DNA of 56,086 nucleotides, counting the filler, from Sluysia triapertura (taxonomy: Eukaryota): assembly GCA_046118255.1 (NCBI GenBank). It is 4 parts of 4 records of this genome, joined end to end, with 100 filler letters (N's around TTAATTAATTAA, not from the genome) between each part and the next. Parts side by side here need not be neighbours in the genome. Positions count along the whole stretch, not along the records: positions 1 to 11,870 come from JBJNIA010162152.1; 3 more parts are not named here. One strand, 5' to 3'. Under the pieces are notes generated by a model. It was not told where the DNA came from, did no database searches, and worked only from the letters and a program-made list of their open reading frames with translations. The position numbers and the translations under genes are program-made. The stretch's first letter is position 1. Every line of letters begins with the position of its first letter. Below are positions 1 through 56,086 of this stretch, piece by piece.

Positions 1-2295
1 AAATTACTTCCGGTAAATTGTTGTAATGAAAAGCTATTCAGTACCAGCTAAATATGTAGTATTAAATGAGTCGTAAAGATAATAATATACGTAGAATAAA
101 AAAGTAAAACCGAAAGAAGATCGAATAAAAATGATTGTTGGATATTATTGGTGTTGAAAGAGATTTTCATTTAATAAAACAAACAATATTTTTCTTTAAT
201 TTTTCTAGCTTTTAACCCCTTCAGTACGATTATATTTTGCAATATTGCACTCACAGGATACAAAAAGTCCATTGTAAAACTAACGATCACTACTATCGAT
301 TTCACTCAATTATTCTTTTTCATCATGGACACATTGGTGCGGGAAAATCGAGAAAAGTTGATGTTGTACCCATAACGACTGATTTCGAAATATGTAAAAA
401 TCCCAATGAAAATAAACATAGTACGGATAATCCATAATTCTAAGTACGGAATATATATGATACAAACAAATCTAAAATATCCTATTATACTGTACATAAC
501 TGATATAGCCAAGCCCTAACATGAATAAACAACGCACACTCAACATATACACAGCAGCAGTAAGCGTTATTCGTCTATTAAAACAAGTAAATTCATCAGA
601 ACACTTATTAATGCTATTCGGCTGTTGCGGAAGTTACCTAAAAACGCTTAATTATGTGACATTTATGTAATATGAAGTATGCATTTAAACAAAATAACTG
701 TCGCTTCCCCCGAAGCATTTATTTTAATCTGAAGAATATTAAACAAACATTCAATTAATTGCTCTCTCATTCTGTCGAACTGCAGACAACTTTGGAAAGA
801 ACAAATTTGTTGTTTATATTTGTGTATGGTGCGATTGCTTGCTGTGATGTGATCGACTTATCAATAACATACAGTTCATAAGTATCGAAAAAATTGAAAG
901 CATTGGCTAACAAGTCACATGTTTAAAACGAATTGGTTAATTTATAATTTTAGTAAAACGTTTAAAAATATTTGTAGCACTTAAAATAAACTTTTGAAAA
1001 TGACAAGCAATTATTGGTGCATTCCCTTATCGAATTCGTTCATAAAGTTATTTATTCAGTCATAAACATTAGACCTATATACTCGTAAACCTAATTCATT
1101 GATCTATATACTGACTGATCTATGTACTGTCCCAAAAAATCGAATATCGTCAACCAAACACGTCTTTCTGAAGATCGTTGTTGTAAAACTACGGCAAATC
1201 ATCATTTAATAAAAAGAGAATATTTTATTTCTGACGTTCTATTAGCAAAACAGAAAGATCATACGAAATGAACAAATGAATGAATTTCTTTAAGGACTAT
1301 TAACAACTCTTTGACTGTGCCGTGTAGCGTACGTGATTGGCAAACGTATCGGCAACAAGCACACTAAAAACACTCACATAATCAAAATGTAAACGCAGTT
1401 CAAATTTTCTTGATATTTAGTAATAATAATTTCTGAAGAATATGTTTAAAAACAATTATTTTCACTAGGCTTAAAAAAGTCATTAATAATTGTTCATAAC
1501 TAACTCTTTTCGGGATTGTTTAACTTTGTATCCATGCCAACATTATAATTATCACAGCTTAGTATTACTGAGACTTTCTGAATATAGAATAATATTATTA
1601 AAAATATGTAATATTATATATAATTATACAATAAATAACAGAAATATTCTATTTTTCAATGTCATTATTTATTATTAAGTGTTTTATTGTTATTTAAATT
1701 CATTAAAAATTTTTCTTCTCCTTCATTTGATTTTTTATTTGTAGAGATTTCTTTTCTCGACTTAATTGTTTCTCGATAATGACAATTAGTTCTATTATAC
1801 TGCTTTGGTATTTTCGATTTCTTCTATCTATAATTTCCTTAACGGCATTTTCGATTCATGTGTTACAAAGAATTAGTATTTTTATTTAAAGTCGCTATTT
1901 TATTATTTTATGATATTTCATTATCCTAATGGATCTATATTTAACATTTTTAAATAACTCAAGTGAAACTGAAATGATAAATTATTTAATAAGAAATAAT
2001 TTAATTCTAGAACGAATGTAATCTTCGTCACATCTTGTTAGAACTTTTCTTTATTCCTTTCACATTGAATGGTGCGCTACTCTGCGCTCCCAAATTTATT
2101 TCAATTATTTATGAAATTTTCGAGAACTCCAGCTGTGCGCAAGTAATTGGAGCATTCTCTGGAGGAGCTCCTCTGCCCGACAACAAGGAGTGAGTGAGTG
2201 TAGGAACACTTCTTTGTTTCCAGATCAGCAAGTGGACCTGCTTCGCAGATCGCTCTCAGTTCCACAGTGACTCTCAAACCGTAGTGGTGTTACTA

Positions 2296-2796
2296 TTTCG
2301 TGTGTCACGATGGATCCAGTCGCGGAAGGATCCGAAGATCTCGTTCCAGGAACGTTTCAATGAACAAAACTGGGCAGATGGACCTGCAAAAAAACTCAAA
2401 GATCAACAACAGCAACTACACGTTATCAAAATTTTGGAACTCCGCGACTACACGATGAACCCAGTTGCGGAGGGATTCGAAAATGGCACAAACCCTACAG
2501 CATGGATCAATACCAATTATTTTCAAATCACAAAACTCCGCGTGTAATCGATGAGCCCAGTCGCGAAGGGGCTCGAAGAATCAACCAAAACCTAATGCAG
2601 AAGTCTGCAAATAAGAAGGAACTACAATTACAGAACTATCAACATAACAGCAAGAAAAGGCAGAAGAAAGTTAAATGGAAGAAGACCATCCCGACTGATG
2701 AAAATAATACTCCGCATGTTATGCCCAGTAGCGGAGGAGCAGGAAGACTTCCCAAGAATACTCCGCTTAGTGAGCCCAGTAGCGGAAGGGCTCGAA
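2296..2796. repeat. Five dispersed copies of a 36-42 nt structured motif (two overlapping stems)
   Basis: Copies at 2296-2336, 2440-2481, 2536-2577, 2710-2745 and 2761-2796. Consensus CTCCGC-n(5-11)-GAGCCC-AGT-NGCGGAR-GGGCTC-GAA, with compensatory changes. Confidence 0.8.
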
Positions 2797-3292
2797 AACT
2801 ACAACAGAAAATCACAACACCCTACTCACTGCCAAAACTTGCACCTGCTCGGCAGCAGCACACAGCACTGAAACCCCAAGCTGAAGAAAAAGAGGATAGT
2901 ATTTGTTCAAAACCGAAAACCCCTCTTTTAAATTTCTTAAATATTTCAATTAAGATTGAGGGTTACTGCTGCGTATTTTTCATTTAAACATCTTCTTCAA
3001 ATCTTTACTTCCCATACTTACTTCTGACCGAATCGTTATTGACTTAAGAAACTTCCTGCATTTTAATACATTTCTTATTTCTTCCTCTCATAATTTCCGA
3101 ACCCCATTCCCTCCATCATTTTGCAAATACATTCACAATATACTCGTTACACTTTTTGCTGATTTAAGTTGCGCTAAAACATCAGAAAACTATGTCCAAA
3201 TTTCTTCTATTTATCTAAGCCGTATCAATAATGAACTACAATCTTTATATGGTAACGATCCCATATCCTATCTCAGTGTTAAAGAACCGAAG

Positions 3293-5466
3293 TTGGTTAC
3301 ACTTACCAAAACATCTTTAAAAACCCCCTTGGAACCTCTTACATCAACAGCCTCGCTGCCTTCCAAGAAAGATATCCTCCCTGTAAGAAAACTTAACCGT
3401 TCCCTCAGGAATAAGCCCCCATTTCGCGAAGAAACTTTTGATAGGATGCCTAATCAGTTATGCAATGATGCAATTAAAATCACCGAAAAGTTTGATAAAT
3501 TTAATTTATTACGTAATGATGCAGTTAAAATAAATGAGAATAAATTATATAATGCTGAAATTAAAGTTAAAATTGATGAATTGCATAATGATAAAACTGA
3601 AACTAAAGAGAATAAATTATATAATGATGAAATTAAAGATAAAATTAATGAGCTGCATAGTGATGAGGTTAGGGTTAATGAGAATAAATTATCTACTTAT
3701 GAAATTAAAATTAATGAGGATAAATTATATAATGATAAAATCAAAATTAAAATTAAGGATAGTGAATTACGTGATGATGAAACTAAAATTAAAATTAATG
3801 ATATATTTTCTAATGTTAATGATATTGTATATAAAAATGAATTTTCTCATGATGTGCTTGCTAAACTATCTTGCATTATTCTCGATTCCGAATCCTCTTC
3901 TAAGTCTGATTTGCTTGCAAATAATGGAAGTATAACTCCTGAAACTGAAACTTCTCACTCTGTTAATGATGACTTCTTAGATGGTCTTCACTTTCTTCCA
4001 ATTACGATGGATTCCAGAATTTTTAACCTGAAACTAAAACAAAAGCCCAAATTTCGCTTTGCTTATTCACCCAATGATGTCAGCAATTATACTTATCTTT
4101 TCACAATGGATGATATCATTGATACCATTGGATGAAACATTGCAGCTGCATCAACCAAGTTATTCTTTATCTTCAACCTTCATAAACATTGGTTCTTGGT
4201 TGTTGCTGATAATATTACTGCACTCGCAGAATTCTTTGATCCCCTCCAATGATCTTGATGCTGCTCGACTTTCCAAAGTGCAGAAAGTTCTCTAGAAACT
4301 CAGAATTCTCCCTTTCTTATAATCATCCCCATTACTTCGTTATTCCTTCCCGGCCCCTTACATTACAAACAAATTCTTATGATTGCGGTCTATTAGTTTG
4401 CAGATATATTCTTCGCCTGTTTCAACAAAAACATTGCACCAGATTGAGTGCTTCTTCTATTCGATCTCATCTTAAATCCGTTCGATTTGAACAAAAAGCT
4501 CGCTGGTGCTGGTGCAGTTTCATCTGCATTATCTTATCACTTTTATTTCAATCATTCAAATTTCAATCATTCACAAAGGATGAAAAGGATAACCTTACCC
4601 AGGCTTTCTACCAACTAACTGGGTTATCTCATTTCTATCGCTGGTAATCCTTGAAGTGTCAATCCCTGCTCACCTCATCACTTGCACAATCTCGCCTCAC
4701 AAATAGACTGCTGTTGAATACTGAACTTCCTGACAATACTTTCTTTTTTCTACTTGAAGCACGAACTAATACTCTTGCACTTAACTTTTCTGCGAATAAC
4801 TTGAAATTGAACATTCTCACGAATTGTCGAAGATGTACATTCAAGTGTGAATCTGCTCCACTTAATCATTGTTCTTTTAAATCTAGCCTTATCACTATGC
4901 GTCACAATCTCGCACTCAAACTTGTCACAAACTTTCTTCAATATAATGGTATTGATGTAGATTGTGATGTTCAGTGCACTCTTTTTTCAAATCGCTATGA
5001 TGTTCCTCATGAAATTAAACGGCAACGTCCTGACTTACTCTTTAAATTTGACAAATGTTACTACTTAATTCATGTAAAAACCCCATTCGACAAAAATGAT
5101 TCTTACTCTAATATTCACAAAACAAATTTTTTAAAATATTCATCTTTTTCTCTGCATCTAAGTAAGATTGTTCGTTGTATAGTTAAAATTTTCACCCTAA
5201 TATTTCCCATACTTGGCACAATGAACCCCGAAAATGTAACTATTCTTAAAAACTTCAAATGTGCTATTAACAAACTGTTGGTAGATATCTCTAAGGATAT
5301 GGTGAAGATGTCATATCGCATCTACGTTAATCACATACTTTCTCGGTACCCAAAACTTCGCCGCAGTGCTGCTGCCCTGACTCCAATTCCAACAACAGCT
5401 ACAATCAATCAACCTATCCCAGTGTCAGTCCCTGCCCCAGCACCAGATACTGTTACTGATCATTGA
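3293..5466 (+). mobile_element. Degenerate non-LTR retrotransposon of RLE type with Ulp1 protease (NeSL-like), reverse transcriptase deleted
   Basis: Ulp1/C48 triad across stops and frameshifts: FNLHKHWFLVVAD...EFFDP (His codon 4187-4189) and LQTNSYDCGLLVC (~4360-4400). The 4651-5466 ORF has ARTNTL, CRRC...HC zinc knuckle, RHN, RPDL, VK.PFD and KY motifs of restriction-like endonucleases. No RT core lies between them, only a KLAGAG thumb-like remnant near 4495. Confidence 0.85.
3455..3830 (+). repeat. 36-bp (12-codon) tandem minisatellite with 72-bp higher-order unit inside the retroelement ORF
   Basis: Units like AATAAATTATATAATGATGAAATTAAA start at 3539, 3611 and 3683. They translate as ENKLYNDEIKxK repeats. 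Confidence 0.85.
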
Positions 5467-7430
5467 TGTAATATCTCATTCTAAATATTTACTTGATCCC
5501 TTCATACTCTAACAAAAAAAATCTTGTATGAAAATCATTATGTTTATAAGAAGATTTTCAATTTATAGTTAATATATTTTCGTATTATTATTATTATTAT
5601 TGCTGGTGTTTTTATATGTTTATCTTACACTTAACAGCAAATTACCTAAGGGATCGGTCCACCTAATAGATACGCCTTATACCAATATTAGAGACGTATT
5701 ATTAGGATTTTGATTAAAATTTATCTTAATTTGGTTTACTGGCAAATAAGCTCGATCTGATTTAAGTTTAAGATTTTATTAATTTGCACAACCCTTTTAT
5801 TAAGGTGTTACGTTATTTTGCATATTTTATTAAGGTGCTGTTACAAAATGAGATTTTAATTAGTGGCTTATTGCGTTGCACAGCTCTTTAAATCAACTAG
5901 TATTTTAGAATCTTAATATCTTAGGGTCAAAATAACTAATAAAACCAAATTTGACACTTTATTTTACTTATGACACTAAAAGATGTTATACAATACCAAT
6001 AACAAAACAAAAAACTATAATAACAATAGTATCTAAGATAACTCAATGCTTGATTGGTTATTAACAGGATTTTAATTCAAAAGTTTCCTAACCCTATTTA
6101 AGGTGTTGGTACGAAAAATACATAATGATTTTACGTATGAGTTTGGTATTCCCACTTAGGGTGAATACTTTTACAACCTACAAATAAAAAATTACTTGAT
6201 AATTTTCGAAGGCATCATAACATTAAAACTTGATTTTAGTTCCAAAATTCTTGTGATGAATTGTTGAGTGTTAATCTATTTATACTTACCTATTTTCTTT
6301 GTTTTCTAATTTTAACAATTTTTCTTTATTTCTTTATAATATTTAAAATAAATTACTTAATTTATAGGAAAACTTAATTTAAACAACTTAATTTAAAGAA
6401 CTTACTTTTATGTTCTTTATTCTAACCTTTATCGTACGCTATTTATATTGATTTGTATTACCTGCCGGACGGAATTAATTTGCAAAAGGTGTGATAAGGT
6501 GCAAATATTTACTTAAAATAACATAGCTCACGTACTATTTACACTAGATTTATGAAACAAAAACGAAATTAAAGAGAATGGAATTTTCTATATTCCTATA
6601 ATTCGGCAAACAACGAGTACAAACAGTGGTTAATATATTAACCATTCGTACGATAAAGGTTAAACGTGATGTTCCACTTCTGTTTTAACAGCCATGTGCT
6701 CCAGTGAATGAAATTCTAAGTTCACTGGGAATCGATTAAATAAAATAACTAATATGACTGAATCGCTGCATGGTTAAACGTACCATAATGTTCGACAATA
6801 GATACATAATAATAATAATATTAAGTAAAGCTTTAGGTATTTTAATTTCAATGATAAGATGCGCAGTACTTACGTAATCATCTGAGCATTATGAAAGTCC
6901 ATATAAAACGAAACGCTAACATACAGTTAAATGAACTTGCAGAATAACAGAAATTCAATTTGACATAGGTAAACTTCAACAACTTGTAAATCAATGCCAC
7001 TTCGAAAAAATCTTTACGATAATTTAAAATTGCTGTATATTAAGTTGCATCACTTTTAACATGATTCAACTTAATACAGGCAAACTAATTTGTACTATTT
7101 AGTTACCCATTATTTTAAAAAACTGGATAAAATTTGAATTAAAATTATATTTGATTATATTTATCAGATTTAAAACTTTTTTAATTTTAAACTTATTTTT
7201 TATTTATTTCTTGAAAGATTTTTAGTTTTAACAAAATTGTGTTAGATTTTAATTATTTATTTTTGACTTTGTACATGACTTGAATATAAAAATAAGTTTT
7301 AAGGTTTCTTTAATTCATTTTTTGTAGCAATATTTTAAATGGATTCTTAAAATCTATTTAAAACTATTTAAAGAGTTTAAAATAACTCTAAGCATCAAAC
7401 AATTTTACATACATTGTGAAAAAAAACCTT

Positions 7431-7513
7431 GACTATTATTAGACTTCATAAAATGGACTAAACCCGGGACCTGTCGCTGCGCGGTTCGATGCTCTACCAC
7501 TGAGCTATCAGCC
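7431..7513 (-). mobile_element. tRNA-derived SINE-like copy (A-box half, internal deletion)
   Basis: Minus strand reads GGCTGATAGCTCAGTGGTAGAGCATCGAAC (tRNA 5' half with A box), followed by the tail AGTCCATTTTATGAAGTCTAA shared with 18508-18580. Confidence 0.7.
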
Positions 7514-8129
7514 AAACTTATGGATAAATCAATTTTTCGGTGTTGACTGTTCGAGAATTGAATTTCGAATTATTGTTGATACTGATGTGTTACTCCTCTA
7601 ATCGGAGGAGCGGGGATCACATAGTTGTTACGATACAAGGTTGTAAATCTGATGACCAAAAAACATTAATGGATTTGCTGGCGATGATGATGCTGTTGAT
7701 GATTTGATAATTTCACAAAATGGCTGCAAATTGTTGAGCTAAACGATGAAACCAATATGGCGACAATGATTTTTATGGATTCTGATTAATGGCGTCTTTG
7801 TTAATCAATGTCTTTATATACGGATAAAGACATATTTTTGATTTTGGTTCATTTAAATAAACTTCTTTCTAGAAGTTTCTTTTATGCCATTTTTTAATTT
7901 ATAATAATAATAATTTTAATTTTAATATAATTAAATTAATAATATTTTACAATACATAAATTTTAATATTTTTTATATTTTTTTGTAATTTAAAAATCGT
8001 AAAAATACAAAATACAAAACAAAAATTATGAACACCTTTACAGAAAGAAAAGAATCCAGAAATGAAGTTGAAATGTTTATAGAGTGATTTGTTTGAGAAT
8101 GAGAGCCTTAACATTTTCCATTAGAGAAA

Positions 8130-8400
8130 TGAGAATTAAAAGCGGAAAATTAAAAGCAAAATTAAATTCATTGTTTTTATATATGTTAAAAATATTGGTG
8201 ATTGTTATTTTAATGTGAGAAGTAATTTAAATAAAAATAGATTGAATAGAGTAAAAGAAAGTAATGGTTGATCATTAATCAAATTTTTGTGTTTTGTACA
8301 TAATAAAGACAATACCATGTAATAGTCAGAGTTGTTATTATAGATCTAATTTTCAAAGAGGTTTTGATTGTAAAACTCAGGATTAATTGGATGATGAAAG
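8130..8400 (+). repeat. Dispersed repeat, copy 1 of 3 (core GATTGTTATTTTAATGTGAGAA)
   Basis: Colinear with 25380-25540 (+) and 26750-27039 (-). Confidence 0.8.
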
Positions 8401-8719
8401 AGTCTAAAAGGAAAAACTTAAATTTACTTTATTATATAATTTTATTATTTTAATTATTAATAATTAAAATAATTTTGAGGTAATTTTACATTTAATTATT
8501 TTTATTATTATTGAAAATAAACTCAAGAAATAACTAATCTATTTTATTAGAAAAATCATTTAGTGAATGATCCATAATTCTTTTATATATTCAAAAATTA
8601 ATTTAATGTTCGAAAATTATTAATGGCAAAGTTTTAAATAATATTCATAAGAATATTTTAAAGATTATTTATCTATTTATTATTCTAGTTTCAATTTTTA
8701 GAAGGCAGTTGATTTAATT

Positions 8720-8900
8720 CTGTGTTTCATCATCCCTGGTTTTCATTTCATTTATATTAGCTTTTATTTTATTTTATTTTTCTTGACATTCATATTAGGA
8801 GCACCATCTGCAGCACAAGATGTTATATTTTCATTCGTATATCATTGTCATCTAAGTAGTTTTTTTAGCTTATTAAATATATCTTTGGAAATAGTTATGC
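8720..8900 (-). mobile_element. hAT transposase remnant
   Basis: Minus strand reads DIFNKLK...ITSCAADGAPNM, matching the second catalytic Asp region (xTDGAxxM) of Charlie/ZBED-type hAT transposases. Frameshifted. Confidence 0.6.
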
Positions 8901-9629
8901 TTCTAAAATTAAAATAAATAAATATACTTACCAATCATATCTATATAATAAATTTGTATATTTATAAAAACAACGAGCTTCTACTGCAGTTTTGACGGAC
9001 ACTTATTTCAGATTAACACCACAAAATGATGTGAAACAATACAGGTGTTGCAATAGGCCAATTATGTGCGAACAACTACGTTGTTTAGCAAATTTCTTGA
9101 CTTGCCGAGTTTCTACCCCTAACGGCAGACTTCACACTTCGCGGTGAACCCTGGAACCAAGTTTATTCGGCGATGCCAATCACCCGGTTGATATTTTGGT
9201 CTCGTCAAACGAAATTATATCTGATAATTATTTAAGAATTTGTTTTTTTGTTAAATTTGTCACCGATATCTATCATTGCATTTAAATGGCCCGGAGCGAA
9301 AGGGTTAAGGTTGTGTCGAGTCCATTTTCAAAGTGCCCCCACCCTGCAGGACGCCAGCGTTCTCCCTGTGGAGAAACACTTATATAGAATATTGTCAATA
9401 TAAACATAGTAAAAATAGATTATTTTGTTTAACATACTAATAGATTTATATGCAAAAATCAATAACTATTATTATACAACAATATTTTTAAATATTTAAC
9501 ATTTTATTTTACAAAAAATAGATCAAATAGAATATTATTGTATTATTAATAAAATTATTATATGAAATAAAATTATGAATTAAATTATTTAAATTATAAA
9601 ATAATATAAATTAGATTATTGTTTAAAAT

Positions 9630-10625
9630 CTTAGTTCAAGGTTATCTAAATAACTATATAAAGCCATAGACACTATCAAATTTCTCCTATACTTTTAAAT
9701 ATTATCTTTGCTTAAAAGAATTTTAATTTGACGCGATTAGCTCATTTGGATTTTAATTCAACTTATAAATATTGTTCGGATCTCCATTCATCAGTTTATT
9801 CGGACACTACTTAATCATTAATTTACTCGTTAGTTTTTTATTATGAGACTAGCCTATTTTAATAGGTCGTAAAATTATACGTAAATTATTAAATTTTTTA
9901 TTTACCACTCCTTTTAAATTTGGTGACGAAAAAAATTCATTTATTAGAATATATTTACTAATATTATATAATTATTACTATCTGTCATTTTCATCTGTAT
10001 TTAATATATTTCTTCAGCATAACATTTTATATTTTAATTGTGAATATAACGTAAGGTACACCGTTTTTACAGGAACGCAAATTTGTTAAAGAAAGTTGAT
10101 TTAATATACAATAGAAATATCTGACGTAAATTACCTTTTATTAAACGTTGACTAATTATTGTTATAGCATTACAAAGAAAATATTATATTGATATTACCA
10201 TAAAAATAGTTATATAATTAATCATTTAAGATAATTACTAACTTCCATTACTATTTCTTTTGCTTGCTACTTACAACTTAAGTGTGTAAGACTAAGATTG
10301 TATGGGACTCACGTGCATTATATTTCTTAAAATAACACATTCACAAACAGAGAATCTTGCAGTATTAATATAATAATATTTTATTATTTATTTCATTTAA
10401 TTATACAAAAATCAAATAAAATCATTTTAAATATGTAATATTATTCGTATAAAAATTTAAAACAGTAAGAAACAACAAAAATCTAACTTTATCAGACATT
10501 TTAATGCAAAATCCGAGCCCTGTTAATTTCCATTGGTTGTGTGTATTAATTACAACATTAGTAGGACAGAGATTTCCATGGATTACTCCGTGAGTTATAT
10601 GTAAATGTCTTAAAGCTTCAACTAA
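9630..10625 (-). pseudogene. SCYL2: SCY1-like pseudokinase 2 (SCYL2) fragment; one clean exon 10625-10488, downstream exon degraded
   Basis: An AG/GT-bounded 138-nt exon encodes LVEALRHLHITHGVIHGNLCPTNVVINTHNQWKLTGLGFCIK (SCYL2-type HGN.P.N...WK.G.F). 9800-9630 gives a frameshifted PNEL..QIKILLS...SYLDNLELR. Confidence 0.7.
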
Positions 10626-11659
10626 CTAAAATAACAACATAATAATTGTTGATATTAATTATATTATTATTTTATTATTTTTCAAATGTTTTCGTAACAA
10701 TTAAAATATAAAATATAAAATGTGAAACAATTTTATTTTAATAATGTAAATCACTTTTGGCAATAAAAACTATTTTGAATAAATTTTAAATATAAAAAAT
10801 ATTAAATATTAAAAAGATAAATATTAAAAAATAGAAATTTATTATTTTATGATGCTCCAAAATTTCTCCATTTTTGTAAAATGCATTATTAAAACTTTAA
10901 TTGTAAATTGGTGAAAAATAAAATTAATAATTAATTAATTGATAATTGATAATTAATGTATTTTTAAAATTTTATTTAAAAAATATTTTTAATAATTGAT
11001 AATCCATATTGATATTACTTGCTAACATAGAAATATATTTGTACATATATTAAAGAATAATAGTTATGATTTGTTTTAGCGGGTAAAAGTAAACAAGATG
11101 AAATTTCAAAGAAATTTTGCCAAGGAATTTGAATAACACACTTACATATACATTTTGAAGTAATGTGTATTTATTTCAATTAAAATGAATTGAAATTTCG
11201 TAATAATTTTGAACAAATTTTCTTTTTATCATAACTTTCTATTTTATCAAATAATTTTATATTCTTTATCACACGAATTATTCAAAAGTCTTATTCAATC
11301 TGTAATCTTAACGTACCTAGATGACTAGCTTCATAGTAACGTAATAATTTGTGATTTGTTCGTAAATCCATAACTACAGATTATGAATGTGTCTGAGTGT
11401 AATAACTACATGGAAACATTAAACAGAAAAATGGAAACACCAATAAAGTGATATATTAACATTCTGTGTTACTTACTACTCATTCTGATGAAGAATACTA
11501 TTAGAATTGAGAGTTTCTTTTTAAATTATAATTAATAATAATAATAATAATATATTAATTTATATTGCGCTTATACCTACTGCAAACTAACTACTCATAA
11601 ACGCTTAGAATAAATCATTAGCAAAAATAATATTTCTGAAACAGAAATAACTTTGCTTT

Positions 11660-11860
11660 TTTCTTAAATATTTCCTAATCTTCCAGTACTTTGACGTACT
11701 CTGGTAACTCGTATATTTTTGAGACATCACTGTGGATTCTGTATAGATTATTATTGTCTCAATGATTTCCAATTTTCTTATTATTTCTAAAATATATTCA
11801 GGACTTCCGTAATGTAAGCATTTGTAAATTATTGTCATAATTTTAAATTCTATTCTTGCT
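11660..11860 (-). pseudogene. Possible second SCYL2-like fragment
   Basis: YDNNL..CLHYGSPEYILE and ELPEYVKVL resemble SCYL2 kinase subdomain VIII and later sequence. Frameshifted. Confidence 0.35.
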
Positions 11861-11870
11861 TTTATTGGCA

Positions 11871-11970
11871 NNNNNNNNNNNNNNNNNNNNNNNNNNNNNN
11901 NNNNNNNNNNNNNNTTAATTAATTAANNNNNNNNNNNNNNNNNNNNNNNNNNNNNNNNNNNNNNNNNNNN
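11871..11970. other. Artificial assembly gap linker
   Basis: 44 N + TTAATTAATTAA (stops in all six frames) + 44 N. Confidence 0.98.
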
Positions 11971-12824
11971 AAAGAATAATTCGTATTGTCATTGTTATAA
12001 AGAATAATTTGTATTGTCATAATTTATATATATTCTAGTTGTAGTTTGTGATAATATAACGAATATTTCGAGATTTTGAGTTTATTTAGTTGTTGAGTTC
12101 TAATTTAATAATCTGGGAAAATAAAAGTAATAAAAGTTGTAATATAAATTAATGACTTATAAGTGATTAATAAATTTGTCATACACACAGTAAGGCGTAA
12201 GTATATTTTTAAGTTAAGTATAATTTATAAAAATCCTAATAGCACGTCTCCTAATATAAACCGTGTATATTAGGCGAACCGATTCATCAGATATTTTGTA
12301 AGTCAATTAATTTCTTTCATAGAAAACACTTGCAAATAAACATCATTTAAGTTGTTTCTTAAAGTATATAAATAAATTAGAAATTACACTTGAAATATGT
12401 ACAGTGAACACTATTTATTAATGCACATATAACGTTAACCTAGCTATTATAGTTGAAAATGACATTAGATCACTGTATTTAATTAATCAGCAGTAAAATT
12501 ACCTGGGTAGTCACTTAAGAAGTTTATTTATTAATACACAAGAATATTTTCATTAAAAATATATCCATTTACTGATAAAATGCAATTATGCAGTTTTTAT
12601 TTCAAAAATATCAAAAGTTCAAAAAAACAAATTCTTATTTTCCAAATACATATTTTAAAATAATTGTATTTTGGTATTACTTTTAAATGTTTTATTGAAT
12701 TGAACCAAATAGGTAGTTTATTATACATATAGTTTAAAAATTAAAAATATTCCAAATCTATTACAAATTTTGTTTTTTGCATTTATTATTATTATTTTAT
12801 TATATTATTTATTATGATATTGTT

Positions 12825-13357
12825 ATGAATAGTAAAGTAGATTTACAATTTGATGCCGCTGTAAATGTTATTAAAAATTTACCGAAAGATGGCCCGTACC
12901 AGCCATCAAAAGATTTATTACTTCGATTTTATTCCTTATATAAACAGGCGACAGTTGGAAATTGTAATATTCAACGCCCAGGATTTTGGAATGTGATTAA
13001 TTGTGCAAAATATGATGCTTGGAAAAGTCTTTACAATATGAAATCGAACGAAGCTAAGCAAGAATATGTAGATGAATTGAAGAAGGTAATTGTTGTGAGA
13101 CTTATTTTTTAATTGAGGTTATTGAAACTATGCCACATACTGAAGATGTTTCAACATTTTTGCAAGCATTGGGACCATTTTATGAAATTGTGGACCTTAA
13201 TAGTCTAAATATTGTTCCACAATCATTTGTACCAGTTGTGTCAGATATTCAAAATACCTCAGATAGTGAAGATTCCGATATTTTATTTTATGAAGTTCCA
13301 TCAGAAGAAGTAAATCATGAAAATGATAACAAACCTCTATCACTTTTGGAAATACAG
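12825..13357 (+). CDS. ACBD5: Acyl-CoA-binding domain protein ACBD4/5-like; exons 12825-13085 and 13118-13357, 3' exons not identified
   Basis: QFDAAVNVIKNLPKDGPYQPS..LLRFYSLYKQATVGNCN..RPGFW...KYDAW. Removing a 32-nt GT..AG intron (13086-13117) gives ELKK|VIETMP...LGPFYEIV as in ACBD4/5. Donor GTAAGT at 13358. Confidence 0.88.
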
Positions 13358-15459
13358 GTAAGTATTTATGAGAAGAATTTTAGTTGTCCTTTCCTATAAT
13401 GATAACACATGAAAATCTTTCTATTTAAAGATAATATTCAAATGCCTAAAATCTCCGTACATCATTTGTTTTTAATATATGTACTAATGTAAAGTCAGTT
13501 TAATTTAAGATTTAATAGCAGGACTAATCCACCTTAGTTTTATAAGCTATGCATGCAATATAATTTACAAGTTTGTCGTTTCTTTAATATTTTTTTCATT
13601 CATAAACAAGACAAAACATACTGGAGTCAGTATTAGATTCAGATGACATTTTATTAGTATTAGTATACATGCCCGATTAAATTAAGGTATAATTCCTTTA
13701 CGAGTTTAAAATAAAAGTATTCCAAAATTTTTAGGTGTAAATTCTTATAGATAATGTTATTCGATTTTCGTCGCATATTTAGAAATAAATGGTAGCTTCT
13801 ACGTCCAAAAGTGTCTTAAATCCACACCATTTACATTTAAAATATTTAGGTAGGTAAATCAATTTACTTAATAAAACATAATCTGTAGCACTGCAGAACA
13901 TAATATAAACGAACACTTTTTACATTCGTTTGAGAGGTCGACCTAAAACTTAATTTGTCATTTTTTATTTTTTAATTTTTGACTATTTCACATTTAGAAT
14001 ACTGCGAAATAGACTTATGTTAATTTATTTTTCAACGTTTCAAAATAATTCAATGTTTTGAATTGTCAAAAATAACCAACTAAACCTAAAAACTTTTGAA
14101 TTTTCATTTACGCTTTAGATATTGAATATTAATTTTTTATAATCTTTATTGTCAGGACGAGTTCCATGCGTATATATCTAATTTCCTAAAGGTTTCGTTT
14201 TTTGCTTTGGCTCAGTGTTATTTTTTTGTTTTTAATATTAATCCTGCATATGTAATCTGATCCAAACATTCTGTTTTGATGCGTTTCTGAAAACCTGCAG
14301 AGAATATTAAATCGTCTGCATTAACTAATACATATATGCAAATAAATAATCCATACACCTAGGGGAAACTGACGGAACACTATTCCATCCGTAAAGTAAT
14401 TTATTAAAATCGGATAATTCTCTGCTAGTTTGTCGTTTTTTCTATCGCTATTTGCTATTAAGTATTTTGTAAATCTTAAATCTTGAAATAGTCTATCCAT
14501 GGTACAGAAAAGCATTCCTTTTTGTGATATATAGTTTTCTGTAATCGTTGCAGAAACATATTACTTTGTCTTTTCATTTACCATTCCCGACATTCGCAAT
14601 CAAGAATTCCTTTGATTTTCTTACTTAATTCATCTACAGTGTATGGAATTCATTGATGCTTCATTTAACGGAAAAAAACGTTTTACAAAAGATCTATTTA
14701 TTTCTTAATTTCAACAATTCTTTTCTGTCTTGCTTGTCTAGTTGTGAATAATTCAAATTAGTATGGCAATAATTTTCAGGATCATAAAAAATAAGTTTTA
14801 AGTTAAAATGGGATTAACTTGTGTCAATTTAATATCGGTCATTAAAGATGTATTACTTATTCTTATTGGGATTATATTTTTTTGTAATACATCATAATAC
14901 ATTTGTTATTGTAATATTGTAACGTATTAATAATTTTTGTGATGGTAAAAATTAAATTATTTTTAATTTTTTTGTTTGTATTTTTAAAAATACTTATACT
15001 CTTGGTATTACCTGTTCTTAAATATAAAATCCTTTTAAAGTCAATAAAAAGGAGTTTAATATCCTTTCTTATCAATCTTAAAGTGTTGAGTAATAAAATT
15101 CCAATCGTTGACACTATTTTGCATTGGACAAGTAATGTCATTCTTTTGCTTAAGGTGAATTTTTCTACTATTTTACTTTGTTATTTCACTGGTACAATAG
15201 AAATCATATCAAAATATCAACATTTCATCACATAAAAACATCTCATACATACATAGAACATTAAACAAACTACTTGACTCATTCAAAAATAAACCTAGTC
15301 ATTGTACATAATTATCATGAATTATATAGCTATTATTATTATAAATCCAATCGTATTAAAATATATAATAATTATTGTTATTGTCTTATAATATGATCAC
15401 CATGATTGTCATATAATTTTTATAAAAATCATATCATTAAATCATCATATTAAAATATA

Positions 15460-16170
15460 ATGACATTGTTATCATTATTTCTTTTATCTTTATTATCAAC
15501 CTTTCTTATTCATTATTTGCTTGATGTTCAACGAAATGGTGATAGTGTGTTTTTGAGACTTTTACTTAGATGACAAGGAGGTATTGCAAGTACTTTCTGC
15601 TTAGAATTAGCTGTTTTTATTACTTTATATTACATTTTGAAAGTAATAATGTATTGTTTACTTGAAGCGTCACAAAAAGCATTCAACAAACAATACCAAT
15701 TAACGTTATATTAGGATTTTATATTTACGCTGTTTATTCGAATTTTATTAAAAGATTCAATCAAATTCCATGGATGACGATAAGTGTCTTTTATTATACA
15801 TAGAGAAATTATTAGACCGATGATATTCAGACGTTATATTCAGCTTTATTTGAATGTAGCTCTTATGATAACTATAATGCGAGTTCATCGGCACAAAGAT
15901 ATCAAAAACCTGACATCTTTAGTAAAACAAGGAATGATAATGGTCAAAGAAAAAGAAATTATATGCAACACTCAATTCGTTCAAATTCAGCCTTTTATTC
16001 CAATCAGTTGGGCGTTAAATATCGTCAGGATAGCTCATCAAGAAGAATATATTAATAACATATTCTCATTTATCAGATTACTAGATATAATAGGCAATTT
16101 TCGACAAAGTTTATTCAATATGCTCATATCTGATCAAATATCACTTTCTCTTATGTATACGCTATTTTAA
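15460..16170 (+). pseudogene. Bestrophin pseudogene (intronless, truncated)
   Basis: FLRLLLR*QGGI (conserved Trp replaced by TGA at 15571-15573), IPINVILGFYI...IPW, FRRYIQLYLN, LVKQGMI..KE, FIPISWA and DQISLSLMYT. At least two frameshifting deletions. Ends before the last TM helices. Confidence 0.85.
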
Positions 16171-16231
16171 ATGGTTAAAAAATAAAATTCTTTCATTTAT
16201 TAAAATTTGATTGTAAAAGTTGAAATGAATC

Positions 16232-17000
16232 ATGGCAAATACTATGCAACAAGATGGAGAATTTTCTCCACTTCACTCTACTTCAGTGGTGTCAAACCTT
16301 TTTGCTTTACGGGCCGCATGATTTGCCTCCGCGGGCCGCCACTTTGACACCACTGCTCTACTTGTATAAGGGTCAAGTTACTGATCACGCTGTTTACGAA
16401 TTTGAGCTATTCCTACTCTGTCAAAATGTAAAATGGATGATATCCAAAAGATCTTTTATAAAGTGATCTTTATACTTTACACGAAAAGTTATGTAAACTT
16501 GATACTAGAGTAATAAATCTATCATTGCCTCCTAAAAAGCTTTTTAGTAACTTGGAATATACATTTTTACTAGAAAGAAAAAAATTACTAGAAACGTATC
16601 TAAATGAAGTATTAATATTATTTCAAGTTCCTTCCGAGCCATTATCTAAATTTATTAATTATAATTCTTATGAAATACATGGAATAACAGCTTTACTGAC
16701 CGGAAAGTTTTATACTCAGGGTGATGTTATAATAAGTAAAAATATACAGTTCTAATTCAGTGTTTTACAAATTTATCCAATAAATGAAAGGCTAAAGTCG
16801 CAATCCCAACTAATGTTTACAAAGAAGTATGCCACGATTTTACGCATGTAATGGACTTTGCCAGTAAAATAGAAAATGTGAAACTGACTGGCAGTAATAC
16901 ATTATTTCGAGCGAGTAATATTTGTATGAATAAATTGGACTGATTTGGGAAAATTTACATCAATCAGCAGACTTGAGCTGAACAATATTAATTTGAAACG
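16232..17000 (+). pseudogene. NISCH: Nischarin (PX domain + start of LRR region) pseudogene
   Basis: AVYEF..WMISKR..SDLYTLHEKL..LPPKKLF..ERKKLLETYL..YEIHGITALL..LQIY..DFTHVMDF..SNI follows the nischarin N-terminus. Contains stops, frameshifts and a MITE insertion. Confidence 0.85.
16284..16355. mobile_element. 72-bp hAT-family MITE
   Basis: Perfect 13-bp TIRs CAGTGGTGTCAAA/TTTGACACCACTG and a perfect 8-bp TSD CTCTACTT (16276-16283, 16356-16363). Confidence 0.95.
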
Positions 17001-17379
17001 TTGAAAAACGCAGTTGCGAGTGGTTAATTCTCTGAAAAATATCAAGAGTTAAAGTTAATCATCATCAGGATCTTGACTTCCCGGTTGTTTGGCTTTTTAG
17101 GACCGCTTGTTGATTTTACCATGGTGATCTAAAGAATAAATATTATAAAAATAATAAAATTTTAATTATCGATTGAAATATTAATGAAGAGCTCTTACGT
17201 ATAATTGCTCAAATATGTTAATTTTCCAAATTAATAATGATATTTCATCAACAGTCACTCAACTCATTTATTCTATGATTTATCTACTAATTTACTCATC
17301 AATTTCATGTTTTACTTCGCGTGTCGTTAAAAATTGCTACAATGAAATTACATCTAAATACAATGTCAAGAACTTAAAG

Positions 17380-18178
17380 ATGGCTCTCAAATTTATATTT
17401 CTGGCTAGTTTTGCTGTATTAACGACAAATGGGAGATGTGAAACAGATGATAACTTTGATTTAACTGTTAGCTTCATATTTTATTTTTCAATTATAGTTT
17501 CGTACTTTTACACTTTTTATCAAGAGTGCGAACGATATAATCAAATATAAACATTTAATAGTACTTAAATATTTCGTTTTATTATTATTTATTTTATTAT
17601 ATATGCTATCGAAAATGATTAATGTTTCAATTTATGATTACAAATTTTTGCCATGCCTTCAAGTAAATTTTCTTTTGTCTTGTATTAGTTTTAATTTACT
17701 AATAAGTATTTTTCTCATACCATACGGATTCATATTACGTTTATGAATTCATACGGATTCGCTGTACGTTTATTATGGCTAGACATTTTTTTCTGATACA
17801 CTAAAAATAGAATATTGTTTTTGTAAATTGCAATTTACTGAAAACGTTGCTTGTTTTTACAGAAATGAATAATATATGTTTGAACGCTTTCTTGATATTT
17901 AAAAAGGTAAATATTTAGGTCTACTAGATGTGCTGCACTATACTTGTAAAGCACTAAATCTTACAAAATATGAAGTTAAACATTTAATAACATTAGCAAA
18001 AACTGGGGAAGATAAATTGAAGTCAATTAATACATTGAATAAAGACACTCTATAAGCTTCAGCAAATTCAAATCCAGTTACTACTGATGATCATGCAGAT
18101 AAAATTAATAACCATGGTAACTTATCACGTTATTTATTTGTGTTATTTATATTTTTACAATTGTTATTCTCAAAATAA
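17380..18178 (+). CDS. Possible orphan secreted/GPI-type protein, multi-exon, possibly pseudogenised
   Basis: Signal-peptide-like MALKFIFLASFAVLTTNGRC, splice-like signals, and a last segment ending in hydrophobic YLFVLFIFLQLLFSK*. In-frame TAA at 18053-18055. Confidence 0.3.
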
Positions 18179-18507
18179 AATTCAACCTTGTTTATTTGTT
18201 TAATTTATCGTTTTCGAAAGGCCGTAAGCCTACTTTGTTAATTGCAATTTGCTTATCTAAATTATTGTTAATTACTTATAAGTTTTGTTTAAATTGTTAC
18301 ATATTAAATGAAAATTTCAATGTTTTATATAATTTTTTTAAAATTTAAAATGAAAAAGCCCTATCCACATATATTATTTTAATCAATTTAAATATTCGTC
18401 AAAATACTAGAATACAAATTAAATTATTTGTCGAAACATAATTCAACAATATATTTTATCACTTAATACTATATGTTAAAATTTAGTAATGATATTAATA
18501 TTAAAAT

Positions 18508-18580
18508 GTTAGACTTCATTAAATGGACTGACTGGGATTCGAACTCGGGCCTTCTTGCCTTACAGCTGTGCAGTTCGATG
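18508..18580 (-). mobile_element. tRNA-derived SINE-like copy (5'-truncated, B box present)
   Basis: Minus strand reads CATCGAACTGCACAGC...GAGTTCGAATCCCAGTCAGTCCATTTAATGAAGTCTAA. It overlaps the 7431-7513 copy in sequence. Confidence 0.7.
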
Positions 18581-20029
18581 ATAACAATTTTATTATAGTT
18601 AATTAATTAACAATTTTATTTTATTATAGTTAATTATATTATCATTATTATAAATGGCACTTTAATAAATAATTTATAAAATTTATACAAATTAGTTTTT
18701 TTGTTTCTTCAAAAATTCGCGCACATAATCAAAACACTTGATTTTTCTCCCTACGTGAAACAAATGTTTGTATTGTTTATGTTTTGTGCAATAATAATGT
18801 AACTATAAAGATATATAATTTTTATATTATATAAAAGACAAAATTTTATCATAGAATATTAATACTAATATTAATACTAATACTAATATTAATACTAATA
18901 ATACTAATACTAATAATAATAATAATTTAGAAGTTTACCATCACTTAAAGGTTACTCATCGATTTTTTTCGAAAAATGCAGTGCATTAAAATTTTCTTCA
19001 TTGATTATTCATTACTTTATCGATATCAAAATCACTCTCACTGTTATTATCAGCACAATTATTATTACTTTGAGTAACATAAGAGCTTAAAAAACAAAAC
19101 TTTATTTATTCTTTTTGGTAGTGCTTCTGGCACTTACTAATAGTTGTACCATATCTTTTCACATATCTTTTAGCGTAATTTAAGGCGTTTTCGATGTCGG
19201 CATTAATGTAATAAAAATTAAAATAAGGTCCTTCAAGTATTATACGCATTAATTCTAAATTAGCATAACTAATTATTATCAAATGTAGGTCTGATTGATT
19301 ACGTACCATTGCTTTTTCGCTTATGTCAATTATAAACGTACTGATTCGTCATTATTTTTCATTATTGTTTTTTGTAAAATGTTGTAATTCCTATCTTTTG
19401 GGCGCTGAAACTCAATAAATATATCGTTTATTTTATATAAATTTACATAACGATTTTAAAATATGTTTATTATTTTTAATCGAATAATTAAGAGGATTAT
19501 TATATAGATTGTTCCAAATAATTAATCGAATACCACTATTTAACAAATGAATAATAAACGAATCAGGCATATTACATATTACACTCAATATTAAAGGTAT
19601 TTGATCAGCAGAATTTTTAAAATTATTGACCTCAAAAAATTATATCAGTAGCTTCAACATGCTTCTTAAGTATTACATTGTGTAAAATAGTATCACCAAT
19701 TCTATCTTGTAAAATAAATACAAATTATTTACTAAGGTTTCACCAACATCATCTCTTTTATTACTTAACACGTATATGTGTCTCAAAGTAGCTACTTCTT
19801 TTATTAATTTATTAGCTATTTTGTCCATTTTTTATAAATAATTTACATCAATATTTTCACTAACTAAAAGCTATTCATTACCAGTATCATTATCAGTGTG
19901 TTCATCAACATCTGTTATCGTGAATAAATTACTAAGCATCGGTGTTTTATAAATTCCTTCATCGGTTTGTTCACCCTTTTCATCATTAGTTTTCCGTCAT
20001 TTTAGTTGGATTGATAATTCTTTAACTAT

Positions 20030-20870
20030 TTACTTAAGACGCCTATTCTCTTCGGTCATCGTTTATTTACAGAATGTGATGTGAAAAGCGAGTATTTTGT
20101 CTTTCGTTTGTACCGAATTTTGAACTTTTCGTCCGTTAACCGGATTGTTTTACTAAGAAACAATCGGCATTCCGACCATGTGTCCTCTTTTATTTCAACA
20201 GTAACACATGCCATTTTTAACTTCAACCGTTTCATAGAGTTAGAGAATCTATTACAATCTATTACGATAAACTGGATCTACCTCCAGTTTCTATTTTCGA
20301 TGTAAAATTGATTATTGAATTTTTCTGGTGGTGTTATTGATATTTTCCGTTGTGGAGTTAAGGATTTTGCTTGTCAATTATTAGAATTTCTATCAGAGCT
20401 AACAAAACTATCTCTATTAAAATTATTTTTTGACATAAATATTAGGTTTTTTGATATCATATCGCTCTATTGGTTCAATATCTGAAACCGTGAAACTAGC
20501 CTTACGAATCTAGCTTTCGTTTTTATGGCATCCATCCAAAATTGCTGTACCATCAACTCATTTCTCGGATCATGATTAAAATTTGTAAATGTTCTTAAAG
20601 CCAACTGTTTCAAACACAAATAACACACTGCACAACGGATTCATTTATTCCCTGAATTCTGCTTCTGAATTTTCTACCAATTCTAAAATGAGTATCATTC
20701 GTAACTTGCTGATTTTAAAACTCTTTAATTAAATCAGTCTATTCCATGTGTTTTTCTTCTGCTATGTTGAGGTGAGTATCTGAAGCTGTTCCTTGTAAAT
20801 GTAACGTAAATTTCTCACATTGTTTACCCTCATTCCAGCCATAAATTTTAGAGATCCCTGATATTAATTA
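20030..20870 (-). mobile_element. Gypsy-like gag remnant
   Basis: IYGWNEGKQCEKFTLHLQGTA...FRSRIQGINESV..LKQLA..F..RNELMVQQF capsid-type pattern and a broken CCHC knuckle CYC*NKRGH..ECR (~20165-20208). Possible LTR end/PBS ACA|TGGCTTTAGAG at 21059-21046. Confidence 0.7.
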
Positions 20871-22329
20871 ATGAATTGTGTTAAACTATGATCATGCGAT
20901 TTGACTTTAAAATGAATAATTAGAATTATTTAAAATAAGCAACACACACTTGTCTACAAACTGCAGAAAATGAAATACATATTTTACTATTTACTTATTT
21001 TAAAAATTATTAATTTTTTTTATATAGAAATTTTTATTGATTGTACTCTAAAGCCATGTCCTTGTATATCAGAGTCGACATGTGAAAATTTCGGCGCTTT
21101 TCCTTACGCACCGAAACTTGCAAATACATTATGAAGTTAGACAATTAAACATTATTGTGTACAAGTCAGCAGATTCAAAAATAATACAATAAAAATAATG
21201 AAAACGATTAAAGTAGTTTAATGGTAATTGTAATGACGGTAATATTGGCGATAAATTATTTAAATTATTTTTATTATCTTGGAATTATTATTATTGATAT
21301 TAAAATATTGGAACTGTTTCGCTGGGATTGCTCAGCTATGAATGAGAAATGAAAAAACATAGAATGACTCAGGAAGAATACAAAATGATGGATAAAGCAT
21401 AATAATAGATACGAATGATAAACCAATAGATGAAAAGGGATGCCGTGTCTATCGAAAATAGTGAAGTTGAAAAATATTAATAATTTAAGATTGGGTAAGT
21501 TTTAAATACAAAAAAAAATATAATTCTACAACGCAGATTAATTAAATATTTAATCATAAATATGTACATAATTACAAATGTTTAAAACATTTAATTAAAA
21601 AATTTCAATTAACATTATAATTAAATTTATATAACTTACATTATGCAAATATTGAAATAAATTAATATGATCGTACAACTACTAATATAAGGATCATTAA
21701 AATATGATTGCGAGATATCAATGTTTTTAAATATGCAAGCTGTGGTCTTAAGCATTTAGACAAAGAATGGTCGAGTTTTGATAACTAGAATTTGTAGAAA
21801 TTGAACTGAGAAAAATGTTGTTTGTTGTTCATAAAGATTTTGTAATGAACGAACGTAATATTGAATGAGGCAACAAAGTTAAATGTTAAGAACGTAGTCC
21901 TTTCCCTAGGGCTGTTAAGATCTCAATGGATGAATTATGAACATATCGCATTGAGTAGAGTATTCTCATCGTATATATTATTACAATCAACAAACTGTTA
22001 TAACGTAGATTGAAATCATTATGATATTTACCTTATATAATTTGTATTTTAAACTAAATGATATATAGAAACAAACTGGCAACTATAACCTGATATTGTA
22101 AGCAAACTGATATAATCGTTATTAATATATAAGAATATATAGAAAGTTAGTAAATCATAACTTTGACTTATTTCAATGGAATATATGATATACTTGTGGA
22201 TTCTATTTCAAATTTTATATAAGGTACTATTAAAATTTCAACCACTAAAATAAACCATAACTTTGCAGTTTTATCAATTTTATTGTGGTTTATGATTAAG
22301 ATTGTATCATGAATAATATTGAAACTAAT

Positions 22330-23850
22330 ATTCCTGAACAGCTTGATTAATTTTATAACTGAACCTTTATGGAAAGGCTTAAGGTTTATGTCCACAAAAA
22401 TTTTACATTCATTAAAATTACTTTTAAGATTTTTATTCACGTTACTAAAAGGAGCAAAACAACTACTTAAATAATATATTTTAAAAATTTTTATATAATT
22501 TTAATTAAAAAAATATTTACCGTCGATTGACGCACTGTACAATTCGGTTAAAATACAATTTGTTAATAAGTGATTAAAGTGTGATGGATTATATAAAATA
22601 GTAGGAATAAGTTCGTTCAATTTCTTTAGGCGATCACGATCTTCAACAACTTAATTTAAGTAAGCAATTTTATTGGATTTATAATATCCATTAACAAATA
22701 CTCTAATGCACTAAACTGCTTAAAAAGTGACAATTTTGTTCCATCAATATACCAAATTGTATCAATTAAGATAATTTTCTATTTATCTTTAACATCATTA
22801 TCAGCAGTGATATTTTCACCTGTTTTTAACTTTTATCAGTACATTTTTGACTTTCTTTAGCACACATCGCTGAATCATTCATCATCATAAGGTTTAGTTG
22901 TTAAATATACACTCAGAAACAAGTATTGTTTGAACATTTCATTGAGTGAATTAGTCATTGAATCGGCTGTATGTTTTAATGATTTTTTATGTTCATTTTT
23001 GCCTACATATTATTTAATCAATTCTTTTCGTAGCGACCACATTTGAATTAATCCAACACTTTTAAGAAACAGTTCACCGAAAATTAATGGTAAAATATAC
23101 ATTTTTGATGTAACAGTAGTTGTAGCATCGACTAACGGAACAAAAATGTTACCCATTGCTGTGATTAATTACCATCTGGCAGTTTTCATTCTATCAAAGC
23201 CTATTCGAAGAATAACCAAATAGTTGACTTCGTGAAGAATCTCGTATTGCAGTTAATGTACCTATCTTTCTTGATATCAATAAACTCCTGCAGATTCATA
23301 CATATTAATGCAACCCAGACATTGAAACTTGTCTACATACAACTTTTCGAATCTACGGTTTTGATGTTTTGATGGTAATTATTCAATGAATGTGTTACAA
23401 TTAAATGGTACTGGAGTTCTTGAATCTATTCTGTTGTTCGTAACCTACATAAGAGCATGAATTTCCTTTGTCCTCACATAACATCATAGCTTAATTCTGT
23501 TTCATAGGTAAATTCGCACTTATGAGAATGTTCATATTCATATGTAGTGATAGAATGTGGTAATGCACTGCTTCACATTCAAGTTGAAGTGATAGTGGAA
23601 ATAAGCCATTTTAATTGTATTCCCAAATTGGGCCATACAATCAAGAGTCTGGAGAGCAAGATAAATTAAAGTAACTAGCTAATAATACGTTTTCAAAAGA
23701 ATTACGCTGGTGACTTGTAAATCAAAAGCAAAGTTCAAAACTCTGAATACTTGTAGTACAAAATCCTAAGCCTGTCATATCAATAATGAAATTATGGAAA
23801 CCAATTTCTTTAAAGCCTAATAATTTATGCAGAATACACCATGATAACAA
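22330..23850 (-). mobile_element. Heavily deleted Gypsy-like pol remnant (RT-RNaseH-integrase order)
   Basis: FCINY*AL (RFCxDYRxLN-like), LYVD and FGYSS.RL (RNase H), RMKTARW*L, C..(C)Q and IFVDI..PF (integrase) occur in the expected order. Confidence 0.5.
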
Positions 23851-23891
23851 GTTGGAAGATAATTATATATTAATATAATTAACGTAACAAT

Positions 23892-23895
<4 letters not shown>

Positions 23896-23956
<61 letters not shown>
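23896..23956. repeat. (AAT)n microsatellite
   Basis: About 20 perfect units. Confidence 0.95.
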
Positions 23957-23958
<2 letters not shown>

Positions 23959-25379
23959 CAGCCCTACAAAAAAGTAGTAAGTTTCATGTTAATTATTTAT
24001 TATTAATTAATTAATTATTTATTATTTTTTTCCCTTTTAAAAAATAATAATAATGCAATATATAATACAATAATAATAGTAATAATAAAGATGACAATTT
24101 TTGAAATAGTAATAGTAATGCTCTTTTTATAGTTAATTATAAACTATAATATTATGAATATTATTAATGATGATAATAAAAATTATATTTATAACAATAT
24201 AATAATTATAAATGCAACAATGGCATTTTTAATAATAATAATTTTTATAATAATCAATTTTAATAATACCAATAATTTTTTATACTATAATTATAATAAT
24301 GATATTTATTACAATAATATTTATTTTAATTTTTTAATAATTTATATAATTCGTTAAGGAAGGGTGTCTTATATGATCTCCTTGCAAGCCGAGTTAATCT
24401 TCCTAATTAATTTATTATTAATTTCAATTTCTGCATGTAATCTACTCTTATTGGGTTGCTATTATCAAATAACAGTCATTTTGTTTTTGTTTTTTTATTT
24501 ATCTAAGGTCAGATATGAATGGAAAATTAATAAAGATTTGGAATTTAGAAACGTAGGAATAATTAATACAAAATGTGTAGAGCATAAGAAAACTTAGCTG
24601 GAATTCATAGAGCATGAAAGTAACAGAATTTGTGCACCCTGAGACCATTTGAAACTTCATCAACTTTTAAGAACTTTTTGGACCTTGATAGATGTTTGAG
24701 ACCCTTGAACAATCTTATAAAGCATTTTAAATCATTAAAATATGTGAAGTAAAATCATTGTTACAAATAATAAAGATAAATTTGATACATTAATAATAAC
24801 ATAAATAAGTAGAAAAATGATTCAGAGTTAAGGTAAAACATTTAGAACCCATTGAGTGCCGTATAAAATACTAAACATCTTTAGAACCTTAATAAAACCT
24901 TTAAGAATTAATCTAAAAATCCATTAATTAATTAAAATCTTAATCCTCTGTGGATCGAATTTTTTTCTTAAATATAAAAGTTTATTTATTTTTATTTAAT
25001 TATATTTCAGGTTGATGGTGCTGCCAATCGTCATCAATATTGTTATTGGTTATATCAGAGGCATTAAATATTATATATATTATATAATCTTGTGAAAAAA
25101 ACTAAAACACAGGCCCAACGCGGTTCATTTAAATTAATTAAGAAAAGTAGGATTTTGTGAATAAAGTTTGCATGCGGAATTAAATAGATCTTTCGATGAA
25201 GATATGGTTTGACAGAGTTCATGCAAGGAAAGCCTTAATATTGAGCAAAGTCAAATTCTAATAAATTCTCAATTGTAGAATGTTGAATTTTTCATATTTA
25301 GAATGATGAAAAGAGATGCTTTCTATGAAACAGCAGAATCTATAGAATGACCTGTTTGAAAATAAAACTTTAATCACAT

Positions 25380-25540
25380 TCCATTAGAAAATAAGTGTGA
25401 AGAACTGAAAATCAACTGAATTCTAAAAACTAAAGTTAAATTCATTATTTTTGTATGCTGATGATTGTTATTTTAATGTGAGAAGTAATTGAAAAAATAG
25501 ATCGCGTAAAGGAAAATAATGGTTGACCATTAATTAAATT
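25380..25540 (+). repeat. Dispersed repeat, copy 2 of 3
   Basis: AAACTAAAGTTAAATTCATTATTTTT...GATTGTTATTTTAATGTGAGAAGTAATT...TAATGGTTGACCATTAAT is shared with the other copies. Confidence 0.8.
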
Positions 25541-26749
25541 ACTAAAAAATTATGAAATATTATGAAACTTCTTCTTGTTTCTGAAATGGTATAGTGAATG
25601 ATTTATTTTATAATAAGTATTAAATATTACGCTAATATAAAAAATATTATTTCTTTATGTTTAATAATAGTAATTATAATTCAATAATAATTTTATTTTA
25701 TATTTTGTAAAAATTTGTTTAACAAATTCAAAATAATTTTGCATCCTAAAGAATGTAAATGTAAATTTAATTTGACAAACAAAAAGTTCACAAGATATAG
25801 TGTCGCACTTTAGGCACAGTGAAGATCGATTTATAAAAGAAAATTTATTCAATAATGTATTTAAATATAGTAGAAATAGTTAGTTATTATTGTAATTATA
25901 TTATTTTAGGGAAAATATTTTCATTATAAAATGCTAACACTTGATAAATGTGATAAAAAATAGTTTTATTTTATTCTGAAAATAAAAAATCTGCTTTTTA
26001 TCGAAAAAAATTATATTTAACAAATTCTGAATCTAATATTTTAATATAGACTGACTAAACTTCTTATTAACAATCTTATATAAAATTTAACATAATTAAA
26101 AAAATTATCAGCCCGAGGACAAAAATATTCAGGAAAAATCTCTTAATAAAATATCTTAACTCAAAATATCAAAATGGCACTAATTTACATAAGACCAAAA
26201 TAAGTACTACAAATTCTTAAATAACTTAAGAACTACTGGGGATTCACCAAAAAGATTATAAAAATCTTTTAAAATATTCTATTTAACTTTAAATCCAAAA
26301 CTCAGTAAAACAAAATAATTTTACAAATATCAATTATCACGAATATCAGTCAAACATTCAAAATAAATATTATAAATACAGAAGCACAAAATAAAATTAA
26401 CAATTCAATTAACAATTAAATTTATAGAATAACGTAAAAAAATTATACACTTAATTAAGGATAACTCAACCTACAAGAATTTAAAAATATTTTAAAAAAT
26501 GTGTCAAAATAAAAATAAATTAGGTTATACTGAAATTAAAATATTAAAAATACTACAAACCCAATAACAAGCAAGGACAATTATCTAAAATTAAATTATC
26601 CACGAATACAAAAACTTATAATCCAAACATAAAATACTTTAATCATTATTTAAAAAAAATTAAAATTAATATTAACATGGATCATGGATCTTCTGATTTG
26701 TGGTAGCTGTTTTGAATATGTTAAAATTTCACAACTCCTCGTTTATACT

Positions 26750-27039
26750 TTTTCACGATCAAATAAACCTTGAGCTCTATAATCAAACGCCTTCTCACAC
26801 AAATCATCTGAAAAGTCTTTGAAAGACGATCCGATGATAGGTGTAACAATTACATGGTACAAAACACAAAAAAATGATTAACGATCTACTATTATTGTTC
26901 TATATTTTATTCGGATTATTTTTTCCTAAATTAATTCTCACATTAAAATAACAATCATTGATATTAACCAGTATTCTTAAAAATAATGAATTTAACTTTA
27001 GTTTTTTGAATTCAACTAGTTTCCAGTAATTCATACTCA
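26750..27039 (-). repeat. Dispersed repeat, copy 3 of 3 (inverted, runs into gap)
   Basis: Reverse complement contains AAACTAAAGTTAAATTCATTATTTTT...GATTGTTATTTTAATGTGAGAA...TTTTGTGTTTTGTAC. Confidence 0.8.
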
Positions 27040-27139
27040 NNNNNNNNNNNNNNNNNNNNNNNNNNNNNNNNNNNNNNNNNNNNTTAATTAATTAANNNNN
27101 NNNNNNNNNNNNNNNNNNNNNNNNNNNNNNNNNNNNNNN
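27040..27139. other. Artificial assembly gap linker
   Basis: Same 100-bp N/TTAATTAATTAA/N structure. Confidence 0.98.
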
Positions 27140-29698
27140 AACTCAAAACCGAATAATATACATGATAACCTCAAGAGTATTAAATTAATGATTTAATTTT
27201 ACGATAAATCAACTTTATAACACTATAATTATAACACTATATTTTCGGAATTTAACGATTGTAATCATAATTTAATTAATCAAACTCAATATAAGACAAA
27301 AAACAAGCACTTAATCACAAATAAATACATAAGAAAAAACATGTTATTAGTTTTGATTAAACAATTATTGGTATTTGCTACATTCATTAATTTGTTTCTA
27401 TTGTAATGACACGGGATCCGTTTTTATTATATTTATACATAGAAGCACTCAACATTATATTTTATTAATATACCTTAGTGAATTAAATGTTTTATTTATT
27501 TTTTGGATTTAGAGAATTTAAGTCTTGATTTGACTTAAATACAAAAAACTATGCTTCCATCTCTACCATAAGAGCAAATTGGTAGAGATACTAATAAACT
27601 GATATGATTAACCGAATTCATAAAAACAAAAAGTACATATTTCATCTTAAAAATAAAGTTCATAATACGTACAAGAAATCGTGATTTAATGTAGACCAAG
27701 GCCGATATTTGAGAAATAATATTATAAAAAGAATACGTAAAATCTGCACCAAATAATTTTAAAATAAAAATAAAAAAGATATAATTTTATTACACTTGTG
27801 ATGCAGCACCACCGAAAGAAACATTTTGCTTTTTATGCAAATAATAAAATATATTTCATTAAGTGTTGGGATTATTCGTCAAATGCCGAAAGGCTCCTAT
27901 AAGGTTTAAAAGTTTCAAAATTTTCAAATTATGGAATCGGCATACGTATTTCCTTTTTATTAACTATGAGGGTCTGGATTATCTTTATTATGTTTTATAT
28001 TGTACTCGCGATAAACAATTTACAAAGTTTAGAGTGTATTTTATGAAACAAACGTTTTAAAACGAATAATATAAAATAGGTTGAGTAAGCAAATATATTA
28101 AACATTCATCTTGCTTTATTCATAGATGCAAAGGGAATACATTAAGTTCTTTTATAAAGCCTTAAGCATTATTTTCAACCAATCCATAACAGTGATAATA
28201 ATGTTTAAATTTATTTGTAACATACAAAATGCCTTCGAGGTTTATTGTATTAAAGTTAATAAACAAGTAACGAAATTAAATTAAAAAAATCCTTATGTTT
28301 TGATAAATATAGGACATTTATCTTTTATGAAAATTTTATCTGGATTTTGATGTATAGTTAAAGTACAGCAACAAAAATTTTATTAAATTTACGTGTAAAT
28401 TGTACTCACAATTAACGAACACAACTTAATTAAAATTTTACATTTACTAATTAAAATAAATCTTTACAGGTTGTTACTTCAGAAGAAAAGTTTTCTGCTC
28501 AGTACTTGACTAAAATTTCTGGTAATGTCGATATTAGGACTTGAATGATTATTGTTGCGAGTTTTACGCTCCTAAGTTATGACTTTTATATTAATTTACA
28601 ACCAATCACCTTCCAACAATTATTGCACAAAAGATTTGTAACAGATTCTTAATTCGGAATATATTAATACTTTAATGCGCATAATGATAATAAATTATTT
28701 CTTGATTGGTTTATTTTGTTGAATACAATATTTTCTATTATTTGTGTATTAATATTTGTTAAATTATTTATTATAAATAATGATTTAATTATGATATAAC
28801 TATGACATAATAACTTTATAATTTACAATGTAATTTATAAAGTTATTATATAACGTCAATAAAACAGGGTTTTTAAAACAGCCTTTTAATTCTCAACTCA
28901 TAATATTTTGAAGGAATCATTCATTTAAATAACAATTTAAGATCATATATTATATTCTTACCTTTTCAATAAAAAAACAGTTAACTCAATATTCCTTAAT
29001 ATTTAATAGCTAAACAAGAATTGTTGATTCAATAAAAATAAATTGTTAATTAAAATAATGGTGTAGAATCAGACGTATTCGAACTTGAGCTGCTTTTATA
29101 ATTTTTTTCAACACATAAAATCGAAAAAGAATCTTTGTTTTATAAAGGTATGTCATTTCGAACTATTTTCATGGAAACTCTTTAAATTTATCCATTATTT
29201 TTTAATTCAGCATTACCTAGACACAAATACTAACTAACAAGGCAGATATGAATAAATAGTATGAAAAAATAAAGGAAATTAAAAATATCACCAAATGATA
29301 ATGTGTACTTAATGTGTAGAGAAGTGTCTATACAGGTGGAGTACAAGATCCATTATCTTTGAAATCACATATATAAAAATCTTTTCTTAAAACAAGATTA
29401 TAATTACGTTAAAAATTATATCATTATGCAACCAAGTTAATGAAAATATTTTCGAGAACTTATTAGACAATATCCTAAATTAACGGTTTATAACAAATTT
29501 AATAGCTAAAGGTCGTTTTGGTTTCATTGTTTAAAGTGTATATTAAAATTTGTATAATATTAAAAAAACGGTGAATAACATTTTACAAACCCAAATAAAG
29601 AAGCATTGCACTATTTATATACCAAATAACTATTAAAAGCAAAACAAAATATTAAATAAATTGTTTATAGGAAATGGTTTAAAAAAGAAATAAAATCA

Positions 29699-38246
<8,548 letters not shown>

Positions 38247-38615
38247 CTTATAAGGCAATTTTCTATTGTTTCTTTTCTTTAATTTGATGTTATTTTATTT
38301 TATACAAAAAAGAAAAAAATTCCTAATTGATTTATTTGGCTATCATACAAAATTTCAAAATTAACATAGATAGAATAATTTTGAATTTAAATACAAATAA
38401 TAAATAGTAAACAATTTCACATTTTGGTTCTACTAAACAATTTAATTTAATATTACATGTCATTTTTATAAAATTTATCTCTATTTCCATTAAGTTTATT
38501 AAAATTTGACAATGTTTTTAATGTTTTAATTATTAAATCAAGCTGATGTATAACATAAAATAATAGAATTGTCTAATATTTTTAAATTATTTTTAAAACA
38601 AAATTTATCATAACT

Positions 38616-38715
38616 NNNNNNNNNNNNNNNNNNNNNNNNNNNNNNNNNNNNNNNNNNNNTTAATTAATTAANNNNNNNNNNNNNNNNNNNNNNNNNNNNN
38701 NNNNNNNNNNNNNNN
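38616..38715. other. Artificial assembly gap linker
   Basis: Same 100-bp N/TTAATTAATTAA/N structure. Confidence 0.98.
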
Positions 38716-39947
38716 AAAAGAATTTTCAAATTTGACACAGATCTCATGTCAAAGAAAATGATGAATGATATGGAAAGTCTTGGCAAAGAATGGCCGTAAA
38801 GGACCTAATTTCAGTTCAAGGCAAGCGGTTAATCATGCATTGGTTAAATTGAGTGACAAACTGAAGCAAGGCTCAATCAAGACGACAGCTAATAAATGTT
38901 AACCACCTAATAGTTACGATAAAAATATCGTAGATTAGGTATTTCCAATGTAATTTAGTTATTGCAGCAACAATCAGCTTGTAAAACTATAAACGAATTG
39001 ATTCATCTTATTGTTGGAATTGCTTGTTATTAACACAGTAACAATGAATTAATAATGCTTGACGTTCATTTGGTGTAATATAAAATAACTTAAGTATATT
39101 TTAGTGTAGGATTTTTGTCTTGCGTAAGTTGAAGTAGTGATATGTAGAAAATATTTAATACGTAATTGTGCATGTCTTGAATTATGAGTTGTGTGATTTT
39201 TTGTATGAGAAAGACAATGGGATTATAATGCGTGGTTGAAACACTACACTCATTTCCTTCTGCGAATTGTCATCATATCCATACAGACAGGTTGCAGAAG
39301 TTGTCACCATAGCTTTTAGTAGACATTTATGGGGCATGTCTGAACTCATCATTGGGTTCAGTTTCTTTGATGATGAGGTTCAAGCTGAGGATAAACGGCT
39401 GATGAAAAAAAACTGAATGAGACAGGTGGATCAGAGAAACCTCTTACTTCTCTCTTCTAGAGTTGTCACTTGACTTCTTGGATACTGATCCTGCCGAATG
39501 GAAAAATCGTGTACCCTATTTGAAGAATCAGGAGATATTTTGATTAGTCAGAGTTGCCAATAACTTTCTGAGCGTGGAGTAGCTTTGATACAGTAGTTAA
39601 ATGCACCGATAACGCTTGATGAACAGTAAGAGAAGTGTCTCCTTCAAATAGTGCATGCACACAGACAAGCTTTCTCATGCACACAGACTAAGAAAGAATG
39701 CAGTGCAACAGAACAGGTCTAATTAGGACATTTTGAGATGACGGCAGTGTCAATTTTGGCAATTTTGGTGTCGTTTATGTAATAGTGCTGTTTTTTGCAA
39801 ATTTTGAATAAATTCTAACTGTATTGTGCAAGTTCTAAATTTGGTTTATAAATTCCCAAAAAATCTCAGATAACTTTTTGTGAATTGTAACAAAATTGTG
39901 GGCTGGAGAGATTGATTTGCAAAACTTCACTTTTTAGGAGCACACTA
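38716..39947 (+). mobile_element. Degenerate hATm-like DNA transposon, 3' part
   Basis: AFSRHLWGMSELIIGFSFFDDEV..EDKRLM, FLDTDPAEW...Y, VAN..ERGVALIQ..N..TLDEQ..LLQIVHAHR. Terminus CACACTA (reverse complement TAGTGTG) at 39941-39947. Confidence 0.65.
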
Positions 39948-40026
39948 ATATATACGTTAGTATATAATAAATATTTAGATAATTTTTAGATAACATATAC
40001 CACATGCCCAATTTCCAAGTTATTTA

Positions 40027-40029
<3 letters not shown>

Positions 40030-40092
<63 letters not shown>
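40030..40092. repeat. (TTA)n microsatellite
   Basis: About 20 perfect units. Confidence 0.95.
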
Positions 40093-40093
<1 letters not shown>

Positions 40094-43000
40094 TCAAAAT
40101 ATTATTTTATTTCAGATTTTTAGATTCCATGGTAACTTGTAATCCTGACACTATTTAATACAAAAGCCTTGTTTATAAATTATTATAAACAGATGCATTA
40201 AGGTTTACTTAGCGAAATGGCATCTTTAACTTTCATGTGATCAATTTAATTATTTTGCATTAGAAATCTTGTGGACCAATCTTTAATTATGTAAGACTCG
40301 GATCACAAATATAAAAACAAATTTATGTTCGAGGGTTTTTGATAAAAGATTAAACCACATCATTTAAAAAATATATTATTTAAGCTGCATTTCGAGAATT
40401 TTACTTCGTTGCAGCCATTTAAGTGATCATTTTTGTTAAAACAATAAGAAAAAGTTTATGAATTAATAATGATTTAAGCATTAGTTTATTTCAAAGTTCC
40501 TTATCTTTATCATCTTATACATAAAATAAATTGGGGCATTCCATATTAAAAGAATGTATAGATAAAATTTTAAAATATGTATTTATTCAATTTTCTTTTT
40601 GTTTGCTAGTATTTTTTGCTTTATTAGCTATTAAAAGAACCAATAATATTTCAATGTTCAGCCAATCTACAACTATCAAATTAACAAATTTCCATAACAC
40701 CGGATTGTAGAAATTGCTCATGCATGACTTCATTACAACAATGTTCACCAGTTGCGATTTTGATATGATTTCATGTTTTATTTTTATTTATTAATTGACC
40801 AATGATTTTATGATATAGAATATCGTTACAATCTAATAAGGTTGTACTAAAACATTCATATATTCAACTACTTGATTAACACTCCAAATTTTGTTACTAT
40901 CTACAATTTACAAATTATATATAATTCTCTTTATAAACCAGAAATCTAACATTGCGCGATATATAAATCACAACTAATAAATTAATACATAACATTATTG
41001 TACCTTCAAGGATCTCAAAATATTACCAGGAAATCTTTAAGGTATTCTTAAGTGCCTACAATAACTAAAGATGGTTTCATCTTCATCATCCTTTCTTCAA
41101 TAATGTTTTGTTACTTTTTGCCTATTGTTTTATATCAATTCTTCAATCATTCGTCCAGCTTCACAAGTATTTTACTCATTCCTTAAAAAATATTGTGCAG
41201 TTGAATGTAATGTTAGATTGGACTGTATGATGAGATTCAAATCACAATCAATCCATTTCTGAAGGTCAATTTTACCATTTTTGAATTTAATTCACTTTCA
41301 TGTTAAAAAGTTTCTTTTTTAAATCAATAAAAATTAACATCTAGTTTTCTATTAATTTTTAGCTGCTTGTGTTGTCTACACTTGCATCAGCTCTCACTAC
41401 GATCAAAAAATTAACTATAAACATCATTTTCAGTTTTGAAAGCGTAATTAAAAAGTAATTTAACGTCTAAGTAAAATACAAACACATAAATAATGGTAAT
41501 AATAATTACTAAATAAAATTATCAAAATTTGATAAGGAATATCAAAACAATATATTTATATTTATTTTGATGGATAAATTACTATTTGCTAATTTAATAT
41601 TATTAAAATGAGTAAACTTTCAATTTTATTATTTTTATATATTTGTATATTTAATTGATTTTTTGTAAATTTAAAAATTTAGTAATTCTTGCTGTGGATT
41701 AAAATAGTTTATATATGAGTATACATCGTTTGTAGTTATGCAATAATCAAATTAAATAACATAATAAACGATTCCTTAATGTATATAATTGCAATAATTA
41801 AAAATTAAATACGTAGGATTTTAAAGAAAAATTAAAGCTGAGGGTCACTGTGTTAGGTTCAGGCAAGTAATATTCTAATTTTTAATGTTATTAAACTTGA
41901 TGCGTTAGTCTTTTTACTCTTGATTTTAGGTTTATACTTAGGTGTTGCTTTAGTCTTTACTTTATATTACTCAAAAAATTAAGAACACTTTGTAAAAACA
42001 AGAAAAATCTATTAAAACAAATTTTAATAATATATAAGTTATACAAAAGACAATATATAATAAAAATATAAAATTTAATAAATTTTTAATTTAAGTTGAG
42101 TTTAACCCAGAGTTAATCTTTGGGTTTCTAAAAGATTTGAATGATTTTGAGTCAAATGTTAAGACCACTATTATCAGGGTCGTAAACCTAATCAAAATAA
42201 GCTTACTTAAAGTATGCCAAAATTAATGGCTTTGTATATCCAAATTAAAATCGAATGGTCGCTTTCTAAATGAATTCTTCTATTGAGTAATGTTTTTTCC
42301 CTTGTTGATAACTTGATGAAAAATCGAATTAACCAAAAGATTTCTCGTTTTCTTATCTTTTCTAATTATTTCACCACGTAATACAACTCTTAATGTCTCC
42401 TTTAACGATAGCAAGTTACTAAAAATTTTGTGTTGTTCTAATAATCATGTCATACCTTTTATAGGCTTATAATTTCCGTGAATGAATTTATAAATTTCCG
42501 GAATATTTGTATAATTTATAAATTTCAAATTATTTAATATTTAATTCCGTTAATAATGAATTCTCTATTTAAAATAAATATTTATAAAATTGTTATTAAG
42601 TTCTGAATAATTTAAAAATTTTTAGATTTCCGATTTAAAGTTCAAACTTAATTATTATAATTATTTACAATTAATATATTATAATTATCTTTTTGAAAAT
42701 TATTAAAATTATTATAATTGTTTACAATTAATAAAATTAAATTCGAATTAACAGATTATTTACACGTTTTTTATATTAAAAATATTATTTACATACCATA
42801 CCTTTCTCATCAGGTTATACGAATTCTTCCTGCACTTTTCAATTTTATTTTTCCCTACTCATTACTTACTGATCCACAGTTGGGCAATCCCAACACTTTT
42901 ATATCTTCCGTTTTCTAATTATTTTGTGTTTATGAAGATAAAATTAATTTAAAAAATTATAATCGTTTTTGCACAACTGGAATTAGCATTGCCCATTCTA

Positions 43001-46000
43001 ACAAATGGCACAAATTGGTTAAGTTAATACCATAAAAATTTGAATAATGTTCAGTTGTTCCTTTATGCTACAATCGATCTAATTTTTAAAAATCAATTCT
43101 CAAATTAAAATAGTTAATTATTCAGTGCATGTTGATAAGCGGACCAAACTCTAAAGATATGACAATCCACGATATCTGGATTGGCATTTACGTAACAATA
43201 AAGATTAAAATTTTCAATGACTGGATATAAGAATTCGGCGATTATTGAATCCATAATGTTGCTACATACATGTTTTGCATTATTCCATATTTCTAAAAAA
43301 TAGTAAACAATGTTTCTAATACTAATGCCAGATCAGATCAATTAAATCTCCAAATCATGTGACCATTTCTCTCAAATATCGGCAAATATGTCGCCTCAAA
43401 TACAAATTCGATTCTAAAGATTCTGTAACATTCAATCAGTGTTTGACACAACTGCATTAATTCAACCTTCTTACAGCAAAAATATTCAATGTTACAATAA
43501 TTTTCTTTGCGTGCAAAATGATATAAAAAGTGTGGTTTTTTATATATTGTTTAGAAAATTACTAGTAAGTGGGAAATTGTTTTTAATTATTTATAAGATT
43601 CGGTTTTGTGCTGATCAATTTTATTAATCATATTTGAACATTAATTAACTAGCAATTATCCAAAGTTAATGAGTTTTGTGGTAAAATTGCCCGTATGTCT
43701 TATGCTTATTTAAGGGAATACCTTATTGAATATATAATTTAATTAATTTCTCTTTTATTCTTATTAACTTTAAATGAATTTTTAAAATTTTTACTGTCAT
43801 GCACATTTGAATAACATGGCACGCAATGTGTCAAGGATGAAACTTACTTGCCTTTGTTACACGTTTATATCTAGTTTTTACTATTAAAATAATTTTCCAT
43901 CCTTCTTAGAGTGTTCAAAATATATGGAATTTAAATGTTAAATCTTTTATTTTCATTAATATTGGATTATTACCTTATACAATACTTAATAATCATTAAT
44001 TTAACAGGCTGAATAACACTGTTAAAAATTACAGACAATTCATCAACTCAAATGTGCTATTACAAAATAGAAATAAATGGTTGCATGCGTCAAATGTTTT
44101 CAATTTCTTTCATAACCGCCGAAATCTTATTAAATATACTTTTTGGTGTTTTGCATATTTTGTTTTAATAATTAATTTTTAATAATATTTCAATAACCTT
44201 GCAGTTATTGTGTTAAACCAATTAAACAATTTATATTAATTAGAAAATATAAATAAAAACCAAAAAAAAATATATTTTATATAAACACAAATAAAATAAA
44301 ATATTTTCGAAATAAAATTTCACGAATTGAAATAAAAATATAATGAAATGGGGGTTTTTTATTATTTTCATTACACAGGTTGTGTAAAAAAATAATTGTT
44401 TTAGCAATTTTGTTTCAACAATTCAACTTAAATGTCAGATACACTGATTTAATGTAAGTTTTAAAGATGATTTATTTGTACTACGTAAAAAAGGACATTT
44501 AAATCTATTAAAATAATCTTTATTGTCATCTCTTAAAATTTTGACTTATTAAATTTAATGTTGTAATATTATTAGAAATGTTTCCAAATACTATTGTATT
44601 TATATAATGAACAATAAGTACTACTATCGACTTTAATATACATCTTTAAAAAATATCAAAGGACTCTAAAACATAGGATTACTTAAACTTTTTATAGAGC
44701 ACTTAACCATTTGATCTCATTGAATATGTCACTAAACTTCTTAGATAACCTAACCGTTCTCTAAAGGCGTCTTCCGGATCACAAAAGATTACTTTGGAAT
44801 ATTAAAAAACATTTCATATATCACGACCTCAAAGAAACTTTGGAAGTAACTGAGAATCAGCAGCACATTTCTAAATTTAAAACATTATACTTTTGTAATG
44901 TGTTGGAATGTCATCAACAAGTTTAACTCCATTTGAAAGTGTTTGCAGAAAAGACGTATTTCATAAAATTAAGAAACATGTTCACATTTATTCTATTCTA
45001 AGTTAGTTAAATTAGTTATTTTGTACAATACTTATTGATACATTCAATAATAATACAATTCTACCAGAAATTACATTGAAAGTATAGTTTCTGAATTTGT
45101 GATTATTATACAAGATTATTAATTATAACTTATTCCTAAATATTGTTGTATATCATTTTGATAACTTTATTTAAAACATTAATTTTAGTATTTTTTAAAA
45201 AGGTTTAAATTAAAAATGTTAATTGATACAAACAATTATTAAATTAATAAAAATAATACATAATTTAATTTCATTAAACAAAACGATTTAAATTATTTTG
45301 TTTTTGCTTTATTTTATGCGTTATTAATGAATGAAACAATGATAATTTTAAATATTAAGTTATTATGTAAATAAACAAATAGAATTTCAATGTTCCATCA
45401 TTAAAAGTAAATAAATATGTTAAATGTCTTCATTCGATTTTATTTATTTTAATATTAGAATGTTGCTTTTTTATGTGGTAAGAAAATAATACTTATAAAT
45501 CGATGAAGTAGAAGCAAAAAAGAAGTTATAGTAATTAAATATTTTATTTGGTTAATTATTTAACTAATTTTTATAAGGTTAAATATGTAGCACACGAGTA
45601 TTAATTTTAGATTTTACATTTAGTGTTATACAAATGTTAAATTATGGTACGAAAATTATAATTTCCAAATTATAAATGTTCTGTTATTAGTATTTATTAG
45701 TTCCAACTTATTATTGTATTATATATTAAAACGCAACTTTATTTCTTCGGTTAGCTCTCAGTAATTTAAACCTTTTATTTAACTCTTTCAGTGCCGAACA
45801 ACTCAACGCAGAAGCATTTTGTAGGGCTAGAAGTAAGTAAATATGTGCTCACAGTATTCAAATAGGACTTAGATGTATAAGACCATTACTAAAATTATGT
45901 TTTAAAATATCTTTAACAGAAGAAATGATATTCTTGTAATGCAACTTTTATGCTTCGTAAATGGAATTGCATGATCTTCTAAGACATTGTCCTAAATGAT

Positions 46001-47589
46001 TGGAGGAACTATGCAATAATGTAACCAAAATTGCTTGAAGTTGATAAAATTTAAAATAATTCAATATTTTACAAACTGTTTTTTGGCTTATCTGGTATTT
46101 ATTTATCTATTTATTTATTTAGCTATTTGTCTGATAGCTGATTCTAAGATTTTCACCTTTACTTTCACCTTACCTATCTCTCATTTGTTGATATTCTGTT
46201 CTTATTTGACACATTCTTCTTCTACAAGCTCTCCTTTTTTTACCCTATTTATTAATAATAAAATATAACTTTATAAAATAAATATGTTTTTCCGAATTAC
46301 AATTGGATTCATAAAATTCAGCTTCTTCTGAAACACAACTTTATTGTATTTGCATGAATTTACTAATTATATTACCAATAATTAAATCACGTTATGATTA
46401 ATCTTTTAATACACAAAATTAAAAATTGTTTAAAATTTAAAATAAATTAAAATACAATGACACAAAAATGTACTTACAAGTTAATAATACAATGCAAAGT
46501 GACTTTTATGTGACTTTACGTGGAAAACAATAAATTATTTACGAACAAAAAATATCGTAAAGTGTATGTTTTGTAAGAGCGTCCTTGATTAACAAGAAGA
46601 AGAATAAATTTAAAACGTAGGACAAGAAATCATATTTTGATTTTTAATACTATAAGTATTACCTTTTAAACACTGAAGTAAGAAAAAAATGTCATTTTAT
46701 TATAAAAATATATTAATATGCAGTGGAATATTCTAATGTATACTGAAGTAACAATGTTCTTAATGAAGTACTATCTTTTTATATATTTTGAAGTCATTTG
46801 CAAAAATGCATTCGAAAAATCAAAGTTTATATCGATTTAAAAGTTCCCTTCAACACATTTGAGTTCTTGCGTAAGATAATACCTTGTGTATTTCACTTTT
46901 TACCTTTACTATAATAAAAATAAAAAATATTCCAATTTACAAATTTAAAATATCTATTTGAATTTTTGATATTTATAAATTCTTTTCTATTCAGTAAAAA
47001 AATGTATAACTTTTATTTATAACTTAAATGAGTGTTTATTTCGCTTACGTAAAACGTATTACATCTTATTTTATTATTGAAAAAGTGACCCCCCATTAAT
47101 TCTAGTTAATATCTCAATATAAGTTAATAACGCAAAAGTTTTAGTGTTAAGCTTAGTGAATTCAACCCTTCGGTTAAAACCTGTGTAGTCAATAAGATGA
47201 TTTAAAAAGTTACTCTTCAAGTTCAACTACATTTGCTCTTGATTTTGAGTTTATCTTGTTTAAATATTGGCCAATATTTGTTTATATTTTATTCATGTGA
47301 TTACTGTTTTTGTGGTTTGAATTTCTCTCTCAACACTATTTATTTATTTTAGTTACATCAGTAATAATTTCGGCTTTTTCAAGTTTTAATTCACACACAA
47401 TGTAGTATTTTCAACAAATGAGAGCGTTCGGTTTCTTGTTTTTAAGATAAAATGATAAACAATTATAATATTTCTTTATATAATAACCTTATCTTTATTA
47501 TAATTGCTACATAAACCTTATAAACCTATTTTCAAAATACTTTATTATGAATTATTTTATTGATGTATTTTATTAACTAAAAAAGTAAT

Positions 47590-48252
47590 AGTGAAATGAG
47601 ACGGAAATCGTACTTTACCAGATACAATTTTCTCATAAATTTGTGTTGGTGGATAACCTGCTGCCATTTCATATATTAATACACCCAAAGCCCACCAATC
47701 AACAGCTTTGTTGTATCCCTTAGAAAGAATTATTTCTGGAGCTAAATACTCCGGCGTACCACAAAGAGTCCATGTTCGACCTTTGACACGCTTCGCAAAT
47801 CCAAAATCAGTAATCTTAAGATATCCAGTTTGATCAATCAGTATATTTTCAGGTTTTAAATCCCGATATACTAATTCTAAGTGATGAAGATATTCGAATG
47901 CTAAAACCACCTGACTAGCATAAAATCTGGCGTGGCTCTCACTAAAACGTCCGATTCTTCGAAGATGTAAAAACATTTCACCACCATTTACAAATTCAAG
48001 TACCATATATAGATTACTATTATCTTTGAAATGGTGCTCTAAATGAACTAAGAAAGGAAATTGAATAGCTTATAGAATTCGTTTCTCATTTAAAGTATGT
48101 TCTACTTGTTTCAATTTTACTACTTTTTGTTTGTCCAAAATTTTCATCGCATAATATTCTTTCAACTTTTTATGCTGCACCAGCATAACTCTGCCAAACG
48201 AACCTGTTCCTAAAGTCTTTACACGATCGAAATCATCTAAACAAGCTGTGTT
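47590..48252 (-). pseudogene. PRKACA: cAMP-dependent protein kinase catalytic subunit (PKA-C) pseudogene
   Basis: Acceptor at 48254-48253, then [24 protein letters not shown]...[12 protein letters not shown] (TAA at 48072-48070 replacing Gln), [11 protein letters not shown] and [18 protein letters not shown] is joined to TQIYEK (FFADQP missing). Homology stops after VRFPSHF with no donor site. Confidence 0.92.
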
Positions 48253-48888
48253 CTAAAATAAAAATATAAGATTTACTTCTTGTCGAAGCATAATTAATTC
48301 CACATATTTTAAATTTGATCAATAAGCTTAGATAAACCTAACAAAATAATTTTCATGAACGAATTTTATTTCTGTTGTTCGAAATGTAATTTTTTGTTGT
48401 AATTTATCGATTAGTGTATTAAAGGTAGTATATATGGAACATTTATTTCATTTTATTAGAAATTCGATTTCATTGGAGTGCCAATAGCAAGGTCAAGGTT
48501 AATTTTTAGAACAAAATAAGTCAATTTGAATAAAATGAAAAGAATGTATGTCAATGAAGTATGGCCAGTGGTACTGGACAGTGGACAAGTGAAAGTAACA
48601 GCAGAAAATTCGTTCATTTATGTCAGTAGAAAATTGGCTGAAATAAAGATTGAATAAATTTAAGTTTGATCTTAAAAATGTATACAGATGTTATTGTTTT
48701 AGTCACGAATTTATTATAAATAATTAGATATATTTCAAACAGTTATATTGATGGAACTATTTATTTTGAAGGGATTATTTAATTTTACGTATTGTGTACT
48801 TTTATTTTATTTTTTATTTTTCTTAGTTTAAGATTACCTAAGAGCTATTTCATTCCTCAAAGTTTTACCAAACAATACGATATTTTAA

Positions 48889-50361
48889 CACTAAACGTAT
48901 TTGATGTATACCTATTTACACCATCATCGGTCATTTGGCCGGTACCTGTACAAACCTCATTATGGGCAGTAATCTTGTTCAATATGAACCCTGCTTAATA
49001 TGAACATTTAAGTCAAAAATTATTGAAAACCATAAGGTTTTCATGGAAAATATGAACACTGTTTATTTTAAACAATGAACATTAAAACATCAAACGGTTG
49101 GCTTAATTCTTTTCTTTCCAGGCACATGATTTCGTCTAAAAGAAATGTATATTCTTAATTTTAAGGAATTATGTATGTCAAATGTATGTTAAGAATGAAG
49201 ATAAAAATGTTTATAATTGTGACGAAACCGGACTATTCTGGAAATGTTCATTCAACATACCATATACAATTTCTAAAGAAGATAAGTCAAATGGTAAGTT
49301 TTCTAAAGATCGAATTATTATCCTCTTGGAAGTAAATATGTTAGGAGAAAGGTTAAAGGCTTTCGTGATAAGCATTAAAAACAACAAAAAACCGCGTTGT
49401 TTTAAAGATTTCTATATAGAAAAACTACATGTTTATTACCGTTGAAATACAAAGTCTTGGATGACGTTGACAATTTTTCAAGATTGGTTAAAAGATTTGA
49501 ATACAGAGGAGCGGAAAATTTTCGTGTTAGACAACGCACCTATTCACCCAAAAGACTTCGAATTGAGCAACATCGAATTATTCTTTTTCACACCTCTTGA
49601 CTAAGGTATTATAAAAAGTTTTAATGACTATTATAAGAAGTTTTTGAGCATGCCAATGAATTCTAATTTACATAAGAGATATGTTGCAAAAAAGTTGATT
49701 TGTATTAAGCAGTGGTTTGGATTTCGAAAGCAGAGATATCTTTAATTGTTTTACCAAGTCTTTCGAAAATGCGTATGTTAAAGAAGTGAATGCTGAATGT
49801 GATATTTTTCATGTTTTGAGATTAATCCCAAATTTGATGAACATCTATTATTTGATCTAGTAGAGAAGTATGAAAAAGAAAGTTCTGAAAAGAGGAAACA
49901 AATGATAATTCTGTTGAAGAGGTAGAAGATGCAGTTATGACAGGATATGAAGCCCATGAGTATGGAAAAAACTTGAAAAATACTTTCAAGCTAATATTCC
50001 TGATAAGATGAACAAAATATGGGATGATCTGATTGATGAAAACGTATCTAGGCAATTAAAAATCACAGACTTTCTTAGGTGTCAAAGAAATAAAAATTGT
50101 AATAAATCGGTATAATAAATACGATTTTTCTGGAAATCTTTGTTATTGTCATATTAATGAATGTTCATATTACTTTTTAATATGAACATTTGAAAAAATT
50201 TGTACGCTAAAGTTCATATTGAACAGAGTTGACTGTATAAATTTATACATAAAATTATATATAAAAGTCATATTATAAAATGAAAAAACAAAACAATTTC
50301 ATAGTATCTTTTATAGTAAAAACTAAAAATCGTCATTTGAGCGGTCATGGTACATTTAGGG
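48889..50361. mobile_element. piggyBac-like MITE hosting the Tigger insertion
   Basis: TTAA|CACTAAACGTA ... TACATTTAGGG|TTAA (imperfect TIR, TTAA TSD) with subterminal GTCATTTG motifs at both ends. Confidence 0.55.
48967..50235 (+). mobile_element. pogo/Tigger DNA transposon, degenerate DDE domain
   Basis: TIRs CAGTAATCTTGTTCAATATGAAC / GTTCATATTGAACAGAGTTGACTG+TA. Motifs VYNCDETGLFW, KDRI, KKPRCFK, NTKSWMT, VLDNAPIHP and PLD*GIIKSF, with stops. Confidence 0.9.
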
Positions 50362-50840
50362 TTAATGAACATTTTTTACAAACTTAGGATTGACAACTTA
50401 CAATTTCAAATTCAGACAGCATGTAGGCCGAACAATTTGAAGATCGCATTTAATAAAAGTATTTAGGTATAATTTAACCGATTACCAACTGCAATTCAAA
50501 AGTACGAAAAAATTAAATTAACTGTATAATAATATTCATACTAATCAACTGAAACTATTTTTGTTATTGTTTTTAATAATTTCATGGAGCACATGATATG
50601 ATCTCATTATTTTAATGATTTTATTTTATTTAGAAGTTGCAGTTATTAAAAGAAACAAATTTGAAAATGTGTCCTAGAAATTGGTTAACGACATCTTGAT
50701 AATAACAAACTAAAAATACTGAAAAATAATCACACCAAAATATCGTCGAATTTGTTTGTCCGCTCATTAGTTTAATGCCAAAATTTTAAAGAATTATTTG
50801 CATATTGTTTTTATTTATTTATTTATTTAGGGTTATAGAC

Positions 50841-50920
50841 ATAGATTTATATAGATTTATATAGATTTATATAGATTTATATAGATTTATATAGATTTAT
50901 ATAGATTTATATAGATTTAT
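50841..50920. repeat. (ATAGATTTAT)8 minisatellite
   Basis: Eight perfect 10-bp units. Confidence 0.95.
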
Positions 50921-52973
50921 TTATATATAATACTATAGACCTTAACCCAATTTTAATAAAATACTCAATCAGAACGCTCTATACCAATCCAGAGTAGTGC
51001 TAAATGCGTGAGTAAACCAATACCACCTTCCCCTATCTCTCCCTGGAGTGGGGTTGGAAATAGTTTAGCGCGGACACTTTTATTACATATTTTGGCAACT
51101 GATGTGATTATTTTTCAGTATTTTAATACAAAAAAATGTGTCATTAATGTAAATAAATTGTACTTTTTATTTTTTGAGTAAGGTCCATATTTTTATTTTG
51201 TTCGAAGTTTTAGCATGCTAATAATGTAGAATTAAATTGTATAAAACTCATCATAAACTTACATACCAATATTCAATCTATTTTTATCACGCAAAGTATC
51301 TTTAGTTACATGTATCATTTAATTAAGCAAATGATGATAATATTAAAGTTGAAACATTGATAATAATTATTATTGCGAAAACCCGATAATTTGAATATAA
51401 GAACAACCGAAATGTAAATCTATAAGTAGAAACATTTTAAATAAAATTATATTTTATTTACTTTAGAATATATAAAATAACTAAATCTCCACGTACATTC
51501 ACTTCACAACGTAGAAAATGGCGAAACATCTCTAAATAACATATTAGAAGCCAAAACCAATAGACAGATGTGAAAGAAGAAGACAGGAATTGATCACACT
51601 TAATTATCATCCGGAAAATTTTACGAATGAAACGTAAACGTAAATAAAACATGAAAAGTCCGCTAAAACGCTAATACTAACTGTCTTAAACAAATACTAA
51701 CTAGCAAGGCCAATACAAATAAATAAATAATATATGAAATATTAAAAATATATTACCAAAGAGATAACGGTGTTTTTTACAAATTTAAGATAAAACGTTT
51801 CCAAATGTTAACTAAGACCAAAAATCAGTGAATATGTTCATCTAGTCAGGGTTAGGTTTTAAATAAACATAAAACAAAAGATAATAATGTTTTATTTATG
51901 AACTGTTTTTTACTATTTAATTTATTACATTTTTGTAAACATGTACGAAAAGTAATCAACGCTTTTTACATCATTTTACATCATTTTACTGTTTGCATAT
52001 GAATATAAATTTTATTCTTACAACTGATTATACAAAAGGAAAAAATTTAATGTATATTCTAAGTCTTGTAAGAGCTTAAAGATCCAGTTGAACTGCATCC
52101 GCAACAAATTGATAGATAGGGGCTGATATGGAAAAAGAAACGCAGTAAGCGCATTGCAAGTTATCTTGAAATCTAATAATATGTACTTTTATTTTATAAA
52201 TGTTACTATTTTTAATTTAATTTTTTAATTATAATTATAATTATAATCATTTATAATATTGTTTCACAAAATATAAAAAGTATAATTTAACTTAAGATTG
52301 AATATTGACGATAATTAATTCTGCATAAAATATACATTACATAAATTATGTCTTAATGTAATAAGATTAAGTGATAATTAATGACAGAACAATGTAATCA
52401 TAGCTTTGTTATTAACATAATGATAATGATAATGATGATAATATTAGTAATAAAACAATAAAAATTATAATTGTAGTATAATAATGATAATTATAATAAC
52501 AAATTAAAGCGATGTGCAATCAATAATAAAATAAAATATCTTAGTAATTTTAAAATGTTCTGTAATCAAGAAAAAAACGAAAGAACGGTAGTGACGGCTC
52601 AAAGAAGAAAATTTAAGATTTTGTTAAAATAGAAATGAAGTATCATTGACTAATAAACACAAATTATTATATAGTAACACATTTCTACAAAGTAAGTTAA
52701 TATAATAGGACCAAACATATTATAAAAGAAAATTAATTAATATCTAGATGAAATTGGGCGTAATGCATGTATATAATGTAGAGTTTATTATCTACTAGTT
52801 CTACTAGTACTACTACTACTACTGCTGCTATTACTGCTACTACTACTACTACTACTAAAGATTTAAAATTTAAACTAATTAATAACATTTTGTACTTCCA
52901 TCTATAACAACAGAAACGAGTTTAAAAATAACAACGATATAAAGATTAATTACATTAAGTGCGCATGTCAATA

Positions 52974-53875
52974 CAATCAATACTTCAATAATCCGAAAAC
53001 TTCATAATCCCAAAAAAAATTATTTATTTCCAGACAACTTTGATTCATTAATCCGAAACTTCATGATCCGCAATCGGAAAGCTCTTTTTGAATTAAATTT
53101 CTAATAATTTTTAAAAGTTTCGGATTAATGATGTTTAAATAATAAGCTTGTTTACAATTTTAATTTATTTAAATTAAATATCTATATGACTAGAAAAAGA
53201 ACAGAAATTACAATTCGTCAAAAAACAAAAAATTTGTGCAATAAAGGAGTCGAAGAAAATGTCGCTGAGTGAATTGTCTCAAATTATCAGAAAAGAATTA
53301 AACCTGGACCTAGGAATTTCTATGTTATCAGAAATTTTGAAAAATAAAGAGAAATTGGAAAATTGTGAAAGCTCAAACATTTGCTCCAGACAATCTTCGA
53401 AAATTCATTCTGTGCTTAAGAATTCATTGATCGAATGGATGCGATAAATGGTTACGTGACTGATGAAATTATCATTACAAAAGCAAAGGAAACTAAATGT
53501 TGATGACCTACAATTCTGAAAAGGATGGCTCTACAGATTCAAAAATCGATTTAATCTGAAATTGAAAGTTCTCCATGGAGAGGCAAAATCAATGAATGAC
53601 GTTGATGTTTCAGCCCATAGAAAAAAATGGTTGAAACATTGGCAGGAATTGACCCAGAAATTATACTCAATAGTGTCGATTTACAGAACTTCATTCAAAA
53701 GTAAACTCTACAAAAAACTTTAGATGAATTTTTAAATAAATAATTGTATTTTTCTTAATAATTTCATTATTAATTTGGCGATCGTATAGATTTTAAATTC
53801 CTTCATTATCCGAATTAATTCACAATCCGAAATAAAATCGATTTATAATTTCTTGGATTAATGAGGGTTAACCAT
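52974..53875 (+). mobile_element. Internally deleted pogo/Tigger element (CENP-B-type HTH part only)
   Basis: From ATG 53186: MTRKRTEITIRQK..ISMLSEILKNKEK..L..W..VTDEIIITKA..KGWLYRFKNRFNLK...LHGEA, joined almost directly to the C-terminal QKTLDEFL*. Subterminal AATCCGAA repeats and imperfect TIRs; ends approximate. Confidence 0.8.
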
Positions 53876-55375
53876 TTATCAGTTCATTGTGTATTTCGAG
53901 GCAGTTTAAGGTTAAAATAACATCTTTGTTTGTAAATATTAATTAAATTATTAAGAAAATAAGTTGTTGATTAAATAAGTAAATCATAATTTTTTGCAAT
54001 TTGAAATAAAATTGTCAACCAAATACCGAGACAGGTACATATCCAGCATTGTATGTTTTTGAGTTTCTTAAGAGTAGTAACGCAAGATTTGCTACTAGAA
54101 ACAGTTGTGCATTAGAATCTAATGATTAGATAAATGCCAAAGGTGGTTTTCTAAGTTTAGATTCGGTAATTTTGACCTTTCTAACTCGTATCGATCAGGA
54201 AGACCTGCGGTTTAAGACAATGACATGTCAAGGTTGAAAATGGTACGGTCAAACATGCTTAACCGACTTTGGCCGACCACCCAAGAACATTTAGCAAAGT
54301 ATACAAAAAGATAATACAAAACCTCAAGTCAAGTGCAAGTCAAATCCACCATACTCGTTCGATACTTCATGATCGGATTTCATGAAATTTTGAACATCAA
54401 AAAATGCTACCTTCAACTATTTTGCTCATAAACCAATTAATTTGTATGGATCCGGCATTGAAAATTAGCACACTAGAGAACAAAAGGTTGTTGATGACAT
54501 TGGTGATTAAAACATTGATTAAAAATAAAAAACAAGCTAAAAATTATTTGTCTGAATTACTTTCAGATCAGTGTAATATAGCTAAGCGTTCATAATATTT
54601 TGGGCAATTAAAGAAAGGTTATAGTTATAACATTTGAAAATGAATAATTTTGTGCAACCCCATAAAGATAGTGTGCATGTTGTTGAAAATTTGAACATAA
54701 ACTTTTAAATAAAATTATATTGCACCTACTTTATAATATTTAAAAATATCTAAATATTCATGAATATCCACTTAAAAAAGGTCAAGGAACTCAGGAACTA
54801 ATGAGAAAGAAGGCAGAAATCATTCACATCTAATTAGCTTCCAGAGAAATTCACGAATTAAATTCAGATTCCAATGAAACATAACAAATACTAACAGACA
54901 AACTAATACTAACTAGCAAAGCGGATATAATTGAATAGTTAGATATTATAAACAGTTAGAATTATAATATAAATTATAATGCATAGTGAAACTATGTACT
55001 GTAATTAACAATGTACAGAGAAAATTGGCTTTACAGCCATAATATATGTTTTTCTGATTAAAAAGGAAAATATTGATTAGAAGGAAGTTGATCCTAAAAT
55101 TGAATTGTTATTGATCATAAATTGTGAACAATAAAAATAGTATATACACATCAGAATTTTGAAATTTATTTTCAATTTTATATAAGAGACGATCTTAATG
55201 GAAGCGAAAGAGAAAATGCGAAACTAATCTTGAAAAATTATGTTAAATATATAAGTTATAGAAATCCAATGAAAAAAATAAAAATTCGATTAAATTTGCC
55301 TTAAGGAACAGAAGAAATACAACTTCACATTTTATCGATATTGAAATTAAAATTCTATATTGTGGAAATGAATTA

Positions 55376-55376
<1 letters not shown>

Positions 55377-55414
<38 letters not shown>

Positions 55415-55490
55415 ACTAATGATAATGATTATGATTATGATTATGACTACGATGATAATGATGATGATGATAATGATAATAATAATAATG
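55377..55490. repeat. (GAT)n / (AAT)n compound microsatellite
   Basis: Perfect GAT run at 55377-55414 followed by degenerate units. Confidence 0.85.
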
Positions 55491-56086
55491 ATATTAGGCA
55501 TTGTATTTATTCATCAAAGAATATTATACAGAAGATAATAAATTATTTCTGGAATACTTTTGGAGAAATTCCAAATATGATAATATAGAAATTCCAAGCT
55601 AATAAGATAGAAACACTATATCTGTAGTACTGTTAGAGTGTGGAAAAACGACAATTTATACCTGAAAGCAGAAGACAAAGAACTGAAACTGAGAGAATTT
55701 GATATGGAAGATTTGTTTGATGACTTAAATTTATAACACTTAGATGAAAAAGTGCTAATGAAATAAGAAAAAAGAATTCAAAGAAAAACAAACCATTTAA
55801 CACGATTGCCAAAAGTTTCAAAGAGTACTAATACTGATGCATGTGAACCATTTAATTCGGAAAAAAAAAATTTCTATAAAAAATTAACTTGAAAATAAGT
55901 GCAAAAATTACTTTAGCGTCCTTCTAAAATGGCGATATGTTTAAATCGGTTAATAGTTAAAGTTTTAAAAAATATACTTTGAAATTGATAGAATAATTTT
56001 GTTTGAAATTTACATTTCACTCAAATAATTATACAGTATGATTTTCATTTAAATTTCATTTAAACCAAAAGAATTAGAACAAAAAA

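What the first reader, a model, noticed from the sequence alone, without database searches (positions are those of the whole stretch)
2296..2796. Five-copy covarying pseudoknot-like motif upstream of a NeSL-like retroelement
Seen: five irregularly spaced copies separated by unrelated A-rich spacers, each with two interleaved stems. Stem A is GGATCC/GGATCC, GAACCC/GGATTC, GAGCCC/GGGCTC (twice) and TGCCC/GAGCA, closing an invariant 10-nt loop AGTNGCGRAR. Three stem-A positions change in compensatory fashion. Stem B pairs the loop (NGCGGAR) with an upstream CTCCGCN, and its inner pair swaps G-C (copies 1, 3) for T-A (copy 5). The C-A mismatches in copies 2-5 become G-U wobbles on the minus strand (e.g. 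UUC GAGCCC UUCCGCU ACU GGGCUC ACUA AGCGGAG), suggesting a minus-strand RNA H-type pseudoknot. Known: R2/RTE-type elements carry HDV-like, twister or hammerhead ribozymes at their 5' ends. This motif lacks the HDV P3/L3, the twister L4 and the hammerhead CUGANGA core. Inference: a possibly undescribed tandem structured RNA (nuclease-resistant, protein-binding or self-cleaving) linked to a retroelement or to a divergent transcript.
Basis: partly seen in the sequence, partly recalled or inferred. Interest (0 to 1): 0.8.

Follow-up and report, generated by a model that had tools for sequence, protein, structure and literature searches.

The report
Coding repeat that also forms hairpin
The five-copy motif is real, but it lies inside the protein-coding 5' end of a NeSL/Utopia-like retrotransposon: each copy encodes a short conserved peptide and also keeps a base-paired hairpin through compensatory changes, whereas the proposed second stem (the pseudoknot) and the minus-strand reading are not supported.

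Summary
Confirmed: five ~45-nt units in the window, at 2293-2339, 2437-2484, 2533-2580, 2707-2748 and 2758-2799. The same unit occurs at least 150 times in this genome, always in one retroelement family, and matches no Rfam family.

Corrected:
- The units are not upstream of the element. The element starts near 2020, and the units lie in its N-terminal reading frame.
Of 114 inter-unit spacings, 79 are multiples of three, and 84 intervals are stop-free in this frame against 36 and 12 in the other two.

Supported: stem A (6 bp closing a 10-nt loop) is maintained at the nucleic-acid level. All six pairs show changes on both sides. The synonymous third base of the Ala/Val codon tracks its partner (GAG..GCT, GGG..GCC, TTG..GCA, GAA..GTT, GGA..GTC).

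Not supported:
- Stem B is invariant, so it shows no covariation. Four of its six pairs follow from Thr-Pro versus Gly-Gly codons. Its 3' arm abuts stem A with a zero-length connector.
- The window's C-A mismatches are decay of a dead, RT-deleted copy. Wobble asymmetry at synonymous sites favours the sense strand.

Most likely this is a dual-use coding repeat whose sense-RNA hairpins act in cis, as the R2 5' ORF RNA element does. The function is inferred, not shown.

The parts
2020..5522 (+). One internally deleted (RT-less) copy of a non-LTR retroelement that carries the motif. The 5' end is approximate; the 3' end is at an A-run.
   Evidence: Homology to many other copies starts at about 2017-2024. 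The stop is at 5464-5466, followed by an A-run at about 5513-5522. An intact-like sibling, L049, has Peptidase_C48 and RVT_1.
2293..2339 (+). Unit 1. The upstream arm is decayed (TTTCGTG). The hairpin is at 2312-2333 (GGATCC / AGTCGCGGAA / GGATCC).
   Evidence: CM hit of 45.1 bits.
2437..2484 (+). Unit 2. Upstream arm CTCCGCG. The hairpin is at 2457-2478 (GAACCC / AGTTGCGGAG / GGATTC, with one C.A from decay).
   Evidence: CM hit of 59.8 bits.
2533..2580 (+). Unit 3. Upstream arm CTCCGCG at 2536-2542. The hairpin is at 2553-2574 (GAGCCC / AGTCGCGAAG / GGGCTC).
   Evidence: CM hit of 70.1 bits.
2707..2748 (+). Unit 4 (short-linker type). Upstream arm CTCCGCA. The hairpin is at 2721-2742 (ATGCCC / AGTAGCGGAG / GAGCAG). 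In most copies it is TTTTGCCC/GGGCAGGA, 8 bp with two sense-strand G.U pairs.
   Evidence: CM hit of 47.2 bits.
2758..2799 (+). Unit 5 (short-linker type). Upstream arm CTCCGCT. The hairpin is at 2772-2793 (GAGCCC / AGTAGCGGAA / GGGCTC).
   Evidence: CM hit of 56.4 bits.
2364..2984 (+). Stop-free stretch of 207 codons in the 'TPR' frame that reads units 2-5 as ..TPRLHDEPSCGGIRK.., ..TPRVIDEPSREGARR.., ..TPHVMPSSGGAGR.., ..TPLSEPSSGRARK... It is a remnant of the element's N-terminal coding region.
   Evidence: The same frame is open through the units in many copies.
2960..4132 (+). Continuation of the element's ORF in a shifted frame: a Cys-rich N-terminal segment (..CS..GYCCVFF..) followed by an internal coding tandem repeat at 3514-3803.
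   Evidence: alignment with other copies.
4240..4566 (+). Remnant of the Ulp1-like (Peptidase_C48) protease domain. It ends at a deletion junction near 4567 that removed the RT.
   Evidence: Weak Pfam C48 hit. All other genomic matches to 4450-4850 start at about 4567.
4648..5463 (+). C-terminal CCHC plus restriction-like endonuclease (PD..D/E-x-K) domain of the element.
   Evidence: Aligns to residues 890-1089 (after the RT) of P0001, a 1151-aa RVT_1+C48 protein, E 2e-17, with CRRC..H..C, RH[ND] and RPD..YLI.VK.P.D conserved.

Best explanation
The motif is a dual-use module, repeated 3-8 times per element, in the 5'-terminal coding region of a Ulp1-protease/RT/restriction-like-endonuclease non-LTR retrotransposon of the NeSL/Utopia kind. 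Each unit encodes a conserved basic peptide, (N)TP[RHL]V..[EGL]PS[RS]GG[AVI]R[KR]. On the same sense strand each unit also keeps a 6-bp hairpin (stem A) closing a nearly invariant 10-nt loop, AGUNGCGGAG. Shown: the coding frame, the stem-A covariation (including at synonymous sites), and the near-invariance of synonymous bases in the loop and in the upstream CUCCGC. Inferred: the hairpins work in the element's sense RNA as cis-acting recognition sites, most plausibly bound by the element's own protein for RNP assembly or 5'-end handling during target-primed reverse transcription. That is what has been described for the RNA element inside the 5' part of the R2 ORF. The upstream CUCCGC and the loop GCGGAG are more likely sequence-specific contact sites, or an alternative or inter-unit pairing, than the second stem of a compact within-unit pseudoknot.
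For: Family and position:
- The unit is found in at least 66 related 5' regions and gives at least 152 CM hits, all in one element family.
- The element starts at about 2020.
- Sibling copy L049 has open frames with Peptidase_C48 (1.8e-6) and RVT_1 (7.6e-30) downstream of the units.

Coding:
- 79 of 114 inter-unit spacings are multiples of 3 (p = 9e-15).
- Stops between units number 49 in the TPR frame, 159 in the PVAEG frame and 280 in the third frame.
- Stop-free intervals number 84, 36 and 12 respectively.
- L054 reads all five units in one frame, open from the element's 5' end. L039 has a 693-codon open frame with eight 23-aa units.

Pairing:
- On 99 instances all 6 stem-A pairs change on both sides. 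There are 118 doubly changed cells against 41.9 +/- 7.8 in shuffles (0/500), and slid controls drop from 92% to 40-56% paired.
- 17 of 18 recurrent arm haplotypes keep at least 5 canonical pairs: mean 5.61 against 4.64 when shuffled (0/5000).
- The synonymous third base of the Ala/Val/Ile codon (T 65, C 55, A 18) is the complement of base 2 of the partner codon: GAG..GCT, GGG/CGG..GCC, TTG..GCA, GAA..GTT, GGA..GTC. Pro-Ala/Val switches to Ser-Ile/Thr together: CCC..G[CT]N versus TCC..A[TC]C.

Nucleotide-level constraint:
- Synonymous third positions are nearly invariant: ACT 136/140, CCG 128, AGT 139, GGA 126, GGG 131, CGA 135.
- Synonymous differences between subfamily representatives are 13.5% in motif codons against 29.0% elsewhere.

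Sense strand:
- Among synonymous non-CpG transitions, those giving a sense-strand G.U are common (C27>T 24, A37>G 8). Those giving a sense-strand C.A are rare (G41>A 4, T5>C 1).
- Unit 4 extends to 8 bp only if two sense-strand G.U pairs are allowed.

Precedent: the R2Bm protein-binding 5' RNA lies in the 5' half of the ORF and may contain a pseudoknot (PMC2346776).
Against: - There is no experimental or expression evidence. No RNA run holds this sequence, so transcription, strand and folding in vivo are untested.
- The 521-nt repeat region shows no global thermodynamic signal on either strand (z = +0.45 sense, -0.59 antisense).
- Stem A (-7.1 kcal/mol) and stem B (-8.4 kcal/mol) are nearly iso-energetic and compete in minimum-free-energy predictions.
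- Many counted instances share ancestry, so the number of independent compensatory events is far smaller than the number of cells.
- The wobble asymmetry is partly confounded by coding constraint.
- There is no cross-species support. The N-terminal protein has no detectable relatives. The nearest RT relative (31% identity) shows no motif in the part of its contig that is available.
- Protein binding is pure analogy.
Confidence: 0.5

Rival explanations
1. DNA-level element. The units are repeated 'monomers' of an internal promoter or enhancer at the 5' end of the element, as in other non-LTR elements. The invariant ACTCCGC and GCGGAGGG would be factor-binding sites in inverted orientation. Alternatively, stem A forms in single-stranded DNA, either in the first-strand cDNA or as a cruciform.
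For: - The units sit in the first ~700 nt of the element, where internal promoters of non-LTR elements lie (established knowledge).
- They belong to larger, variable-number ~70-145-nt repeats.
- The loop and the upstream arm are invariant even at synonymous sites, which suits sequence-specific recognition better than a plain helix does.
- G.T is also the most tolerated mismatch in DNA, so the wobble data identify a strand, not a molecule.
Against: - A factor with fixed specificity would not accept at least 7 different arm sequences that change only in compensatory fashion. That pattern calls for base pairing.
- A double-stranded binding site would show no strand asymmetry between G.T and A.C.
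- The 13- versus 19-nt spacing of the two invariant blocks does not keep helical phase.
Confidence: 0.17
2. Purely a protein repeat. Only the peptide (TP..PS[RS]GG.R[KR]) is selected, for example as basic/RGG-like nucleic-acid-binding repeats, as proline-directed phosphorylation sites, or as Gly-Gly sites for the element's own Ulp1-like protease. On this view the complementarity is a by-product of Pro (CCN) and Gly (GGN) codons.
For: - The frame is open, spacings are multiples of three, and the peptide is conserved across subfamilies that differ by 30-40% in nucleotides.
- Four of the six stem-B pairs and three of the six stem-A pairs are dictated by Thr/Pro/Gly/Ala/Arg first and second codon positions (read directly from the sequence).
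- The protease domain keeps the catalytic His, Asp, Gln and Cys when aligned to yeast Ulp1, 1euv.
Against: - It cannot explain why synonymous third positions covary with the partner codon (GCT/GCC/GCA, GTT/GTC), or why Pro-to-Ser and Ala/Val-to-Thr/Ile change together.
- It cannot explain why four-fold degenerate sites (ACT, CCG, GGA, GGG, CGA) are nearly invariant in an AT-rich genome.
- It cannot explain the halved synonymous divergence in motif codons.
Confidence: 0.12
3. One reading: a minus-strand RNA H-type pseudoknot (stems A and B together), repeated in tandem upstream of the element, acting as a nuclease-resistant, protein-binding or self-cleaving RNA.
For: - Both arm sets are complementary in nearly all copies: stem B cells are 92% paired.
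- On the minus strand the zero-length connector is loop 1. That is less prohibitive than a zero-length loop 3 on the plus strand (geometric reasoning from classical H-type pseudoknots).
- No known Rfam family matches.
Against: - The units are inside the sense-strand ORF, not upstream.
- Stem B shows no change on both sides beyond isolated cells. Its only variable pair is not maintained: G-C 58, A.A 31, T-A 25, T.C 5.
- The window's C-A mismatches are copy-specific decay.
- The wobble asymmetry and the unit-4 extension favour the sense strand.
- Units 4 and 5 have only a 4-nt linker (34 of 99 instances), too short for the full 12-13-bp within-unit pseudoknot.
- No ribozyme family scores even at E <= 10.
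Confidence: 0.07

Closest known systems
R2 retrotransposon 5' RNA element (protein-binding RNA within the 5' half of the R2Bm ORF; PMC2346776)
   Same: A structured RNA signal inside the coding 5' region of a single-ORF, restriction-like-endonuclease non-LTR retrotransposon, with a possible pseudoknot. Coding and RNA-structure constraints overlap.
   Different: The R2 element is a single ~320-nt multi-helix domain, not a 45-nt unit repeated 3-8 times. There is no sequence or model similarity (nothing in Rfam). Protein binding is demonstrated for R2 and only inferred here.
[quoted passage not shown]
   Same: The host element has the same domain set: an N-terminal Cys-rich region, a Ulp1-like C48 protease, an RT, and a C-terminal CCHC plus RLE.
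   Different: No spliced-leader or U2 snRNA target was seen at the junctions. The RT phylogeny was not done. A repeated 5' coding hairpin module is not mentioned in the passages of that paper returned by a term search.
Monomeric tandem repeats at the 5' ends of LINEs (for example the mouse L1 5' UTR monomers; own knowledge)
   Same: Variable-number tandem units at the element's 5' end, kept in register across subfamilies.
   Different: Those monomers are non-coding promoters. Here the units are translated in frame and carry a covarying hairpin.
HDV-like, hammerhead and twister ribozymes at the 5' ends of R2/RTE-type elements
   Same: A structured RNA associated with the 5' end of a non-LTR retroelement.
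   Different: No match to any ribozyme model at E <= 10. The units are internal to the ORF and repeated, and they lack P3/L3/P4-type elements.

Membership tests
H-type RNA pseudoknot (within one unit) | Helix 1 (stem A) supported by base pairing and covariation | tested here: met
   All 6 pairs change on both sides; 0/500 shuffles reach the observed covariation. Synonymous-site compensation is present.
H-type RNA pseudoknot (within one unit) | Helix 2 (stem B) supported by covariation | tested here: not met
   Six pairs are invariant. The seventh is G-C 58, A.A 31, T-A 25, T.C 5. Four of the six pairs are forced by Thr-Pro versus Gly-Gly codons.
H-type RNA pseudoknot (within one unit) | Connecting loops long enough to cross the grooves of coaxially stacked helices | tested here: not met
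   The 3' arm of stem B abuts the 3' arm of stem A (0 nt; alignment A1). The linker is only 4 nt in 34 of 99 units. This is geometric reasoning, not a 3D model.
Known Rfam families (ribozymes, xrRNA, frameshift elements and others) | Score at or near the family's gathering threshold | tested here: not met
   Best scores are 12-18 bits against thresholds of 40-70, E 2.5-9.6. Nothing reaches gathering score in the whole window.
Protein-coding tandem repeat | Open frame through the repeats in many copies; spacings in multiples of three | tested here: met
   84 of 114 intervals are stop-free in the TPR frame, against 36 and 12. 79 of 114 spacings are multiples of 3, p = 9e-15. Open frames of 210-995 codons are seen.
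   That frame carries 159 stops against 49, and a conserved TAA in unit 3.
NeSL/Utopia-type non-LTR retrotransposon (host element) | C-terminal CCHC zinc knuckle plus restriction-like endonuclease | tested here: met
   Window 4651-5466 aligns to the post-RT C-terminus of P0001 (E 2e-17), with the CCHC, RH[ND] and PD..(D/E)xK motifs conserved.
NeSL/Utopia-type non-LTR retrotransposon (host element) | Reverse transcriptase and Ulp1-like C48 protease in one ORF | tested here: met
   Met in sibling copy L049: RVT_1 7.6e-30 and C48 1.8e-6 / 1.3e-4, with the catalytic H/D/Q/C present. The window's own copy has lost the RT.
NeSL/Utopia-type non-LTR retrotransposon (host element) | Insertion into spliced-leader (NeSL) or U2 snRNA (Utopia) genes | tested here: inconclusive
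   No Rfam family was found in the flanks of nine copies. Five copies share a ~45-nt 5' flank of unknown nature.
NeSL/Utopia-type non-LTR retrotransposon (host element) | RT-domain phylogenetic placement in the clade | not tested
R2-type 5' protein-binding RNA element | Specific binding by the element-encoded protein | not testable with these tools
   Requires EMSA or filter binding with recombinant protein.

The most novel reading that the evidence does not exclude
The units form a previously undescribed multivalent RNA module. Each sense-strand hairpin presents GCGGAG directly 5' of its 3' arm. That position is the ideal geometry for a classical H-type pseudoknot with a CUCCGC lying downstream, that is, in the next unit (units 4 and 5 keep an exact 51-nt spacing), or on another transcript. 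An array of 3-8 units could then build a chain of inter-unit pseudoknots or an intermolecular kissing network. Such a network could scaffold the retroelement RNP, stall ribosomes or exonucleases, or dimerise the RNA, all while the same bases encode a conserved peptide.
Probability: 0.15. Interest if true: 0.7.

Novelty: new variant of a known kind. Interest (0 to 1): 0.45.

Why it matters
This looks like a clean natural case of one short sequence under two simultaneous constraints. A conserved peptide repeat and a covarying RNA hairpin share the same bases, and amino-acid changes (Pro-Ala/Val to Ser-Ile/Thr) appear to be driven by base pairing. The module sits at the 5' end of a poorly studied retroelement lineage that carries a protease, an RT and a restriction-like endonuclease. 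For R2, the only well-studied relative, an RNA signal inside the 5' ORF governs the protein's role in integration. A short, repeated, easily synthesised module would make that kind of RNA-protein recognition directly testable in a second lineage. The case is also a caution for motif scans: apparent 'pseudoknot' complementarity can come largely from Pro/Gly codon complementarity.

Tried and rejected
- Rfam, with permissive E-value on 1800-5800, gathering on the whole window, and E <= 0.01 on the flanks of nine copies: nothing. No tRNAs either.
- Global folding of the 521-nt repeat region on both strands: no signal above shuffles.
- Cross-species test: the N-terminal 322-aa protein has no relatives in the large protein collection or the ESM Atlas. 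The nearest RT relative, P0001 (31% identity), was fetched as L083, but its contig is cut at the 5' side and shows no motif.
- RNA-seq: no RNA run holds the sequence, only two DNA-type holders kept as contigs.
- Protease-site idea (an invariant Gly-Gly as a cleavage site for the Ulp1-like domain): complex prediction of the protease domain with units 4-5 gave 'no answer' (score 0.00). This is evidence neither for nor against.
- A PDB sequence search with the endonuclease ORF found nothing useful. The domain was assigned through P0001 instead.
- Test for an amplified non-autonomous deletion derivative: the RT-deletion junction near 4567 is unique to this copy among the 40 best matches, so it gives no argument for cis-sufficiency of the two ends.

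Full report
**1. Observation**

Their cores, CCAGTNGCGRARG, start at 2316, 2461, 2557, 2725 and 2776. Each has a 6-nt inverted repeat (stem A) around a 10-nt loop, AGTNGCGRAR. Each also has an upstream CTCCGCN, 10 nt before the hairpin in units 1-3 and 4 nt before it in units 4-5.

The motif is not a chance feature. A DNA search of the window's own genome (619 Mb in 264k contigs) finds at least 66 related 5' regions. A regex scan of the fetched loci gives 175 distinct instances. A covariance model built from 99 of them (A1, R1) returns at least 152 genomic hits, capped at 150 scored. It scores the five window units at 45-70 bits. Rfam has nothing comparable.

**2. Where it lies**

Homology among copies begins at about window 2020, about 275 nt before unit 1. 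It runs to an A-run near 5522. The window copy carries three recognisable parts:
- a Cys-rich N-terminal segment;
- a remnant of a Ulp1-like protease;
- a C-terminal CCHC/restriction-like-endonuclease domain. This domain aligns with the post-RT end of a 1151-aa RVT_1+C48 protein, P0001, at E 2e-17.

The window copy lacks the RT. The deletion junction, near 4567, is private to this copy.

A better-preserved sibling, L049, has long open frames with Peptidase_C48 and RVT_1 downstream of the same units. Its protease keeps the catalytic His, Asp, Gln and Cys when aligned with yeast Ulp1. The host is therefore a NeSL/Utopia-like element (PMC4640811), and the motif is inside it, not upstream of it.

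**3. The units are translated**

In L049 the frame reading ACT CCG CGT ... CCC AGT CGC GGA GGG (TPRVHDEPSRGGVRK) stays open for 375 codons through units 2-5. In L054 and L005 it is open from the element's 5' end through all five units. In L039 a 693-codon open frame holds eight 23-residue units, NNTPHVRPSSGGARR.

The 114 distinct inter-unit intervals of 300 nt or less were scored in all three frames:

|---|---|---|---|
| Stops between units | 49 | 159 | 280 |
| Stop-free intervals (of 114) | 84 | 36 | 12 |

In addition, 79 of the 114 spacings are multiples of three (p = 9e-15). The PVAEG frame also has a conserved TAA just before unit 3. A protein alignment of seven copies shows the unit peptides conserved, while the spacers vary and carry in-frame indels.

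**4. Stem A is still selected as a helix**

- On A1, all six pairs show changes on both sides. There are 118 doubly changed cells against 41.9 +/- 7.8 in shuffles (0/500). Paired cells fall from 92% to 40-56% when the partner is slid.
- Of 18 arm haplotypes seen at least twice, 17 keep five or six canonical pairs. The mean is 5.61 against 4.64 when arms are permuted (0/5000).
- Several compensations involve synonymous sites. The third base of the Ala/Val codon in the 3' arm complements base 2 of the first codon of the 5' arm: GAG..GCT, GGG or CGG..GCC, TTG..GCA, GAA..GTT, GGA..GTC. An Arg CGA-to-AGA switch accompanies G-to-T at the outer pair.
- Pro-Ala/Val changes to Ser-Ile/Thr together: CCC..G[CT]N against TCC..A[TC]C.
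- Peptide selection alone cannot produce these patterns.

Synonymous positions elsewhere in the unit are almost invariant: ACT 136/140, CCG 128, AGT 139, GGA 126, GGG 131, CGA 135. This holds even though the window's flanking DNA is only about 17-31% G+C. Synonymous differences between subfamily representatives are 13.5% in motif codons and 29.0% elsewhere. These pairs are not independent, so that comparison is only indicative.

**5. Stem B and the pseudoknot**

CTCCGC and GCGGAG are complementary in 92% of cells but essentially never vary, so there is no covariation. The one variable pair is not maintained: G-C 58, A.A 31, T-A 25, T.C 5.

In the reading frame the arms are [A]CT CCG C.. (Thr-Pro) and .GC GGA G.. 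(Ser/Arg-Gly-Gly). Four of the six pairs follow from the amino acids, because Pro and Gly codons are complementary. Only two pairs join free synonymous sites, so the complementarity by itself carries little weight.

The geometry is also unfavourable:
- The 3' arm of stem B abuts the 3' arm of stem A (0 nt).
- One third of the units have only a 4-nt linker.
- A full within-unit H-type fold is therefore strained on either strand.
- On the sense strand the loop GCGGAG is placed as in a classical pseudoknot only if its partner lies downstream, for example in the next unit. Units 4 and 5 keep a 51-nt spacing. This reading cannot be tested by covariation.

Energetically the two stems are near-equal competitors, at -7.1 and -8.4 kcal/mol. 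The array as a whole folds no better than shuffles.

**6. Strand**

Most copies have perfect arms.

Among synonymous, non-CpG transitions, the two directions differ:
- Changes that create a sense-strand G.U are frequent: C27 to T 24 times, A37 to G 8 times.
- Changes that create a sense-strand C.A, which would be an antisense G.U, are rare: G41 to A 4 times, T5 to C once.

Unit 4 forms 8 bp (TTTTGCCC/GGGCAGGA) only with two sense-strand G.U pairs. This favours the coding strand. Shared ancestry and residual coding effects weaken the test, and no RNA data exist.

**7. Mechanism**

Shown:
- a translated peptide repeat;
- a nucleic-acid-level hairpin, with a sequence-invariant loop and upstream block, on the same bases;
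- restriction to one retroelement family;
- 3-8 units per copy.

Inferred, with a probability of about one half: the hairpins act in the sense RNA as cis signals bound by the element's own protein. This is by analogy with the R2Bm 5' RNA element, which lies in the 5' half of the ORF and may include a pseudoknot (PMC2346776).

Rivals:
- a DNA-level promoter or cDNA hairpin (about 0.17);
- a pure peptide repeat (about 0.12), including the idea that the invariant Gly-Gly is a site for the Ulp1-like protease, which was left untested by an uninformative complex prediction;

**8. Novelty**

The general kind, a cis-acting RNA structure overlapping the 5' coding region of an RLE-type retrotransposon, is already known from R2. 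I therefore rate this a new variant of a known kind, of moderate interest.

Noticed in passing
window 3514-3803: A second, unrelated coding tandem repeat inside the same element (periods 36 and 72 nt, 6.6 and 2.5 copies). It reads ..NDEIKxKINELHND.. in the open frame 2960-4132.
   Followed up: no
window ~4567: Internal deletion junction that removed the whole RT between the protease remnant and the endonuclease domain. All 39 other best genomic matches to 4450-4850 begin at about 4567, so the deletion is private to this copy. The 3' part has copies up to 95% identical, which suggests recent activity of the family.
   Followed up: partly
L005, L007, L027, L031, L036 (5' junctions): Five copies share about 45 nt immediately upstream of the element start (..ATCAATGAAAAACGA.GTTTG.TGCTGAATTGGTTGCAAAA). 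This is either a longer 5' end or a preferred repeated target. No Rfam family was found in these loci.
   Followed up: partly
L049:1398-3140 and L049:3144-5432: Two separate Peptidase_C48 matches, at residues 367-456 of the first frame and 47-177 of the next. They may be two tandem Ulp1-like domains, or one domain plus a degenerate duplicate.
   Followed up: no
L039 (G000:C252838), minus strand 157-2235: A subfamily with eight units at an exact 69-nt period inside a 693-codon open frame. The antisense frame over the array is also open for 156 codons, probably a side effect of the Pro/Gly-rich composition.
   Followed up: no
window 2228-2241 and 2374-2387: GCAAGTGGACCTGC and GCAGATGGACCTGC lie 146 nt apart, so units 1 and 2 belong to a larger ~145-nt ancestral duplication. 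Some copies (for example L003) lack the 2171-2288 segment.
   Followed up: no
window 5600-11870 and 1-2000: AT-rich flanks (G+C 17-35%) with many short low-complexity repeats. There are no tRNA or Rfam hits and no long ORFs. The host organism was not identified.
   Followed up: partly
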